From assembly GCF_054482595.1 (NCBI RefSeq), contig NZ_CM137008.1: a stretch of 64,000 nt of DNA; one strand, written 5' to 3'. The position numbers and the translations under genes were made by a program. The notes beneath the pieces are model-generated. The model did no database searches, was not told the origin of the DNA, and worked only from the letters and a program-made list of their open reading frames with translations. Below are positions 1 through 64,000 of this stretch, one piece after another. Positions within the stretch are counted from its first letter, which is position 1, and every line of letters begins with the position of its first letter.

Positions 1-747
1 GGATGTTCCAGTGGAATTGGCCTGGAAAGCGCGCTCGAATTAAAACGCCAGGGTTTTCATGTGCTGGCAGGTTGCCGAAAACCGGATGATGTTGAGCGTA
101 TGAACAACATGGGATTTACCGGCGTGTTGATCGATCTGGATTCACCAGAAAGTGTTGATCGCGCAGCAGACGAGGTGATCGCCCTGACCGATAATTGTCT
201 GTATGGGATCTTTAACAATGCCGGATTCGGCATGTATGGCCCCCTTTCCACCATCAGCCGTGCGCAGATGGAACAGCAGTTTTCCGCCAACTTTTTCGGC
301 GCACACCAGCTCACCATGCGCCTGTTACCCGCGATGTTACCGCACGGTGAAGGGCGTATTGTGATGACATCATCGGTGATGGGATTAATCTCCACGCCGG
401 GTCGTGGCGCTTACGCGGCCAGTAAATATGCGCTGGAGGCGTGGTCAGACGCACTGCGCATGGAGCTGCGCCACAGCGGAATTAAAGTCAGCCTGATCGA
501 ACCCGGTCCCATTCGTACTCGCTTCACCGACAACGTCAACCAGACGCAAAGTGATAAACCAGTCGAAAATCCCGGCATCGCCGCCCGCTTTACGTTGGGA
601 CCGGAAGCGGTGGTGGACAAAGTACGCCATGCTTTTATTAGCGAGAAGCCGAAGATGCGCTATCCGGTAACGCTGGTGACCTGGGCAGTAATGGTGCTCA
701 AGCGCCTGCTGCCGGGGCGCGTGATGGACAAAATATTGCAGGGGTGA
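1..747 (+). CDS. ybbO: SDR-family NAD(P)-dependent oxidoreductase YbbO; 5' end lies before the window (frame open from nt 1)
   Basis: Frame 1 is open from nt 1 and encodes GCSSGIGLESALELKRQGF (Gly-rich dinucleotide-binding motif) followed by the ORF-track protein with the YAASK catalytic motif; stop at 745-747. Confidence 0.9.
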   Translation, partial: GCSSGIGLESALELKRQGFHVLAGCRKPDDVERMNNMGFTGVLIDLDSPESVDRAADEVIALTDNCLYGIFNNAGFGMYGPLSTISRAQMEQQFSANFFGAHQLTMRLLPAMLPHGEGRIVMTSSVMGLISTPGRGAYAASKYALEAWSDALRMELRHSGIKVSLIEPGPIRTRFTDNVNQTQSDKPVENPGIAARFTLGPEAVVDKVRHAFISEKPKMRYPVTLVTWAVMVLKRLLPGRVMDKILQG

Positions 748-765
748 GTTGAAGCGCGCGCTTAA

Positions 766-1662
<897 letters not shown>

Positions 1663-1724
1663 TATTCCGTTGATCGGCACATGAACCACAACGCCGGATG
1701 CGATGCTGCGCATCCGGCATCGCA

Positions 1725-2504
1725 TCATTTCTTCTTCAATTGCGTCACCACCAACTGGTGGCGCGAATTATAAAACTTACGATAGGTTAAATAGCAGGCA
1801 ATAATGGTCGACAAGCTGGCGGTTGAGAGCAGCATAAAGGTCACCATAATCTGATATTTAATCGCCTTCACCGGATCAATCCCGGCAAATATCAGCCCGG
1901 ACATCATTCCTGGTAAACTCACTAAGCCAACCGTTTTTGCTGAATCGACCGTCGGAATTAAAGCCGCGCGAATACTGTCGCGAATCAATATCGCTGAAGC
2001 CTGCTTCGGCGTCGCACCAAGACTCAGTTTCTCCTGAATCTGTTGCTGTTCGCTAATGACCCGTTGCCCTAAATTGTTGTAACACAACCCCACCGCTACC
2101 ATGGCGTTACCGGCAATCATCCCGGCGATAGGGATCACCTGCATCGGGATAAATTCAATCGACCCAGAGAGAATCAGCACCGCCAGGGTAATTCCCGCCC
2201 CGACCGTAATGGCAATAAACGATGAGATAAAAGCTTTAGCAATATATTTACTGCGTTTTTGCGCGTTCCACGCCGCATTAAAGCAGATAAATAACACCAT
2301 CAATAATGTCAGGCTGGCATCATCCACGCTGAAAATATACTTCAGCACATAGCCGACAATAATCAGCTGAATTATCGCTCGCCCGACGCTCCAGAAAATA
2401 TCTTTCTCCAGCGCCAGTTTTTCTTTATGGCTAATTAAGATTGCCACCACCACCAGCATTAATGCCAGTGCCAATGATTCGTTAGTAATATTATGCGAGT
2501 TCAT
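1725..2504 (-). CDS. fetB: ABC transporter permease FetB (YbbM), putative iron exporter
   Basis: Hydrophobic multi-TM protein directly downstream of and overlapping the fetA ATPase gene; start trimmed to MNSHNITNE. Confidence 0.85.
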   Translation of the reverse strand: MNSHNITNESLALALMLVVVAILISHKEKLALEKDIFWSVGRAIIQLIIVGYVLKYIFSVDDASLTLLMVLFICFNAAWNAQKRSKYIAKAFISSFIAITVGAGITLAVLILSGSIEFIPMQVIPIAGMIAGNAMVAVGLCYNNLGQRVISEQQQIQEKLSLGATPKQASAILIRDSIRAALIPTVDSAKTVGLVSLPGMMSGLIFAGIDPVKAIKYQIMVTFMLLSTASLSTIIACYLTYRKFYNSRHQLVVTQLKKK

Positions 2505-3168
2505 AGCGTGCTTCCTGCATTTCTCCGGCATGCGGTTGCAGTGTAATCACTTTATCCGCATGATTAATTTCGTCTTTATCGTGTGTCACCCACAGCACGG
2601 CAATATTTTGCTCGCGCACATAACGATGGATCATCTCATTAACGTTATGTTTATTACTTTCATCCAGCGCACTGGTGATTTCATCCAGCAATAAAACCTT
2701 CGGCATAAATTGCAGGTTACGAATCAGTGAGATGCGTTGTTTTTCACCACCAGATAGCTCGGCGATATTTTTCGTCAAAATGCTGTCCGGCAAAGCGAAG
2801 CGTTCGAGAAAATCGAGAAAAATGGCCGGGTCAGGCTGCTGGTTACGGATCTGCCAGGGAAAGATCAGATTATCGTATACCGTATCGCCAAACAGCGTCG
2901 GCGTCTGGGCGCAGTAAGAGACTTGCTGGCGGTAGATTTCTGGCTTTAGTGTGCTGACATCCTCACCTTCAAACAGTAACGTTCCGCTGGTTGGGCTGAT
3001 CAATGAAGCAACTATTTTTAGCAGCGTACTTTTGCCACAACCGGAAGGACCGGTAATTAACTTAAATTCGCCAGCACGCAGCGAAAAATTGATGTTATTA
3101 AGAATCTTCGCATCACCCGCCAGATATCCTACGTTTTGTAGCTGAAGCAAAGGACTATTTTCCTGCAT
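2491..3168 (-). CDS. fetA: ABC transporter ATP-binding protein FetA (YbbL)
   Basis: Walker A GPSGCGKST, ABC signature LSGGEKQR, Walker B LLLDE; 225 aa after trimming one Met. Confidence 0.9.
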   Translation of the reverse strand: MQENSPLLQLQNVGYLAGDAKILNNINFSLRAGEFKLITGPSGCGKSTLLKIVASLISPTSGTLLFEGEDVSTLKPEIYRQQVSYCAQTPTLFGDTVYDNLIFPWQIRNQQPDPAIFLDFLERFALPDSILTKNIAELSGGEKQRISLIRNLQFMPKVLLLDEITSALDESNKHNVNEMIHRYVREQNIAVLWVTHDKDEINHADKVITLQPHAGEMQEARYELA

Positions 3169-3313
3169 CACTGTTCCCTTTTTCTGATTTTTACTAAAAA
3201 CAGTTTATCCTTCGCAGGAATAAGGGGGAACTCTCTTTCAGTAATCAGGTATAATTTGTTTAATCAAGCAGCAATTTTGCTGATTATGGACGGTACAACA
3301 GGAGGTTTTTCCG

Positions 3314-4231
3314 ATGCTTATCTTTATCCCGATTCTCATTTTTGTCGCGCTGGTCATTGTCGGCGCGGGCGTCAAAATCGTGCCGCAGGGCTATCAATGG
3401 ACGGTAGAACGTTTTGGTCGCTATACCAAAACGTTACAGCCGGGGCTCAGTCTGGTGGTGCCGTTTATGGATCGCATTGGTCGCAAGATCAATATGATGG
3501 AGCAAGTGCTCGATATCCCTTCCCAGGAAGTTATCTCGAAAGATAACGCCAACGTTACCATCGACGCAGTCTGTTTTATTCAGGTGATTGACGCGCCGCG
3601 CGCGGCTTATGAAGTCAGCAATCTGGAGCTGGCGATCATCAACCTGACCATGACTAACATCCGTACCGTGTTGGGTTCAATGGAACTTGACGAAATGCTC
3701 TCTCAGCGCGACAGCATCAACTCACGCCTGCTGCGTATTGTCGATGAAGCCACCAACCCGTGGGGGATTAAAGTCACCCGTATTGAAATTCGCGACGTGC
3801 GCCCACCGGCAGAGCTTATCTCTTCAATGAACGCGCAGATGAAAGCGGAACGTACCAAACGCGCTTACATTCTTGAAGCGGAAGGGATCCGTCAGGCGGA
3901 AATCCTCAAAGCCGAAGGTGAAAAACAGTCGCAAATCCTGAAAGCGGAAGGCGAACGTCAGTCGGCGTTTTTACAGGCTGAAGCGCGTGAACGTTCCGCC
4001 GAAGCAGAAGCCCGCGCCACCAAAATGGTGTCTGAAGCTATCGCCTCCGGTGATATTCAGGCGGTGAACTACTTCGTAGCGCAGAAATACACCGAAGCGT
4101 TACAGCAGATCGGTTCCTCCAGTAACAGCAAAGTAGTGATGATGCCATTAGAGGCCAGCAGCCTGATGGGGTCGATTGCCGGGATTGCCGAGCTGGTGAA
4201 AGACAGCGCCAACAAACGGACTCAGCCATGA
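3314..4231 (+). CDS. qmcA: SPFH/band-7 (stomatin/prohibitin-family) membrane protein QmcA
   Basis: 305-aa ORF with N-terminal TM helix, SPFH core and charged coiled-coil tail ([27 protein letters not shown]). Confidence 0.92.
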
Positions 4232-4686
4232 TGGAGTTAATGGTCGTTCATCCACATATTTTCTGGCTCAGTCTCGGCGGTTTGCTGCTGGCAGCCGAGA
4301 TGCTGGGCGGAAATGGTTATTTGTTGTGGAGCGGCGTGGCAGCGGTGATTACCGGCCTGGTGGTCTGGCTGGTGCCGCTGGGTTGGGAGTGGCAAGGGGT
4401 AATGTTTGCCATCCTGACGCTGCTCGCCGCCTGGCTGTGGTGGAAATGGTTGTCGCGGCGGGTGCGCGAACAAAAGCACAGCGATAGTCATTTAAACCAG
4501 CGCGGGCAGCAGCTGATTGGCCGACGTTTTGTGCTGGAATCTCCGCTGGTCAACGGGCGCGGTCATATGCGCGTCGGTGACAGTTCATGGCCTGTCAGCG
4601 CCAGCGAGGATCTCGGTGCAGGTACGCATGTTGAAGTCATTGCGATAGAAGGGATAACCCTACATATCCGAGCCGTCTCGTCTTAA
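4228..4686 (+). CDS. ybbJ: NfeD-family membrane protein YbbJ, partner of QmcA
   Basis: 152-aa ORF with hydrophobic N-terminal half; its ATG overlaps the qmcA stop (ATGA at 4228-4231). Confidence 0.88.
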
Positions 4687-5094
4687 TCACCCTGCCCGAT
4701 GATGACAGCAGCCGGAGAGATTTTCGATAATCGGGCAGTCGGCGCTGTCATCGCCAGGGCAGGCATTCGCCAGTGCCAGCAGCTGGTCGCGCATGGATTG
4801 CAGCTCCTCAATGTGTCGTTCGATCTCCGCCACCTTCTCCAGCGTGCGCCGTTTGACGTCGGCGCTGTGCCGCTGCGGGTCGTTAAACAGATTCACCAGC
4901 TCGCCGCTCTCTTCCAGGTTAAAGCCCACCTGCCGTGCCTGGCGCAGTAAGGTCAGTTCGTTGAGATGCTGCTGCGTGTAGGTGCGATAACCGTTTTCGC
5001 TGCGCATCGGCGGCGTCACCAGCCCCTTCTCTTCATAGAAGCGAATGGCTTTGCTGGTCAGGCCGGTAATTTTTGCTACATCGCTGATGTTCAT
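4687..5094 (-). CDS. cueR: MerR-family copper-responsive transcriptional regulator CueR
   Basis: 135-aa ORF: N-terminal MerR HTH ([25 protein letters not shown]) and C-terminal metal loop [11 protein letters not shown]. Confidence 0.95.
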
Positions 5095-5218
5095 CGTTCG
5101 CGCAACGCCTCCTGTGCTTTGTTAAAGGGTTTCAACAGATATTCAAGCACGTTTTTTTGCCAGTGCGAATATCGACCGCCACCACAATAATACAGGAAGT
5201 ACTGCGCACAGAGAGATG

Positions 5219-6511
5219 TTATACGGTTTTATTGCGCTTCATGACCATTGCCACAATAAGGCTGAGTAAGAGTGAGCCAATAATCCATATCAACGCACGG
5301 CTACCCTGGGACCACAGACTGTAGATAAAGCCAACGATCACCAACAACATCACCAACGTACCAACGATAAGAATCGGCAACGAGGCGTGAATATCATGAC
5401 GCAGGCGGATCGCCACCACAAACACCGCCAGGTAGCAAATCAAAAAGGTGGCGCTGGCAACACTGGCGAGTGAGCCTAAATTTAGCGCCGCCGTCATCAG
5501 CATAATCAACACCACGACAATGATGTTGCCCCAGGTACTCTGCCGCCACAGGGATTTATTCATTAGCTTCGGCAGTTCGCGTTCGCTGCCCATGTTGTCC
5601 ATGATGTTAAACACGGCGAACAGGTTCGCGTTAATGGCTGAAGCCGTCGCCAGTAAAGCGCCGATGACGACGATCACATAACCCACATGTCCGAGCAGCG
5701 GAGAAGCAGCCTGCGCTACGGCGGTATCGGCATATTTTTCTAACTCTAATGCCGATACATCGCTAAGCAAAACCAGTGCCAGCGAGATATAAAGCAACGT
5801 GGTAACGCCAATCGCCACCAGAAACGCCCGCGGCATAATGACCTGCGGATCTTTCACTTTATCCGCCGCGTTCGCCATCATGCCAAAGCCCGCATAGGCA
5901 AGGAAGGTTATCCCGATACAGGAGAAGAACGCACCGGAGCTGGGGGGCGCAGAGACGGAAATATGCGCCGGTTGCAGCGACCAGACACCGGCAATAATCA
6001 GCAATAACAGGATCATCATTTTAATGCCGACGAGGATCACTTCCAGCCGCCCTACCGCATGGTTGCTTAAGGAGTTGAAAAGCGTCATCACCGCAATGAT
6101 CCCCAACGCGTAGAGCAAAATAAGGTGCTCCTCCTGGCTGCCTTCATGCAAAAACTGCACGGCATAAGCGCCAAAAGCACGGGCGACCATAGCGATGCTC
6201 ACCGCCAGCGTCAACAGGTACAGTAACGAGAGCGCCAGCGAAAAGACGCCGTTGCCTAATCCGCGACGAAAGAAGTCGATAATGCCGCCATTGCTGGGAT
6301 AGCTCGCCCCCAGACGCGCATAGGCATAACCGGAAAACATCGCCACAATACCGCCAAAAGCAAAGGCGACCCAGGTCGAGGCTTCCATTAGCAACGCAGC
6401 CTGCCCCAGCAGCGCGAAGATCCCCGCCCCCACCATTGCCCCAATACCGATGGAAACGACATTCCATAGACCGAGGGGTTTGTTACCGTTATTACCTTCC
6501 GTGTTCATCAT
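5219..6511 (-). CDS. ybaT: APC-family amino acid transporter YbaT
   Basis: 430-aa polytopic membrane ORF immediately downstream of glsA, forming the ybaS-ybaT operon. Confidence 0.9.
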   Translation of the reverse strand: MMNTEGNNGNKPLGLWNVVSIGIGAMVGAGIFALLGQAALLMEASTWVAFAFGGIVAMFSGYAYARLGASYPSNGGIIDFFRRGLGNGVFSLALSLLYLLTLAVSIAMVARAFGAYAVQFLHEGSQEEHLILLYALGIIAVMTLFNSLSNHAVGRLEVILVGIKMMILLLLIIAGVWSLQPAHISVSAPPSSGAFFSCIGITFLAYAGFGMMANAADKVKDPQVIMPRAFLVAIGVTTLLYISLALVLLSDVSALELEKYADTAVAQAASPLLGHVGYVIVVIGALLATASAINANLFAVFNIMDNMGSERELPKLMNKSLWRQSTWGNIIVVVLIMLMTAALNLGSLASVASATFLICYLAVFVVAIRLRHDIHASLPILIVGTLVMLLVIVGFIYSLWSQGSRALIWIIGSLLLSLIVAMVMKRNKTV

Positions 6512-6513
6512 GA

Positions 6514-7446
6514 TCAGCCCTTAAACACGTTATAGCCGAGTTGCTTAGCGACCGATGCCACCATTTTTTGACCGCGAACACTGTTGCCTTCTTCGTCCAG
6601 CGGTGGTGAGAACGCGGCAATTCCCATCACACCAGGGACGACCGCCAGAATACCGCCACCTACACCGCTTTTGCCCGGTAAACCAACGCGATATGCCCAG
6701 TCACCGGAGCGACCATACAGCCCTTCCATCATCATTTCGGCCAGAATGTACGGCACGTTATCGGCCTGAAGAACGCGTTTATGCGTCAGCGGATTCACTC
6801 CCCCCGCCGCCAGCGTCGCGCCAAGTGTTGCCAGTTCAACAGTATTGAGGAGCGTGGAGCACTGACGGGTGTACACGTCACAGGCTTCCATTGCATCACA
6901 ATAGAGATATCCGGCGGAGTACAGCAGCCAGGCAATGGCCCGGTTATGGAAGTTGGTTGTTTGTTCCGACTGGTTGACTTCGTCAGAGAGCGCTACCTGC
7001 TCACCAGCCAGTTGCTGTTGGATATGTAAAATTCGCTGCCAGCGTTGTTCAACATTTTCAGCGTTAATCAGGCTGGTGGTGGCAATGGCACCAGCATTTA
7101 CCAGTGGCGAAAGCGGTTTGCCGCCATGCAACTCTAAGGCGATAACTGAGTTAAAGGGCAATCCGGTCGGGTCAGCGCCAATTTTGTCCTGTACCGCCTG
7201 CGGGCCGACATCCTCTAACGCAAGGGCTAACGTACAGACTTTCGAGATGGATTCCAGCGCAAAGCGGTAATCACTGTCACCCGCACTATAGACCTTGCCA
7301 TCGCAGGTCACGATAGCCACTGCCGCCAGTTGACCAGGCACATTCGCCAGAAAGGGAATGTAGTCGGCATTTTGACCGCCGTTAAGTGAGTGAAATTGGG
7401 TGTAAGCCTGATCCACTGCCTGCTGTAATTTGTTTGCATCTAACAT
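6514..7446 (-). CDS. glsA: Glutaminase 1 (GlsA/YbaS)
   Basis: 310-aa ORF; matches the glutaminase family as recalled; upstream of ybaT with a 2-nt gap. Confidence 0.92.
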   Translation of the reverse strand: MLDANKLQQAVDQAYTQFHSLNGGQNADYIPFLANVPGQLAAVAIVTCDGKVYSAGDSDYRFALESISKVCTLALALEDVGPQAVQDKIGADPTGLPFNSVIALELHGGKPLSPLVNAGAIATTSLINAENVEQRWQRILHIQQQLAGEQVALSDEVNQSEQTTNFHNRAIAWLLYSAGYLYCDAMEACDVYTRQCSTLLNTVELATLGATLAAGGVNPLTHKRVLQADNVPYILAEMMMEGLYGRSGDWAYRVGLPGKSGVGGGILAVVPGVMGIAAFSPPLDEEGNSVRGQKMVASVAKQLGYNVFKG

Positions 7447-7637
7447 CTTTTGTTAACTCCTTTTTATAGATGCGGGAGGTAATTCCTCACCCCGGTGCCG
7501 ATTTTGAGGCATCCTGATTTAACTTAGCACCCGCAACTTAACTACAGGAAAACAAAGAGATAAATGTCTAATCCTGATGCAAATTGAGCCAATTTTTTAA
7601 TCTTTACGGACTTTTACTCGCCTGGTTTATTAATTTC

Positions 7638-7668
7638 TTGACCTTCCCCTTGCTGGAAGGTTTAACCT
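7638..7668 (+). promoter_or_regulatory. copA promoter with CueR operator dyad inside a long -35/-10 spacer
   Basis: TTGACC (7638-7643), then dyad ACCTTCCCCTTGCTGGAAGGT, then TAACCT about 19 bp downstream; classic MerR-type promoter geometry about 40 bp upstream of copA ATG. Confidence 0.85.
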
Positions 7669-7707
7669 TTATCACAGCCAGTCAAAACTGTCTTAAAGGA
7701 GTGTTTT

Positions 7708-10212
7708 ATGTCACAAATTATCGACCTGACCCTGGACGGCCTGTCCTGCGGTCACTGCGTTAAACGCGTGAAAGAAAGTCTCGAACAGCGCCCGGATGTG
7801 GAACAAGCGGATGTGTCTATCACTGAAGCGCACGTTACCGGGACTGCCAGTGCAGAACAGCTGATCGAAACCATCAAACAAGCGGGTTATGACGCATCTG
7901 TAAGCCACCCAAAGGCTAAACCGCTGGCGGAGTCATCAATCCCGTCGGAAGCACTGACAGCGGTTTCTGAGGCGCTTCCGGCAGCGACCGCCGATGACGA
8001 TGACAGCCAGCAGTTGCTGCTGAGCGGCATGAGCTGCGCCAGCTGTGTCACCCGCGTACAAAATGCGCTGCAAAGCGTACCGGGCGTCACTCAGGCACGG
8101 GTAAACCTGGCGGAGCGTACTGCGCTGGTGATGGGCAGTGCCTCCCCACAAGATTTAGTGCAGGCGGTGGAAAAAGCGGGCTACGGTGCGGAAGCGATTG
8201 AAGATGACGCTAAACGCCGCGAGCGCCAGCAAGAAACCGCCGTAGCTACGATGAAGCGCTTCCGCTGGCAGGCAATTGTTGCACTGGCTGTGGGTATCCC
8301 GGTAATGGTCTGGGGGATGATCGGCGATAACATGATGGTCACCGCTGACAACCGCAGCTTGTGGTTAGTTATCGGCCTGATAACCCTGGCAGTGATGGTT
8401 TTCGCCGGCGGCCATTTTTACCGCAGTGCATGGAAAAGCCTGCTGAACGGTGCAGCGACGATGGATACGCTGGTGGCGCTGGGAACGGGTGTGGCGTGGC
8501 TCTATTCGATGAGCGTCAACCTGTGGCCGCAGTGGTTCCCGATGGAAGCGCGGCATCTTTACTATGAAGCCAGTGCGATGATTATCGGTCTGATTAATCT
8601 CGGCCATATGCTGGAAGCGCGCGCACGTCAGCGTTCTTCTAAGGCGCTGGAGAAATTACTCGATTTAACCCCACCGACGGCGCGCCTGGTTACTGACGAA
8701 GGTGAAAAAAGCGTGCCTCTGGCGGAAGTGCAGCCAGGTATGTTGCTGCGCCTGACGACCGGCGATCGCGTGCCGGTAGATGGCGAGATTACCCAGGGCG
8801 AAGCATGGCTGGATGAAGCGATGCTGACGGGCGAACCAATCCCGCAGCAAAAAGGCGAAGGCGAAAGCGTCCATGCCGGGACAGTGGTACAGGACGGTAG
8901 CGTGCTGTTTCGTGCCAGTGCGGTTGGCAGCCATACCACGCTGTCACGGATCATTCGCATGGTGCGCCAGGCCCAGAGCAGCAAGCCAGAAATCGGTCAG
9001 CTGGCGGATAAAATCTCAGCCGTATTTGTACCTGTGGTGGTGGTGATTGCGCTGGTCAGTGCGGCAATCTGGTACTTCTTTGGTCCGGCACCGCAAATTG
9101 TTTATACCCTGGTGATTGCCACCACGGTACTGATTATCGCCTGTCCGTGTGCGCTGGGGCTGGCGACGCCGATGTCGATTATTTCCGGCGTCGGGCGGGC
9201 GGCTGAGTTTGGCGTGCTGGTGCGGGACGCCGACGCGCTGCAACGCGCCAGTACACTCGATACCGTCGTGTTCGATAAAACCGGGACGCTGACCGAAGGG
9301 AAGCCGCAGGTTGTCGCAGTGAAAACGTTTGCTGATGTTGATGAAGCGCAGGCATTGCGTCTGGCGGCGGCACTGGAGCAAGGTTCCAGCCATCCGCTGG
9401 CACGGGCGATCCTCGATAAAGCAGGTGATATGCAGCTGCCGCAGGTCAACGGTTTCCGCACATTGCGCGGGCTGGGCGTGAGCGGTGAAGCTGAAGGTCA
9501 TGCGTTATTGCTGGGCAATCAGGCGCTGTTAAATGAGCAACAGGTTGGTACCAAAGCTATCGAAGCGGAGATTACTGCTCAGGCATCGCAAGGAGCAACG
9601 CCTGTGCTGCTGGCGATTGACGGGAAAGCAGTAGCCCTGCTGGCTGTACGCGATCCGTTGCGTAGTGATAGCGTGGCGGCGCTGCAACGCCTGCATAAAG
9701 CGGGATATCGTCTGGTGATGTTGACCGGGGATAACCCAACCACCGCCAATGCGATCGCCAAAGAAGCCGGGATTGATGAGGTGATAGCCGGGGTGCTGCC
9801 GGACGGTAAAGCCGAAGCGATTAAACGCCTGCAAAGTGAAGGACGTCAGGTGGCAATGGTGGGCGACGGCATTAACGACGCGCCAGCGCTGGCTCAGGCG
9901 GATGTCGGCATTGCGATGGGTGGCGGCAGTGATGTTGCTATTGAAACCGCGGCGATTACCCTGATGCGCCATAGCCTGATGGGCGTTGCGGATGCGCTCG
10001 CTATTTCCCGCGCAACGCTGCGCAACATGAAGCAGAACCTGCTCGGCGCGTTTATCTACAACAGCATCGGTATTCCGGTTGCCGCCGGTATTTTGTGGCC
10101 GTTTACTGGAACACTGCTTAACCCGGTGGTTGCCGGAGCGGCAATGGCGCTCTCGTCGATTACCGTAGTGAGTAACGCCAACCGGTTGCTGCGGTTTAAA
10201 CCGAAGGAATAA
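7708..10212 (+). CDS. copA: Cu(I)-translocating P1B-type ATPase CopA
   Basis: 834-aa ORF; two N-terminal metal-binding domains (GLSCGHC, GMSCASC), CPC motif (IACPCALG), DKTGTLT phosphorylation site, GDGINDAP hinge. Confidence 0.97.
7908..7919 (+). other. copA: Programmed -1 ribosomal frameshift site in copA giving the short CopA(Z) product
   Basis: Slippery heptamer C_CCA_AAG at 7908-7914 in the copA zero frame (codons 68-69); -1 frame reads CCC AAA GGC TAA, stopping at 7917-7919. Confidence 0.7.
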
Positions 10213-10268
10213 GTACGTCATTGCGGATGCGCTGCTTTAGGGCGGCGCATTTGGCATCGACGCATGAC

Positions 10269-11010
<742 letters not shown>

Positions 11011-11032
11011 GAGATGAAGCGATGTTTTGGCC

Positions 11033-11326
11033 TTACGCGACCTTTTTTGCACGCTCTTCACGGCGTGCCAAATATTCAGCCACTGTTTCAATCCGTCCCA
11101 ATTCTTCCTGGGTACGCATGTTGTTTTCAACTTCCCAAAGATCAACTGCCGCCTGGAGGTTTAGCCAAAAATCGACTGTGGTATCAAAAACTTTCGCCAG
11201 ACGGAATGCCATTTCAGTGGTGAGTTTACGATTATTATTGATCAGTGTACTGACGTTATTACGATGAACATGCAGCAACTCTGCTAACTCATTGATTTTC
11301 AAAGCGAGCGGTTCCAGATTATTCAT
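11033..11326 (-). CDS. ybaQ: XRE/HigA-family HTH DNA-binding protein YbaQ
   Basis: 97-aa ORF with HTH (LHVHRNNVSTLINNNRKLTTEMAFRLAKVF); no toxin-like ORF adjacent. Confidence 0.88.
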   Translation of the reverse strand: MNNLEPLALKINELAELLHVHRNNVSTLINNNRKLTTEMAFRLAKVFDTTVDFWLNLQAAVDLWEVENNMRTQEELGRIETVAEYLARREERAKKVA

Positions 11327-11512
11327 AGAGAAGAATATCTCCGGGTGTCGTCGGTTTTCTTGTTGCCTGTTTCATAGTTTTTAACTGTTGCTTCCCTGTG
11401 AATAGCGATACAAGAACATACTGAATCATACAAACACATTAAACAAGTCCCCAACTCCATTTGCGCCATTCCTCCCCGCGCGCTAGCATGATATTTCACA
11501 AAGGGAGGTCGT

Positions 11513-12307
11513 ATGGATCTGTTGTACCGGGTAAAAACGCTTTGGGCCGCGCTGCGCGGTAATCATTACTCCTGGCCTGCCATCGATATCACCCTCCCCG
11601 GCAATCGCCATTTTCATCTGATTGGCAGTATTCATATGGGTAGCCACGATATGGCTCCCCTGCCCGCCCGTTTGCTCAAAAAGCTCAAAAACGCCGATGC
11701 GCTGATCGTCGAGGCGGATGTTTCCACCAGCGATACGCCTTTTGCTAATTTGCCTGCCTGCGAGGCGCTGGAAGAGCGTATTAGCGAGGAGCAATTACAA
11801 AATCTGCAGCACATTAGCCAGGTGATGGGCATTTCTCCGTCACTCTTTTCTACCCAACCGCTGTGGCAAATCGCGATGGTTCTTCAGGCGACGCAGGCAC
11901 AAAAACTGGGGCTGCGGGCAGAATACGGTATCGATTACCAGTTATTGCAGGCGGCGAAGCAACAACATAAACCCGTGATTGAACTGGAAGGGGCTGAAAA
12001 CCAGATTGCCATGTTGCTCCAGCTCCCTGACAAAGGACTGGCGCTGCTGGACGATACGCTGACCCACTGGCATACCAACGCACGGTTGCTGCAACAAATG
12101 ATGAGCTGGTGGCTGAATGCGCCGCCGCAAAATAATGAAATAACGCTGCCCAATACGTTCAGTCAGTCGCTGTACGATGTGCTGATGCATCAGCGAAATC
12201 TCGCCTGGCGGGATAAATTACGCGCCATGCCGCCGGGGCGATATGTGGTCGCGGTCGGTGCACTACACCTGTATGGAGAAGGGAATTTGCCGCAAATGTT
12301 GCGCTAA
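11513..12307 (+). CDS. ybaP: TraB/GumN-family protein YbaP
   Basis: 264-aa ORF with preceding SD (aaagggaggtcgt ATG); conserved position between ybaQ and ybaK. Confidence 0.88.
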   Translation: MDLLYRVKTLWAALRGNHYSWPAIDITLPGNRHFHLIGSIHMGSHDMAPLPARLLKKLKNADALIVEADVSTSDTPFANLPACEALEERISEEQLQNLQHISQVMGISPSLFSTQPLWQIAMVLQATQAQKLGLRAEYGIDYQLLQAAKQQHKPVIELEGAENQIAMLLQLPDKGLALLDDTLTHWHTNARLLQQMMSWWLNAPPQNNEITLPNTFSQSLYDVLMHQRNLAWRDKLRAMPPGRYVVAVGALHLYGEGNLPQMLR

Positions 12308-12389
12308 AAAAATGGCCAATATCGCTATTGGCCCGTCAAAGAGGAATTTCATTTTTTTATTATTATGCCGTCACTTTAAGCGACGGTGT
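12305..12389 (-). ncRNA. chiX: ChiX (MicM/SroB) Hfq-dependent small RNA
   Basis: Minus strand reads ACACCGTCGCTTAAAGTGACGGCATAATAATAAAAAAATGAAATTCCTCTTTGACGGGCCAATAGCGATATTGGCCATTTTTTT, matching recalled ChiX with its terminator hairpin and U-tract. Confidence 0.85.
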
Positions 12390-12495
12390 AACTCGATTGT
12401 CGCTCAATCTCACCATCCTGCCAATACTCTTAGGCAAGATGACTCTTTTTTTTGGACCGCCATCAGGCGTATGCTTGCTTCGTTTTTTTGTTTAA

Positions 12496-12990
<495 letters not shown>

Positions 12991-12995
12991 GCATT

Positions 12996-13019
12996 GTGCC
13001 GGATGCGAACATCCGGCAC
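12996..13019. terminator. Hairpin between convergent ybaK and ushA
   Basis: Inverted repeat gtgccggatg-cgaac-atccggcac followed by ttt; sits between the two stop codons. Confidence 0.6.
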
Positions 13020-13026
13020 TTTCGGA

Positions 13027-14679
13027 TTACTGCCAGCTCACCTCACCTTTCGGTTCATAAACACTCACATCCAGCGGCGAGCTTTTCTGGATATACGCTT
13101 TCAGCACTTCGGCATCAATAAAGCCGGTATTCACATAGCCCGGTTTGTTATCAAGGCGCGGATAGCCATCACCGCCGGTGGCATTGAAGTTTAATGTCGC
13201 CATACGGTAAGTTTTCGCTGGATCGACCGGTTCGCCTTTGATTTTAAGGTCGTTCAGTTTGCCGTCTTTCGACACAAAGCTAACGTTGGCAAATTGCGGG
13301 TAGGCACCTGAATCTGGCTTCATCTGCGCGACGGCGGTCAGGTAATCAATCACCTCTTTACCGGTCATGTCGGCATACACCACCACATTGCCGAATGGCT
13401 GCACTTTCAGCACGTTTTTATAGCTGATATCGCCTGCTTCGATAGAATCACGAATTCCGCCTCCGCTCATCACCGCAAAGTCGGCACCAGTGCGATCCAT
13501 TTGTGCTGCCAGAATTAACCGCCCCATATTGGTCTGTACAAAACGCACTTTGTCACGATCGCCTTCCAGACGACCATTGGTTTCGCCTATTTTCACTTCC
13601 AGCTGCGCTTTGCCTTTGTTCTGGAACGGTGATAACAGCGAGATCATTTGCTGGTTTTCAGCGATTTCAGGAGTGTAAAGCACGCGCTCGCTTTTCCCGT
13701 CTTCCCAGGTCACTTTCTTCTTCAGGTTCACCGGAATCAGCTGGTAGTTAACCATTTTCATTTCGCCATTACGAAACTCAAAATCAGCCCGTCCCACGTA
13801 TTTGCCCCACTCATGCGCCTGCACAATCCAGATGCCGTTTTGTTGATCTGGTTTGCATGGCGTACCCGGCACGTAATCGACCTGTTTTTTGTTTTCTGCC
13901 GCCATGCAGACCGGATCTTGCGAGTGACCACCGACGATCATCGCCAGCGATCCGGCAGGCAGCGCGCGTGCCATCTCCACATCGCCCGGTGCGTTAGAGC
14001 CGTGCTCACCATTATCGTAATGCCCCATATGGGTCGCCGCGATAATAATGTCTGGCTTTTCTGTCTGTTGCAGCTCCTGAATCACCAGCTTCGCTTCATC
14101 GGCGGGCTTACGAAATTCGACATCAGTGAAGTATTCCGGGTTACCAATTTTTGCTGTGTCATCGGTTGTCAGCCCAATGACGGCAATTTTCAGATCCTGA
14201 CGCTTAAACAGCGCCCACGGTTTAAACAGGCGCTCGCCAGTACTTTTCTGGTAGATATTCGCGGAAAGCAACGGGAACTTGGCCCACTTTTCCTGCTGGC
14301 GTAATACGGTGAGCGGATTATCAAATTCATGATTACCGATCGCCATCGCGTCATAGCCCACCAGATTCATACCGCGAAAATCAGGTTCGGCATCCTGTAA
14401 GTCAGACTCGGGCACGCCAGTGTTAATGTCGCCACCGGAAAGTAGCAGCACGCTACCGCCTTCAGCCGCAACCTCTTTGCGGATACCATCCACCAGCGTT
14501 TTTTGCGCCGCCAGACCATATTCGCCATATTCATTGCGCCAAAAATGCCCATGATGATCATTGGTATGCAGAACTGTAATTTTGTAGGTTTTATCCTGCT
14601 CATACGCCAGAGCAGTTTCACTCGCCAGTGTAAATGTGGTTAACAGCGCTAACGCCACGCCCCGCTGCAATAATTTCAT
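13027..14679 (-). CDS. ushA: Periplasmic UDP-sugar hydrolase / 5'-nucleotidase UshA
   Basis: 550-aa ORF with signal peptide (MKLLQRGVALALLTTFTLASETALA) and metallophosphatase motifs (HTNDHHGH, GNHEFD). Confidence 0.95.
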   Translation of the reverse strand: MKLLQRGVALALLTTFTLASETALAYEQDKTYKITVLHTNDHHGHFWRNEYGEYGLAAQKTLVDGIRKEVAAEGGSVLLLSGGDINTGVPESDLQDAEPDFRGMNLVGYDAMAIGNHEFDNPLTVLRQQEKWAKFPLLSANIYQKSTGERLFKPWALFKRQDLKIAVIGLTTDDTAKIGNPEYFTDVEFRKPADEAKLVIQELQQTEKPDIIIAATHMGHYDNGEHGSNAPGDVEMARALPAGSLAMIVGGHSQDPVCMAAENKKQVDYVPGTPCKPDQQNGIWIVQAHEWGKYVGRADFEFRNGEMKMVNYQLIPVNLKKKVTWEDGKSERVLYTPEIAENQQMISLLSPFQNKGKAQLEVKIGETNGRLEGDRDKVRFVQTNMGRLILAAQMDRTGADFAVMSGGGIRDSIEAGDISYKNVLKVQPFGNVVVYADMTGKEVIDYLTAVAQMKPDSGAYPQFANVSFVSKDGKLNDLKIKGEPVDPAKTYRMATLNFNATGGDGYPRLDNKPGYVNTGFIDAEVLKAYIQKSSPLDVSVYEPKGEVSWQ

Positions 14680-14896
14680 ACTTCTCTCCCTGACCTGATT
14701 TCAACGTGTTGAAAAATAGTATGACGCGACATCATAGACAAGTCTGCGTCCGGTGAAGATAAATCTGCATCCAGATTAGAAATTCTGTATTCGGCGTTGA
14801 GACTTCCTTCAGGCGACGCATACAGGTATGTTAGTCGGGTAATAATCACAAATAAGATCATTCTTTACATCGCAACCCTGAAAAAGTGACTTTCCT

Positions 14897-16117
14897 ATGG
14901 CAATGAGTGAACAACCCCAGCCTGTGGCGGGCGCGGCTGCGTCAACGACCAAGGCCCGAACATCGTTTGGTATTTTAGGTGCTATCAGCCTCTCACATCT
15001 GCTGAACGACATGATCCAATCGCTGATTCTGGCGATTTATCCGCTGCTTCAGTCAGAATTTTCTCTGACATTTATGCAGATTGGCATGATAACCCTCACC
15101 TTCCAGCTCGCCTCTTCGCTACTGCAACCAGTGGTCGGCTACTGGACCGATAAATATCCGATGCCGTGGTCGTTGCCAATTGGCATGTGCTTTACCTTAA
15201 GTGGTCTGGTGCTGCTTGCGCTGGCGGGCAGTTTTGGCGCAGTTCTGCTGGCGGCGGCGCTGGTCGGTACCGGTTCATCGGTCTTTCATCCGGAATCTTC
15301 TCGCGTAGCCCGTATGGCTTCCGGCGGGCGGCATGGCCTGGCGCAATCTATCTTTCAGGTCGGCGGCAACTTTGGCAGTTCCCTGGGACCCTTGCTGGCG
15401 GCGGTGATTATCGCGCCTTATGGCAAAGGCAACGTTGCCTGGTTTGTGCTTGCGGCACTGCTGGCGATCGTGGTGTTGGCGCAAATCAGCCGTTGGTACT
15501 CGGCACAGCACCGAATGAATAAAGGAAAACCCAAAGCGACGATTATCAATCCACTGCCGCGCAACAAAGTGGTACTGGCGGTCAGCATTCTGTTAATCCT
15601 CATTTTCTCGAAATATTTCTATATGGCGAGCATCAGCAGCTATTACACCTTTTATCTGATGCAAAAATTTGGATTATCTATCCAGAATGCTCAGCTTCAT
15701 CTGTTTGCCTTCCTGTTTGCCGTTGCGGCAGGTACGGTGATCGGCGGGCCTGTAGGGGATAAAATTGGGCGGAAATATGTGATTTGGGGCTCTATCCTCG
15801 GCGTTGCGCCGTTTACGCTGATTTTACCCTACGCCAGCCTGCACTGGACGGGGGTTTTAACGGTGATTATTGGATTTATCCTCGCTTCGGCATTCTCTGC
15901 CATTCTGGTTTACGCTCAGGAGCTGCTTCCGGGACGTATCGGTATGGTTTCTGGACTCTTTTTCGGTTTTGCTTTTGGTATGGGAGGTCTGGGAGCGGCA
16001 GTTCTGGGGCTTATCGCCGATCACACCAGTATCGAGTTAGTCTATAAAATCTGTGCTTTCCTGCCACTATTGGGGATGTTGACCATATTCCTGCCTGATA
16101 ACCGGCATAAAGACTGA
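14897..16117 (+). CDS. fsr: MFS transporter Fsr (fosmidomycin resistance)
   Basis: 406-aa ORF with 12-TM MFS architecture; conserved neighbour of ushA and ybaL. Confidence 0.9.
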   Translation: MAMSEQPQPVAGAAASTTKARTSFGILGAISLSHLLNDMIQSLILAIYPLLQSEFSLTFMQIGMITLTFQLASSLLQPVVGYWTDKYPMPWSLPIGMCFTLSGLVLLALAGSFGAVLLAAALVGTGSSVFHPESSRVARMASGGRHGLAQSIFQVGGNFGSSLGPLLAAVIIAPYGKGNVAWFVLAALLAIVVLAQISRWYSAQHRMNKGKPKATIINPLPRNKVVLAVSILLILIFSKYFYMASISSYYTFYLMQKFGLSIQNAQLHLFAFLFAVAAGTVIGGPVGDKIGRKYVIWGSILGVAPFTLILPYASLHWTGVLTVIIGFILASAFSAILVYAQELLPGRIGMVSGLFFGFAFGMGGLGAAVLGLIADHTSIELVYKICAFLPLLGMLTIFLPDNRHKD

Positions 16118-16123
16118 TTTCAT

Positions 16124-16157
16124 TGCAGCCAAAGGCAAACTTTGGCTGCATCGTTTT
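16124..16157 (+). terminator. Rho-independent terminator after fsr
   Basis: Hairpin tgcagccaaagg-caaa-ctttggctgca followed by tcgtttta. Confidence 0.65.
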
Positions 16158-16354
16158 ACAGTCGCCATAAGCCTTTCCTCTGTTAAACCGCCTTCTGTTT
16201 TCCGATCCGTGCTTTTTTTGCAGCTAATTCCATTTTTCTGCAAAATTCAATAATTATTCATGAACATCATCAATGAAATTGTCATAAACTATTACCTGTA
16301 ATTTTGGTTTTCCCGGCCAAAAATGGACAATAACCACCAGGAAAAGGAGACGGA

Positions 16355-18031
16355 ATGCATCACGCCACCCCGCTTATCACCACCATTGTTGGCGGCCTTG
16401 TGCTCGCCTTTATCCTCGGCATGCTGGCCAATAAACTACGTATTTCTCCTCTGGTGGGATATCTGTTAGCGGGTGTGCTGGCAGGACCATTCACTCCGGG
16501 CTTTGTTGCCGATACCAAGCTTGCGCCGGAACTGGCTGAACTGGGCGTCATTCTGTTGATGTTTGGCGTCGGTTTGCACTTTTCGCTGAAGGATTTGATG
16601 GCGGTAAAGGCCATCGCCATTCCCGGTGCGATCGCCCAGATAGCCGTGGCGACGCTGCTGGGTATGGCGCTCTCTGCCGTGCTGGGCTGGTCGTTAATGA
16701 CCGGTATCGTGTTCGGTTTATGTCTTTCCACCGCCAGTACCGTGGTGTTACTGCGCGCACTTGAAGAACGGCAATTAATTGACAGTCAGCGTGGGCAAAT
16801 CGCCATCGGTTGGTTGATTGTGGAAGACCTGGTAATGGTTCTGACGCTGGTGTTGCTGCCCGCAGTGGCAGGAATGATGGAACAGGGCGATGTGGGCTTT
16901 GCCACTCTTGCAGTCGATATGGGGATCACCATCGGCAAAGTGATCGCATTTATCGCCATTATGATGCTGGTAGGTCGCCGTCTGGTGCCGTGGATTATGG
17001 CACGCAGCGCGGCAACCGGTTCTCGCGAGCTGTTTACCCTGTCGGTGCTGGCGCTGGCGTTAGGGATTGCCTTTGGTGCGGTGGAGCTGTTTGATGTCTC
17101 CTTTGCACTCGGTGCGTTCTTTGCCGGGATGGTACTGAACGAGTCTGAACTGAGTCACCGTGCCGCCCACGATACGCTGCCATTGCGCGACGCGTTTGCG
17201 GTGCTGTTTTTTGTCTCCGTCGGGATGTTGTTTGATCCGTTAATTCTGATTCAGCAACCGCTGGCAGTGCTGGCGACGCTGGCGATTATTCTGTTTGGTA
17301 AGTCGTTAGCCGCATTTTTCCTGGTGCGACTGTTTGGTCACTCCCAACGTACGGCATTAACCATCGCCGCCAGCCTGGCGCAGATTGGTGAGTTCGCGTT
17401 TATCCTGGCGGGACTGGGAATGGCATTGAATTTACTGCCGCAGGCCGGACAAAACCTGGTACTGGCAGGGGCGATCCTGTCGATTATGCTCAACCCGGTA
17501 CTGTTCGCACTACTGGAGAAATATCTGGCGAAGACCGAAACGCTGGAAGAGCAGACGCTGGAAGAGGCAATCGAAGAAGAGAAACAGATCCCAGTGGATA
17601 TTTGCAACCATGCGCTATTGGTGGGTTACGGTCGTGTAGGCAGCCTGCTGGGGGAGAAATTGCTCGCCTCTGATATTCCGCTGGTGGTGATTGAGACGTC
17701 ACGAACCCGTGTTGATGAGCTGCGAGAGCGTGGGGTCCGCGCTGTATTGGGCAATGCAGCGAACGAAGAAATTATGCAACTGGCGCATCTGGAATGTGCA
17801 AAATGGCTGATCCTGACGATCCCCAACGGTTATGAAGCGGGTGAGATTGTGGCGTCTGCCCGCGCGAAAAACCCGGATATTGAGATTATCGCCCGCGCCC
17901 ATTATGACGATGAAGTGACGTATATCACCGAACGTGGCGCGAATCAGGTAGTGATGGGTGAACGTGAAATTGCCCGTACTATGCTGGAACTGCTGGAAAC
18001 GCCACCGGCGGGTGAAGTGGTGACGGGGTAA
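16355..18031 (+). CDS. ybaL: CPA2-family cation/proton antiporter with C-terminal TrkA-N (RCK) domain, YbaL
   Basis: 558-aa ORF; membrane domain plus Rossmann motif LLVGYGRVGSLLGEKL. Confidence 0.9.
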   Translation: MHHATPLITTIVGGLVLAFILGMLANKLRISPLVGYLLAGVLAGPFTPGFVADTKLAPELAELGVILLMFGVGLHFSLKDLMAVKAIAIPGAIAQIAVATLLGMALSAVLGWSLMTGIVFGLCLSTASTVVLLRALEERQLIDSQRGQIAIGWLIVEDLVMVLTLVLLPAVAGMMEQGDVGFATLAVDMGITIGKVIAFIAIMMLVGRRLVPWIMARSAATGSRELFTLSVLALALGIAFGAVELFDVSFALGAFFAGMVLNESELSHRAAHDTLPLRDAFAVLFFVSVGMLFDPLILIQQPLAVLATLAIILFGKSLAAFFLVRLFGHSQRTALTIAASLAQIGEFAFILAGLGMALNLLPQAGQNLVLAGAILSIMLNPVLFALLEKYLAKTETLEEQTLEEAIEEEKQIPVDICNHALLVGYGRVGSLLGEKLLASDIPLVVIETSRTRVDELRERGVRAVLGNAANEEIMQLAHLECAKWLILTIPNGYEAGEIVASARAKNPDIEIIARAHYDDEVTYITERGANQVVMGEREIARTMLELLETPPAGEVVTG

Positions 18032-18054
18032 ACGGTGGTTGCCGGATGTAAAAT

Positions 18055-18150
18055 ATGAAAAATATGTAGGCATGATAAGACGCGCCAGCGTCGCATCGGG
18101 CATCGAGAGCCAAATGCCAGATGCGGCGTGAACGCCTTATCTGGCCTACG
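18055..18150. repeat. REP pair (single BIME) downstream of ybaL
   Basis: gtaggcatgataagacgcgccagcgtcgcatcgggca and gccagatgcggcgtgaacgccttatctggcctac in inverted orientation. Confidence 0.85.
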
Positions 18151-18163
18151 AACCGACGATAAC

Positions 18164-19468
18164 TTAACGATCCCAGTAAGACTCTTCCAGGCTGTCTTCA
18201 CGCTCCGGCAAGCCGCGCGTTAAACGAGGTGAATGCTGGTTCAGTACCTGATAGCTCACACGGTTAGCATATTTACACACCTGCGCTAACGATGAATAAG
18301 TTAACCAGGTGAATTTATGTTTGCTGGAGTTTGGTACGTTGCTACGATGGTAGCTGTTGGCGGTAATGTCATGCAGCAACGCTGCCAATGCGCCATCCCC
18401 CGCTCCATTAGTGTTCATGATTTTTTCCGGCCCGCCCATGTACGGCGCAATGTGCGAATATACACGCAGCGGATTCTGGCAATCCTTGTGGCGCATGGCG
18501 CGGCTAAACTCATACTGGTTGAATTCCGCTATAGCGCCCGGCAGCAGCGGATGCTGGGTTTTACGTTTCGCTTCGTCTTCGGTAAAGCCCGCCATATACA
18601 AGCCGATTGGCCCGGCGGTGCACAGCACCAGATCTACCCAGTCCAGCGCCTTGTCAGATGCCAACAACGGATCGCTTTCTCCGGTCAACGCTTCGGCTTC
18701 ATCTTCGTTCATCGCAAGGATAGAAACGTGGTCTTTGAGGAATTGCTGCCACCACTGCGGATTCTCGGCAATGACAAACTTGGTGCCCAGCGTCAGCACC
18801 ACCGGTACGTTATATTTCTTCGCGTACTCAATGGCTTTCATGGTTGCTTCCGGCATGGGTTCACCCGGTTTGCAACGCACCAGATAAGAGGTGAGAACCA
18901 GTGCCGAGGCTCCGGCAATCACATCTTCCGGAATGCTTTCAGCCCGCAGCTGGTTCATGTGGCCTGGACTGATAGCAAAGGTACGTTCCCCGGACTCGCC
19001 AATCAGCGTAAAGCAACGACCAATCGGGCCATCCACGCCTTGTAGATAGTTAAGATCGGTACGGCTGGAAGTGTTACACAGGTAACGATAGGCATAACTG
19101 CCAATTTCAATATTGCTGCACATGACGCCCAGCAGCACCGAACGGTCGTCCGCGAGCACCGAGTAGTTGTGCATGGTGTTACCAATGGTGCCACCCGCAA
19201 ACTGATGGGTAATCAGGTTTTTCTGTTTTAGCTCCTGATAAAGCGCTTCGGCTACGTCATCCTCAATCACCAGTGAATGCCCGGCGCTTAATCCATAACG
19301 CTCAATGAATTCATCATCCACTTTCGCTTCAATATCGACCAGCGTCTGGTCAATACCTACGACCCAGGCGGCGCTGGTTTCGTTTTCTGGCTGGAATTGC
19401 TGAAGCAGCGGATCGCGTGCATTTACAGGGAAGTAATGTTTGGATTTACGTTTACCGGGAAATTTCAT
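18164..19468 (-). CDS. gsk: Inosine-guanosine kinase
   Basis: 434-aa ORF; PfkB/ribokinase-like family; conserved between ybaL and aes. Confidence 0.92.
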   Translation of the reverse strand: MKFPGKRKSKHYFPVNARDPLLQQFQPENETSAAWVVGIDQTLVDIEAKVDDEFIERYGLSAGHSLVIEDDVAEALYQELKQKNLITHQFAGGTIGNTMHNYSVLADDRSVLLGVMCSNIEIGSYAYRYLCNTSSRTDLNYLQGVDGPIGRCFTLIGESGERTFAISPGHMNQLRAESIPEDVIAGASALVLTSYLVRCKPGEPMPEATMKAIEYAKKYNVPVVLTLGTKFVIAENPQWWQQFLKDHVSILAMNEDEAEALTGESDPLLASDKALDWVDLVLCTAGPIGLYMAGFTEDEAKRKTQHPLLPGAIAEFNQYEFSRAMRHKDCQNPLRVYSHIAPYMGGPEKIMNTNGAGDGALAALLHDITANSYHRSNVPNSSKHKFTWLTYSSLAQVCKYANRVSYQVLNQHSPRLTRGLPEREDSLEESYWDR

Positions 19469-19619
19469 GGTTGTTTTTACGGGTGGTTAACTGAGCGGCG
19501 AATGTTAACACAATCTGACGGGAGCGCGCGAGACGCAGCCAGTTTCAATATCAGCAGGCGGGATCGCATTTTCATGGCAGTGGTTCCTTACAATGACGTA
19601 ATTTGAAAGGAGTTTTTGT

Positions 19620-20579
19620 ATGAAGCCGGAAAACAAACTACCTGTTCTGGACCTTATTTCTGCTGAAATGAAGACCGTTGTGAATACTCTTCAGCCGGAT
19701 TTACCGTCCTGGCCCGCAACGGGAACGATTGCTGAGCAACGACAGTATTACACGCTTGAGCGCCGATTCTGGAATGCGGGCGCTCCAGAAATGGCAACCA
19801 GAGCTTACATGGTTCCAACAAAATATGGGCAGGTGGAAACACGTCTCTTTTGTCCGCAGCCAGATAGCCCGGCGACGCTATTTTATTTGCATGGAGGCGG
19901 TTTTATTCTCGGCAATCTCGATACCCACGATCGCATCATGCGCCTGCTGGCAAGCTACAGCCAATGTACGGTGATTGGTATTGATTACCCCCTTTCACCT
20001 GAAGCGCGTTTTCCGCAAGCGATAGAGGAAATTGTGGCTGCTTGTTGTTATTTCCACCAGCAGGCGGAGGATTATCAAATCAATATGTCCCGCATTGGCT
20101 TTGCCGGTGATTCCGCAGGTGCCATGCTGGCGCTCGCCAGTGCGTTGTGGTTGCGTGATAAACAGATCGATTGCGGTAAAATTGCGGGTGTTTTGCTGTG
20201 GTATGGGCTTTACGGATTACGGGATTCCGTGACTCGTCGTCTGTTGGGCGGTGTCTGGGATGGCTTAACGCAACAGGATTTGCAGATGTATGAAGAGGCG
20301 TATTTAAGCAACGACGCGGACCGCGAGTCACCGTATTACTGTCTGTTTAATAATGATCTCACTCGCGAAGTTCCGCCCTGTTTTATTGCCGGGGCGGAGT
20401 TCGATCCGCTGCTGGATGACAGCCGTCTGCTTTACCAGACGTTAGCGGCGCATCAGCAGCCCTGTGAGTTCAAACTCTACCCAGGTACGCTGCATGCCTT
20501 TTTGCATTATTCACGAATGATGAAAACCGCCGACGAGGCTCTTCGCGACGGCGCTCAGTTCTTTACCGCTCAGCTTTAG
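19620..20579 (+). CDS. aes: Acetyl esterase Aes (HSL-family alpha/beta hydrolase)
   Basis: 319-aa ORF with HGGGF oxyanion motif and GDSAG nucleophile elbow. Confidence 0.95.
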
Positions 20580-21538
20580 CGATACGCGGCAACAAGATTA
20601 GCCATCATTTCGATATGTTCCGGCGTGGCATTAAGCGCTGGAATATATTCATATTTTTTCCCGCCGGCACCGAGGAAGACCTCACGGTTTTGCTCGGCAA
20701 TCTCTTCCAGCGTCTCCAGACAATCCGCAGCAAAGCCCGGGCACATCACCTGTATATGACCTACGCCTTTTTCTCCGAGCATTTTCAGCGTTTCGTCGGT
20801 ATAAGGCATCAGCCAGGGTTCCCGGCCAAAGCGCGACTGAAAGGTCATCATCACTTTTTCCGGTGCCATCCCCAGTGCGGAAGCCAGTTCGCGAGTCGTT
20901 GTGCGGCAACGTTGCGGGTAATCATCGCCTTCATCTGCATAACGCTGGGGAATGCCATGATAAGAGAGCAGCAGCAGATCCGGTTCGCCATGTTTGGCAA
21001 AAGAAGCGCGTACGCTGTTCGCCAGTGCATTAATGTAATCGTGGTTATCGGCGTAATCACGAATAAACGATATCCCCGGAATGCTACGTTTGCGCGCCAG
21101 AATGCGTGCCAGTTCATCCCATACCGCACCGACCGTAGAACAGGAGAATTGCGGATAAAGCGGCAGCACCACAATATGATCTACATGCTCTGCCAGGAGT
21201 TCATCGACGGCGCTTTCCAGTGATGGCGAGCCGTAGCTCATGCCCAGCGCTACGGGCGTATCCGGTAAACGTTGTGCCAACGCCTGCTGTTGCTGGCGGC
21301 TGTAAACCATCAGCGGCGAGCCGTCTTCCATCCAGACCGAGGCGTACAGCTTCGCCACACGCGGCGAGCGCAGCGGCAAAATCACGCCGCGCAGCAACGG
21401 CCACCATAACAACCGTGAGGTATCAACCACGCGTCTGTCGCTTAAAAATTGTTTCAGATAGCGTTTTACCGCTTCAGGTGTGGGGGCATCGGGCGTACCC
21501 AGGTTTGCCAGCAGGATACCGGTTTTAGTCTGACGCAT
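20576..21538 (-). CDS. hemH: Ferrochelatase
   Basis: 320-aa ORF; ferrochelatase family; its stop overlaps the aes stop by 4 nt (convergent). Confidence 0.93.
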
Positions 21539-21712
21539 TACCGCCTCTTATCGATTCAACTTGTTGATAATTGTAGCGGAAAAGTGAGGAAGAAGAACTA
21601 ATTGCTGTGAGAGGTCAAATCAGAAAAAGGAATAGCGCAGATTGAGGTTTTTGTAAAAGGCCGAATGAATATCCGGCCTGAGATTGCTGATAAGTTTGCT
21701 TGTGCGGGCCTG

Positions 21713-21758
21713 TTCCCCTCACCCTAACCCTCTCCCCGAGGGGGCGAGGGGACTGTCC
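21713..21758. repeat. GC-rich imperfect palindrome (Box C-like intergenic repeat) between hemH and adk
   Basis: cccctcaccctaaccctctccccgagggggcgaggggac: runs of CCCCTC / GAGGGG in dyad arrangement. Confidence 0.5.
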
Positions 21759-21773
21759 GTGCGCGCTTTCGAA

Positions 21774-22490
<717 letters not shown>

Positions 22491-22560
22491 TCAAGAAAGG
22501 CACCTGAGGCTGAAACGGTTAATGGCGAGATAATTTGCGGAAAGTGCAGATGATGAAAAG

Positions 22561-22593
22561 AAAAATGCCGGATGACACAAAGGTCATCCGGCA
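22561..22593 (-). terminator. Rho-independent terminator of htpG
   Basis: Minus strand: stem tgccggatgac, loop, gtcatccggca, then UUUUU (plus aaaaa at 22561-22565), just past the htpG stop. Confidence 0.8.
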
Positions 22594-22598
22594 TGACA

Positions 22599-24473
22599 TC
22601 AGGAAACCAGCAGCTGGTTCATACGACGAATAAACAGGTTCGGATCTTCCAGCGTGCCGCGTTCTGCCAGCAGCGCCTGATCCAGCAGCAGTTCTACCCA
22701 CTCGCTGAACTTCGCTTCATCTTCAGTATCTGCCGCACGTTTCACCAGTACGTGATCCGGGTTCAGTTCGAAGATGTATTTCACTTCTGGCACTTTCTGG
22801 CCCGCCGCAGCGAACAGTTTCGCCATCTGAGTGCTCATTTCGTCCGCGTCGGTCGAAACGATCGCTGGCGTATCGGTCAGACGGTGAGTCAGACGGACAT
22901 CTTTCACGCGCTCGCCGAGCAGGGCTTTCACACGGTCGATGAACGGAGTCAGTGCTTTCTCCGCTTCTTTCGCGCTCTCATCAACTTCGTCAGCCAGTTT
23001 TTCCAGCGACTCGTCAACTTTAGACACCGACTGGAACGGTTTACCGTCGAACTCAGTCAGATAGTTCATCATCCACTCATCGATGCGGTCGGAAAGCAGC
23101 AGAACTTCGATGCCTTTCTTACGCAGCAGTTCCAGGTGTGGGCTGCTCTTCGCTGCCGCATAGCTGTCTGCAGTGATGTAGTAGATTTTCTCCTGCCCTT
23201 CTTTCATGCGGGAAACGTAGTCTTCCAGAGACACGGTCTGCGCAGAAGAATCGGTATAAGTAGAAGCAAAACGCAGCAGTTTGGCGATCGCTTCCTGGTT
23301 AGCGAAATCTTCCGCCGGACCTTCTTTCAGTACCAGGCCAAACTGTTGCCAGAAGGTCTGGTATTTTTCCGCGTCGTCTTTCGCCAGTTTTTCCAGCATT
23401 TGCAGCACACGCTTGGTCAGCGCATTGCGCAGGTTACGCGTTACCGTGCTGTCCTGGAGGATTTCACGGGAAACGTTCAGCGGCAGATCGCTGGAGTCAA
23501 TCAGACCACGCACGAAGCGCAGATAGTTCGGCATGAACTGTTCTGCGTCGTCCATGATGAACACACGCTGGACGTACAGTTTCAGGCCGTGTTTATGATC
23601 ACGGTTCCACATATCCCACGGAGCCTGGGACGGGATGTACAGCAGGCTGGTGTACTCCTGCTTACCTTCAACGCGGTTGTGGCTCCAGGTCAGCGGATCA
23701 TTAAAGTCGTGGGCGATGTGTTTGTAGAACTCTTTGTACTCTTCATCGGTGATTTCCGACTTGTTACGAGTCCACAGCGCCTGCGCTTTGTTGATTTTCT
23801 CCCAGGAGATAACGGTTTCGCCGTCTTTCTCTTCGCGTTTTTCGATCTCTACCGGCAGCGCGATATGGTCGGAGTATTTGCTGATGATGGAACGCACGCG
23901 CCAGTCATCGAGGAACTCGTCTTCGCCTTCACGCAGATGCAGGGTGATTTCAGTACCACGATCTTCTTTGGTGATGTCGGCAACGGTATATTCACCTTCG
24001 CCAGCCGATTCCCAGAAGACGCCGTTTTCTGGTTTTTCGCCTGCCGCGCGAGTACGCACGGTCACTTTGTCGGCCACGATAAACGCAGAGTAGAAACCAA
24101 CACCAAACTGACCGATCAGCTGGCTGTCTTTCGCCTGGTCAGAACCCAGGGATTCGAGGAATGATTTGGTACCGGATTTAGCGATAGTCCCCAGATGGTC
24201 AATCACTTCGTCGCGGGTCATCCCCACGCCGTTATCGGAGATGGTCAGCGTGCGCTTGTCTTTATCGAAAGAGACACGAACGCGCAGTTCGCCATCACCT
24301 TCGTACAGGTCCGGGTTAGATAGCGCACGGAAACGCAGCTTGTCCGCCGCATCGGAGGCGTTAGAGATAAGCTCACGCAGGAAGATTTCTTTATTGGAAT
24401 AGAGAGAATGGATCATCAGGTGCAGAAGCTGTTTCACTTCTGACTGAAAACCACGAGTTTCTTGTCCTTTCAT
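22599..24473 (-). CDS. htpG: Hsp90-family chaperone HtpG
   Basis: 624-aa ORF; GHKL ATPase N-domain ([25 protein letters not shown]). Confidence 0.97.
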
Positions 24474-24524
24474 GTAGGTCTACCTCAATAATGCCATTTT
24501 AAGGTTAAAAACAGGATGAGGGAG

Positions 24525-24553
24525 AGATGGGGACAAGGGAGAATAATTTCAAG
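24525..24553 (-). promoter_or_regulatory. Sigma-32 heat-shock promoter of htpG
   Basis: Minus strand CTTGAAA (-35) ... CCCCATCT (-10), the sigma-32 consensus, upstream of htpG ATG. Confidence 0.8.
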
Positions 24554-24554
24554 C

Positions 24555-24576
24555 GAGAGCAGGTGATCCTGCTCTC
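24555..24576 (-). terminator. Hairpin after recR
   Basis: Perfect inverted repeat gagagcagg-tgat-cctgctctc immediately downstream of the recR stop. Confidence 0.6.
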
Positions 24577-24582
24577 GTTTGC

Positions 24583-25187
24583 TTAAAAACGAATCTTATG
24601 ACGCCCGGCAAGGGAGTGTGACAGCGTGGTGCCATCGACCATTTCCAGTTCGCCGCCAACCGGTACGCCATGAGCGATTCGGCTGGCTTCCACGTCATAT
24701 TGCGCGCAAAGCTCGGCAATGTAGTTAGCGGTAGCTTCACCTTCAACCGTGGGATTGGTGGCGAGGATCACTTCAGTGATTTTTTCCTCTGCCAGACGCT
24801 GTTCCAGACGATCAAGGCCGATATCATCCGGACCGATGCCGTCCAGCGGTGACAGGTGCCCCATCAACACAAAATAACGGCCTGAAAACTGCCCCGTCTG
24901 CTCAATGGCGTAGATGTCCGCCGGACTCTCCACCACACAGATTTGACCGTTTTCCTGACGACGCGGATTCGAACAGATGTTACAGACTTCCTGTTCGGTG
25001 AAAGTGCGGCAATCGGCGCAGTGGCCGATTTCCGACATCGCCCGGGTGAGCGCCTGCGCCAGACGCATCCCGCCGCTACGATCGCGCTGAAGCAGCGTGA
25101 ACGCCATACGCTGCGCCGACTTCGGGCCAACGCCCGGCAGACAGCGCAGTGCTTCCATAAGCTGTGTTAACAGCGGGCTGGTTTGCA

Positions 25188-25188
<1 letters not shown>
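24583..25188 (-). CDS. recR: Recombination protein RecR
   Basis: 201-aa ORF; N-terminal HhH, Cys4 zinc finger (CADCRTF...CNIC), Toprim domain; start overlaps ybaB stop (ATGA). Confidence 0.96.
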
Positions 25189-25532
<344 letters not shown>

Positions 25533-25569
25533 TCACGTTAAGGATGACGAACGTAAGCTGTGCTTACGA

Positions 25570-27501
25570 TCAAATGGGGCGGATACTTTCTTCATCCAGC
25601 TCCGCATCGAAGAACCGACGCAGGGTCTGAATATTATTATCCGCAATAATGGACTCGCGCGCCTGCGCAAGTTTTTCTTCGTATATCGCCTGACGCCACT
25701 CCAGCGGCGTACGCACCGCGGGATTATCATCTTCAACGATAGTCAGTTCAACCGTTGAACCTTTTAACGTGCTCAACGCTTCAGCCAGTTTTTGCTGTGC
25801 ACCGCGGTTGTTCAAATGCCGCTGAGAGGAGCGCAAATGCAGACATACTGCGTTGTCGCTCTCCTCTTTCCAGGCATTTAAGGCCACCTGTTCGACCAGT
25901 TTTGGTAGCGAAAGTTGACTCACCTGTGCCGCCCACGCGTCGCGCTCAATGGCTTCTGCCGCCAGCTTCGCCGCCAGTTCCGGCGTTTTTTCATGTTCCA
26001 GCGCTTTTTTCAGCGCCTTCGGCGTGGCGACCACTTCTTTTTGCTGCATCACTGGAGTGGTAGCCTTCCAGCGATACGCTTCTTTTTTGGCTGGCGCTTT
26101 TTCCAGCGCCGATGGCACCGGACGCGCCTGAACGCGATCGGTGACCGAAGCCAGTCTTTCCAGCGCAGCGTTATTCACCGGCCGCGCGCGGGTAGCGGCT
26201 GCCGGTTCACTCTTTTTTGCTTTGGTTGCTCCCTGCACGCGCTGCAACTGCTGGCGCGCCGCCAGCACCTGGCTGGTGGTTTCCGGGAGCGGTACAGTCG
26301 GTGCCTGCTGCGGCGCTGATTGCGGTTGCGGCGGCACCTGGGTTGGCGTCATTACTGCCGTTGGCGCGACGGGCGCAAAGGACTGGCGTGGCACTTCTGG
26401 CTCAGGCAGAGGCATACGTGGATGGAACGCCAGCGCGCGCAGCAGCGTCATCTCAACGCCCATGCGGCGGTCCGGCGCATACGGTAATTCTTTGCGACCA
26501 ATCAACAGCGTCTGATAGTAAAGCTGAATATCCGTCGGCGGTATGGTGCGCGCCAGTTCACGCATCCGCAGCTCAATGGCGGCCATGTCGTTGCCAAGTG
26601 CAGCAGGCGAAAGTTGTACCATCGCAATACGATGCAACAGGCCGAGCATTTCCACCAGCAACGCTTCCCACTCGATACCACGGGCAGCGGCTTCATTAAT
26701 CAGCGCCATTACGCGCTCGCCGTTGGCCTCGACCATCGCTTCAACCAGCGACAGCGCCTGATCGTCGTCAAGCGTACCCAGCATCGCACTGACTGCCTGG
26801 GTTGAAACCTGGCCGTCACCGCTGGCAATCGCCTGGTCGGTCAGACTTAAGGCATCTCGCAGGCTGCCTTCAGCGGCGCGCGCCAGCAATTGCAACGCCC
26901 GCGGCTCGTGAGCGATATGTTCTTCGTTGAGGATGTGCTCAAGTTGATGGCGAATTTGCTCGACATCCAGCGCCTTGAGATGAAATTGCAAACAGCGCGA
27001 CAAAATCGTCACCGGCAATTTCTGTGGATCGGTCGTCGCCAGCAGAAACTTAACGTGCTCCGGCGGCTCTTCAAGGGTTTTTAACAGTGCGTTAAAGCTG
27101 TGGCGCGACAGCATATGCACTTCGTCGATCAGATAAACTTTGAAACGACCACGCGCCGGAGCGTACTGGACGTTATCCAGCAGGTCGCGGGTATCTTCAA
27201 CTTTGGTGCGCGAGGCGGCGTCGATTTCAATCAGATCGACAAAGCGCCCCTGCTCGATTTCACGACAGTTATCGCACACGCCGCACGGCGTCGCGGTAAT
27301 GCCGGTTTCGCAGTTTAGCCCCTTCGCCAGCAGTCGGGCGATAGAGGTTTTTCCGACGCCACGGGTACCGGAAAAAAGATAAGCATGATGAATACGCCCT
27401 AACGACAAGCCGTTCGCCAGTGCGGTCAGCACATGTTCCTGGCCGACGACGTCAGCAAAGGTTTGTGGGCGCCATTTTCGGGCTAAGACCTGATAACTCA
27501 T
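25570..27501 (-). CDS. dnaX: DNA polymerase III subunits tau/gamma
   Basis: 643-aa ORF; AAA+ Walker A GTRGVGKTS, Walker B DEVH, zinc module CGVCDNC. Confidence 0.97.
   Translation of the reverse strand: MSYQVLARKWRPQTFADVVGQEHVLTALANGLSLGRIHHAYLFSGTRGVGKTSIARLLAKGLNCETGITATPCGVCDNCREIEQGRFVDLIEIDAASRTKVEDTRDLLDNVQYAPARGRFKVYLIDEVHMLSRHSFNALLKTLEEPPEHVKFLLATTDPQKLPVTILSRCLQFHLKALDVEQIRHQLEHILNEEHIAHEPRALQLLARAAEGSLRDALSLTDQAIASGDGQVSTQAVSAMLGTLDDDQALSLVEAMVEANGERVMALINEAAARGIEWEALLVEMLGLLHRIAMVQLSPAALGNDMAAIELRMRELARTIPPTDIQLYYQTLLIGRKELPYAPDRRMGVEMTLLRALAFHPRMPLPEPEVPRQSFAPVAPTAVMTPTQVPPQPQSAPQQAPTVPLPETTSQVLAARQQLQRVQGATKAKKSEPAAATRARPVNNAALERLASVTDRVQARPVPSALEKAPAKKEAYRWKATTPVMQQKEVVATPKALKKALEHEKTPELAAKLAAEAIERDAWAAQVSQLSLPKLVEQVALNAWKEESDNAVCLHLRSSQRHLNNRGAQQKLAEALSTLKGSTVELTIVEDDNPAVRTPLEWRQAIYEEKLAQARESIIADNNIQTLRRFFDAELDEESIRPI
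26205..26218 (-). other. dnaX: dnaX programmed -1 frameshift site that yields gamma
   Basis: Minus strand reads GCA AAA AAG AGU GAA: heptamer A_AAA_AAG in frame (..ATKAKKSEP..), with UGA in the -1 frame directly after. Confidence 0.9.
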
Positions 27502-27629
27502 TGGCAGGCTCTGAAACGCTGGAAGGTGGATTCACGAAGGGGTAATGCTAACACAGCCCCGTCAGAACGGCGAGGCTGAATGCACATCTTGTGCTGTCCG
27601 TAGCGTGGGCAGCACAAGACTGGCGATAA

Positions 27630-28181
27630 TTAATGGCCCGGGAACGGGACAAGGCTGTAGCTGGTAATGCCCTGTTTTTCGAGACGCTGTTCGCCGCCGA
27701 GATCGAACAGGTTGATAATGAACGCAGCGTCAGCCACTTCACCACCCAGACGACGGATCAGTTTAACGGTCGCTTCGATAGTGCCGCCGGTTGCCAGCAG
27801 ATCGTCCACCACCAGAACTTTGTCGCCCGGTTTGATGGCATCAACGTGGATCTCCAGCTGATCGGTGCCGTATTCCAGGTCGTAAGTTTCACTGATGGTT
27901 TCACGCGGCAGTTTGCCCGGTTTACGGACCGGTACAAAGCCAACGCCCAGACCCAGAGCTACCGGAGCGCCAAACAAGAAGCCACGCGCTTCGGTGCCGA
28001 CAACTTTGGTAATGCCCGCATTTTTGTAACGCTCAACCAGCAAGTCGATGCTGAGAGCGTAAGCTTTCGGGTCTTCCAGTAAGCTGGTGACATCGCGGAA
28101 AAGAATGCCGGGTTTTGGGTAGTCCTGAATGCTTTTGATGCTATTTTTGAGATACTCAAGCTGCTGTGCAGTCGCGGTCAT
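27630..28181 (-). CDS. apt: Adenine phosphoribosyltransferase
   Basis: Start trimmed to [15 protein letters not shown] (183 aa); PRPP-binding motif [13 protein letters not shown]. Confidence 0.95.
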
Positions 28182-28333
28182 AAGTGTATGCCTGCTTGTT
28201 ACGGTGGTACTCACGGCGCGTTTTAAACGTATCAAAAGTAACAGTTGTTTAACCTTTGACCGCCTGCGCCTGTGCTCGAAAACGCCAGAATGTACTGGCT
28301 GTACGCAATAATTGCAACTGCGATTGTTGTGCT

Positions 28334-28711
28334 TCAGTGCTTTTCTTGCTTTTCATCAATCACCGGAATTCGCCACATATAGAAAAGCAAACAGGCGAGA
28401 ATTACCAGCAACATGATGCGCACCCATGGCATCTGGACGAACCACAGAGAAATGGCAAACGTGAGCAAAATAAGCAAAATCGCCCGCGGTTTGACGCCGC
28501 GCGGCATCGCATGATGTTTCTGCCAGAAACGTAGATAGCTGCCAAACCATGAGCGGTACAGCAACCAGGCGTGAAAGCGCGGGGAAGAACGGGCAAAGCA
28601 CCAGGCCGCCAGCAGGATAAACGGCGTCGTCGGTAATACCGGTAATACCACGCCCAGCGTACCCAGCACTACCGCCAGCCAGCCAATGATGATTAAAATG
28701 ATTCGTTGCAT
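28334..28711 (-). CDS. ybaN: DUF454-family inner membrane protein YbaN
   Basis: 125-aa hydrophobic ORF, divergent from priC. Confidence 0.85.
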
Positions 28712-28780
28712 ATTGAGTGTTGTCAGCTTACAGAGTGGCTACTTTAGCATAACAATTATCATTTTCATTGAGGTCTTATC

Positions 28781-29308
28781 GTGAAAACCGCCCTGCTGCT
28801 GGAAAAACTGGAAGGACAGCTCGCTACGCTGCGTCAGCGTTGTGCCCCGGTAGCGCAATTTGCCACGCTAAGTGCCCGTTTTGACAGACACCTTTTTCAA
28901 ACCCGTGCGACAACACTGCAGGCTTGTCTCGATGAGGCGGGCGATAATCTGGCTGCGCTTCGTCATGCAGTTGAGCAGCAACAGCTGCCGCAAGTGGCCT
29001 GGCTGGCGGAACATCTGGCGGCACAACTGGAAGCCATCGCGCGTGAAGCCTCCGCCTGGTCATTGCGCGAGTGGGACAGTGCGCCACCGAAAATTGCCCG
29101 CTGGCAGCGTAAACGTATTCAGCATCAGGATTTTGAGCGGCGGCTACGTGAGATGGTTGCCGAACGCAGAGCCCGCCTGGCGCGGGTGACCGATCTCGTG
29201 GAACAGCAAACGCTGCATCGTGAAGTGGAAGCCTATGAAGCGCGCCTGGCACGCTGCCGCCATGCGCTGGAAAAAATCGAAAACAGGCTAGCGCGCTTAA
29301 CCCGCTAG
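28781..29308 (+). CDS. priC: Primosomal replication protein N'' (PriC)
   Basis: 175-aa basic, helical ORF in conserved position upstream of ybaM. Confidence 0.9.
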
Positions 29309-29321
29309 CAATGGAGAGAGT

Positions 29322-29483
29322 ATGTCACTGGAAAATGCCCCTGACGATGTCAAACTGGCTGTCGATTTGATTGTGCTGCTGGAAGAAAATCAGATCCCAG
29401 CCCGCACCGTGCTGCGCGCGCTGGATATTGTAAAACGCGATTATGAAAAGAAATTAACGCGCGATGATGAGGCGGAAAAGTGA
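29322..29483 (+). CDS. ybaM: Small protein YbaM (DUF2496), 53 aa
   Basis: Hand-translated: ATG at 29322 preceded by ggagag; encodes [53 protein letters not shown], stop at 29481-29483. Below the ORF-track size cut-off. Confidence 0.8.
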
Positions 29484-29509
29484 GAAATAAATGGGGCCGC
29501 TAAATGTCC

Positions 29510-29640
29510 CCTAAGATTGTGGGCAAACGCAAAACTGCCTGATGCGCTACGCTTATCAGGCCTACACCGCTCCTGCAATACATTGAATTCTTGCGGTTTC
29601 GTAGGCCGGATAAGGCGGTCACGCCGCATCCGGCATGAAC
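29510..29640. repeat. REP pair (BIME) between ybaM and mscK
   Basis: gcctgatgcgctacgcttatcaggcctac ... gtaggccggataaggcggtcacgccgcatccggca, two inverted REP units. Confidence 0.85.
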
Positions 29641-29694
29641 AACGCGCACTTTGTCAGTAATCTCGGGGCAACTAAATGTCGCCCCCTTTGGTTA

Positions 29695-32600
29695 TTACCC
29701 TACCGCTGGCGTCGGGTCATCGCCTTTGTAGTCGCGTTTGACTTCCGTCACCTCATCGCCCTTCTCGTTGTGCAGATGCACTTCAAGCTGGTTAAAGGCA
29801 ATGTTGATGTCGTTTTCACGGCACAGCTGATCGATAGTACGGTTCAGCTCATCGACAGTACGACTACGGTCACGCAGTTCACGCACATACAGACGCAGCT
29901 CATGATCCAACGTGCTGGCACCAAACGCCGTAAAGAAGACTTCCGGCATTGGTTCGTGCATCACCCTTGGGTGCTCAGTCGCCGCCTTCAGTAACACTTT
30001 ACGCACTTTTTCCAGATCGGAGCCATAGGCCACGCCGAGACGGATCACCAGACGCGTAGTAGTGTCAGTCAACGACCAGTTGATCAGACGCTCGGTAACA
30101 AACGCTTTGTTCGGGATGATCACTTCTTTGCGATCGAAATCGGTAATCGTTGTCGCACGAATACGGATCTTACTTACCGTCCCCGAGAAGCTACCAATGG
30201 TTACCGTATCGCCAATACGCACCGGACGTTCGAACAGAATGATCAAACCGGAGACGAAGTTACCGAAAATTTCTTGTAAACCAAAACCAAGACCTACGGA
30301 TAATGCTGCGGCCAGCCACTGGAGTTTATCCCAAGAGACGCCCAGCGATCCGAACACCGTCATCGCACCAACGGCAATAATGATGTAGTTAAGGATGGTA
30401 GTAATGGCATACGACGCGCCCTGACGCATATTCAGTCGCGAGAGCACCAGCACTTCCAGTAAACCAGGCAGGTTGCGAATCAACGCCCAGGCCACCATTG
30501 AGGCGATAATCGCAAACAACAGACTGCCCATGGTGACGTTTTTCACCACCGCAGCGCCAGCTTCAGTGCCGTTGTAATGCCAGAGCGTGATGCTGTCGAG
30601 ATAGCTGAACACGGTGATCAAATCGGACCAAATTGCCCAGAACATGACACCGAACAGCGCAAACATCAGCAACATGGTAATACGCAGCGTCTGCTGGTTA
30701 ACTTGCTCCAGTGCAATGGTGGGTTCTTCCGGCGGTTCGGCACCTTCTGCGCCCTCTTTCACCAGATTCTGCCGACGCGCCAGCGCACGACGCCAGGCGA
30801 TACGCCGCGCCGCTACGCTTAAGCCGCGCAATACCGTCTGGTAGAGCAAGTTCCAGATGATCACCAGATAAACGGTTTCAATCCAACGCCCGGAGAGGCG
30901 CAGCGTGGTGTAGAAATAACCCGTGGCAGTCAGCACCATCAATGCAATCGGGATAATCGACAGCACGGTAATGGTGACCAGTCGCATGGTGTGCGACTCT
31001 TTATCACGCCAGCTTTCGCGGCACATTGGCCATACCAGGAAGGCAATCAGCAGCAGGTTGAAGAAAATCATCGCCTGCCCCAGCACATCATCCATCAGAT
31101 GCAGCGGGGAAAGTTCTGCCACCACAGACCAGAAATGGATAGGCAGCAACGCGAGACTGATGCGGACAATTTGCCGACGCCAGTGGCTGGTCTGCTGCTC
31201 CGGCATGCCGAAGTGACGCACGGCAACGCCATTTTTCTCCAGTACCTTCCAGCACAGGCCAAACACCAGCCAGAAAATCGCCAGTTTTTTACTGAACGAC
31301 CATAGCAGTTCGCTGATGTTGAGCTGCATGGTCAACAGAATCAGGCCAACCGCGAGAATAATCAGGCACACCGGCAGCGCGCGGATCAGGTCGATAAGGA
31401 TCGCTTTTGGTGTGTTGAGCTGGCTATCGTTACGCAGGGAACCCACAGCGGAAGCCAGTTTCTGTTGATACGCTTTCAGCCAGCCCAGACGCCAGTGGAT
31501 CAGCCCGGCAATCAACAGCAGCGGCAAACCAGCGAGGAAAGCGATAAAAACGGCAGGCCAGGCTTTTTCCCAGTTCACCGTGATTTTCATCGACTTAAAT
31601 TCATCTTTCAGGCTTTGCGGGAACGCTTTGATCCAGTCCCAGTCCATTGGACGGTTACTGTTCACCCAAAAGATTTGCTGAGTCAGGATGGATTTCAGGT
31701 TTTTCGATACGCTCATTAACTGCTGCTGGTTGATTTGCAGGTTAATGGCCATCATCAGCTGGTTACCCAACTGTTTGTTGAGTTGATCCAGCAATTCGCG
31801 ACGCATATCAACCACTTGCAATAACGCATCGTGAACTTCGCTGTTGACTTCGTTGGTGTGACCTTCTTCCAGTTTGTTGACGAACGCATCGCTCTGGAAG
31901 AGTGCATCACGCTGCTGGTTAACTTCAAACTGTTCGAGACGCAAATCCGCGATGCGGTTGGTCATGTTTTCCAGTTCATCCGCCGAGGGCAGCGTTTGTT
32001 GTTGCTGGTAAAGGATACGAGACAACAGCAGGCTGCCCTTCAGGACGGCAATCTGCTCTTTAATATTGCGTTCCGATTGCAGCGCCCGCTCCAGCCAGTT
32101 TTTGACTTTAATGTTTTGCTGCATCAACTGATTACCGTTTTCAGTCGCGGTAATCAGACGCTGACTTAACTGCTGGTTAATTTCCAGTTCCTGTTTCACC
32201 AGCGGATTAGCCTGAATACGCGCGGCTTCATCCGGGGAGACGGCTTCCTGCGCCGTTTTTTCAGTTAAAGTCAGGCGCTTGCTGTTTACCGCTTCTTGCA
32301 ACAGCTGCAACTGGTGCTCCAGACGGGCGCTGTTCGCCGTCACGTAATCACGTTGCTTTTGCAAGGTATCCTGCAAGACGGTGTTCCCTTCCAGGCTTTT
32401 ACGCTGCTGGTCAATCTCCGCATTCAGCAACGCCTGCTGAGCCTGCATTAACACTTTCTGGCTGGGACGTAAGGCAGTCTCGCCGACATCAGTCCCATCC
32501 AGACGACTGCGAATTTGTTGCAGCTGCTGCGAAGCGTTATACATCGCATTTTGCACGCGTTCGGGCTGCGTCTGTAACGAAACCAGCTGGCTGTTATAAG

Positions 32601-33057
32601 ACGCCAGATCGTTTTGTGCGTTTTGCAAATCGTCCAGCGCCTGGGCAACGCGAGTTTCCAGCTGGCGCAACGAAAGCGTACTCAGAATTTTGCGCGTTTC
32701 TTCGTCGTTATCGACATCGCTAAGTGCTGTTAACGCCGCGGTCGCCTGGCGCATTTTTTCCGGCGCTTCAGCGACTTTTTGCCGTAGCTGAACTGTCTCT
32801 TCTTTTATGCGATCGATTTTATCGAGGGTGGCTAATGTATCTGTCAGATCCTGCTGCACCAGTTTGTCCTGAGCAGAAAGATCTTTTTGTTTATTTAGTG
32901 AGTCAAGTTGCGCCTGCAGGTCCGCTTTTGTCGGCAGATCACCATTCGATGACGCCCGCGCAAACGCCGTGTTCTGGCATAACAAGACAAAAACAAAAGC
33001 AATAAATGCTGAAAAAACAAAATGCCGTGATCGTTTGTAATACTGGAACATAGTCAT
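29695..33057 (-). CDS. mscK: Mechanosensitive channel MscK (KefA)
   Basis: 1120-aa ORF: signal peptide, long periplasmic coiled-coil region, multiple TM helices and C-terminal MscS-like domain. Confidence 0.95.
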   Translation of the reverse strand: MTMFQYYKRSRHFVFSAFIAFVFVLLCQNTAFARASSNGDLPTKADLQAQLDSLNKQKDLSAQDKLVQQDLTDTLATLDKIDRIKEETVQLRQKVAEAPEKMRQATAALTALSDVDNDEETRKILSTLSLRQLETRVAQALDDLQNAQNDLASYNSQLVSLQTQPERVQNAMYNASQQLQQIRSRLDGTDVGETALRPSQKVLMQAQQALLNAEIDQQRKSLEGNTVLQDTLQKQRDYVTANSARLEHQLQLLQEAVNSKRLTLTEKTAQEAVSPDEAARIQANPLVKQELEINQQLSQRLITATENGNQLMQQNIKVKNWLERALQSERNIKEQIAVLKGSLLLSRILYQQQQTLPSADELENMTNRIADLRLEQFEVNQQRDALFQSDAFVNKLEEGHTNEVNSEVHDALLQVVDMRRELLDQLNKQLGNQLMMAINLQINQQQLMSVSKNLKSILTQQIFWVNSNRPMDWDWIKAFPQSLKDEFKSMKITVNWEKAWPAVFIAFLAGLPLLLIAGLIHWRLGWLKAYQQKLASAVGSLRNDSQLNTPKAILIDLIRALPVCLIILAVGLILLTMQLNISELLWSFSKKLAIFWLVFGLCWKVLEKNGVAVRHFGMPEQQTSHWRRQIVRISLALLPIHFWSVVAELSPLHLMDDVLGQAMIFFNLLLIAFLVWPMCRESWRDKESHTMRLVTITVLSIIPIALMVLTATGYFYTTLRLSGRWIETVYLVIIWNLLYQTVLRGLSVAARRIAWRRALARRQNLVKEGAEGAEPPEEPTIALEQVNQQTLRITMLLMFALFGVMFWAIWSDLITVFSYLDSITLWHYNGTEAGAAVVKNVTMGSLLFAIIASMVAWALIRNLPGLLEVLVLSRLNMRQGASYAITTILNYIIIAVGAMTVFGSLGVSWDKLQWLAAALSVGLGFGLQEIFGNFVSGLIILFERPVRIGDTVTIGSFSGTVSKIRIRATTITDFDRKEVIIPNKAFVTERLINWSLTDTTTRLVIRLGVAYGSDLEKVRKVLLKAATEHPRVMHEPMPEVFFTAFGASTLDHELRLYVRELRDRSRTVDELNRTIDQLCRENDINIAFNQLEVHLHNEKGDEVTEVKRDYKGDDPTPAVG

Positions 33058-33184
33058 GATGAATGAAGGTTTCTGAACCTGAAGAACGACCTGAAAAAGT
33101 CAAACCGCAAGAATATCACGACGCAGTGAACCAGAATAGCAACGACGAAAATGTCCAGGAAAAATCCTGGAGTCAGATTCAGGG

Positions 33185-33832
33185 TTATTCGTTAGTGGCA
33201 GGATTACGAAGCGTGGGGCACAGGAGATACATCTCCAGTAAGATGGCGACGTAATCGCGGGCTTCTTTTTTAAGATCAAAAGATTGCGGGGCAAAGAGCC
33301 AGTTTTCCATCAGGCCGGAAATATAGCCGCGCATAATAATTGCTGCCCGACGCGTCATTAAATCCGCAGGCAACATTTTCGCTTCAATACAATGTTTTAA
33401 CGTTTGTTCTATACGGTCATAACTTTCCAGACAGAGATTACGTTGTGCCTGTTGCACAACAGCCATTTCTCCGACAAATTCGCATTTGTGGAATATAATC
33501 TCCATCAATAATCGACGTCGTTCTTCTGTCACCGTGGATTCAAGAACATGAATTAATATCTCTCTTAATACTGAGAGTGGATCGCCAGGGAATTTTGCCT
33601 GATACTCAAGCTCTAGTTCACCAATATTGGATTCTGACAGTTCCCAGATCTCACTGAACAAATCCGACTTGTCTTTAAAATGCCAGTAGATTGCACCGCG
33701 CGTAACGCCAGCTGCTTTTGCAATCTCGCCCAGCGAGGTGGATGATACCCCCTGCTGTGAGAAAAGACGTAGAGCCACATCGAGGATGTGTTGGCGCGTT
33801 TCTTGCGCTTCTTGTTTGGTTTTTCGTGCCAT
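33185..33832 (-). CDS. acrR: TetR-family repressor AcrR
   Basis: 215-aa ORF; N-terminal TetR HTH ([23 protein letters not shown]); divergent from acrAB. Confidence 0.96.
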
Positions 33833-33860
33833 ATGTTCGTGAATTTACAGGCGTTAGATT

Positions 33861-33884
33861 TACATACATTTGTGAATGTATGTA
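33861..33884. promoter_or_regulatory. AcrR operator palindrome in the acrR-acrA divergent promoter region
   Basis: Perfect 24-bp inverted repeat tacatacatttgtgaatgtatgta between the acrR and acrA starts. Confidence 0.85.
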
Positions 33885-33973
33885 CCATAGCACGACGATA
33901 ATATAAACGCAGCAATGGGTTTATTAACTTTTGACCATTGACCAATTTGAAATCGGACACTCGAGGTTTACAT

Positions 33974-35167
33974 ATGAACAAAAACAGAGGGTTTACGCCT
34001 CTGGCGGTCGTTCTGATGCTCTCAGGCAGCTTAGCCCTAACAGGATGTGACGACAAACAGGCCCAACAAGGTGGCCAGCAGATGCCCGCCGTTGGCGTAG
34101 TAACAGTCAAAACTGAACCTCTGCAGATCACAACCGAGCTTCCGGGTCGCACCAGTGCCTACCGGATCGCAGAAGTTCGTCCTCAAGTTAGCGGGATTAT
34201 CCTGAAGCGTAATTTCAAAGAAGGTAGCGACATCGAAGCAGGTGTCTCTCTCTATCAGATTGATCCTGCGACCTATCAGGCGACATACGACAGTGCGAAA
34301 GGTGATCTGGCGAAAGCCCAGGCTGCAGCCAATATCGCGCAATTGACGGTGAATCGTTATCAGAAACTGCTCGGTACTCAGTACATCAGTAAGCAAGAGT
34401 ACGATCAGGCTCTGGCTGATGCGCAACAGGCGAATGCTGCGGTAACTGCGGCGAAAGCTGCCGTTGAAACTGCGCGGATCAATCTGGCTTACACCAAAGT
34501 CACCTCTCCGATTAGCGGTCGCATTGGTAAGTCGAACGTGACGGAAGGCGCATTGGTACAGAACGGTCAGGCGACTGCGCTGGCAACCGTGCAGCAACTT
34601 GATCCGATCTACGTTGATGTGACCCAGTCCAGCAACGACTTCCTGCGCCTGAAACAGGAACTGGCGAATGGCACGCTGAAACAAGAGAACGGCAAAGCCA
34701 AAGTGTCGCTGATCACCAGTGACGGCATTAAGTTCCCGCAGGACGGTACGCTGGAATTCTCTGACGTTACCGTTGATCAGACCACTGGGTCTATCACCCT
34801 ACGCGCTATCTTCCCGAACCCGGATCACACTCTGCTGCCGGGTATGTTCGTGCGCGCACGTCTGGAAGAAGGGCTTAATCCAAACGCTATTTTAGTCCCG
34901 CAACAGGGCGTAACCCGTACGCCGCGTGGTGATGCCACCGTACTGGTAGTTGGCGCGGATGACAAAGTGGAAACCCGTCCGATCGTTGCAAGCCAGGCTA
35001 TTGGCGATAAGTGGCTGGTGACAGAAGGTCTGAAAGCAGGCGATCGCGTAGTAATAAGTGGGCTGCAGAAAGTGCGTCCTGGTGTCCAGGTAAAAGCACA
35101 AGAAGTTACCGCTGATAATAACCAGCAAGCCGCAAGCGGTGCTCAGCCTGAACAGTCCAAGTCTTAA
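33974..35167 (+). CDS. acrA: Multidrug efflux periplasmic adaptor AcrA (membrane fusion protein)
   Basis: Start trimmed to MNKNRGFTPLAVVLMLSGSLALTGC (lipobox LTGC); 397 aa. Confidence 0.95.
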   Translation: MNKNRGFTPLAVVLMLSGSLALTGCDDKQAQQGGQQMPAVGVVTVKTEPLQITTELPGRTSAYRIAEVRPQVSGIILKRNFKEGSDIEAGVSLYQIDPATYQATYDSAKGDLAKAQAAANIAQLTVNRYQKLLGTQYISKQEYDQALADAQQANAAVTAAKAAVETARINLAYTKVTSPISGRIGKSNVTEGALVQNGQATALATVQQLDPIYVDVTQSSNDFLRLKQELANGTLKQENGKAKVSLITSDGIKFPQDGTLEFSDVTVDQTTGSITLRAIFPNPDHTLLPGMFVRARLEEGLNPNAILVPQQGVTRTPRGDATVLVVGADDKVETRPIVASQAIGDKWLVTEGLKAGDRVVISGLQKVRPGVQVKAQEVTADNNQQAASGAQPEQSKS

Positions 35168-35186
35168 CTTAAACAGGAGCCGTTAA

Positions 35187-38339
<3,153 letters not shown>

Positions 38340-38356
38340 TACAACGTGTAATCACT

Positions 38357-38381
38357 AAGGCCGCGCAAGCGGCCTTTTTTA
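38357..38381 (+). terminator. Rho-independent terminator of acrAB
   Basis: aaggccgcgcaagcggcc followed by tttttt, 18 nt after the acrB stop. Confidence 0.85.
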
Positions 38382-38884
38382 TGCATAACCTACGAACATT
38401 AAGGAGTAATTGAACCACCAACTCAGGATCTCATACGAAAACCAGTATTAACCACGTATAAAATTCATAAAAAATACTGATTGTTAGTTAATTTATATTA
38501 AGTAGCGCTAATAGATTTAATAATCCATAATCATTTAGAGGCTATTCTTAATTATTTGCGGTAATTCTTTATTCATTCCTCGGTTATTACGTCATATTCA
38601 GAGCAATCCTGGTATTAGTGTCACCAATTTCATCTGGCGATAATCCTGAAATGTTATGAACAGTTCGAGCAAACTGCTTTTACCTGCTGCGGGTTAGTGC
38701 TAGTATGAAAAAGTGAGTCCTGTCCCGATTCCTTCCTAATTGTAATTTTTCGTAATAATGCGATGAAAACCTGCAAAGAGTGGCTTATAGTTAAGCTAAC
38801 AAACGAGAGGGCAAGTCCAGGTCAGTAAGTTTTTTCCATCCCGAAAGGTGTCCGTTAGTTCAACCGCTAAGAAGGGGACGCGTT

Positions 38885-39259
38885 ATGGATGAATACTCAC
38901 CCAAAAGACATGATATCGCACAGCTTAAGTTTCTCTGTGAAACCCTGTATCATGACTGTCTTGCAAACCTTGAAGAAAGCAATCATGGCTGGGTTAACGA
39001 CCCAACCTCGGCGATCAACCTCCAGTTGAATGAACTGATTGAGCATATTGCGACCTTCGCACTTAATTACAAAATTAAGTATAATGAAGACAATAAGCTC
39101 ATTGAGCAGATCGACGAATATCTGGATGACACCTTTATGTTGTTCAGCAGTTATGGTATTAATATGCAGGATCTTCAGAAATGGCGGAAGTCAGGTAATC
39201 GACTATTCCGTTGTTTTGTCAATGCGACGAAAGAGAATCCTGCGAGTTTATCTTGTTAG
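38885..39259 (+). CDS. tomB: Hha toxicity modulator TomB (YbaJ)
   Basis: 124-aa ORF immediately upstream of hha. Confidence 0.9.
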
Positions 39260-39284
39260 AATTATTACAACCATGGGTAGAAGT

Positions 39285-39503
39285 ATGTCCGAAAAACCTT
39301 TAACGAAAACCGATTATTTAATGCGTTTACGTCGTTGCCAGACAATTGACACGCTGGAGCGTGTTATCGAGAAAAATAAATACGAATTATCAGATAATGA
39401 ACTGGCGGTATTTTACTCAGCCGCAGATCACCGCCTCGCCGAATTGACCATGAATAAACTATACGACAAGATCCCTTCCTCAGTATGGAAATTTATTCGC
39501 TAA
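39285..39503 (+). CDS. hha: Haemolysin expression modulator Hha (H-NS co-regulator)
   Basis: 72-aa product [72 protein letters not shown], found inside the longer track ORF 39039..39503. Confidence 0.93.
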
Positions 39504-39673
39504 TAAATAATTCGCTTTCGGAGCTATAACCGGCTGTTTATTAAGAATTTTATACTTTTCACCATGAAGACATACCCTATGTGATCTTTATCACACAGAT
39601 GTAATGGGAACGTTCTCTTCACTGACTTTTCGTCTTACTGTGTTGCCGCATTTTCAGCAACCGGAGGTCAGTA

Positions 39674-40225
39674 ATGAGCACAGAAAAAGAAAAGATGATT
39701 GCTGGTGAGTTGTATCGCTCGGCAGATGAGACGTTATCTCGCGATCGCCTGCGCGCTCGTCAGCTTATTCACCGATACAATCATTCCCTGGCGGAAGAGC
39801 ACACATTACGCCAGCAAATTCTCGCTGATCTATTCGGTCAGGTGACAGAGGCTTATATTGAGCCAACGTTTCGCTGTGACTATGGCTATAACATTTTTCT
39901 CGGTAATAATTTTTTCGCCAACTTCGATTGCGTGATGCTTGATGTCTGCCCTATTCGCATCGGTGATAACTGTATGTTGGCACCAGGCGTTCATATCTAC
40001 ACGGCAACACATCCCATCGACCCTGTAGCACGTAATAGCGGTGCTGAACTGGGGAAACCCGTCACCATCGGTAATAACGTCTGGATTGGCGGACGCGCGG
40101 TCATTAACCCTGGTGTGACCATTGGTGATAACGTCGTGGTAGCCTCAGGTGCAGTTGTCACAAAAGATGTCCCGGACAACGTTGTCGTGGGCGGTAATCC
40201 AGCCAGAATAATTAAAAAATTGTAA
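39674..40225 (+). CDS. maa: Maltose O-acetyltransferase (hexapeptide-repeat family)
   Basis: 183-aa ORF with left-handed beta-helix hexapeptide repeats ([26 protein letters not shown]). Confidence 0.93.
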
Positions 40226-40340
40226 TCGGTTTTTCGCAACTGTTATGCAAAATTGTGGTAGATCTGTTACTTCCCCTCTACTATTCCCACGTTAAAATAG
40301 GGTGTTCCCTGGAAAGTTGCAGATACCACGAAGGCAAACG

Positions 40341-40811
40341 ATGACCGAAATACAACGCCTGCTGACCGAAACGATTGAGTCTCTGAATACCCGCGAAAAA
40401 CGCGACAACAAACCCCGCTTTAGTATCAGTTTTATCCGTAAACATCCGGGGCTGTTTATCGGTATGTACGTTGCTTTTTTTGCCACCCTGGCGGTGATGT
40501 TGCAGTCCGAAACGCTGTCAGGCTCTGTCTGGCTACTGGTTGTATTATTTATCCTGCTTAATGGTTTCTTCTTTTTCGATGTCTACCCACGCTACCGCTA
40601 TGAAGATATCGACGTGCTGGATTTCCGCGTTTGCTATAACGGCGAATGGTACAACACGCGCTTTGTACCTGCCGCGCTGGTTGAAGCCATCTTGAACTCT
40701 CCGCGTGTCGCGGATGTTCATAAGGAACAACTGCAAAAAATGATCGTCCGTAAAGGTGAACTGTCTTTTTACGATATTTTTACCCTCGCTCGCGCCGAAT
40801 CAACATCTTAA
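40341..40811 (+). CDS. ylaC: Inner membrane protein YlaC
   Basis: Start trimmed to [13 protein letters not shown] (156 aa); two predicted TM helices. Confidence 0.85.
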
Positions 40812-40968
40812 GTTAGGGTTACATACCAGGCGTAAAGCTCTGCGCCTGGTCAAATGACAATGATCGTTTCCACCCATCACTTCATGAAATACCAGCTCTA
40901 CCTCCTTATCTCCTGCCAGCCTTTTTCCACAATCAGATATACTTTCCCTACACTGTGTTAATAAGGAT

Positions 40969-42525
40969 ATGCTGGTGAGAACACGACATCTGGTCGGCCT
41001 TATTTCGGGAGTACTGATTCTTTCAGTATTGCTGCCTGTCGGCTTAAGCATCTGGCTGGCCCATCAGCAGGTAGAAACATCGTTTATTGAAGAGCTGGAT
41101 ACCTATTCCTCCCGCGTCGCTATTCGGGCCAATAAGGTGGCGACACAAGGGAAAGATGCGCTGCAAGAGCTGGAAAGATGGCAAGGCGCTGCCTGTAGCG
41201 AAGCCCATCTCATGGAAATGCGTCGGGTATCTTACAGTTATCGCTATATTCAGGAAGTGGTTTATATCGATAACAACGTTCCCCAGTGTTCGTCTCTGGA
41301 GCATGAAAGTCCGCCCGATACCTTCCCCGAGCCAGGTAAAATTTCGAAAGATGGTTATCGTGTCTGGTTAACATCGCATAACGATTTAGGCATTATCCGT
41401 TACATGGTCGCCATGGGAACGGCACATTATGTCGTCATGATCGACCCCGCTTCCTTTATTGATGTCATTCCCTATAGCTCATGGCAAATTGATGCCGCCA
41501 TTATTGGCAATGCCCATAACGTTGTCATAACCAGCAGCGATGAAATTGCTCAGGGAATTATTACCAGGCTACAAAAAACACCCGGTGAGCATATCGAAAA
41601 TAATGGAATCATTTACGATATCCTGCCCTTCCCGGAGATGAATATTTCGATCATCACCTGGGCTTCAACGAAAATGTTGCAGAAAGGCTGGCATCGGCAA
41701 GTCTTTATTTGGTTACCGCTCGGGTTGGTGATTGGCCTGCTGGCAGCGATGTTTGTGCTGCGTATTTTGCGCCGTATCCAGTCACCGCATCATCGGCTGC
41801 AGGATGCTATCGAAAATCGTGATATTTGCGTGCACTATCAGCCGATTGTCTCCTTAGCCAATGGCAAAATTGTCGGTGCTGAGGCACTGGCGCGCTGGCC
41901 GCAGACAGACGGTAGTTGGTTGTCACCAGATAGTTTTATTCCGCTGGCACAGCAAACGGGCCTTTCTGAGCCATTGACGCTACTGATTATAAGAAGCGTC
42001 TTTGAAGATATGGGCGACTGGCTGCGTCAGCATCCACAGCAGCATATTTCGATCAATCTTGAATCCACCGTGCTCACCTCGGAAAAAATCCCGCAATTGC
42101 TGCGTGAAATGATCAATCACTATCAGGTTAATCCCAGACAGATCGCGCTTGAACTCACTGAACGCGAGTTTGCCGATCCGAAAACCAGCGCCCCGATAAT
42201 TTCTCGCTACCGGGAGGCGGGCCATGAAATTTATCTTGATGATTTTGGTACGGGATATTCAAGTTTAAGTTATTTACAGGATCTGGATGTCGACATTCTG
42301 AAGATCGATAAATCTTTCGTTGATGCGCTGGAATATAAAAATGTCACGCCGCATATCATCGAAATGGCAAAAACACTGAAACTGAAAATGGTAGCGGAGG
42401 GAATCGAAACCAGTAAACAAGAAGAGTGGCTACGCCAGCATGGCGTGCACTACGGTCAGGGCTGGCTCTACAGCAAGGCATTACCGAAAGAAGATTTCTT
42501 ACGCTGGGCCGAGCAACATTTGTGA
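40969..42525 (+). CDS. pdeB: c-di-GMP phosphodiesterase PdeB (YlaB): CSS-motif sensor domain plus EAL domain
   Basis: 518-aa ORF; N-terminal TM/periplasmic region with Cys pair, C-terminal EAL motif (GAEALARW). Exact start uncertain by a few codons. Confidence 0.9.
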   Translation: MLVRTRHLVGLISGVLILSVLLPVGLSIWLAHQQVETSFIEELDTYSSRVAIRANKVATQGKDALQELERWQGAACSEAHLMEMRRVSYSYRYIQEVVYIDNNVPQCSSLEHESPPDTFPEPGKISKDGYRVWLTSHNDLGIIRYMVAMGTAHYVVMIDPASFIDVIPYSSWQIDAAIIGNAHNVVITSSDEIAQGIITRLQKTPGEHIENNGIIYDILPFPEMNISIITWASTKMLQKGWHRQVFIWLPLGLVIGLLAAMFVLRILRRIQSPHHRLQDAIENRDICVHYQPIVSLANGKIVGAEALARWPQTDGSWLSPDSFIPLAQQTGLSEPLTLLIIRSVFEDMGDWLRQHPQQHISINLESTVLTSEKIPQLLREMINHYQVNPRQIALELTEREFADPKTSAPIISRYREAGHEIYLDDFGTGYSSLSYLQDLDVDILKIDKSFVDALEYKNVTPHIIEMAKTLKLKMVAEGIETSKQEEWLRQHGVHYGQGWLYSKALPKEDFLRWAEQHL

Positions 42526-42566
42526 ATTTTTGGGCTGACGGCACGCCGCACAGCCCGTCACGCTAC

Positions 42567-42920
42567 CTATTCGTCGATGATTGACTCGAATCCGCCATAG
42601 ATCATTCGCTTGCCGTCAAACGGCATGGACTCGCCGAACTCTTTCATCCGTGGGTCCGACATCATCTTTTGATTAGCAGCGTCGCGGACCTCTTTTGAAG
42701 GGTATTCAATCCAGCTAAAGACAACCTCTTCATTCTCTTCCGCTTTCACCGCCATACGAAAATCGGTCACTTTGCCATCCGGTACATCGCTGGCCCAGCA
42801 TTCGACAATACGAAGCGCGCCAAACTCTTTAAACAATGGCGCAGCCTTAGCGGCCATTTCCCGATAGGCATCCTTTTTATCGGCAGGAACGGCAACCACA
42901 AAACCATCAACATACTTCAT
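42567..42920 (-). CDS. ybaA: DUF1428-family protein YbaA
   Basis: 117-aa ORF convergent with pdeB. Confidence 0.85.
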   Translation of the reverse strand: MKYVDGFVVAVPADKKDAYREMAAKAAPLFKEFGALRIVECWASDVPDGKVTDFRMAVKAEENEEVVFSWIEYPSKEVRDAANQKMMSDPRMKEFGESMPFDGKRMIYGGFESIIDE

Positions 42921-43030
42921 CAGACATACCTCCGAAGCGTACTGCGCAGCCAGACAATTCTTGCGACGTCAGTTGTGGTTAAAGTTTAGCCATGTTGGTT
43001 TTTTTTGACGAAACGGTGGGAGGCAGAAAT

Positions 43031-43144
43031 GGGTGGGGGCCCTGCCAGCTACATCCCGGCACACGCGTCATCTGCCTTGGCTGCTTCCTTCCGGACCTGA
43101 CCTGGTAAACAGAGTAGCGTTGCGGGAGAACCAACAGAGCCCCC
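43031..43144 (-). ncRNA. ffs: 4.5S RNA (signal recognition particle RNA)
   Basis: Minus strand reads GGGGGCUCUGUUGGUUCUCCCGCAACGCUACUCUGUUUACCAGGUCAGGUCCGGAAGGAAGCAGCCAAGGCAGAUGACGCGUGUGCCGGGAUGUAGCUGGCAGGGCCCCCACCC; ends +/-1 nt. Confidence 0.95.
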
Positions 43145-43220
43145 ATTGAGAGCGTTGAGAACCAACGCGCAGGCGCATTATCACTGCTGCCCCGGCTAAT
43201 TGCAACCCATCGCGTGCCAG

Positions 43221-43610
43221 ATGCTGGTTTCTTGCGCAATGCGACTTCACTCGGGCGTTTTTCCAGATTATGCTGAAAAATTACCTCAGGAAGAAAAGAT
43301 GGAAAAAGAAGATTCATTTCCCCAACGCGTCTGGCAAATCGTCGCCGCTATTCCCGAAGGCTATGTCACCACTTACGGTGATGTGGCGAAACTGGCGGGA
43401 TCGCCCCGCGCCGCGCGCCAGGTGGGCGGTGTGTTAAAGCGTCTCCCTGAAGGCAGCACCTTACCCTGGCACCGGGTGGTTAATCGCCACGGCACAATTT
43501 CGCTAACCGGACCGGATTTACAGCGTCAGCGACAGGCATTACTGGCAGAAGGTGTGATGGTATCGGGAAGCGGGCAAATCGACTTGCAGCGTTATCGCTG
43601 GAACTACTAA
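43221..43610 (+). CDS. atl: Alkyltransferase-like DNA-binding protein Atl (YbaZ)
   Basis: Ada/Ogt-like DNA-binding domain (PWHRVVNRHG) lacking the catalytic Cys context; start trimmed to MLVSCAMRL (129 aa), approximate. Confidence 0.82.
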   Translation: MLVSCAMRLHSGVFPDYAEKLPQEEKMEKEDSFPQRVWQIVAAIPEGYVTTYGDVAKLAGSPRAARQVGGVLKRLPEGSTLPWHRVVNRHGTISLTGPDLQRQRQALLAEGVMVSGSGQIDLQRYRWNY

Positions 43611-43630
43611 CCCTCTCCGGGCGGAGAGGG
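43611..43630. terminator. Hairpin between convergent atl and ybaY
   Basis: ccctctccg-ggcg-gagaggg dyad directly between the two stops; no flanking U-tract. Confidence 0.45.
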
Positions 43631-43640
43631 TTAACGTCGC

Positions 43641-44213
43641 TTAATATTGCGTAGGAGCTGGAACTGCCGAAGACGGATTCACCTGAGTTGGTGAAGTCGA
43701 AGGTACGGTAGTCGTTGCACCACCGCTGGCCTGAACCGGCACGGCGGTTTGCTGCACCGGCACCAATGTCAGGTCGGCTTTAGTTCCGCCCTTGTTGATC
43801 ACCGGCTGAACGGTATCGGTAATAAATACCAGTTTGTCATTCACGGTAATCGCCGCACTCAACAGAATACGCGCGTTCGGCTGAACATCTGCCGGATTAA
43901 ATGGCAGAACAAAGCTGAATGGTGACTGTTTACCTTCGGTACGCACCGCTTTCTGCGCCAGCACTTTTGACGGTGCATCGGCTAACGACGCGTCAGAAAG
44001 TGTCACGGTCAGCACAGCATCAGGCGGCAGTGCGACTTTCTGCCGGATCCAGACGGTACCGGAGACATTCGGTTGCTGGATAGCAGGTTGTTGTGTTGCT
44101 GAAATAGACGTATTTGCAGCCGGGGCTGGCGTCTGAATATCCGCGCTTTTATCTGCGCAAGCCGCCAACGCAATCGCAACCGCTAAACCACTGGCCATGT
44201 GCACGAGTTTCAT
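43641..44213 (-). CDS. ybaY: Outer-membrane lipoprotein YbaY
   Basis: 190-aa ORF; lipoprotein signal with lipobox LAAC; Thr/Pro/Gln-rich. Confidence 0.88.
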   Translation of the reverse strand: MKLVHMASGLAVAIALAACADKSADIQTPAPAANTSISATQQPAIQQPNVSGTVWIRQKVALPPDAVLTVTLSDASLADAPSKVLAQKAVRTEGKQSPFSFVLPFNPADVQPNARILLSAAITVNDKLVFITDTVQPVINKGGTKADLTLVPVQQTAVPVQASGGATTTVPSTSPTQVNPSSAVPAPTQY

Positions 44214-44430
44214 TCATTTCTCCTTATTATCAATGCACCAGCGGGCTAACTTTCCTCGCCGGAAGAGTGGTTAACAAAATAGTAACGTCAATAAGTGTGG
44301 CACACATCACGCATTTCTGCCTGTAATTAGCCCGTAATTCAGATTATTGCACCCATCGGACCAGTGGCAAATTTGCGTTATACTCAACTCACTTTGGCTT
44401 GCTGCGGCAGCTTTGTTACTGGAGAGTTAT

Positions 44431-45291
44431 ATGAGTCAGGCGCTCAAAAATTTACTGACATTGTTAAATCTGGAAAAAATTGAGGAAGGACTCTTTCGCG
44501 GCCAGAGTGAAGATTTAGGTTTACGCCAGGTGTTTGGCGGCCAGGTCGTGGGTCAGGCCTTGTATGCTGCAAAAGAGACCGTCCCGGAAGAGCGGCTGGT
44601 ACATTCGTTTCACAGCTACTTTCTTCGCCCAGGCGATAGTAAGAAACCGATTATTTATGATGTCGAAACGCTGCGTGACGGTAACAGCTTCAGCGCCCGC
44701 CGGGTTGCTGCTATTCAAAACGGCAAACCGATTTTTTATATGACGGCCTCTTTCCAGGCACCAGAAGCGGGTTTCGAACATCAAAAAACAATGCCGTCCG
44801 CGCCAGCGCCTGATGGCCTGCCTTCGGAAACGCAAATCGCCCAATCGCTGGCGCACCTGCTGCCGCCAGTGCTTAAAGATAAATTCATCTGCGATCGTCC
44901 GCTGGAAGTCCGTCCGGTGGAGTTTCATAACCCACTGAAAGGTCACGTCGCAGAACCACATCGTCAGGTGTGGATCCGCGCAAATGGTAGCGTGCCGGAT
45001 GACCTGCGCGTTCATCAGTATCTGCTCGGTTACGCTTCTGATCTTAACTTCCTGCCGGTAGCTCTACAGCCGCACGGCATCGGTTTTCTCGAACCGGGGA
45101 TTCAGATTGCCACCATTGACCATTCCATGTGGTTCCATCGCCCGTTTAATTTGAATGAATGGCTGCTGTATAGCGTGGAGAGCACCTCGGCGTCCAGCGC
45201 ACGTGGCTTTGTGCGCGGTGAGTTTTATACCCAGGACGGCGTACTGGTTGCCTCGACCGTTCAGGAAGGGGTGATGCGTAATCACAATTAA
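44431..45291 (+). CDS. tesB: Acyl-CoA thioesterase II
   Basis: Start trimmed to [20 protein letters not shown] (286 aa); double hot-dog fold family. Confidence 0.94.
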
Positions 45292-45295
45292 AAAA

Positions 45296-45330
45296 ATAGC
45301 CGGAGGTGAAAACCGTCCGGCTGTTTTTTG
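45296..45330. terminator. Bidirectional terminator between tesB and amtB
   Basis: aaaaaaat-agccggaggtg-aaaa-ccgtccggct-gttttttg: hairpin flanked by A-tract and T-tract. Confidence 0.8.
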
Positions 45331-45339
45331 CAGTGCTTG

Positions 45340-46626
45340 TTACGCGTTATAGGCATTCTCGCCGTGACTGTTGACATCCAGCCCTTCTCGCTCCTGCTCT
45401 TCCGGTACACGCAGACCAACCGTCAGATCCGCCAGTTTGTAGCCAATAAATGCCACCACACCGGACCAGACGATCGTAATGGCGATGCTTTCCAGCTGTA
45501 CCAGCAACTGATGGCCCATCGTCACGCCTTCAGCGAAGCCCACGCCACCCAGCGAACTGGCGGCAAAAATCCCAGTCATGATACAGCCGACAATGCCACA
45601 AACGCCGTGCACACCGAAGACATCGCAGGGATCATCCACCCGCAGCAAGCGTTTGAGCATAGTAACGCCCCACAAGCCCGCCAGACCAGCTACCACGCCG
45701 ATAATCAACGCGCCGCCAACCCCAATGTAGCCACACGCTGGCGTCACGCCGACCAGACCGGCAATCGCGCCAGAACACGCTCCCAGCAGAGAAGGCTTAC
45801 CACGCAGCGCCCATTCACCGAAGATCCAGCCAAGAATTGCCGCCGCCGTTGCGACCACAGTATTCACAAATGCCAGTGCCGCGATTTCATTCGCCGTGCC
45901 CGCTGACCCGGCGTTAAAGCCAAACCAACCAATATAGAGAATGGCAGTACCGGTGAAGACCATCGGCAGGTTGTGCGGTTTAAACGCCTCTTTACCGAAG
46001 CCCACGCGTTTTCCTATCAGATACGCGCCCACCAGACCGGCGATTGCGGCGTTAATGTGCACCACTGTGCCACCCGCGAAATCCAGCGCACCGTGAGAAG
46101 CCAGCAAACCACCGCCCCAGACCATATGCGCAATTGGAATGTAAGAGAGCGTCAGCCATACCACCACGAAAATCAACACAGCTGAGAAGCGGATTCGTTC
46201 CGCCAGCGCCCCAACTATCAAGCCTACGGTAATGCAGGCAAACGATCCCTGAAACGCTACGTGGATATACTGATAAATGCTGCCCATCACCGCCGTCAGT
46301 TCGATGTTTTTCAGCATCAGCCAGTTAATGTTGCCGAAGAAGTTGTTGCCCTCACCAAACGCCAGCGAGTAACCGTAAACCACCCAGAGAATACAGACCA
46401 GTGCGAATGTCACCGTCACCTGCGTCAGCATCGACAGAACGTTTTTGCCGCGAATCAACCCACCGTAAAACAGGGCAATCCCCGGAATAGTCATAAACAG
46501 CACCAGAGCAGTACAAATCATCATAAACGCATTGTCGGCTTTATCGGCCACCGCAGGTGCAGCCATTACCAGTCCCGGCAGCATCGCCAGTGAAGCAAGC
46601 CCAGTTTTTATCGTCGCTATCTTCAT
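45340..46626 (-). CDS. amtB: Ammonium transporter AmtB
   Basis: 428-aa ORF with signal peptide and 11-TM Amt/MEP architecture; downstream of glnK. Confidence 0.96.
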   Translation of the reverse strand: MKIATIKTGLASLAMLPGLVMAAPAVADKADNAFMMICTALVLFMTIPGIALFYGGLIRGKNVLSMLTQVTVTFALVCILWVVYGYSLAFGEGNNFFGNINWLMLKNIELTAVMGSIYQYIHVAFQGSFACITVGLIVGALAERIRFSAVLIFVVVWLTLSYIPIAHMVWGGGLLASHGALDFAGGTVVHINAAIAGLVGAYLIGKRVGFGKEAFKPHNLPMVFTGTAILYIGWFGFNAGSAGTANEIAALAFVNTVVATAAAILGWIFGEWALRGKPSLLGACSGAIAGLVGVTPACGYIGVGGALIIGVVAGLAGLWGVTMLKRLLRVDDPCDVFGVHGVCGIVGCIMTGIFAASSLGGVGFAEGVTMGHQLLVQLESIAITIVWSGVVAFIGYKLADLTVGLRVPEEQEREGLDVNSHGENAYNA

Positions 46627-46655
46627 TTTTCGTTCCTGTTGCTGTGTGCCAGAGA

Positions 46656-46994
46656 TTACAGCGCCGCTTCGTCGGCTTCGCCGGTACGAATACGAATGAC
46701 GCGTTGCAATTCAGCGACGAAGATTTTGCCGTCGCCAATTTTTCCGGTGTAAGCCGCCTTACTGACGATATCGATCACTTCATCGAGTTGGTCATCAGCA
46801 ATTGCCACATCAATTTTTACTTTTGGCAGGAAGTTGACGCTGTATTCCGCCCCCCGGTACAGCTCGGCATGCCCTTTCTGACGCCCGAAACCTTTCACTT
46901 CGGTGACGGTCAGGCCCTGAATACCAATGGAAGATAACGCTTCACGAACGTCTTCCAGCTTGAATGGTTTGATTATCACGGTCACCAGCTTCAT
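46656..46994 (-). CDS. glnK: Nitrogen regulatory protein PII-2 (GlnK)
   Basis: Start trimmed to MKLVTVIIKPFKLEDVREAL (112 aa); T-loop with Tyr51 (RGAEYSV). Confidence 0.95.
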   Translation of the reverse strand: MKLVTVIIKPFKLEDVREALSSIGIQGLTVTEVKGFGRQKGHAELYRGAEYSVNFLPKVKIDVAIADDQLDEVIDIVSKAAYTGKIGDGKIFVAELQRVIRIRTGEADEAAL

Positions 46995-47046
46995 AGATCC
47001 CCTCCGGTCAGAATTCGGTAATGGTTCTGCTACACGAAGAAGGTAT

Positions 47047-47062
47047 TGCAAGCGGTGTGCCA
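47047..47062 (-). promoter_or_regulatory. Sigma-54 (-24/-12) promoter of glnK-amtB
   Basis: Minus strand reads CTGGCACACCGCTTGCA (TGGCAC-N5-TTGCA), about 50 nt upstream of glnK ATG. Confidence 0.85.
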
Positions 47063-47174
47063 GAAATGAAAAACGAGAAAGAGAGCAGGAAGTTAAGAAG
47101 ATTGAAAATGAAAACGCACTATGACAGTGCACAGTGCGTTACATTTTTGCACCAACGATGAAATATTGCGCTAT

Positions 47175-50721
<3,547 letters not shown>

Positions 50722-50750
50722 GCGTTGTGTCCTGACCTGATTCTGGATAT

Positions 50751-51209
50751 TTATTCGATGGGTAAAGAAGTGGTGTATTTAATCTGTTCCATCGCGAAGC
50801 TGGAAGTGACGTCCGACAGCCCCGGCACGCTGTTTACCAGACGCTTATAAAACTCGTCGTAGCGTTTCATGTCGGCAACCTGGACGCGCATCAGATAATC
50901 GTATTCACCAGCCATGCGCCAGAACCCCAGCACTTCTGGCATTTCGGTAACCACCGTGACAAAGCGGCAATACCATTCGCTGCTGTGATGTTGCGTTTTT
51001 ATCAGCACAAAGGCGGTCAGGCCGAGGCCTATTTTTTCCGGATCCAGCAGGGCGACTTTGCCGATAAGGATACCGTCGTCCTCCAGCCGTTTCAGGCGCT
51101 TCCAGCAGGGGGTGGTTGTCAGATTAACGGCTTCAGCCAGTGCCTGCAAAGAGAGGGTGCAATCCTGCTGTAGTAAGGCCAGCAGCTTACGGTCAATTTT
51201 ATCTAACAT
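50751..51209 (-). CDS. decR: Lrp/AsnC-family transcriptional regulator DecR (YbaO)
   Basis: ORF-track start trimmed by 76 codons to [16 protein letters not shown] (152 aa): Lrp-type HTH plus RAM domain. Confidence 0.88.
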
Positions 51210-51361
51210 AGCCCTTCCACAGAGAATTTTTTTCTCTTTTAATTCTATTTTAAAGGTGAAATCGCGACAATTTATTCTGTGCGGTTTAAACACCATGGCA
51301 CAAAATGACAAACTCAACGCAAAAAAAACCGGGCAATTGCCCGGTGCTGGAAGGGATCTCG

Positions 51362-52180
51362 TTATTCGGGGGAATAAGGTAGATGTGGATAGTCCAACCA
51401 GTGCGTCAAATAGTGAGAGACAGCCTGATTTCGGCAATGTCCAATCACCGGTAAATGCGGGAGCTCCGCGCGCAGTTGCGGCATCGCATTGCCCATAATA
51501 AATCCGCTACCGACGCTGCCTAACATTTCGCGATCGTTCATCGCATCACCAAAGGCCATGCAATCGCGCAACGATAAACCTAAATGTTGGGTCAGCACCG
51601 TCAATGCAGCGCCTTTATTGCAGCCCACCGGCAGCACTTCGAGGCAATCCGTGGCGGAAAAACACAAATGTGCACGCTCGCCTAATGCTTCGTATAGCTG
51701 GATCTGCAAGCGTGTAAGATCGTCGTGATCGCCACAGAAGCAGATCTTGGTGACGCTGCCGAGTGGCATTTTTTTGACATCGATTATCTGATAACGAAAA
51801 CCGCTATAGACAAATGCCTGCAACAACGCAGGGATCTCTTTCCCGGTAAACCAACCGTCGTCATTGAAGATATGCATGCTGGCTCGGGTATCCCATTGCT
51901 GATACAGCACCAGCTCCGCGACATCCGCAGGTAAATCATCACGATGTAAAAGTTCACCTTCCAGAGAATGCACGCGCGTTCCGTTGCCGGTAATCAAATA
52001 TGCATCCAGCGATAGCGCCCCGAGAATATGCTGCATCTCCAGCGCATGACGCCCCGTGGCAAAAGTGAGGGTAATGTCGCGTTCACGCAGTCGCGCCAAA
52101 GTAGAGAGGGTTTTCTCACCTAAATGATGGTCAGGCATCAATAAAGTGCCATCCATATCAAATGCTGCCAGACGAGCCAT
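51362..52180 (-). CDS. cof: HAD-superfamily HMP-PP phosphatase Cof
   Basis: Start trimmed to [14 protein letters not shown] (HAD motif I DMDGT); 272 aa. Confidence 0.92.
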
Positions 52181-52279
52181 TTCTTTCTCCACTCTGTGAC
52201 ACGGTTAATGGTGATTGAGTATCACCTGATATATACGGAAGTAATAGTGAATAGTTAAATAATATTGTTCCGGGTTTAT

Positions 52280-53980
52280 ATGCGATTGCTCAACCGTCTT
52301 AACCAGTATCAACGTCTGTGGCAACCTTCAGCCGGAAAGCCGCAAACCGTCACCGTCAGCGAACTGGCCGAACGCTGTTTTTGCAGCGAACGCCATGTTC
52401 GTACGCTGTTGCGTCAGGCACAGGAGGCGGGATGGCTGGAGTGGCAGGCGCAGTCAGGACGCGGAAAGCGCGGACAATTACGCTTTCTGGTCACGCCGGA
52501 ATCGCTACGCAATGCGATGATGGAACAGGCACTGGAAACCGGAAAGCAGCAAGATGTGCTGGAGCTGGCGCAACTGGCCCCAGGTGAGCTGCGCACTCTG
52601 TTACAGCCGTTTATGGGCGGACAATGGCAAAACGATACACCCACGTTGCGTATTCCCTACTATCGCCCGCTCGAACCGCTACAACCAGGCTTTTTGCCCG
52701 GCCGTGCCGAGCAGCATCTCGCCGGGCAGATATTTTCCGGCCTGACCCGCTTCGATAATAATACTCAGCGCCCGATTGGCGATTTAGCGCATCACTGGGA
52801 AACCTCTACTGACGGGTTACGCTGGGACTTTTATCTTCGTTCAACCCTACACTGGCATAACGGCGATGCAGTAAAAGCCTCACACTTACACCAGCGATTA
52901 TTGATGCTGTTACAACTGCCAGCACTGGATCAATTATTTATTAGCGTGAAGCGTATTGAAGTCACCCATCCGCAGTGTCTGACCTTCTTTTTACATCGCC
53001 CCGATTACTGGCTTGCGCACCGGCTGGCGAGCTATTGCAGCCATCTGGCGCATCCGCAATTCCCACTGATCGGCACGGGTCCTTTTCGCTTAACACAATT
53101 CACAGCGGAACTGGTGCGCCTGGAAAGCCATGATTATTACCATTTACGTCATCCACTGCTTAAAGCGGTTGAGTACTGGATAACTCCGCCGCTTTTCGAA
53201 AAAGATTTGGGAACCAGCTGTCGGCATCCCGTGCAAATCACCATCGGCAAACCGGAGGAGCTGCAACGGGTCAGCCAGGTCAGTAGTGGCATCAGTTTAG
53301 GTTTTTGCTATTTAACGTTGCGCAAAAGTCCCCGACTCTCCCTCTGGCAGGCGCGAAAAGTGATCTCCATTATTCATCAATCCGGTTTATTACAAACGTT
53401 AGAAGTAGGAGAAAACCTGATCACCGCCAGTCATGCATTACTGCCAGGCTGGACTATTCCGCAATGGCAAGTACCGGATGAAGTCAAACTACCGAAAACC
53501 TTGACGCTGGTTTATCACCTACCGATAGAACTTCATACCATGGCAGAACGCCTACAGGCGACACTGGCAGCGGAAGGCTGTGAACTTACAATTATTTTTC
53601 ATAACGCAAAAAACTGGGACGACACGACCCTATTGGCACACGCAGACCTCATGATGGGCGACAGATTAATTGGCGAAGCACCGGAATATACTCTGGAGCA
53701 ATGGCTACGTTGCGATCCACTATGGCCACATGTTTTCGACGCTCCAGCATATGCACATCTGCAATCGACGCTGGACGCGGTGCAAGTAATGCCTGATGAG
53801 GAAAACCGATTTAATGCCCTGAAAGCGGTTTTTAGCCAGTTAATGGCAGACGCGACGCTGACGCCGCTGTTCAACTATCACTATCGCATTAGTGCCCCTC
53901 CCGGCGTGAACGGTGTGCGACTGACACCGCGCGGCTGGTTTGAATTTACCGAAGCCTGGCTTCCCGCGCCGTCGCAATGA
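52280..53980 (+). CDS. ybaE: SgrR-like protein: N-terminal HTH plus solute-binding-protein family 5 fold, YbaE
   Basis: Start trimmed to MRLLNRLNQYQRLWQ (566 aa); N-terminal region VTVSELAERCFCSERHVRTLLRQAQEAGWLEWQAQSGRGKRG resembles the SgrR HTH. Confidence 0.82.
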   Translation: MRLLNRLNQYQRLWQPSAGKPQTVTVSELAERCFCSERHVRTLLRQAQEAGWLEWQAQSGRGKRGQLRFLVTPESLRNAMMEQALETGKQQDVLELAQLAPGELRTLLQPFMGGQWQNDTPTLRIPYYRPLEPLQPGFLPGRAEQHLAGQIFSGLTRFDNNTQRPIGDLAHHWETSTDGLRWDFYLRSTLHWHNGDAVKASHLHQRLLMLLQLPALDQLFISVKRIEVTHPQCLTFFLHRPDYWLAHRLASYCSHLAHPQFPLIGTGPFRLTQFTAELVRLESHDYYHLRHPLLKAVEYWITPPLFEKDLGTSCRHPVQITIGKPEELQRVSQVSSGISLGFCYLTLRKSPRLSLWQARKVISIIHQSGLLQTLEVGENLITASHALLPGWTIPQWQVPDEVKLPKTLTLVYHLPIELHTMAERLQATLAAEGCELTIIFHNAKNWDDTTLLAHADLMMGDRLIGEAPEYTLEQWLRCDPLWPHVFDAPAYAHLQSTLDAVQVMPDEENRFNALKAVFSQLMADATLTPLFNYHYRISAPPGVNGVRLTPRGWFEFTEAWLPAPSQ

Positions 53981-54044
53981 ATAGCTGGTCCGGGTTAATC
54001 GCAGGCGTTACCATAACGCTTTTATTGTTCAAGCAGGATTATCT

Positions 54045-54740
54045 ATGAAACGTGCTGTCGTTGTGTTCAGTGGAGGCCAGGATTCCACCACCTGTCTGGT
54101 GCAGGCATTACAACAATATGATGAAGTCCATTGCGTGACGTTCGATTACGGTCAGCGACATCGCGCAGAAATCGACGTGGCACGCGAACTGGCGCTGAAA
54201 CTGGGAGCACGCGCGCATAAGGTTCTTGATGTAACGCTGCTCAACGAGCTGGCGGTCAGCAGCCTGACACGTGACAGCATTCCGGTGCCTGATTATGAAC
54301 CTGAAGCCGATGGCATCCCGAATACGTTTGTCCCAGGGCGTAATATTTTGTTCCTGACGCTGGCGGCAATATATGCGTATCAGGTAAAAGCAGAAGCCGT
54401 AATTACCGGCGTCTGTGAAACGGATTTCTCCGGCTACCCGGATTGCCGCGATGAGTTTGTGAAAGCACTAAACCATGCCGTCAGTTTGGGCATGGCGAAA
54501 GATATTCGTTTTGAAACGCCGCTGATGTGGATTGATAAAGCGGAAACCTGGGCGCTGGCAGATTATTACGGCAAACTGGATTTAGTCCGTAACGAAACGT
54601 TGACCTGCTATAACGGCATTAAAGGCGACGGTTGCGGTCATTGTGCGGCATGTAATTTACGCGCCAACGGTTTGAATCATTATCTGGCCGATAAACCGAC
54701 GGTGATGGCAGCGATGAAGCAGAAAACCGGGTTGAGGTAA
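54045..54740 (+). CDS. queC: 7-cyano-7-deazaguanine synthase QueC
   Basis: 231-aa ORF; PP-loop VVFSGGQDS; C-terminal Cys cluster ([16 protein letters not shown]). Confidence 0.95.
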
Positions 54741-54752
54741 TTATTCCGGGTG

Positions 54753-54781
54753 TCGCCGGATGCGGCTTGAGCATCCGGCAC
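54753..54781. terminator. Hairpin between convergent queC and fadM
   Basis: gccggatgc-ggcttga-gcatccggc inverted repeat in the 51-bp spacer. Confidence 0.6.
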
Positions 54782-54791
54782 CACAAAACGT

Positions 54792-55190
54792 TTACTTAAC
54801 CATCTGCTCCAGCTTTTCGCGCAATTCCCCTTCCAGAGCTAATGCTTTCTGCGTTTTAAGATCAATACAAACAAACGTAATAAGCGCATCCGCTACCACC
54901 TGCCCTTCCGGCTCCAGTGTAATGACCTGGCTTAAGATGCCGCTTTTACCGTTTAATTGCTGCAACTGACTGGTAATAGTTAACAGGTCGCTTAATACCG
55001 CTGGGCGACGATAGTTAATATTGATATTGACCACGACGAAGGCGATGTTATGGGCCGTCATCCACTGAAAACTGTCGCTATTTTCCAACCCATCCCAGCG
55101 GGCTTCTTCGAGAAATTCAAGGTAGCGGGCGTTGTTGACGTGCTGGTAAACGTCGAGATGATATCCACGAACTTTGATTTGTGTTTGCAT
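54792..55190 (-). CDS. fadM: Long-chain acyl-CoA thioesterase III (hot-dog fold) FadM/YbaW
   Basis: 132-aa ORF; 4HBT-type thioesterase (YHLDVYQHVNNARYLEF). Confidence 0.9.
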   Translation of the reverse strand: MQTQIKVRGYHLDVYQHVNNARYLEFLEEARWDGLENSDSFQWMTAHNIAFVVVNININYRRPAVLSDLLTITSQLQQLNGKSGILSQVITLEPEGQVVADALITFVCIDLKTQKALALEGELREKLEQMVK

Positions 55191-55231
55191 AGCGCAATAA
55201 CCTTACGTTGTTGTTATAAGTACAGAGGTCA

Positions 55232-57677
<2,446 letters not shown>

Positions 57678-57868
57678 GGTGTAACAACACTCCGCTGTAG
57701 ATGACTGTGTACCTCACGCAACGTATCGATGCGCGCAAAGGCCTATTGTGACAAGAAACGGGGGCAATTGTCAGCCCACAAGACACAGAAAGTCACCGAA
57801 TACAAATAAAAAAGGCACATCAGTAGATGCGCCCTTGAACTTCGTCACATCCCCACTGGGGACAACGC

Positions 57869-58141
57869 TTAGTTTACCGCGTCTTTCAGTGCTTTACCTG
57901 CACGGAAGCTCGGTACTTTAGCGGCAGCGATGGTGATCTCTTTACCGGTCTGCGGGTTGCGGCCAGTACGGGCAGCACGCTCTTTAACGGCAAAAGTACC
58001 AAAACCTACCAGTGCTACATCATCCCCTTCTTTCAGAGATTCAGTTACGGAAGCAATAATAGCATCTAACGCACGGCCAGCCGCAGCTTTAGAGATATCA
58101 GCCCCTGCAGCAATCTTGTCGATCAATTGAGATTTATTCAC
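57869..58141 (-). CDS. hupB: DNA-binding protein HU-beta
   Basis: 90-aa [30 protein letters not shown]...; HU/IHF fold with RNPQTGKEI arm. Confidence 0.97.
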
Positions 58142-58280
58142 TCTTCTCTTCCTCTTTATAATTTATATCGCACTTGAATCCTTCAAGGTACGAACGCGCA
58201 GCAGTTATATCAGGCCAGCCATCCCCTTACAACACCCCTTAATAAGGGCAAGCCCGATCCGCCATCTAACTTAGCGAGAC

Positions 58281-58325
58281 AAAAAAAGGCTGGCAAGCCC
58301 GAATTAGCCTGCCAGCCCTGTTTTT
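58281..58325 (-). terminator. Rho-independent terminator of lon
   Basis: Hairpin ggctggcaagccc...gcctgccagcc flanked by A-tract (58281-58287) and T-tract (58321-58325). Confidence 0.75.
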
Positions 58326-58349
58326 ATTAGTGCATTTTGCGCGAGGTCA

Positions 58350-60704
58350 CTATTTTGCAGTCACAACCTGCATGCCAGACGGTTCATTTTGCAGCGCCAG
58401 AGTCAGAACTTCCTCAATGCGCTTCACAGGATGAATGTCCAGATCGGCAATTACGTTGTCAGGAATCTCTTCCAGATCGCGTTTATTTTCGAACGGAATT
58501 AACACTGTTTTAATCCCGCCGCGATGCGCTGCCAGTAGTTTTTCTTTCAAACCACCGATCGGCAGTACCTGACCACGCAGAGTGATCTCACCGGTCATTG
58601 CCACATCGGCACGAACCGGGTTACCGGTCAGGCAAGAAACCAGCGCGGTGCACATAGCAATACCAGCACTCGGACCATCTTTCGGCGTCGCACCTTCCGG
58701 TACGTGGACGTGGATGTCACGTTTTTCGTAAAAATCAGGGTTGATCCCCAGTTTTTCCGCACGCGCACGAACCACCGTTAACGCCGCCTGAATAGACTCC
58801 TGCATCACTTCGCCGAGCGAACCGGTATAGGTCAGTTTGCCTTTACCCGGAACACATGCGGTTTCAATGGTCAGCAAGTCACCGCCCACTTCCGTCCACG
58901 CCAGACCGGTTACCTGACCGACACGGTTTTCGTTATCAGCGCGACCATAGTCGAAACGCTGAACACCGAGGTAGTCATGCAGGTTATCGCCGTTAATTTC
59001 GATATGTTTTAATGACTTATCGAGCAGTAACTGCTTAACCGCTTTGCGGCACAGTTTGGAGATTTCACGCTCCAGACCACGCACGCCCGCCTCACGGGTG
59101 TAGTAACGAATAATGCCGATAATGGCGCTATCGTCGACGGTCAGCTCACCTTTTTTCAGTGCATTACGTTCAATCTGCTTCGGCAGCAGGTGACGTTTGG
59201 CGATGTTCAGTTTTTCATCTTCGGTATAACCGGAGAGGCGAATCACTTCCATACGATCCAGCAGCGGTGCCGGAATGTTCATGGAGTTCGACGTCGCGAC
59301 AAACATCACGTCGCTGAGATCGTAATCCACTTCCAGGTAGTGGTCGCTGAACGCTACGTTCTGCTCTGGATCCAGCACTTCAAGCAGTGCAGAGGCCGGA
59401 TCGCCTCGCATGTCAGAAGACATTTTGTCGATCTCATCGAGCAGGAACAGCGGGTTTTTCACGCCCACTTTCGCCATTTTCTGGATCAGTTTACCCGGCA
59501 TAGAACCGATGTAAGTACGGCGGTGACCACGGATTTCCGCTTCATCACGCACGCCGCCCAGCGCCATACGGACATATTTACGCCCGGTGGCTTTGGCAAT
59601 GGACTGACCAAGAGAGGTTTTACCTACCCCCGGCGGCCCTACCAGGCAGAGGATCGGTCCCTTGATTTTGTTGACACGGCTTTGAACCGCAAGGTACTCA
59701 AGGATGCGATCTTTCACGCGCTCCAGACCATAATGGTCGGTATCAAGGATTTCCTGCGCCTGACGCAGGTCTTTTTTGACCTTGCTACGCGCATTCCACG
59801 GCACCTGTACCATCCAGTCGATATAACCACGCACTACGGTCGCTTCTGCCGACATCGGAGACATCATTTTCAGCTTCTGCAACTCTGCTTCCGCTTTCTC
59901 TTTTGCCTCTTTCGGCATCTTCGCCGCGTCGATTTTGCGCTTCAGGGCTTCGTTTTCGTCCGGCGCGTCGTCCATTTCACCGAGTTCTTTCTGAATAGCT
60001 TTCATTTGCTCGTTCAGATAGTACTCACGCTGGGATTTCTCCATCTGCTTTTTAACGCGGTTGCGAATGCGTTTCTCAACCTGCAGCAGATCGATTTCCG
60101 ATTCCATCATTGCCATCAGATATTCCAGACGTTCGTTAACGTCGGACATCTCCAGAACGGACTGTTTATCAGCCAGTTTCAGCGGCATATGTGCAGCAAT
60201 GGTATCCGCCAGACGCGCCGGATCGTCGATGCTATTCAGCGACGTCAGCACTTCTGGTGGGATTTTTTTGTTCAGCTTGATGTAGCCTTCGAACTGGCTG
60301 ATTGCAGTACGCACCAGCACTTCCTGTTCTCGCTCATCAATAGTCGGCGACTCCAGATACTCCGCCTTCGCAGAAAAGTGTTCGCCATTGTCAGAGAGCG
60401 CAGAAATACGCGCGCGCTGTAACCCCTCGACCAGCACTTTGACGGTGCCGTCAGGCAGTTTCAGCATCTGCAATATAGAGGCCACGGTCCCGACGGTGAA
60501 AAGATCGTTTACACCCGGCTCATCCGTTGAAGCTTCTTTCTGCGCGACCAGCATAATTTTTTTATCATGGTCCATCGCCGCTTCCAGACAACGGATAGAT
60601 TTTTCCCGCCCGACAAATAAGGGGATGACCATGTGCGGATAAACCACCACATCGCGCAGCGGCAATACGGGGATTTCAATGCGTTCAGAACGCTCAGGAT
60701 TCAT
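58350..60704 (-). CDS. lon: ATP-dependent Lon protease
   Basis: Start trimmed to [23 protein letters not shown] (784 aa); Walker [10 protein letters not shown]; catalytic Ser in PKDGPSAG. Confidence 0.97.
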
Positions 60705-60787
60705 AGAGCTCTCTCTTAGTTTAATTTCCGCCAGGTAATCAGATGACACGACTGTGCTTCACGCCATCTATTAACATGTACGTCAGT

Positions 60788-60816
60788 ATATGGGGATGTT
60801 TCCCCCACATTCAACG
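60788..60816 (-). promoter_or_regulatory. Sigma-32 heat-shock promoter of lon
   Basis: Minus strand GCGTTGAATGTGGGGGAAACATCCCCATATACTGACG: TTGAA (-35) and CCCCATAT (-10). Confidence 0.8.
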
Positions 60817-60864
60817 CCGAGAATAGAGGAAAAATTAAAGGGGAGATAAAATCCCCCCTTTTTG
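60808..60864 (+). ncRNA. Candidate small RNA in the clpX-lon spacer (possibly SraA), ending at a plus-strand terminator
   Basis: Plus-strand hairpin aaaggggagataaaatcccccc followed by tttttgg at 60836-60864; position matches my recollection of sraA in the clpX-lon intergenic region, antisense to the lon promoter. Confidence 0.35.
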
Positions 60865-60891
60865 GTTAACTAATTGTATGGGAATGGTTAA

Positions 60892-62166
60892 TTATTCACC
60901 AGATGCCTGTTGCGCTTCCGGCTTGCCATAAATCAGCAACGGTTTGCTTTGACCATCAATTACCGACTCGTCGATAACCACTTTTTCGACATCTTCCATG
61001 GACGGCAGATCGTACATGGTATCGAGCAGTGCGGCTTCTACGATGGAACGCAGGCCACGGGCACCGGTTTTACGCGCCATCGCTTTCTTAGCGATAGCAT
61101 CCAGCGCCTCGTCACGGAATTCCAGATCCACGCCTTCCAGATTAAACAGCGCCTGATACTGCTTGGTCAGGGCGTTTTTCGGCTCTTTGAGGATCTGAAT
61201 CAGAGCTTCTTCGCTCAGTTCATTCAACGTTGCGACAACCGGCAGACGACCAATAAACTCAGGGATAAGACCAAACTTGATCAGATCTTCCGGTTCAACC
61301 TGCGCCAGCAGCTCGCCTTCGCTTGCTTTGTCGGACTTCGCTTTTACCGTCGCGCCAAAACCAATGCCGGAGCCGGTTTCTACACGATGGGAAATCACTT
61401 TATCCAGACCGGCAAACGCACCGCCACAAATAAACAGGATCTTAGAGGTATCAACCTGCAAGAATTCCTGCTGCGGATGTTTACGCCCACCTTGCGGTGG
61501 AACAGCAGCTACCGTACCTTCGATCAGTTTCAACAGTGCCTGCTGTACGCCTTCACCGGAAACGTCACGGGTAATAGACGGGTTGTCTGACTTACGAGAA
61601 ATCTTGTCGATTTCATCGATGTAGACAATCCCGCGCTGCGCTTTCTGTACGTCGTAATCGCACTTCTGCAACAGCTTCTGAATGATGTTTTCAACGTCTT
61701 CGCCCACATAACCGGCTTCGGTCAGCGTGGTTGCGTCGGCCATGGTGAACGGGACGTCCAGCAGGCGCGCCAGCGTTTCAGCCAGCAGCGTTTTACCGGA
61801 ACCAGTCGGACCGATCAGCAGAATGTTACTTTTGCCCAACTCGACACCATTGCTGGTATCGCCGTTGCGCAGACGTTTGTAATGGTTGTATACCGCGACC
61901 GCCAGCACTTTTTTCGCCTGTTCCTGGCCGATAACGTAATCGTCCAGGTGGTTACGAATTTCATGCGGCGTCGGTAGCGCACTGCGTTCACGATGCGGTG
62001 CAACTTCTTTAATCTCTTCGCGAATGATGTCGTTACATAAATCAACACATTCGTCGCAGATATACACGGATGGACCGGCAATCAGCTTGCGCACTTCATG
62101 CTGGCTTTTGCCGCAAAAAGAGCAATACAGCAATTTGCCTGAGCCATCTTTGCGTTTATCTGTCAT
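60892..62166 (-). CDS. clpX: ATP-dependent Clp protease ATP-binding subunit ClpX
   Basis: 424-aa ORF; N-terminal zinc-binding domain (CSFCGK...CDEC), Walker A GPTGSGKT. Confidence 0.97.
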
Positions 62167-62291
62167 GGGTCAAAACCTCTTCTTTGTACTTTGTGCCGCA
62201 CACGACGACGCAAATGCCATTCTCAGGCGCAAGCCGCTTACAGCGTTGTGCCGCCCTGGATAAGTATAGCGGCACAGTTGCGCCTCTGGCA

Positions 62292-62915
62292 TCAATTACG
62301 ATGGGTCAGAATCGAATCGACCAGACCGTATTCCACCGCTTCAGGGGCGGAAAGGAAGCGATCGCGCTCGGTATCACGTTCAATCTGTTCTAATGATTGA
62401 CCCGTATGAAGCGCCATAAGTTCATTCATACGCCCTTTAACTTTCAGAATTTCACGGGCATGAATTTCGATATCGGTCGCCTGGCCCTGGTAGCCGCCCA
62501 ACGGTTGGTGAATCATCACGCGCGAATTCGGCAGGCAAAAACGTTTACCTTTTGCCCCTGCGGTCAGCAAGAAAGCGCCCATCGAGGCCGCCTGGCCCAT
62601 ACAGATGGTGCTGACATCAGGCTTGATAAACTGCATGGTGTCATAGATAGACATCCCGGCAGTAATCACCCCGCCTGGAGAGTTAATGTACAGATAGATA
62701 TCTTTTTCTGGGTTTTCTGCTTCCAGGAACAGCATCTGCGCCACAATCAGGTTAGCCATGTGGTCTTCAACCTGGCCAGTTAGAAAAATGACGCGTTCCT
62801 TAAGTAGACGAGAATAGATATCAAAAGAGCGCTCACCTCGTGAGGTCTGTTCAATGACCATCGGCACCAGCGCCATATGGGGTGCAAAGTTATCTCGTTC
62901 GCCGCTGTATGACAT
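62292..62915 (-). CDS. clpP: ATP-dependent Clp protease proteolytic subunit ClpP
   Basis: 207-aa ORF; catalytic Ser motif GQAASMGA. Confidence 0.97.
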
Positions 62916-62983
62916 TTCCGTCTCCTGGATAAAATTGAAAAAACCTGCTGTACCGATTGTAACCTTATGGACGGATTATCAGC

Positions 62984-63014
62984 TAGTCCCTGTGTTATGG
63001 GTACGGCATCACCA
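62984..63014 (-). promoter_or_regulatory. Sigma-32-type promoter of clpP
   Basis: Minus strand GCTTGAAATATGGTGATGCCGTACCCATAACA: CTTGAAA (-35) and CCCATAAC (-10). Confidence 0.7.
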
Positions 63015-63084
63015 TATTTCAAGCATAACAATCTTTTGTTGTTACGCTAACACCGAAAGAGGCTTTTCGCACGGTTCCATGCAA

Positions 63085-63118
63085 AATTCATGACAAAAAA
63101 AAGCCCACCACCTGGCGG
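63085..63118 (-). terminator. Putative terminator downstream of tig
   Basis: Minus strand GC-rich hairpin (gcccgtcaccgccaggtggtgggc) followed by UUUUUUUU (plus A8 at 63085-63092). Confidence 0.6.
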
Positions 63119-63160
63119 TGACGGGCCTTTGTGCGAATTTAGCGCGTTATGCTGCGTAAA

Positions 63161-64000
<840 letters not shown>

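Follow-up and report, generated by a model that had tools for sequence, protein, structure and literature searches.

The acrB-tomB intergenic region

The stretch of DNA analysed here, 64 kb long and referred to below as the window, has acrB (35190-38339) on its plus strand, followed by a gap of 545 bp (38340-38884, 38% GC) and then by tomB (38885-39259), hha (ORF end at 39503) and maa. Read in reverse complement, the window corresponds to E. coli K-12 479.4-484.4 kb, and therefore coordinates were converted by taking the window position as 519593 minus the NC_000913.3 coordinate. The gap belongs to the core DNA of E. coli, being found at ≥90% identity in 5423 of 5426 complete genomes and at ≥95% in all but 19. 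It differs from K-12 at four of its 545 positions, none of which lies in the promoter hexamers or at the transcription start described below. The MG1655 RefSeq annotation places no feature in the gap.

The boundaries given in the original prediction were correct: the acrB ORF ends at 38339, a terminator hairpin (38357-38376) followed by a T-run comes next, and the tomB ATG stands at 38885. The terminator scan identified this element as the intrinsic terminator of acrB (38357-38382, plus strand; 8-bp GC-rich hairpin and T-run), which forms the left boundary of the region and whose hairpin is kept in all genera aligned. The claimed strong AT-richness of about 500 bp was also confirmed, with a GC content of 37.0% at 38382-38884 and 25.5% at 38440-38600 compared with 52.0% for the window. 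The AT-rich string originally quoted as an example lies at 38458-38539. No other 160-bp segment of the 64 kb is as AT-rich as 38438-38597 (25% GC; runner-up, 33%), the AT content of 38382-38884 is reached by only 0.25% of 500-bp windows, and the AT-rich part contains 16 TpA steps per 100 bp against 4.2 window-wide. As had been stated, no ORF exceeds 60 aa; the longest ORFs touching the gap have 44 aa (overlapping the end of acrB) and 40 aa. The gap is among the three longest in the window without ORFs of at least 100 aa.

The AT-richness extends beyond the upstream gap over the whole tomB-hha unit (38375-39640), with 39060-39559 ranking second in AT content among the 500-bp stretches of the window (37% GC vs 52%). 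Such a composition is common in DNA that is bound by H-NS or was once foreign.

For comparative analysis, 80 loci encoding TomB relatives were fetched from Enterobacteriaceae genomes, and 78 upstream regions from about 20 genera were aligned.

The tomB promoter and transcription start

A promoter scan of the plus strand of the gap returned a single candidate, ATGAAA-17-TATAGT, with 9 of 12 matches. This sigma-70 promoter, ptomB (38763-38791), consists of a -35 hexamer ATGAAA (38763-38768), a 17-bp spacer and a -10 hexamer TATAGT (38786-38791). The promoter is conserved across the 78 Enterobacteriaceae sequences, in all of which TATAGT is invariant. The same two hexamers were assigned by Shimada et al. 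2014, who found that the RpoD holoenzyme bound this spacer in vitro (SELEX).

Published 5'-end tables place the tomB transcription start site (TSS) at 38798 on the plus strand, with A+1 following T-1. The supplementary table of Druzhinin et al. 2015 (5' RNA-seq) has the entry "...cttatagttaagctAaca, tA, 480795 (-), tomB (b0461), -87"; K-12 480795 (-) corresponds to window position 38798, 87 nt before the tomB ATG and about 7 nt downstream of the -10 hexamer. The independent TSS list of Kim et al. 2012 likewise gives tomB a UTR of 87 nt. The next upstream entry in that list is acrA, and on neither strand does the list give a further TSS for the interval; it is less sensitive than dRNA-seq and samples few growth conditions. 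In Klebsiella pneumoniae, Kim et al. 2012 reported a UTR of 97 nt from the same promoter sequence. The start at 38798 and the lack of any other listed start indicate a leader of 87 nt rather than about 500 nt. The original prediction had considered a long 5' UTR for the hha-tomB operon and had named a start within about 50 nt of the ATG as the outcome that would speak against its reading; the mapped starts at -87 in E. coli and -97 in Klebsiella do not support the long UTR, and the E. coli start lies close to that 50-nt limit and far from 500 nt.

Further published data agree that transcription begins here. A plasmid-borne fragment from -100 to +15 is an active promoter as judged by primer extension. 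In stationary phase, primer-dependent initiation takes place at T-1A+1 of ptomB, and a large share of the transcripts begin at -1. A sigma-S ChIP-seq peak assigned to tomB (479920-480115) corresponds to window positions of about 38700-38895 if U00096.2 coordinates are assumed. Within 1 kb upstream of Salmonella tomB, three promoters were predicted, and only the proximal one drove GFP. The region thus contains one mapped sigma-70 promoter with a start at 38798, an 87-nt leader and primer-dependent initiation. In its locus, hexamers, T-1A+1 start and 87-nt leader it is the E. coli promoter described by Vvedenskaya/Druzhinin et al. and Shimada et al. 2014, and no difference in the core promoter was found between the window and the published promoter. 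The orthologous ymoBA operon of Yersinia pseudotuberculosis resembles tomB in having a leader of about 100 nt, but it has two TSSs, at -188 and -106, whereas E. coli and Klebsiella each have a single listed TSS.

Kim et al. 2012 also list two hha TSSs with UTRs of 115 and 16 nt (window positions of about 39170 and 39269), located inside tomB and in the tomB-hha spacer, which means that hha can be transcribed without tomB. The promoter scan additionally flagged TTCGCA-18-TATAAT inside tomB (39056-39085).

In strain TUM13773 (NZ_CP128912.1), an IS1 element stands in place of 38448-38827. This strain has lost ptomB, the TSS and the CpxR-type repeat described below, and retains only the last 57 nt of the leader. 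Its tomB-hha expression must come from IS1 or from acrB read-through.

The tomB leader

The leader (38798-38884, plus strand, 87 nt) contains the element CCAUCCC at 38836-38842 and the Shine-Dalgarno (SD) sequence GGGGA at 38874-38878. The predicted fold of the E. coli leader is no more stable than those of shuffled sequences (MFE -22.9 kcal/mol, z = 0.02). The RNAalifold consensus of 34 leaders is weak (-5.5 kcal/mol), with just four weak long-range pairs. No covariation was detected within the leader in these 34 sequences, the single compensatory pair falling in the coding part of tomB.

CCAUCCC is nearly invariant across genera, and a 6-bp pairing CAUCCC:GGGAUG that overlaps the SD sequence is possible in 94.6% of cells. 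In E. coli, a U-to-C change breaks one of these pairs. The hand-drawn helix shows no covariation; since both of its sides hardly vary, the alignment speaks neither for nor against it. Through such an anti-SD element, the leader could perhaps modulate translation. In Escherichia, GGGGAC (38874-38880) replaces GGGAUG, and the predicted fold pairs GGGGAC with GUGUCC (38850-38854). The GGAUG of the leader is, in addition, similar to a CsrA-type GGA site.

Search for a small RNA or a leader peptide

The original prediction had also suggested that the gap could hide a small RNA or a leader peptide, and neither suggestion was supported. An Rfam search of the gap at a permissive E-value found no family match, the weak noise hits being confined to the acrB terminator hairpin, and the terminator scan found no terminator-like site inside the gap. 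As for peptides, both small ORFs of the plus strand begin before the TSS, and their counterparts in other genera are cut short or unrelated. The 21-aa ORF at 38763 has its start in the -35 hexamer and is reduced to 3-6 codons in most genera. The ATG of the 13-aa ORF at 38656 is conserved; the length (7-46 aa) and sequence of this ORF are not, and it has no SD sequence. Two small ORFs on the minus strand are not conserved and were rejected as well.

Conservation upstream of the promoter

Conservation upstream of tomB is punctate in the 78 sequences. Several blocks far upstream of ptomB are kept across about 20 genera, which bears out the earlier remark that the region is more than a simple promoter needs, and two stretches (38383-38458 and 38665-38735) are unconserved.

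The first of these stretches, an insert of about 76 bp, is confined to Escherichia, all other genera having gaps in the alignment. The conservation to non-Escherichia sequences across 38390-38459 is 0.00-0.05, and outside Escherichia the next conserved block follows the terminator almost directly. The unusual length of the gap in Escherichia is therefore partly due to this genus-specific insert. An imperfect inverted repeat (38366-38386 and 38463-38483; 21 nt, 76% complementary) flanks the insert exactly and may be a trace of how it arose.

The conserved distal block (38460-38530) is AT-rich, with the consensus AAAAATCATAAAA..CTTATTGT..TTTATTTT..AATAAG...TATAAT, and its sub-blocks have column conservation of 0.6-0.9. 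Nearly all genera have in this block, at a constant position, a -10-like hexamer (TATAAT, TATCAT or TATAGT; column conservation 0.8-0.9), which reads AATAAT in the window (38519-38524). The promoter scan found no acceptable -35 for this hexamer, and neither the E. coli nor the Klebsiella TSS list has an entry there. A BPROM prediction in Salmonella, "p622", gave no GFP signal; judging from its position, p622 would be the equivalent of the distal block. Comparison by eye with the ArcA, OmpR, PhoP, IHF and marbox motifs did not yield an assignment. An inverted repeat between the distal block and the -10 region of ptomB (I2, 76% complementary) was not conserved as a minus-strand promoter and was taken as chance.

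Between the distal block and the promoter, the block GCTAAC..ATGAA (38645-38661) is also conserved (0.65 at 38650-38659; ATGA columns score 9). It includes the ATG of the 13-aa ORF.

A CpxR-type repeat at ptomB

A direct repeat, GTAAT-N5-GTAAT, is located at 38742-38756 on the plus strand, centred at -49 from the TSS. In the 78 sequences, TGTAATTTTTCGTAATA is invariant or nearly so while its flanks vary, and the distance from the start of the repeat to the -10 hexamer is constant at 44 bp. The CpxR consensus is reportedly GTAAA-N5-GTAAA. The repeat matches this consensus at 8 of 10 positions and its core GTAA-N6-GTAA exactly. The core occurs twice in the 64-kb window, where 1.1 occurrences are expected. 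The other occurrence, GTAAAAGTCCGTAA (7604-7617, minus strand), lies about 90 bp upstream of an 834-aa ORF (7708-10212) and may be another CpxR-type site.

RegulonDB names tomB-hha among the targets of CpxR, and the CpxR iModulon includes tomB, while tomB was not among the direct targets in E. coli CpxR ChIP-exo. An inhibitor of LolCDE, which causes envelope stress, induces tomB 5.9- to 11.2-fold. EMSA and reporter experiments in Yersinia pseudotuberculosis showed CpxR~P to bind a motif located 56 bp upstream of TSS2, the proximal start of ymoBA, and to raise promoter activity. Both operons have a CpxR motif at about -50 from the proximal TSS, with CpxR binding demonstrated for Yersinia only. 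Taken together, these data make it probable that CpxR~P activates ptomB from the repeat at -49.

A predicted RcsB-type box

Further upstream, the aligned sequences revealed a predicted RcsB-type pseudopalindromic box, TCAGAGCAATCCTG (38598-38611), centred at -193.5 from the TSS. The RcsAB consensus is said to be TAAGAATATTCCTA. The site aligns with sequences such as TAAGAATATTCCTA itself, the perfect box of Kluyvera ascorbata, and TAGGAATATTCCTA in other genera. The best match to this consensus scores 12-14 of 14 in 52 of the 78 sequences, as against 7 of 1560 shuffles. The E. coli box is the most diverged of the set, with 9 of 14 matches.

Huesa et al. 2021 described the RcsB homodimer motif TN(G/A)GAN4TC(T/C)NA. 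At the aligned site, GA and TC are invariant (78/78), a purine occupies position 3 in all but one sequence (77/78), and position 12 is a pyrimidine throughout. The motif is matched perfectly by 39 of the 78 sequences and with one mismatch by a further 35. The copy in the window matches at seven of the eight specified positions, its final A being G. The strict motif is expected to occur 2.2 times per 64 kb, and one match in a single sequence is therefore not significant.

A promoter adjacent to the box was considered and rejected, since a conserved -10 at class-II spacing, 30-48 bp downstream of the box, is found in just 22 of the 78 sequences. Validated RcsB boxes at -215 (Salmonella osmB) and -161 (ytfK) show that a distance like -193.5 does occur. 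The tomB box has the same pseudopalindromic form as the osmB and ytfK boxes and the RcsAB box of capsule promoters and lies, like them, about 190-220 bp upstream of the TSS; it differs from the osmB and ytfK boxes in being a prediction, with an E. coli copy that ends in G and is the most diverged in the family. The papers searched contain no description of Rcs control of tomB, ybaJ or ymoB, and the induction of tomB by the LolCDE inhibitor is confounded by Cpx as evidence for Rcs. Conservation of the box suggests with moderate support that RcsB may bind at about -194 upstream of tomB.

In strain 88COLEC (NZ_CP070906.1), the gap carries an IS1A element with a 9-bp target duplication, CAATCCTGG (38604-38612). 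The insertion interrupts the RcsB-type box and shifts the upstream DNA about 0.8 kb further from ptomB.

PdhR and H-NS

The tomB-hha operon has been reported as a direct target of PdhR. Anzai et al. 2020 assigned to tomB a weak gSELEX peak, which, oddly, had a value of 541 with pyruvate and 16 without. The "PdhR box" printed for tomB in that study (AAcgGaatcgACCAgcT) matches at 8 of 14 positions and maps inside the acrB coding region (K-12 ~481708); it was thus rejected as a PdhR box of the gap. A motif scan found a better match, TATTAGTGTCACCAATT (38613-38629), which agrees with the consensus AATTGGTnnnACCAATT of Anzai et al. 2020 at 12 of 14 positions. Its core is AGTnnnACC and not GGTnnnACC, the core needed for tight binding according to the same study, and the box is not conserved outside Escherichia. 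PdhR could conceivably bind here, at about -177.

The region had also been described as a curved regulatory region of the H-NS type. The H-NS part of this description is reasonable. Shimada et al. 2014 marked the acrB-tomB spacer with an H-NS site by genomic SELEX in vitro, and the high content of AT and TpA (25% GC, 16 TpA per 100 bp) agrees with H-NS binding. Curvature was not borne out: the AA/TT autocorrelation at lags 10-11 is just 0.07 and 0.02, and there are no phased A-tracts. The search for the H-NS motif TCGATAAATT gave no match with fewer than two mismatches, the sole hit having two (38744, minus strand). Given the SELEX site and the composition on the one hand and the weak motif and curvature tests on the other, "H-NS-type" is a reasonable term while "curved" is unproven. 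The spacer resembles proU and bgl in being very AT- and TpA-rich, adjacent to a promoter, bound by H-NS in vitro and a target of IS insertion. Unlike regions of the proU/bgl type, it has neither phased A-tracts nor a close high-affinity motif, and we found no report of silencing of ptomB by H-NS. We infer, with good support, that H-NS occupies the AT-rich upstream half of the region.

Discussion

The 545-bp gap very probably serves as the transcriptional control region of the tomB-hha operon and not as a long leader. In the model that we propose from motifs, conservation and the literature, the approximately 410 bp between the acrB terminator and the promoter, in which no start is mapped, would serve as a platform for regulators. 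CpxR~P would bind the invariant GTAAT-N5-GTAAT at -49 and activate, H-NS would bind the very AT-rich distal half, PdhR might bind the weak Escherichia-only box at about -177, and RcsB, as predicted in this analysis, would bind the conserved box at about -194. Three elements, namely ptomB, the CpxR-type repeat and the RcsB-type box, stand out as phylogenetic footprints between stretches of unconserved DNA. More tentatively, and with somewhat more doubt than confidence, we suggest that the RcsB-type box conserved in Enterobacteriaceae (about 190-220 bp upstream) gives tomB-hha a direct Rcs input beside CpxR, and that the distal block is a further module, possibly a conditional promoter silenced by H-NS.

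The evidence can also be read in other ways. Beyond the core promoter, the gap might be an inert AT-rich spacer coated by H-NS, in which the RcsB, PdhR and CpxR matches are coincidental. This would fit with the motif matches in a single sequence, which are not significant at 2.2 (RcsB) and 1.1 (GTAA-N6-GTAA) expected per 64 kb, with the large unconserved part of the gap (38383-38458 and 38665-38735), with the negative E. coli CpxR ChIP-exo result at tomB, and with natural strains that tolerate IS1 in the RcsB-type box or even the loss of 38448-38827. However, the conservation is sharply punctate and motif-shaped, and invariant GA and TC combined with purine or pyrimidine variation at the degenerate positions of the RcsB motif is unlike drift. 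Moreover, the CpxR-type repeat is invariant in 78 sequences between variable flanks, and the EMSA and reporter results from Yersinia support CpxR at the equivalent site. An inert spacer is therefore unlikely. A small RNA or a translated leader peptide controlling tomB-hha from within the gap is more improbable still, and we regard this reading as largely refuted. It could draw on the ATG at 38656, kept in nearly all genera, and on the invariant CCAUCCC, whose potential pairing with the SD region makes translational control possible, though not via a peptide. Against it, the gap contains no Rfam family or terminator-like site, the list of Kim et al. 2012 gives no TSS for such a transcript on either strand, and the leader fold is as stable as its shuffles (z = 0.02) with no covarying pair. 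In addition, all four small ORFs are variable in both length and sequence or are truncated in other genera, and both of the plus-strand ones start upstream of the TSS.

The third alternative concerns the distal block, where a second promoter with the -10-like hexamer at 38519-38524 could produce a leader of about 350 nt under unsampled conditions, for example when the envelope is under stress or H-NS is missing. Such a start would have the RcsB-type box about 70 nt downstream, where the box would act as a roadblock or an anti-silencer, and RcsB boxes downstream of a TSS have been linked to repression in the literature. The hexamer has a fixed position, a conservation of 0.8-0.9 and an A-rich stretch upstream, and the two TSSs of Yersinia ymoBA (-188 and -106) imply that operons of this family can have more than one start. 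The distal TSS of Yersinia, however, is at a different position (-188), no start is listed at the distal block in E. coli or Klebsiella, an acceptable -35 is absent, the E. coli hexamer is the weaker AATAAT, and the Salmonella p622 fragment, at the same position by our reckoning, was without GFP. Active transcription from this block thus has only a small chance of being correct, and a control region served by the single promoter ptomB remains the preferred reading.

Overall, the region is ordinary and already largely characterised. The promoter, the start site, the 87-nt leader and the links to CpxR, PdhR and H-NS have all been published, and the finding as originally stated therefore adds nothing new. 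The modest new point is a comparative one, namely the sharply conserved islands upstream of the promoter, one of them shaped like an RcsB box and one being the distal block. The products of the tomB-hha operon are Hha, a co-repressor acting with H-NS, and TomB, which modulates Hha. Together with H-NS, Hha silences virulence genes and genes acquired horizontally; the operon also influences biofilm formation and persistence, and its inputs are therefore of some interest. If the reading of the conserved islands is true, it would be an incremental addition to a known regulon rather than a new kind of element, and it would tie the expression of an H-NS co-repressor to envelope-stress signalling.

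Follow-up and report, generated by a model that had tools for sequence, protein, structure and literature searches.

In sigma-54 systems, the holoenzyme forms a closed complex at the −24 and −12 elements, phosphorylated NtrC (NtrC-P) reaches it by DNA looping, and promoter opening is driven by ATP hydrolysis. At the archetypal NtrC/sigma-54 promoter, Escherichia coli glnAp2, there are two strong NtrC sites near −140 and −108, extra "governor" sites and an overlapping sigma-70 promoter, glnAp1. Control of GlnK and AmtB by NtrC and sigma-54, together with the feedback of both proteins on ammonium uptake and on NtrB, is textbook biology. The primary papers on the E. coli glnK promoter (glnKp) are reportedly those of van Heeswijk et al. 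in 1996 and of Atkinson et al. in 2002 (J Bacteriol 184:5358).

For occupancy of glnKp by sigma-54 and NtrC, and for the NtrC dependence of glnK mRNA, we rely on the literature. Sigma-54 ChIP-seq identified site OS03, with the motif CTGGCACACCGCTTGCA and its centre at nucleotide 471761 of U00096.2 (Bonocora et al., 2015, PMC4591121, Table 1). OS03 is an in vivo peak 18-fold above threshold, its downstream gene on the plus strand is glnK, and the predicted transcription start lies 42 bp before the gene (PMC4591121). The site scores highly in nearly all the enterobacterial genomes compared in that study (PMC4591121, supplementary conservation table), and in 2015 EcoCyc listed the glnK promoter as "predicted", not as "experimentally confirmed" (PMC4591121). 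In vivo, sigma-54 also occupies many sites that lie within genes or show no transcriptional activity (PMC4591121). NtrC ChIP-seq peak 1 (471741-471821, 39.7-fold) is located immediately upstream of glnK and is assigned to glnK-amtB (Brown et al., 2014, PMC4066584); upon deletion of glnG, glnK mRNA is not readily detected, and complementation restores it (PMC4066584). In genomic SELEX, the mdlB/glnK spacer shows a peak with RpoN holoenzyme alone, with NtrC alone and with both together (Shimada et al., 2021, PMC8743547). glnKp has been described as a "simpler" promoter, the output of which depends exclusively on activated NtrC (Schumacher et al., 2013, PMC3870243), and it is activated later than glnAp2 and needs more NtrC-P (PMC3870243). 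Our literature search for a mapped glnKp transcription start site returned nothing relevant.

The mdlA-mdlB-glnK-amtB locus

The DNA analyzed here, referred to as the window, is a stretch of 64,000 nucleotides of the E. coli chromosome that carries mdlA-mdlB-glnK-amtB on its minus strand. The 901 bases around the promoter are 100% identical to many E. coli chromosomes, and this region was found in 5423 of 5426 complete E. coli genomes. The matching RefSeq record gives the gene order mdlA, mdlB, glnK and amtB, then the convergent tesB, and ybaY. The stop of mdlB marks its 3′ end at 47175 (minus strand, RefSeq). The glnK coding sequence (46656..46994, minus strand, ATG at 46994..46992) encodes a P-II signal protein of 112 aa plus stop, as supported by RefSeq, Pfam and PDB: it corresponds in RefSeq to WP_000780338.1 (339 nt, "P-II family nitrogen regulator"), and its product matches the Pfam P-II family with an E value of 1.4e-31. 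The second gene of the operon, amtB (45340..46626, minus strand; ORF, Pfam and RefSeq), encodes an ammonium channel of 428 aa plus stop, the product matching Pfam Ammonium_transp with an E value of 3e-133.

A gap of 29 nt separates the glnK stop from the amtB start, and a scan of this gap for terminator-like sites found none. A P-II gene is thus followed by a same-strand Amt gene with no terminator between them, which is the arrangement of an operon. An amtB homologue is also present 3′ of glnK in most of 79 related loci. On the other side of amtB, the convergent gap between tesB and amtB (45244-45330, plus strand) gives a sub-threshold match to the Rfam family Thr_leader (28.8 bits, the gathering score being 55), which most likely reflects only the terminator hairpin common to the convergent genes tesB and amtB.

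A sigma-54 core promoter upstream of glnK

The earlier note on this DNA had placed the motif TGGCAC-N5-TTGCA about 50 nt upstream of glnK and had proposed that a sigma-54 promoter drives glnK-amtB. Both statements hold. The minus strand reads TGGCACACCGCTTGCA (TGGCAC ACCGC TTGCA) from 47062 to 47047, with no mismatch to the motif, on the same strand as glnK and with 52 nt between the end of the motif and the glnK ATG. Extended by one base, the 17-mer CTGGCAC-ACCGC-TTGCA (47047..47063, minus strand) is the same as that of OS03, published as the site upstream of glnK (PMC4591121). Motif, conservation and the published ChIP-seq motif all identify it as a sigma-54 (RpoN) core promoter, in which GG at 47061-47060 forms the −24 element and GC at 47049-47048 the −12 element (both minus strand). 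When U00096.2 is mapped to the window by taking the glnK ATG as 471822, the OS03 centre at 471761 falls on 47055, that is, on the centre of the 17-mer. The closest described system is E. coli K-12 glnKp itself: the locus, the 17-mer, the coordinate and the flanking genes are the same, and no difference is detectable, the spacer of the window being 100% identical to that of many chromosomes.

TGGCAC-N5-TTGCA has a single exact match in the 64-kb window, 0.08 being expected from shuffles; at least one exact match was obtained in 8 of 100 shuffles. When the pattern was relaxed (TTGCW, one mismatch), 3 matches were found in the window and 3.8 were expected. As the relaxed pattern is not enriched, the motif alone is weak evidence, and the argument is carried by position and conservation.

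Other partial or complete occurrences of the motif were also considered. TGGCAC at 46651..46646, in the glnK-amtB gap, was rejected as a second sigma-54 promoter, since no GC follows at the −12 spacing and the ChIP-seq sites of PMC4591121 do not include it; the recurrence at this place (46645-46652, minus strand) of the 8-mer CTGGCACA of the −24 element is probably coincidental. TGGCACGCGTGTTGGT at 47497..47482, inside mdlB, was rejected for lack of the −12 GC. The only exact match to TGGCAC-N5-TTGCW other than that of glnK lies at 5781..5766 (minus strand), in sense orientation inside a 430-aa ORF (5219..6511); the 17-mer CTGGCACTGGTTTTGCT at 5766-5782 (minus strand) is the published intragenic sigma-54 ChIP-seq site IS02 in ybaT (PMC4591121).

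Applying the sigma-54 geometry of PMC4591121 (19 nt downstream of the motif centre), the transcription start is predicted at 47036 (minus strand), and from it the glnK leader would be 42 nt long. The 5′ untranslated region (46995..47035, minus strand), delimited by sequence and by a conserved block, carries a Shine-Dalgarno sequence GGAGG (47005..47001, minus strand) 6 nt before the ATG. Within the leader, the block GAATTCTGAC(C/T)GGAGGGGATCTATG is kept in the Enterobacteriaceae. The last ~22 nt (GAATTCTGACCGGAGGGGATCT; 46995-47018, minus strand) are almost invariant across this family; such conservation exceeds what a Shine-Dalgarno sequence needs and may reflect an additional translational or sRNA-related constraint. 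Rfam gave no family match in or near the glnK leader, and elsewhere sub-threshold matches only. A scan of positions 46500-47400 for sigma-70-like promoters found none.

Two NtrC sites and a pyrimidine-rich spacer

NtrC sites had also been predicted within 47070-47170. The prediction is borne out: two sites are present at 47115-47151, both conserved. The stronger one is a 17-bp NtrC (NRI) palindrome, TGCACTGTCATAGTGCG (47115..47131, minus strand), centred at 47123, approximately −87 from the predicted start, and is identified by its consensus match and its conservation. Compared with TGCACC-N5-GGTGCA it shows three mismatches, or two if position 6 is read as Y. The second, TGCAAAAATGTAACGCA (47135..47151, minus strand), is centred at 47143, approximately −107, and falls in a conserved block; it keeps seven of the eight core positions of the GCAnnA...TnnTGC box (PMC8743547), being otherwise degenerate. 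Judging by this degenerate match, TGCAAAAATGTAACGCA is expected to be weaker than TGCACTGTCATAGTGCG as an NtrC site. The two 17-bp sites are 3 nt apart, with their centres separated by 20 bp. Paired 17-bp dyads resembling the NtrC consensus TGCACCAnnnTGGTGCA, as quoted in PMC8743547, are therefore found upstream of the sigma-54 core, as the sequence of an NtrC enhancer should have them. When the whole window was searched with the NtrC consensus allowing up to 3 mismatches, 33 matches were obtained and 36 were expected. Since the consensus is not enriched, it cannot by itself support the assignment of an enhancer, and only position and conservation distinguish the site.

The enhancer–promoter spacer (47064..47114, minus strand) stands out by its T-rich and pyrimidine-rich composition, the 52 nt of the stretch 47063-47114 being 69% A+T and 85% pyrimidine on the glnK strand. 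A search of the spacer with the IHF consensus WATCAANNNNTTR, allowing up to 1 mismatch, gave no match.

The glnK promoter shares with glnAp2 the −24/−12 core (in glnAp2 TTGGCACAGATTTCGCT; PMC4591121, Table 1), the paired NtrC palindromes and the activation by NtrC-P. What sets it apart from glnAp2 is that its two sites, one strong and the other weak, are only 20 bp apart and lie nearer the promoter, and that it has no sigma-70 partner in the interval scanned (46500-47400).

Conservation of the promoter and enhancer across Enterobacterales

A GlnK protein scan with one genome per species provided 79 loci. Fifteen of these belong to the Enterobacterales, 14 with mdlB-glnK-amtB synteny and the fifteenth, from the Orbaceae, with glnK-amtB and without mdlB. 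A sigma-54 motif with at most 1 mismatch is present 43-88 nt before the ATG in 15 of the 15 Enterobacterales loci; elsewhere in the same loci, none was found in 91 kb, both strands considered. Upstream of the sigma-54 motif, each of the 15 loci also has an NtrC palindrome with no more than 2 mismatches, the background being 0.08 per 300 nt. When the whole set is considered, a sigma-54 motif occurs within 300 nt upstream in 35 of the 79 loci; here the background is 0.008 per 300 nt.

The glnK promoters of other Enterobacterales (Klebsiella, Enterobacter, Citrobacter, Yersinia, Photorhabdus) lie in the same synteny, with the sigma-54 core at the above-mentioned distance from the ATG, and possess the strong NtrC palindrome as in E. 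coli, usually accompanied by a second site 20 bp upstream; Yersinia and Rahnella are among those that have this second site. They differ from E. coli in the enhancer–promoter distance.

Alignment A1, comprising nine Enterobacteriaceae, shows three conserved islands: GGTGCAAAAATGTAACGCA-nnn-TGCACnnnnnnGTGCGTTTT, which corresponds to the two NtrC sites; TGGCA-N6-TTGC, which corresponds to the promoter; and GAATTCTGACNGGAGGGGATCTATG, which includes the leader, the Shine-Dalgarno sequence and the start codon. The TGGCA and TTGC columns are invariant in the nine sequences, and so are TGCAC and GTGCG of the strong NtrC site. The GGTGCAAAAATGTAACGCA block of the weaker NtrC site is kept in Escherichia, Citrobacter and Enterobacter. 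Between the islands the DNA varies freely, and the enhancer–promoter spacer differs both in length and in sequence between genera. As read from the alignment, this pattern of islands is the footprint to be expected for a promoter served by NtrC and sigma-54.

Enhancer–promoter spacing

Spacing was taken as the distance between the centre of the strong NtrC palindrome and the end of the −12 element (in the window, 47047-47123, minus strand) in loci L002-L013, L015 and L018. It is 76 bp for Escherichia, 86 bp for Citrobacter and 107 bp for Superficieibacter; Klebsiella and Photorhabdus have 119-120 bp, and Enterobacter, Yersinia, Rahnella and Acerihabitans have 129-131 bp. Within the sample, the spacing is shortest in E. 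coli and E. albertii; the strong NtrC site is located at approximately −87 in E. coli versus approximately −141 in Enterobacter and Yersinia. The five spacing classes are in phase for a helical repeat of 10.5-11 bp (resultant length 0.85-0.94, simulation p ~0.007-0.018), the sample being small and the five classes not phylogenetically independent.

A terminator-like hairpin overlapping the enhancer

Both a terminator scan and RNA folding point to a hairpin, AACGCACTGTG-CACTGT-CATAGTGCGTT (47113..47140, minus strand), followed by a T-run that extends to approximately 47101. The 11-bp hairpin sits 35 nt after the mdlB stop at 47175, and is built from the last bases of the weak NtrC site, the 3-nt spacer and the strong NtrC site. 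An RNA of 86 nt over the hairpin folds with −23 kcal/mol (z −3.5 versus shuffles). In nine Enterobacteriaceae, 92% of the cells of the helix are paired, one compensatory change from T-A to C-G is seen, which probably represents one event, and the T-run does not vary. In Yersinia, Rahnella, Acerihabitans and Photorhabdus the NtrC palindrome is retained but the T-run is missing; the T-run and the terminator-like context of the strong NtrC site are confined to the Enterobacteriaceae. The pairing potential is in part a by-product of having two palindromic NtrC sites next to each other. The supplements of two E. coli 3′-end mapping papers contain no entry for mdlB, glnK or b0449.

From the sequence of the hairpin and its T-run, we hypothesize that they constitute the intrinsic terminator of mdlAB. 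We suggest tentatively, in a reading that is somewhat likelier to prove wrong than right, that in the Enterobacteriaceae the glnK enhancer DNA may double, on the mdlB transcript, as the mdlAB terminator, insulating glnK against read-through from upstream and recruiting its activator with the same bases, and that insertions and deletions between enhancer and promoter may be accepted only in near-integral helical turns, which would imply a face-of-helix constraint on NtrC activation. Of this analysis, only the enhancer–terminator overlap and the helically phased spacing are not obviously present in the literature reached. Each of them, if confirmed, would refine a well-studied model promoter in a small way.

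Activation of glnKp and alternative readings

The sequence elements, their positions and their conservation, together with the published binding and expression data, lead us to conclude, with near certainty, that glnKp is the NtrC-activated sigma-54 promoter of the E. coli glnK-amtB operon. That glnKp works with an NtrC enhancer is already known, and the use of the finding is limited to annotation hygiene and to serving as a positive control. In the model that we favor, sigma-54 holoenzyme would bind the −24 GG and the −12 GC at 47063..47047 and would form a closed complex unable to open by itself. Upon nitrogen limitation, NtrC would be phosphorylated by NtrB, NtrC-P being made when, at low glutamine, GlnB and GlnK carry uridylyl groups. 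NtrC-P would then oligomerise on the adjacent sites at approximately −87 (47131..47115), presumably the one of higher affinity, and at approximately −107 (47151..47135), presumably the one of lower affinity; it would reach the polymerase through a loop of the 52-nt T-rich spacer, and ATP hydrolysis would open the promoter. Transcription from near 47036 would produce a bicistronic mRNA with a 42-nt leader, on which GlnK (112 aa) would be translated from the ATG at 46994 behind GGAGG, and AmtB from a start 29 nt after the glnK stop.

The motif could be read instead as a silent or chance sigma-54 site, with glnK-amtB relying for its transcription on a sigma-70 promoter or on read-through from mdlAB. 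Bound sigma-54 sites are indeed often inactive or intragenic (PMC4591121), one such site is located in the same window within ORF 5219..6511, and the relaxed sigma-54 pattern is not enriched in the window. However, the scan of 46500-47400 gave no sigma-70-like promoter, and the terminator-like hairpin with its T-run, placed between mdlB and the promoter, makes read-through from mdlAB less likely. Moreover, glnK mRNA is NtrC-dependent (PMC4066584, PMC3870243), and the motif and the upstream NtrC sites are conserved across Enterobacterales, whereas the flanking DNA is not. Taking these data into account, we consider a silent or chance site to be very improbable.

A reading that we consider even less credible concerns the glnK start. 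The program-made ORF list contains a 158-aa ORF (46656..47132) that starts at GTG and spans the promoter; were it real, GlnK would bear a 46-residue N-terminal extension encoded from the GTG at 47132 on a transcript starting further upstream. In its favor, both E. coli and E. albertii have an open frame from 47132 onwards. Against it, glnK measures 339 nt in RefSeq, GGAGG stands 6 nt before the ATG, and the P-II homology and the structures cover residues 47-158 of the long ORF: the Pfam P-II domain starts only at residue 47, and the PDB chains 1GNK, 2GNK and 2NUU of E. coli GlnK, of 112 aa, correspond precisely to those residues. The GTG (47132..47130) falls within the NtrC sites, on the upstream side of the promoter, and lacks a Shine-Dalgarno sequence. 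In loci L006, L009, L010, L012, L013 and L014 the frame upstream closes within 1-16 codons and contains no start codon, and in the remaining loci of other genera it encodes an unrelated peptide of variable length. No coding sequence is annotated over the mdlB/glnK spacer in the sampled genomes. The earlier note was thus right in asking that the 158-aa extension be rejected, as the P-II domain, the GlnK structures and the RefSeq gene each begin at the ATG. The 46 additional codons (46995..47132, minus strand) are spurious, the 158-aa ORF is an artefact, and glnK starts at the ATG at 46994.

The mdlB ORF of the same program-made list is also over-long. It starts at a GTG at 49070 and comprises 631 aa (47175-49070, minus strand); mdlB according to RefSeq measures 1782 nt, corresponding to 47175-48956 of the window, and shares 8 nt with the end of mdlA.

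Follow-up and report, generated by a model that had tools for sequence, protein, structure and literature searches.

A conserved wide dyad between cof and ybaE as the predicted operator of YbaE, an SgrR-family regulator of Escherichia coli

Introduction

If the product of the Escherichia coli gene ybaE is a transcription factor, which gene does it control, and from which DNA site does it do so? ybaE belongs to the "y-ome" of E. coli, the set of conserved genes without an assigned function, and we found no functional work on it (binding, reporter, or knockout) in the searchable literature. Horler and Vanderpool (2009) placed YbaE in "Clade 2, unknown function" (PMC2760817). Its product is labeled 'SgrR family transcriptional regulator' in RefSeq and 'uncharacterized protein YbaE' in K-12; that YbaE is a regulator of the SgrR family is therefore already public. 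An original prediction, made from the letters of a 64-kb stretch of DNA that carries the gene (64,000 nucleotides, hereafter called the window), read the product as a cytoplasmic, ligand-sensing transcription factor encoded divergently from cof, and held that its target was not evident. Here, we describe a computational follow-up in which comparative analysis predicts a target after all, namely cof together with ybaE itself.

Results

The open reading frame begins with an ATG at position 52280 of the window and ends with a stop codon at 53978-53980, such that the coding sequence at 52280..53980 on the plus strand specifies a product of 566 amino acids plus the stop. This region of the window is 100% identical to the annotated ybaE of E. 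coli genomes, and a ybaE region was found in 5424 of 5426 complete genomes. The open reading frame is thus a known, uncharacterized E. coli gene. We favor the ATG at 52280 over an upstream TTG at 52265 because the N-terminal sequence of the protein, MRLLNRLNQYQRL, is conserved from residue 1 on, in orthologues and paralogues alike.

Searches with Pfam profile HMMs matched both of the domains that the original prediction had named. The SgrR_N winged-helix DNA-binding domain (PF12793) spans residues 7-119 (52298..52636, plus strand) with an E value of 3e-39 and a score of 134 bits (cutoff 24). An SgrR-type helix-turn-helix had been placed in the N-terminal 70 residues, and this holds for the winged helix proper, which occupies residues 22-69 or thereabouts and is seen in an AlphaFold2 model as three helices followed by a beta-hairpin; the SgrR_N domain, however, runs on to residue 119. 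Residues 35-44 form the recognition-helix motif CSERHVRTLL, and residues 60-65 form the wing motif GRGKRG. Among the few conserved positions of the family alignment are C35, R38, W52, W55, G60, R61, and G62; of these, G60 and R61 never vary, and each of the other five is conserved to at least 90%. In the C-terminal part of the protein, Pfam SBP_bac_5 (PF00496) matches residues 165-303 only (E value of 6e-17). The AlphaFold2 model, which has a pLDDT of 89 when built from a 72-sequence alignment (a single-sequence prediction reaches only 40), contains a complete family-5 solute-binding-protein fold at approximately residues 113-566 (52616..53977, plus strand), the presumed ligand sensor. Foldseek aligns the model with binding proteins in the PDB over approximately 500-530 columns, with E values down to 4e-28, and the target-normalised TM-scores against NikA, DppA, SatA, CntA, and MppA are 0.67-0.71. 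A sequence search of the PDB returned no solved SgrR-family protein.

A fold of this kind is also what would be expected if YbaE were the periplasmic substrate-binding protein of an ABC transporter, as an older annotation has it that is repeated in recent papers and agrees with some database names. The C-terminal 450 or so residues of YbaE do share their fold with family-5 (cluster C) binding proteins such as NikA, DppA, OppA, and the H. ducreyi sialic-acid binding protein. Unlike proteins of the NikA/DppA/OppA type, however, with which it has only about 15% identity, YbaE lacks a signal peptide, carries an extra DNA-binding domain at its N-terminus, and is not encoded near transporter genes. 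Its N-terminus is devoid of a hydrophobic segment, the highest 15-residue Kyte-Doolittle mean being 0.25 within the first 60 residues and the highest 19-residue mean being 1.12 over the entire length, and the first 119 residues are taken up by the winged-helix DNA-binding domain. Hydropathy and the DNA-binding domain at the N-terminus thus indicate that YbaE has no signal peptide, as had been claimed, and no membrane anchor. In approximately 80 loci, the neighbors of ybaE are cof and queC and no ABC permease or ATPase gene lies beside it; mdlAB, 1.5 kb off and beyond decR, is a separate exporter operon. We therefore find a periplasmic role hardly credible. The best reading, which supports the original prediction and agrees with the public annotation, is that YbaE is a cytoplasmic, ligand-sensing transcription factor of the SgrR family.

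By sequence comparison, YbaE is a paralogue of SgrR and not SgrR itself. SgrR (E. coli b0069) possesses the same two domains, SgrR_N and the family-5 fold, in a protein of 551 amino acids as compared to 566 for YbaE, but the two are only 28% identical. YbaE scores 230.8 bits with the SgrR equivalog NF010149, which is below the cutoff of 476, and a true sgrR is present elsewhere in E. coli.

The divergent neighbor of ybaE is cof, located at 51362..52180 on the minus strand, which we predict to be the target of YbaE. Its product, a Cof-type HAD-IIB protein, scores 556 bits with the HMP-PP phosphatase equivalog NF011705 (cutoff 336), and the runner-up model is YigL with 222 bits. The divergent arrangement with cof across 99 bp was described exactly by the original prediction: the intergenic region is 52181-52279, and it has the same sequence as that of K-12. 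cof and ybaE are arranged in this way in all 79 loci with sufficient upstream sequence (78 from Enterobacteriaceae plus an orthologue of 46% identity), most of which have a gap of 93-127 bp. A metagenome subfamily alignment for ybaE consisted of close copies from E. coli, Citrobacter, and Enterobacter alone.

Downstream, ybaE is followed by queC on the same strand in every locus examined, with a gap of approximately 65-75 bp in most of them. Such steadfast adjacency could mean that YbaE regulates queC or is co-transcribed with it, and hence that it serves queuosine precursor synthesis and not cof. However, queC is served by a separate promoter beyond the end of ybaE, with a transcription start site mapped at 54020 on the plus strand (K-12 coordinate 465572; PMC6131387, Supplementary Data 2), and a terminator-like hairpin follows ybaE at 54003-54021. 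There is no dyad upstream of queC resembling the putative operator described below, and the sole look-alike (54740-54753, two mismatches) lies downstream and is at chance level. Furthermore, paralogues that retain the dyad have no queC nearby. A role in queC expression is thus very unlikely.

Transcription of cof starts at 52210 on the minus strand (K-12 coordinate 467382), according to the SMRT-Cappable-seq operon table (PMC6131387, Supplementary Data 2), which is 69 nt from the ybaE ATG. The conversion from K-12 to window coordinates was checked for this start site, the intergenic sequences being identical. The predicted cof -10 hexamer, GATACT, occupies -13 to -8 (52218..52223, minus strand), where it is at a proper distance from the mapped start and aligns with ATAATT, the -10 element of sgrS; AGTAT at 52218-52222 is at least 97% conserved among 72 distinct sequences. 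The cof promoter is without a good -35 element. For ybaE, the same operon table (PMC6131387) lists no start site. A candidate ybaE promoter element that resembles an extended -10, TGaTATATA (52227..52235, plus strand), is suggested by the conservation of TG (52227-52228) and ATATAC (52231-52236) and by its alignment with TTAATATAG, which lies just upstream of the mapped sgrR start site. Transcription of ybaE is predicted to start near 52239-52243. A sigma-70 consensus scan of the intergenic region yielded no promoter at threshold; the promoters in this region are non-consensus.

Across approximately 70 species of Enterobacteriaceae, the intergenic region contains two near-invariant blocks. The block at 52231-52252 includes a cof-proximal half-site, CGGAAGTAAT (52236..52245), and that at 52265-52277, most positions of which are at least 97% conserved among 72 distinct intergenic sequences, falls within a cof-distal half-site, ATTGTTCCGGGTTT (52264..52277). 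In the same 72 sequences, AGTAT, TG, ATATACGGAAGTAATAGTGAAT, and TTGTTCCGGGTT are at least 90% conserved at almost all positions and at least 97% conserved at most, and the cof-proximal 35 nt of the region, which constitute an internal control, are not conserved. The distal half-site ends 2 nt ahead of the ybaE ATG and its TTCC core ends 8 nt ahead of it. The wide dyad in this region, CGGAAGTAAT (52236-52245)...ATTGTTCCG (52264-52272), has GGAA and TTCC cores that are 27 nt apart, or about three helical turns. Its arms are imperfect, as seen when GGAAGTAAT on the left is compared with the right arm in reverse complement, GGAACAAT, and the right core reads TTCA instead of TTCC in relatives of 46% and 38% identity. 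We found no second copy of the dyad within the 64-kb window. The original prediction had also proposed a scan for a dyad operator, and this gave a divided answer: the sole compact perfect dyad, GGTGATTGAGTATCACC (52210..52226), an inverted repeat over the cof start site and -10 element, is specific to Escherichia and was rejected as a family operator because its arms are not conserved elsewhere, whereas the wide GGAA/TTCC dyad is conserved.

Part of this conserved sequence could instead act as RNA, since the arms of a riboswitch-like hairpin, CGGAAGUAAU...AUUGUUCCG, could pair over 5 + 4 bp with one bulge inside the predicted ybaE 5' UTR. However, the stability of the fold is like that of shuffled sequences (z = -0.43; 68 of 200 shuffles were at least as stable), and in the relatives of 46% and 38% identity a C of the right arm is replaced by A, which breaks a pair without compensation. 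The arms are otherwise invariant, and hence offer no covariation to count, and Rfam yields no family at E <= 1 in 50500-55500. A cis-acting RNA in the ybaE leader is thus most improbable. Riboswitches, including those for TPP and preQ1 that the neighboring genes suggested, were rejected on the same grounds, there being no Rfam match and a fold no better than that of shuffled sequence. A divergent small RNA or small open reading frame, for which the precedent of sgrR-sgrS had been cited, is likewise absent: the Rfam search of 50500-55500 returned no sRNA match, and the cof-ybaE gap holds no conserved small open reading frame, only mechanical ones of 20 and 39 amino acids. What is transcribed divergently from ybaE is the cof mRNA.

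The cof-ybaE and sgrS-sgrR control regions can be aligned end to end. With both promoters anchored on published or annotated transcription starts, the cof promoter has its cores at -62 to -58 and -30 to -26, its -10 element at -13 to -8, and the ybaE ATG at -70. The sgrS promoter has its cores at -62 to -58 and -29 to -25, its -10 element at -12 to -7, and the sgrR ATG at -68. The two systems thus agree almost base for base in where the dyad cores, the -10 element of the target, and the start codon of the regulator lie, with CGGAAGTAAT being the counterpart of the TTCCC core (-29 to -25) and ATTGTTCCGGGTTT that of the GGGAA core (-62 to -58) of the sgrS promoter. sgrR has a mapped start site and a 40-nt 5' UTR. 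The flanks of the cores differ, being ACGGAAGT / TGTTCCGG for ybaE and AGGGAAAA / AGTTCCCC for sgrR. YbaE and SgrR both carry CSxRHxRTLL and GRGKR, which is consistent with a common GGAA core. In the alaC promoter, which also depends on SgrR, we found a GAGTTCCTCATTT half-site (about -76 to -64) but no cleanly spaced partner for it. The dyad is the presumed SgrR footprint, since the region from -70 to -35 is reportedly required; the SgrR site was mapped in a 2007 paper. The two systems also differ in what lies across from the regulator, which is a protein-coding phosphatase gene in the case of ybaE and the sRNA sgrS with SgrT in the case of sgrR.

A GGAA-N24-30-TTCC dyad recurs before distant family members in unrelated gene contexts, where it ends 6-10 nt before the ATG. 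One example is a paralogue of 38% identity whose divergent neighbors encode GFO/IDH/MocA oxidoreductases; here, ACGGAAT...CTGTTCAGGTTTTT stops 6 nt short of the ATG. Upstream of a 36% paralogue there is a perfect repeat, ACAGGAACA-N22-TGTTCCTGT; upstream of a 35% paralogue there is CCGGCAAT...ATTTCCGGTTTTAT along with more CCGGAA half-sites; and a 48% SgrR-like gene is preceded by AGGAAAT-N24-ATTTCCT. The pattern GGAA-N24-30-TTC[CA] is present in 6 of 10 upstream regions, as compared to 0.405 expected, and none of 2000 dinucleotide-preserving shuffles reached six regions, a statistic that is optimistic because the pattern was defined after the data had been viewed. When applied to four new loci, the pattern was found in two (Grimontia and the Aeromonas SgrR), ending 6-7 nt before the ATG. 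It is missing from 4 of the first 10 loci and from the other two new ones, and the Aliivibrio family member has its repeat in a different arrangement. The Vibrionaceae members from Thaumasiovibrio, Grimontia, and Aliivibrio score nearer to SgrR than to YbaE. On this comparison, the dyad goes with the regulator gene and not with cof.

It could still be that YbaE is a transcription factor with targets elsewhere, that the conserved blocks are two overlapping promoters or the site of another regulator, and that cof is a mere neighbor. Two overlapping promoters without an operator can explain part of the intergenic conservation, as some of the conserved positions belong to -10-like elements (ATACT of cof, TGnTATATA of ybaE). 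cof is also transcribed in ordinary media (PMC6131387), and thus activation by YbaE may be needless or just modulatory. In addition, the SgrR-family member DsvR of Vibrio governs distant genes, for example zapC and sugar-uptake genes (PMC13060122). However, promoter elements account neither for the invariant GGAAGTAATAGTGAAT and TTGTTCCGGGTT nor for the GGAA...TTCC dyad before the ATG of paralogues with unrelated neighbors, and they leave unexplained why the positions agree almost to the base with those in the sgrS promoter, which depends on SgrR. We consider targets elsewhere to be unlikely, although deserving of some weight.

Discussion

We consider it fairly probable that YbaE binds the wide dyad, activates cof, and represses itself. 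YbaE would be a one-component factor in which the N-terminal winged helix contacts the CGGAAGTAAT/ATTGTTCCG dyad, probably as a dimer, and the family-5 fold acts as the ligand sensor. From this single site, which spans -62 to -26, YbaE would activate the weak cof promoter, and from the same dyad it would repress its own promoter; self-repression is predicted because the presumed start and 5' UTR of ybaE lie under the dyad. SgrR activates sgrS and represses its own gene from the same layout. We infer the binding of YbaE to the dyad, the direction of regulation, and the ybaE promoter. The link from YbaE through the dyad to cof is a specific prediction from sequence comparison. YbaE is otherwise unremarkable, a one-component regulator from a known family, and the predicted operator leaves that basic picture unchanged.

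Regulators of the LacI/GalR and LysR types likewise join a DNA-binding domain to a solute-binding fold for the sensing of small molecules, and they differ in the class of binding-protein fold (that of family 5 is much larger), in the DNA-binding domain, and in operator geometry. In the SgrR family itself, SgrR activates sgrS, setA, and alaC, and SgrS induces the phosphatase YigL (PMC4021124); repression of SgrR by itself is cited in PMC13060122. In the proposal of Horler and Vanderpool, sgrR homologues have as their targets the genes that lie divergent to them (PMC2760817), as we predict for cof. DsvR (Vca0578) of Vibrio cholerae, a member of the family without sgrS, shows that such regulators have diverged to new targets. 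It depends on an 11-bp box in the zapC promoter, and an identical sequence is found directly upstream of its own start codon (PMC13060122, a 2026 preprint). In having a recognition box at that place DsvR resembles YbaE with its distal half-site. DsvR differs from YbaE in its genomic context and in its broad regulon, which includes cell division, sugar uptake, and pili.

As to what YbaE senses, we can only speculate. YigL, the output of SgrS, belongs to the Cof-type HAD phosphatases, and the gene facing ybaE is cof itself. By analogy with the path from SgrR via SgrS to YigL, YbaE may sense the accumulation of a phosphorylated metabolite from which Cof removes phosphate, and conceivable ligands are HMP-PP or a toxic analogue of it, or a sugar or vitamin phosphate.

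A wider proposal, which we regard as possible but doubtful, is that ybaE-cof and sgrR-sgrS are duplicates of one ancestral cassette composed of regulator, operator, and divergent promoter, that YbaE is a second, hitherto unrecognized sensor of phosphorylated-metabolite stress, and that GGAA-N27-TTCC is an operator used family-wide. One copy of the cassette would then drive a Cof-type phosphatase directly, and the other would drive an sRNA that induces the paralogous YigL, among others. If this were true, YbaE would sense, for example, HMP-PP or toxic pyrimidine analogues in enterobacteria, and there would be a concrete view of how the sgrS promoter is related to the promoter of a protein-coding gene.

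To our knowledge, cof has no known regulator. If the link between YbaE, its predicted operator, and cof is true, it would correct the label "periplasmic binding protein", which recent screens continue to give to YbaE, and would assign a target to a core enterobacterial gene. For the SgrR family there would be a reusable operator model, and the cof promoter, used as a reporter, would offer a direct route to the ligand of YbaE.

The ybaE gene and its locus

The ybaE open reading frame occupies 52280-53980 on the plus strand and translates to 566 amino acids. The surrounding DNA matches E. coli chromosomes at 100% identity, and the gene is annotated there as ybaE, "SgrR family transcriptional regulator". 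It is present in 5424 of 5426 complete E. coli genomes, and its K-12 counterpart is b0445, annotated "uncharacterized protein YbaE". Gene order in the window is mdlA, decR and cof on the minus strand, ybaE and queC on the plus strand, and fadM, ybaV and ppiD on the minus strand. With the cof ATG at 52180, the cof-ybaE intergenic region (52181-52279) is identical to that of K-12 and has the 99-bp length that the original prediction had given to a shared promoter region. The cof reading frame, taken mechanically, reaches an upstream GTG at 52192 (reading MEKEM...), and the transcription start at 52210 is compatible with either start codon; a Shine-Dalgarno-like GGAGAAAG at 52184-52191 favours the annotated ATG. 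In the protein search, 305 E. coli sequences are represented by a 444-aa YbaE without the N-terminal DNA-binding domain; in some strains the start codon could have been miscalled or the 5' end of the gene disrupted. An 818-aa YbaE-QueC fusion ORF, a single case in one assembly, probably arose from a sequencing or stop-codon error.

YbaE is a paralogue of SgrR

Pfam places SgrR_N at YbaE residues 7-119 (E 3e-39) and SBP_bac_5 at residues 165-303 (E 6e-17). Likewise, a structure model built on a 72-sequence alignment (pLDDT 89, pTM 0.84) has, in order, a winged helix at residues ~22-69, three linker helices and a complete family-5 binding-protein fold, so both the SgrR-type helix-turn-helix and the family-5 fold predicted for YbaE are present. 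The latter compares with NikA, DppA, MppA, CntA and a sialic-acid binding protein at target-normalised TM scores of 0.67-0.71 and ~15% identity; PDB sequence and structure searches found no solved structure of any SgrR-type protein. By hydropathy, the N-terminus is hydrophilic and a membrane-spanning-like segment is seen nowhere, indicating that YbaE is cytoplasmic, which supports the earlier proposal of a cytoplasmic regulator with no signal peptide. The "periplasmic" label given to YbaE in some papers and older annotations is very likely wrong, and a role as a periplasmic binding protein is ruled out by domain architecture and neighbouring genes. YbaE is 28% identical to SgrR and scores 231 bits against the SgrR equivalog cutoff of 476; it is a paralogue of SgrR and not an orthologue, and the true sgrR sits elsewhere in the E. 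coli genome. In winged helices, residues in the recognition helix and wing contact DNA. A CSxRHxR helix and a GRGKR wing are among the family's best-conserved positions in the alignment, and these residues fit a common core whose flanking bases differ between subfamilies. Horler & Vanderpool (2009) assigned YbaE to "Clade 2" of the SgrR homologues as "a protein of unknown function" (PMC2760817), and other papers mention ybaE incidentally, as induced by carbon limitation, as induced in one biofilm regime or as a hit in a peptide-resistance screen.

Relatives and synteny

Searching 1.84 billion representative proteins returned 2089 relatives at E <= 0.001, among which only a small YbaE-like subfamily is nearer to YbaE than to SgrR. 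Scanning a single genome per species gave 80 Enterobacteriaceae loci (66-96% identity). The order cof (divergent), ybaE, queC is kept in 79 of the 79 loci with enough flank, including that of a 46%-identical orthologue in a 3.5-Mb genome, and in most of them 93-127 bp separate cof from ybaE. More distant YbaE-like paralogues, at 30-38% identity, have unrelated neighbours: two divergently transcribed GFO/IDH/MocA oxidoreductase genes, an upstream PTS EIICB gene, a divergent TetR-family gene or, for paralogues in tandem pairs, fimbrial genes. At comparison loci L088 (4001-5677 and 6131-7795, in tandem) and L090, such paralogues, paired or single, lie by fimbrial usher, chaperone and GerE-type regulator genes, a hint that some SgrR-family members control adhesins and not metabolism.

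Across loci L006-L085, YbaE (66-82% identity outside Escherichia) and Cof (67-82%) diverge much faster than QueC (88-95%) and DecR (85-97%), and YbaE and Cof evolve at similar rates across Enterobacteriaceae. Most genera, including Enterobacter, Klebsiella, Citrobacter and Salmonella, carry a gene of ~348 aa between decR and cof, divergent from decR (locus L026, 1993-3039); its score against the L-cysteine desulfhydrase Cds1 model, 571 bits, falls slightly below the 600-bit cutoff. Since Escherichia is without this gene, decR abuts cof in the window (gap 51210-51361). Both E. coli SgrR-family genes adjoin thiamine-related genes, sgrR by thiBPQ and the TPP-riboswitch RNA sroA (locus L086, K-12 74500-79000) and ybaE by cof, which may be coincidence or a trace of a common ancestral neighbourhood.

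A conserved dyad in the cof-ybaE intergenic region

Conservation was measured on an alignment of 72 distinct cof-ybaE intergenic sequences. The cof-proximal 35 nt are mostly unconserved, and four further pieces, AGTAT (52218-52222), TG (52227-52228), ATATACGGAAGTAATAGTGAAT (52231-52252) and TTGTTCCGGGTT (52265-52277), are almost all at least 90% conserved and mostly at least 97%. Because neutral sites are saturated at 66-80% protein identity, these blocks are under selection. Within them lies an imperfect wide dyad, CGGAAGTAAT...ATTGTTCCG, with half-sites at 52236-52245 and from 52264, just before the ybaE ATG, and with GGAA and TTCC cores 27 nt apart. A scan of the gap for a dyad operator, as originally suggested, thus favours this conserved wide dyad over the compact perfect repeat GGTGATTGAGTATCACC (52210-52226; 6-bp arms, 5-nt spacer), which overlies the cof start and -10 element and occurs in Escherichia only. 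That repeat may serve regulation in this lineage alone, or may form a hairpin where the cof mRNA begins. The conserved sequence was rejected as an RNA element: there is no Rfam match in 50500-55500 and no thermodynamic signal, and an arm change is uncompensated in relatives.

The control regions of cof-ybaE and sgrS-sgrR align

The SMRT-Cappable-seq operon table (PMC6131387, Supplementary Data 2) places the cof start at K-12 467382 (window 52210, minus strand), the queC start at K-12 465572 (window 54020) and the sgrR start at K-12 77339, giving a 40-nt 5' UTR; it lists no start for ybaE. With the sgrS +1 at the annotated 77367, the two control regions can be aligned all the way between the -10 element of the target and the start codon of the regulator. 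The distal core is CGGAA for cof and GGGAA for sgrS, both at -62 to -58, and the proximal core is TTCCG at -30 to -26 and TTCCC at -29 to -25, respectively. The predicted cof -10 element, GATACT (-13 to -8), corresponds to ATAATT (-12 to -7) of sgrS, and the regulator's ATG falls at -70 and -68. A good -35 element is absent from both promoters, as expected for activator-dependent promoters. Given the mapped start and the alignment with the sgrS promoter, the conservation of AGTAT would be explained by its role as the predicted cof -10 element. The conserved TG and ATATA align with an AT-rich element that immediately precedes the mapped sgrR start, and on that basis are a candidate ybaE -10 element. 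The two control regions, which have the same layout, are probably homologous.

The dyad recurs upstream of other family members

The GGAA...TTC(C/A) arrangement is also found upstream of family members unconnected to cof. A 38% paralogue has ACGGAAT...CTGTTCAGGTTTTT, ending 6 nt before the ATG, and keeps CAGTAT too; a 36% paralogue has a perfect ACAGGAACA-N22-TGTTCCTGT; a 35% paralogue has CCGGCAAT...ATTTCCGGTTTTAT and additional CCGGAA half-sites; and a 48% SgrR-like gene has AGGAAAT-N24-ATTTCCT, its TTCC core ending 6 nt before the ATG. The pattern GGAA-N24-30-TTC[CA], chosen post hoc, is seen in 6 of 10 upstream regions (expected: 0.405), and 6 was reached in 0 of 2000 dinucleotide-preserving shuffles. 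Because the data had been seen when the pattern was chosen, we tested it on four loci added later. It occurs in two, Grimontia and Aeromonas SgrR, each time ending 6-7 nt before the ATG, and Chromobacterium has a degenerate version; no wide GGAA...TTCC dyad was found upstream of the Aliivibrio SgrR-family gene (locus L175, ~1930-1975). The Aliivibrio locus instead carries a perfect TAAGTTCA-N13-TGAACTTA (GTTCA/TGAAC), with the same GTTC/GAAC core in opposite orientation and at closer spacing. Independent experimental support for the dyad as a regulator-family element comes from V. cholerae DsvR (PMC13060122): the 11-bp box that it requires in the zapC promoter has exactly the sequence found directly before the dsvR start codon. 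By these sequence comparisons, the wide dyad would belong to the regulator family and not to cof.

A model for YbaE action

In our best reading, YbaE would bind the 37-bp dyad in the cof-ybaE gap and activate cof from this site, which spans -62 to -26 and overlaps the -35 position. From the same dyad it would repress its own promoter, since the dyad covers the predicted ybaE start and leader. A 2007 paper on the SgrR site reportedly placed the required sequences at -70 to -35. SgrR is reported to activate sgrS (PMC4021124) and, as cited in PMC13060122, to repress sgrR, and Horler & Vanderpool made the general proposal that sgrR homologues target their divergent genes (PMC2760817). Alternatively, the conserved blocks could be promoters only, or the site of another regulator, with YbaE acting elsewhere; because cof is expressed in ordinary media, this explanation keeps a reasonable, if rather low, likelihood. 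Control of queC by YbaE is unlikely, as queC has its own mapped start and an operator for it was not found. Downstream of ybaE, AGGCGTTACCATAACGCTT and the T-rich tail behind it resemble a terminator hairpin (54003-54021). Since the queC start coincides with the 3' edge of this hairpin, the ybaE terminator appears to overlap the queC promoter. At the queC stop codon, ATTATTCCGGGTGT (54740-54753) is two mismatches from the distal YbaE half-site, a match within chance expectation (at least 2 hits in 12 of 100 shuffles).

SgrR acts through SgrS to increase YigL, and this Cof-type HAD phosphatase relieves stress from sugar phosphates (PMC4021124). Since YigL is also Cof's second-best family match in model scoring, activation of cof by YbaE may, by analogy, be a direct transcriptional version of the SgrR/SgrS/YigL response. 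A 2004 screen, the source of Cof's assignment as an HMP-PP phosphatase, is said to have linked Cof to resistance against a toxic pyrimidine analogue, and on this link we speculate that HMP-PP-like compounds are candidate signals for YbaE. The original observation is confirmed and its interpretation supported; the gene and its family assignment were already known, and what is added here is a checkable prediction of the operator, the target and the promoter geometry.

What the first reader, a model, noticed from the sequence alone, without database searches (positions are those of the whole stretch)
60705..60891. clpX-lon spacer holds a plus-strand terminator antisense to the lon heat-shock promoter
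The spacer contains the lon sigma-32 promoter on the minus strand (60788-60816) and, on the plus strand, a GC hairpin plus T-run (aaaggggagataaaatcccccctttttgg, 60836-60864). The same hairpin could terminate clpX on the minus strand. From memory an sRNA (SraA) has been mapped to this spacer on the strand opposite clpX and lon; if so, its transcription would run across the lon promoter. The identity is a recollection, not something the sequence proves.
Basis: partly seen in the sequence, partly recalled or inferred. Interest (0 to 1): 0.35.

Follow-up and report, generated by a model that had tools for sequence, protein, structure and literature searches.

The report
Known SraA locus in clpX-lon spacer
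This is the well-known E. coli spacer between clpX and lon, where the clpX terminator and the lon heat-shock promoter sit on one strand and the already catalogued small RNA gene sraA sits on the other; the finding is correct but ordinary.

Summary
The window is E. coli, and the 187-nt spacer (60705-60891) is identical to K-12 458701-458887.

On the minus strand:
- The clpX intrinsic terminator is the hairpin 60861..60837. Two published datasets map the RNA 3' end at 60834.
- The lon heat-shock promoter has its -35 at 60814..60809 and its -10 at 60795..60785. Published start sites are 60777 and 60780.

On the plus strand, Rfam's sraA model (RF02029) matches 60776-60871 at 106.7 bits against a threshold of 56.

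Comparison of 21 Enterobacterales adds one point. Every invariant block in the "sraA family" is a lon promoter box, the lon leader or the clpX terminator. The parts only SraA would need are poorly conserved: the 3' arm of its first hairpin, the linker and the plus-strand T-tail.

I found no convincing plus-strand promoter and no mapped SraA 3' end. RefSeq does not annotate sraA, and no phenotype or Hfq dependence has been reported.

SraA is most likely a low-level by-product transcript that stops at the back of a two-way terminator. Interest is low.

The parts
58350..60704 (-). lon coding sequence (Lon protease). The true ATG start is at 60704; the mechanical ORF list extends to 60749 from an upstream GTG.
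   Evidence: ORF list; sequence read (MNPERSE... start); annotated as lon under the match in E. coli genomes and in K-12.
60705..60736 (-). Nearly invariant last ~32 nt of the lon 5' leader (CTGGCGGA..TAAACTAAGAGAGAGCTCT before the ATG), which includes the ribosome-binding region.
   Evidence: 21-species alignment: mean column identity 0.98-0.99 for the two blocks scored (60705-60721 and 60727-60735). Also seen in Photorhabdus, Providencia and Rosenbergiella.
60777..60780 (-). lon transcription start sites.
   Evidence: Cappable-seq main TSS at U00096.2 458039 = window 60777, relative read score 189. SMRT-Cappable-seq lon and lon-hupB transcripts start at NC_000913.3 458812 = window 60780.
60785..60795 (-). 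lon -10 region: CCCCATAT (60795..60788, sigma-32 type) overlapping TATACT (60790..60785, sigma-70 type).
   Evidence: Invariant in 21 of 21 Enterobacterales, 11 of 11 columns. Found by the promoter scan and the motif search.
60792..60806 (.). Inverted repeat GGGGATGTTTCCCCC inside the lon promoter spacer. It corresponds to hairpin 1 of the Rfam sraA model and lies where IS186-type insertions occur.
   Evidence: Rfam structure line. No compensatory change across species. Stable only in Escherichia (-8.7 kcal/mol). [quoted passage not shown] An example genome is broken at 60805 with an IS421-family transposase alongside.
60807..60815 (-). lon -35 region (GTTGAATGT; core TTGAAT at 60814..60809).
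   Evidence: 8 of 9 columns invariant in 21 species. Scan and motif search. The same motif lies upstream of lon in 71 of 80 gammaproteobacterial loci.
60830..60839 (-). T-tract of the clpX terminator (TTTAATTTTT on the minus strand), with the mapped clpX mRNA 3' end at 60834.
   Evidence: Term-seq 3' end at K-12 458758 (+) in two conditions. SMRT-Cappable-seq clpP-clpX transcripts end at 458758/9. At least 6 of 9 U in all 21 species.
60837..60861 (.). Terminator stem-loop. On the minus strand it has 11 pairs including one G.U (AAAGGGGGGAT-TTT-ATCTCCCCTTT). On the plus strand the same stem carries an A.C mismatch.
   Evidence: Terminator scan on both strands. Fold of the clpX 3' UTR. 5 of 11 pairs show compensatory changes and 91.8% of cells are paired. 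Core stem -11.1 kcal/mol (minus) against -8.3 (plus) in E. coli.
60859..60865 (+). Plus-strand T-run (TTTTTGG) that would end SraA at about 60863-60865.
   Evidence: Sequence and plus-strand terminator call. Poorly conserved: 5 or fewer of 9 U in 8 of 21 species. No experimental 3' end was found.
60776..60871 (+). Match to the Rfam sRNA family sraA (RF02029). This is the annotated SraA region; its true 5' end is unresolved.
   Evidence: cmscan: 106.7 bits, full model, E = 9e-18. Homologous hits in 20 other Enterobacterales loci at the same position.
60771..60800 (+). Weak candidate SraA promoter (TTAACA-18-GATGTT, 8 of 12 matches), predicting a start near 60807.
   Evidence: Lenient scan: 3 candidates against 2.3 +/- 1.6 expected, so not significant. 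The -35 is conserved only in the 8 closest taxa. The stricter scan found no plus-strand promoter.
60892..62166 (-). clpX coding sequence (stop codon at 60894..60892).
   Evidence: ORF list; annotation in E. coli genomes and K-12.

Best explanation
The spacer is a compact junction of two minus-strand signals.

1. clpP-clpX transcripts end at an intrinsic terminator, hairpin 60861..60837, with the 3' end at 60834. This is shown.
2. About 20 nt further on lies the lon heat-shock promoter, with -35 at 60814..60809, -10 at 60795..60785 and start at 60777-60780. The position and start site are shown. The sigma-32 assignment rests on the consensus match and on established knowledge.

In E. coli the hairpin is nearly symmetric, with an A-run on one side and a T-run on the other. 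It can therefore also stop RNA polymerase travelling on the plus strand. This is inferred from sequence.

The catalogued sRNA SraA is the plus-strand RNA that ends there. It most likely comes from weak, non-conserved initiation in or next to the lon promoter and leader region. It is probably a low-abundance by-product with no trans-acting role. The practical effect of plus-strand termination would be to keep such antisense transcription out of clpX. These last steps are inferred.

The cross-species conservation that supports the Rfam family comes from the lon promoter boxes and the clpX terminator, not from SraA-specific features.
For: - Identity: Rfam sraA at 106.7 bits. EcoCyc sraA lies on the strand opposite clpX and lon.
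- clpX termination: Term-seq 3' end at window 60834, and full-length clpPX reads ending there.
- lon promoter: start sites at 60777 and 60780. The motif is specific, with 3 hits against 0.2 expected, and it lies upstream of lon in 71 of 80 loci.
- Two-way terminator in E. coli: both strands score in the scan. Plus-strand tail TTTTTGGTT has 7 of 9 U.
- Conservation belongs to the minus strand. Mean column identity is 1.00 for the -10, 0.99 for the -35 and 0.98-0.99 for the lon leader. It is 0.67 for the loop and 3' arm of hairpin 1, 0.62 for the linker and 0.71 for the plus-strand tail.
- Hairpin 1 has no compensatory change, and its 5' arm is the invariant -10 box.
- The minus-strand T-tract has at least 6 of 9 U in all 21 species, while the plus-strand tail has 5 or fewer in 8 of 21. 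The stem is as stable or more stable in the clpX orientation in 20 of 21.
- Where the Rfam model fails, the promoter and a terminator both persist but are separable, more than 200 nt apart in Budvicia.
- No plus-strand promoter stands out above chance.
- sraA is absent from RefSeq MG1655, from W3110 and from 60 sampled PGAP genomes.
- No phenotype on overexpression (PMC4606813) or deletion (PMC2698986; PMC3384567). No Hfq dependence in Klebsiella (PMC3136514).
Against: - A 2025 RNA-seq study counts SraA among sRNAs detected in all conditions (PMC12266141). A Yersinia ruckeri study reports regulated reads for an Rfam-named SraA (PMC12112432). So some RNA from this stretch is seen repeatedly. 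I could not check the strandedness or read boundaries of either study.
- In hairpin 1, 85% of cells still form standard pairs, many through G.U, which pairs only on the plus-strand RNA. Slid controls reach 35-77%.
- The distance from the lon -35 to the terminator stays nearly constant across 21 species although the linker sequence varies. A pure by-product model does not need this. An UP-element-like role for the T-tract could explain it, but that is my speculation.
- The missing SraA 3' end in Term-seq is weak evidence, because only about 1000 of the strongest 3' ends per condition are listed.
Confidence: 0.6

Rival explanations
1. SraA is a functional cis-acting regulator of lon. Either its transcription runs face-to-face across the lon promoter and start site and blocks or collides with polymerase there, or its promoter overlaps the lon promoter so that the two compete for polymerase. 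In both cases basal Lon synthesis would be tuned and the effect overridden at heat shock.
For: The Rfam limits (60776-60871) cover the whole lon core promoter. The best candidate SraA promoter (60771-60800) physically overlaps the lon -10 and start site. The GGGG-N6-CCCCC hairpin is strong only in the Escherichia, Citrobacter and Enterobacter group, where the plus-strand T-tail and the TTAACA box are also kept. The three features therefore co-occur in one clade.
Against: The SraA 5' end is unmapped. The candidate promoter is no better than chance. Its features are absent from half of the taxa that still score as 'sraA'. A Salmonella sraA deletion gave no confirmed phenotype. SraA was reported as not differentially expressed in any tested condition, which is unlike a regulator.
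Confidence: 0.15
2. There is no discrete SraA RNA in normal cells. The gene is a legacy annotation from a promoter-plus-terminator prediction, and reads assigned to it are background antisense or mis-assigned signal.
For: sraA is not annotated in current RefSeq MG1655, although other sRNAs such as sgrS are. It is also missing from W3110 and from 60 sampled genomes. No SraA-strand 3' end appears in Term-seq lists from three conditions. No plus-strand promoter stands out above chance. The family's conservation is fully explained by other elements.
Against: From memory, the original report (Argaman et al. 2001) included a Northern band of about 120 nt. SraA is still listed in EcoCyc (G0-8861). 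It is reported as detected in all conditions in PMC12266141. The E. coli plus-strand hairpin and TTTTT tail form a credible terminator.
Confidence: 0.15
3. SraA is a trans-acting base-pairing sRNA with targets that have not yet been found.
For: It has the general layout of enterobacterial sRNAs: about 60-120 nt, a 5' hairpin, a linker and an intrinsic terminator. It is listed with such sRNAs in reviews and screens.
Against: The only single-stranded stretch that could act as a seed, the linker 60816-60829, is the least conserved part, with identity 0.62. Transcript level is unchanged in a Klebsiella hfq mutant, -1.02-fold. The U-tail is short (5 U then GG) and decays across species. No phenotype appeared in overexpression or deletion screens.
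Confidence: 0.08

Closest known systems
SraA (psrA3, t15), E. coli small RNA; Rfam RF02029; EcoCyc G0-8861
   Same: Same locus, same strand and same sequence. The full-length Rfam match scores 106.7 bits. The gene lies between clpX and lon and opposite to both.
   Different: Nothing differs; this is that gene. What remains open even for the known entry is its real 5' end, its promoter, its abundance and any function. RefSeq does not annotate it.
Bidirectional intrinsic terminators (symmetric hairpin flanked by an A-tract and a T-tract; Ju et al. 2019, seen here only as a citation in Adams et al. 2021)
   Same: A GC-rich stem has AAA(A) on one side and TTT(TT) on the other, so each strand reads as hairpin plus U-tract.
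   Different: Such terminators usually sit between convergent genes. Here the flanking genes run in the same direction, and the opposing transcript is only a small antisense RNA. Termination is documented only in the clpX direction. In E. coli the stem is weaker on the plus strand, with an A.C mismatch in place of a G.U pair.
Sigma-32 (RpoH) heat-shock promoters, for example the htpG promoter in the same window at 24527-24552 (-)
   Same: TTGAA-N14-CCCCAT architecture. Conserved upstream of lon in 71 of 80 gammaproteobacterial loci. The mapped start site is 8-11 nt downstream of the -10 box.
   Different: A sigma-70-like TTGAAT-18-TATACT reading overlaps it. In E. coli its spacer carries the GGGG-N6-CCCCC inverted repeat, where IS186-type elements insert.
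Promoter-associated antisense or divergent transcripts (pervasive transcription around bacterial promoters; my own knowledge, not checked here)
   Same: A short, low-abundance RNA arises within a promoter region, with no conserved promoter and no phenotype.
   Different: SraA would have a defined intrinsic-terminator 3' end, whereas many such transcripts are ended by Rho. It also carries a database name and a family model.

Membership tests
Rfam RF02029 sraA | Covariance-model score at or above the curated gathering score (56 bits) over the full model | tested here: met
   106.7 bits, model positions 1-95 of 95, plus strand, E = 9e-18 (repeated).
Rfam RF02029 sraA | Location in the clpX-lon spacer, on the strand opposite both genes | tested here: met
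   clpX and lon flank the hit on the minus strand. The same arrangement holds in 20 other Enterobacterales loci. EcoCyc sraA is on the opposite strand.
Rfam RF02029 sraA | Both model hairpins maintained as RNA structure across members | tested here: inconclusive
   The terminator hairpin has 5 of 11 pairs with compensatory changes. Hairpin 1 has none of 9, and its 5' arm is the invariant lon -10 box. 85% of its cells pair, mostly through G.U, against 35-77% in slid registers.
Rfam RF02029 sraA | A discrete transcript from this strand | not testable with these tools
   Only literature statements were available (detected in all conditions, PMC12266141). No SraA-strand 3' end appears in the Term-seq lists. 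The stored Cappable-seq table holds only the other strand.
Intrinsic (Rho-independent) terminator, clpX direction | GC-rich stem-loop followed by a U-tract, with the RNA 3' end inside the tract | tested here: met
   11-pair stem followed by TTTAATTTTT. 3' end at 60834 by Term-seq and SMRT-Cappable-seq. The stem covaries. The tract has at least 6 of 9 U in 21 of 21 species.
Intrinsic terminator, SraA (plus) direction | GC-rich stem-loop followed by a U-tract | tested here: met
   GGGGAGATAAAATCCCC followed by CCTTTTTGGT scores in the scan. Core stem -8.3 kcal/mol, tail 7 of 9 U in E. coli.
Intrinsic terminator, SraA (plus) direction | Mapped RNA 3' end in the U-tract, and conservation of the tract | tested here: not met
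   No plus-strand 3' end is listed, which is weak evidence. The tail has 5 or fewer of 9 U in 8 of 21 species, for example TTGTCATAC in Yersinia.
Sigma-32 heat-shock promoter | -35 CTTGAA-like and -10 CCCCATNT boxes at the right spacing, with a start site just downstream | tested here: met
   TTGAAT-N13-CCCCATAT. Start sites at 60777 and 60780. Both boxes are invariant in 21 species.
Sigma-32 heat-shock promoter | Dependence on RpoH and induction by heat | not testable with these tools
   Rests on established knowledge that lon is a heat-shock gene. Nothing here measures it.
Hfq-dependent trans-acting sRNA | Conserved single-stranded seed, Hfq-dependent stability and a long U-tail | tested here: not met
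   The linker is the least conserved segment, identity 0.62. Level is unchanged in a Klebsiella hfq mutant (PMC3136514). The tail is 5 U then GG and decays across species.
Cis-antisense RNA or transcriptional interference | An active antisense promoter and a measurable effect on the sense gene | tested here: inconclusive
   Candidate promoters are no more frequent than chance, and the best one is conserved only in close relatives. An effect on lon cannot be tested here.

The most novel reading that the evidence does not exclude
In the Escherichia, Citrobacter and Enterobacter clade only, an SraA promoter that physically overlaps the lon promoter may have been recruited as a brake on basal lon transcription. 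The clade-specific features are the TTAACA box, the strong GGGG-N6-CCCCC hairpin and a good plus-strand T-tail. Polymerase bound or transcribing on the plus strand would exclude polymerase from the lon promoter until sigma-32 levels rise.
Probability: 0.1. Interest if true: 0.45.

Novelty: already known. Interest (0 to 1): 0.12.

Why it matters
It matters little as a discovery. The clpX terminator, the lon heat-shock promoter and the sRNA gene sraA are all catalogued.

The useful by-product is a caution for annotation. A strong Rfam score and conservation from Escherichia to Yersinia are not independent evidence for an RNA gene here, because the model's conserved columns are the promoter boxes and terminator of the genes on the other strand. 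That may be why sraA has had no function assigned since its first description and is missing from current RefSeq annotation.

If the minority reading were true and SraA tunes lon, it would add a local control layer to a major quality-control protease.

Tried and rejected
Data sources that gave nothing on the SraA strand:
- The stored Cappable-seq table holds only the K-12 plus strand, because the file was cut. It gave the lon start but nothing for SraA.
- Supplements of Colgan 2016 contained no SraA entry. No supplements are held for the 2025 NAR paper, the Rend-seq annotation paper or Conway 2014.
- Thomason 2015, Ju 2019, Hershberg 2003 and SaiSree 2001 are not held. The original Northern size (about 120 nt), the 57-nt annotation and the IS186 target consensus therefore rest on my memory or on citations in other papers.

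An inference I dropped:
- I first read the Adams label 'antisense to sraA' at K-12 458831 as showing that the annotated gene reaches that far. Their class includes a 50-bp margin, so I dropped that inference.

Readings I rejected:
- Coding: a 27-aa plus-strand ORF (60743-60826), with an in-frame ATG at 60776 giving 16 aa, exists. It lies in the variable part of the spacer, a 1-nt indel shifts the frame in Citrobacter, and the internal ATG becomes AAG, AGG or CGT in other genera.
- Hairpin 1 as a conserved RNA structure: there is no compensatory change.
- A strong sigma-70 promoter for SraA: none was found at standard stringency, and lenient candidates are at chance level.

Full report
WHAT IS THERE

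The window is Escherichia coli. The region 60600-61000 is 100% identical to many complete genomes and is present in 5,424 of 5,426. The stretch 60650-60950 is identical to K-12 MG1655, with K-12 position = 519592 - window position. On the minus strand the gene order is clpP, clpX (60892-62166), lon (58350-60704, ATG at 60704) and hupB. The finding's limits, 60705-60891, are exactly the 187-nt clpX-lon spacer.

The hairpin and T-run are real, one base off the stated coordinates. The terminator scan calls the hairpin on both strands:
- Minus strand: AAAGGGGGGATTTTATCTCCCCTTT followed by AATTTTTCCT, 11 pairs.
- Plus strand: GGGGAGATAAAATCCCC followed by CCTTTTTGGT.
- Six terminator-like calls fall in 800 nt, against 0.6 expected from shuffles.

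The lon promoter is TTGAAT (60814..60809), a 13-nt spacer, then CCCCATAT (60795..60788). The motif TTGAA-N13-17-CCCCAT occurs three times in the 64-kb window against 0.20 expected. A sigma-70-like reading, TTGAAT-18-TATACT, overlaps it.

THE IDENTITY IS CONFIRMED

Rfam's sraA model (RF02029) matches 60776-60871 on the plus strand over its full length. The score is 106.7 bits against a gathering score of 56, E = 9e-18. It is the only hit at E <= 1 in the 9 kb searched around the spacer.

Adams et al. 2021 (PMC7815308) use an EcoCyc gene sraA (G0-8861). They class a clpX-strand 3' end as antisense to it, so the database gene lies opposite clpX and lon. Their 'antisense' class carries a 50-bp margin. 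It therefore shows only that the annotated 5' end is at or beyond K-12 458781, which is window 60811 or lower.

EXPERIMENTAL ANCHORS FROM PUBLISHED DATA

- Term-seq places a 3' end at K-12 458758 (+), which is window 60834 (-), inside CCCCTTTAAT|TTTT, in two conditions.
- SMRT-Cappable-seq shows full-length clpP-clpX transcripts from four start sites all ending at 458758/9.
- Cappable-seq gives the dominant lon start at U00096.2 458039, which is window 60777 (-).
- SMRT-Cappable-seq gives 458812, which is window 60780.

The minus-strand reading, a clpX terminator followed by the lon promoter, is therefore directly documented.

For the plus strand I found no such anchor. No SraA-strand 3' end appears in the Term-seq lists. 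Those lists hold only about 1000 strong ends per condition, so this is weak negative evidence. The stored Cappable-seq table covers only the other strand.

COMPARATIVE TEST

I fetched 80 lon loci from Enterobacterales, Vibrionales and Alteromonadales. The Rfam sraA model hits 20 of the 40 loci scanned. All 20 are Enterobacterales, from Escherichia to Yersinia, Pectobacterium, Erwinia and Pantoea. It misses Photorhabdus, Providencia, Budvicia, Arsenophonus, Rosenbergiella and everything outside the order.

I aligned the 21 spacers, the window plus those 20, and scored each segment by mean column identity.

Well conserved, all minus-strand signals:
- lon -10: 1.00 (11 of 11 columns invariant)
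- lon -35: 0.99
- the two lon leader blocks scored: 0.98-0.99
- terminator stem: 0.83-0.88
- clpX T-tract: 0.82

Poorly conserved, the parts only SraA would need:
- loop and 3' arm of Rfam hairpin 1: 0.67
- linker: 0.62
- plus-strand tail: 0.71

Pair counts agree. The terminator has compensatory changes at 5 of 11 pairs and 91.8% of cells paired. Hairpin 1 has no compensatory change, because its 5' arm is the invariant GGGG of the lon -10 box. Its remaining 85% pairing is mostly G.U, and slid registers reach up to 77%. Hairpin 1 is stable only in Escherichia (-8.7 kcal/mol) and folds differently elsewhere.

Strand asymmetry points the same way:
- The clpX-direction T-tract has at least 6 of 9 U in all 21 species.
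- The SraA-direction tail has 5 or fewer of 9 U in 8 species, for example TTGTCATAC in Yersinia, which still scores 80 bits as 'sraA'.
- The stem is as stable or more stable in the clpX orientation in 20 of 21 species. In E. coli it is -11.1 against -8.3 kcal/mol, because a G.U pair becomes an A.C mismatch on the plus strand.

Where the Rfam model fails, a lon sigma-32-type promoter and a clpX terminator are both still present. The hairpin sequences differ, and in Budvicia the two elements are more than 200 nt apart. The promoter motif lies upstream of lon in 71 of 80 loci. The 'family' is therefore two separable minus-strand elements that happen to lie at a fixed short distance in part of the Enterobacterales.

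IS THERE AN SraA PROMOTER?

The standard scan finds none on the plus strand. A lenient scan gives three candidates against 2.3 +/- 1.6 expected. The best is TTAACA (60771-60776), an 18-nt spacer, then GATGTT (60795-60800), predicting a start near 60807. Its -35 box is kept only in the eight closest taxa.

The geometry matters:
- An RNA starting near 60807 is divergent from lon, whose start is at 60777-60780, and crosses neither the lon -10 box nor the lon start site.
- An RNA starting at the Rfam limit (60776), or about 120 nt upstream of the terminator (the Northern size I recall from Argaman et al. 2001), would cross the whole promoter and overlap the lon 5' end.

The data I could reach do not settle this.

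WHAT THE LITERATURE SAYS ABOUT FUNCTION

- SraA is listed as an sRNA between clpX and lon (PMC3384567).
- It is reported as detected in all tested conditions without differential expression (PMC12266141).
- Overexpression has no effect on biofilm, motility or fimbriae (PMC4606813).
- Its Salmonella deletion gave no confirmed fitness or virulence phenotype (PMC2698986; PMC3384567).
- Its level is unchanged in a Klebsiella hfq mutant (PMC3136514).
- A Y. ruckeri study reports regulated reads for an Rfam-named SraA (PMC12112432).
- Current RefSeq MG1655 does not annotate it although it annotates sgrS. W3110 and 60 sampled PGAP genomes do not annotate it either.

MOST LIKELY MECHANISM

clpPX transcripts stop at the hairpin, and lon is transcribed from the promoter 20 nt further on. 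Both are shown.

In E. coli the hairpin has an A-run upstream and a T-run downstream, so it is a credible two-way terminator. This is inferred from sequence.

SraA is the plus-strand RNA that ends at its back side. It most likely arises from weak, poorly conserved initiation in the lon promoter or leader region and has no trans-acting role. This is also inferred, and I put it at about 0.6.

The rivals are:
- a real cis effect on lon by interference or promoter competition (0.15)
- no discrete RNA at all, so a legacy annotation (0.15)
- a trans-acting sRNA (0.08)

Points the favoured view does not explain well:
- The G.U-tolerant pairing of hairpin 1.
- The near-constant distance between the lon -35 box and the terminator despite a variable linker. 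The terminator's T-tract lies at about -53 to -62 of the lon promoter and might serve as an UP-like element, but this is speculation.

VERDICT

The locus is already known, so interest is low. The one thing worth keeping is that the Rfam hit and the family's conservation are not independent evidence for a functional RNA, since they mirror the promoter and terminator of the opposite strand.

Noticed in passing
window 60792-60806: The GGGGATGTTTCCCCC repeat in the lon promoter lies where IS186-type elements are reported to insert (lon promoter hot spot, PMC11251521). In one E. coli record, plasmid pEcFELIX533.1, the match stops at 60805 and an IS4-like IS421-family transposase lies directly beside it. 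55 of 5,424 genomes lack an intact spacer.
   Followed up: partly
window 24527-24552 (-): A second match to the sigma-32-type motif (TTGAAATTATTCTCCCTTGTCCCCAT). It maps to K-12 495,040-495,065, between recR and htpG, so it is most likely the htpG heat-shock promoter.
   Followed up: partly
window 749-773 (+): A third match to the sigma-32-type motif (TTGAAGCGCGCGCTTAAGCCCCCAT). If the window is collinear with K-12, it lies inside ybbO on that gene's coding strand, upstream of ybbN/cnoX. It could be an internal heat-shock promoter or chance.
   Followed up: partly
window 60705-60736 (-): The last ~32 nt of the lon 5' leader are almost invariant across Enterobacterales (CTGGCGGA..TAAACTAAGAGAGAGCTCT-ATG). 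They include the 8-nt palindrome AGAGCTCT directly before the start codon, which is more conservation than a ribosome-binding site alone needs.
   Followed up: partly
window 60761 (-), K-12 458831 (+): Adams et al. 2021 list a bicyclomycin-sensitive (Rho-dependent) site here, ratio 1.78, 16-19 nt into the lon 5' leader. It may reflect Rho acting on clpX read-through or on the lon leader.
   Followed up: no
window 60813 and 60868 (-), K-12 458779 and 458724 (+): SMRT-Cappable-seq lists extra minor start sites for lon-hupB transcripts, one inside the lon -35 box and one upstream of the clpX terminator hairpin. Cappable-seq also lists weak starts at window 60812, 60760, 60733 and 60711.
   Followed up: no
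window 10324-11007 and 18069-18146: Seven tandem Rfam naRNA4 hits (repeat-type elements) spaced about 101 nt apart, plus one isolated copy. Three of the tandem copies also score on the opposite strand.
   Followed up: no
window 26173-26237 (-), 12306-12389 (-), 43040-43136 (-): Other Rfam hits in the window: the DnaX ribosomal frameshift element, sroB sRNA and the small SRP (4.5S) RNA, all expected for this part of the E. coli chromosome.
   Followed up: no
window 60743-60826 (+): A 27-codon plus-strand ORF with an AGG 7 nt upstream of its ATG overlaps the lon promoter. It is not conserved outside Escherichia, because a frame-shifting indel occurs in Citrobacter, so it is probably not coding.
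   Followed up: yes
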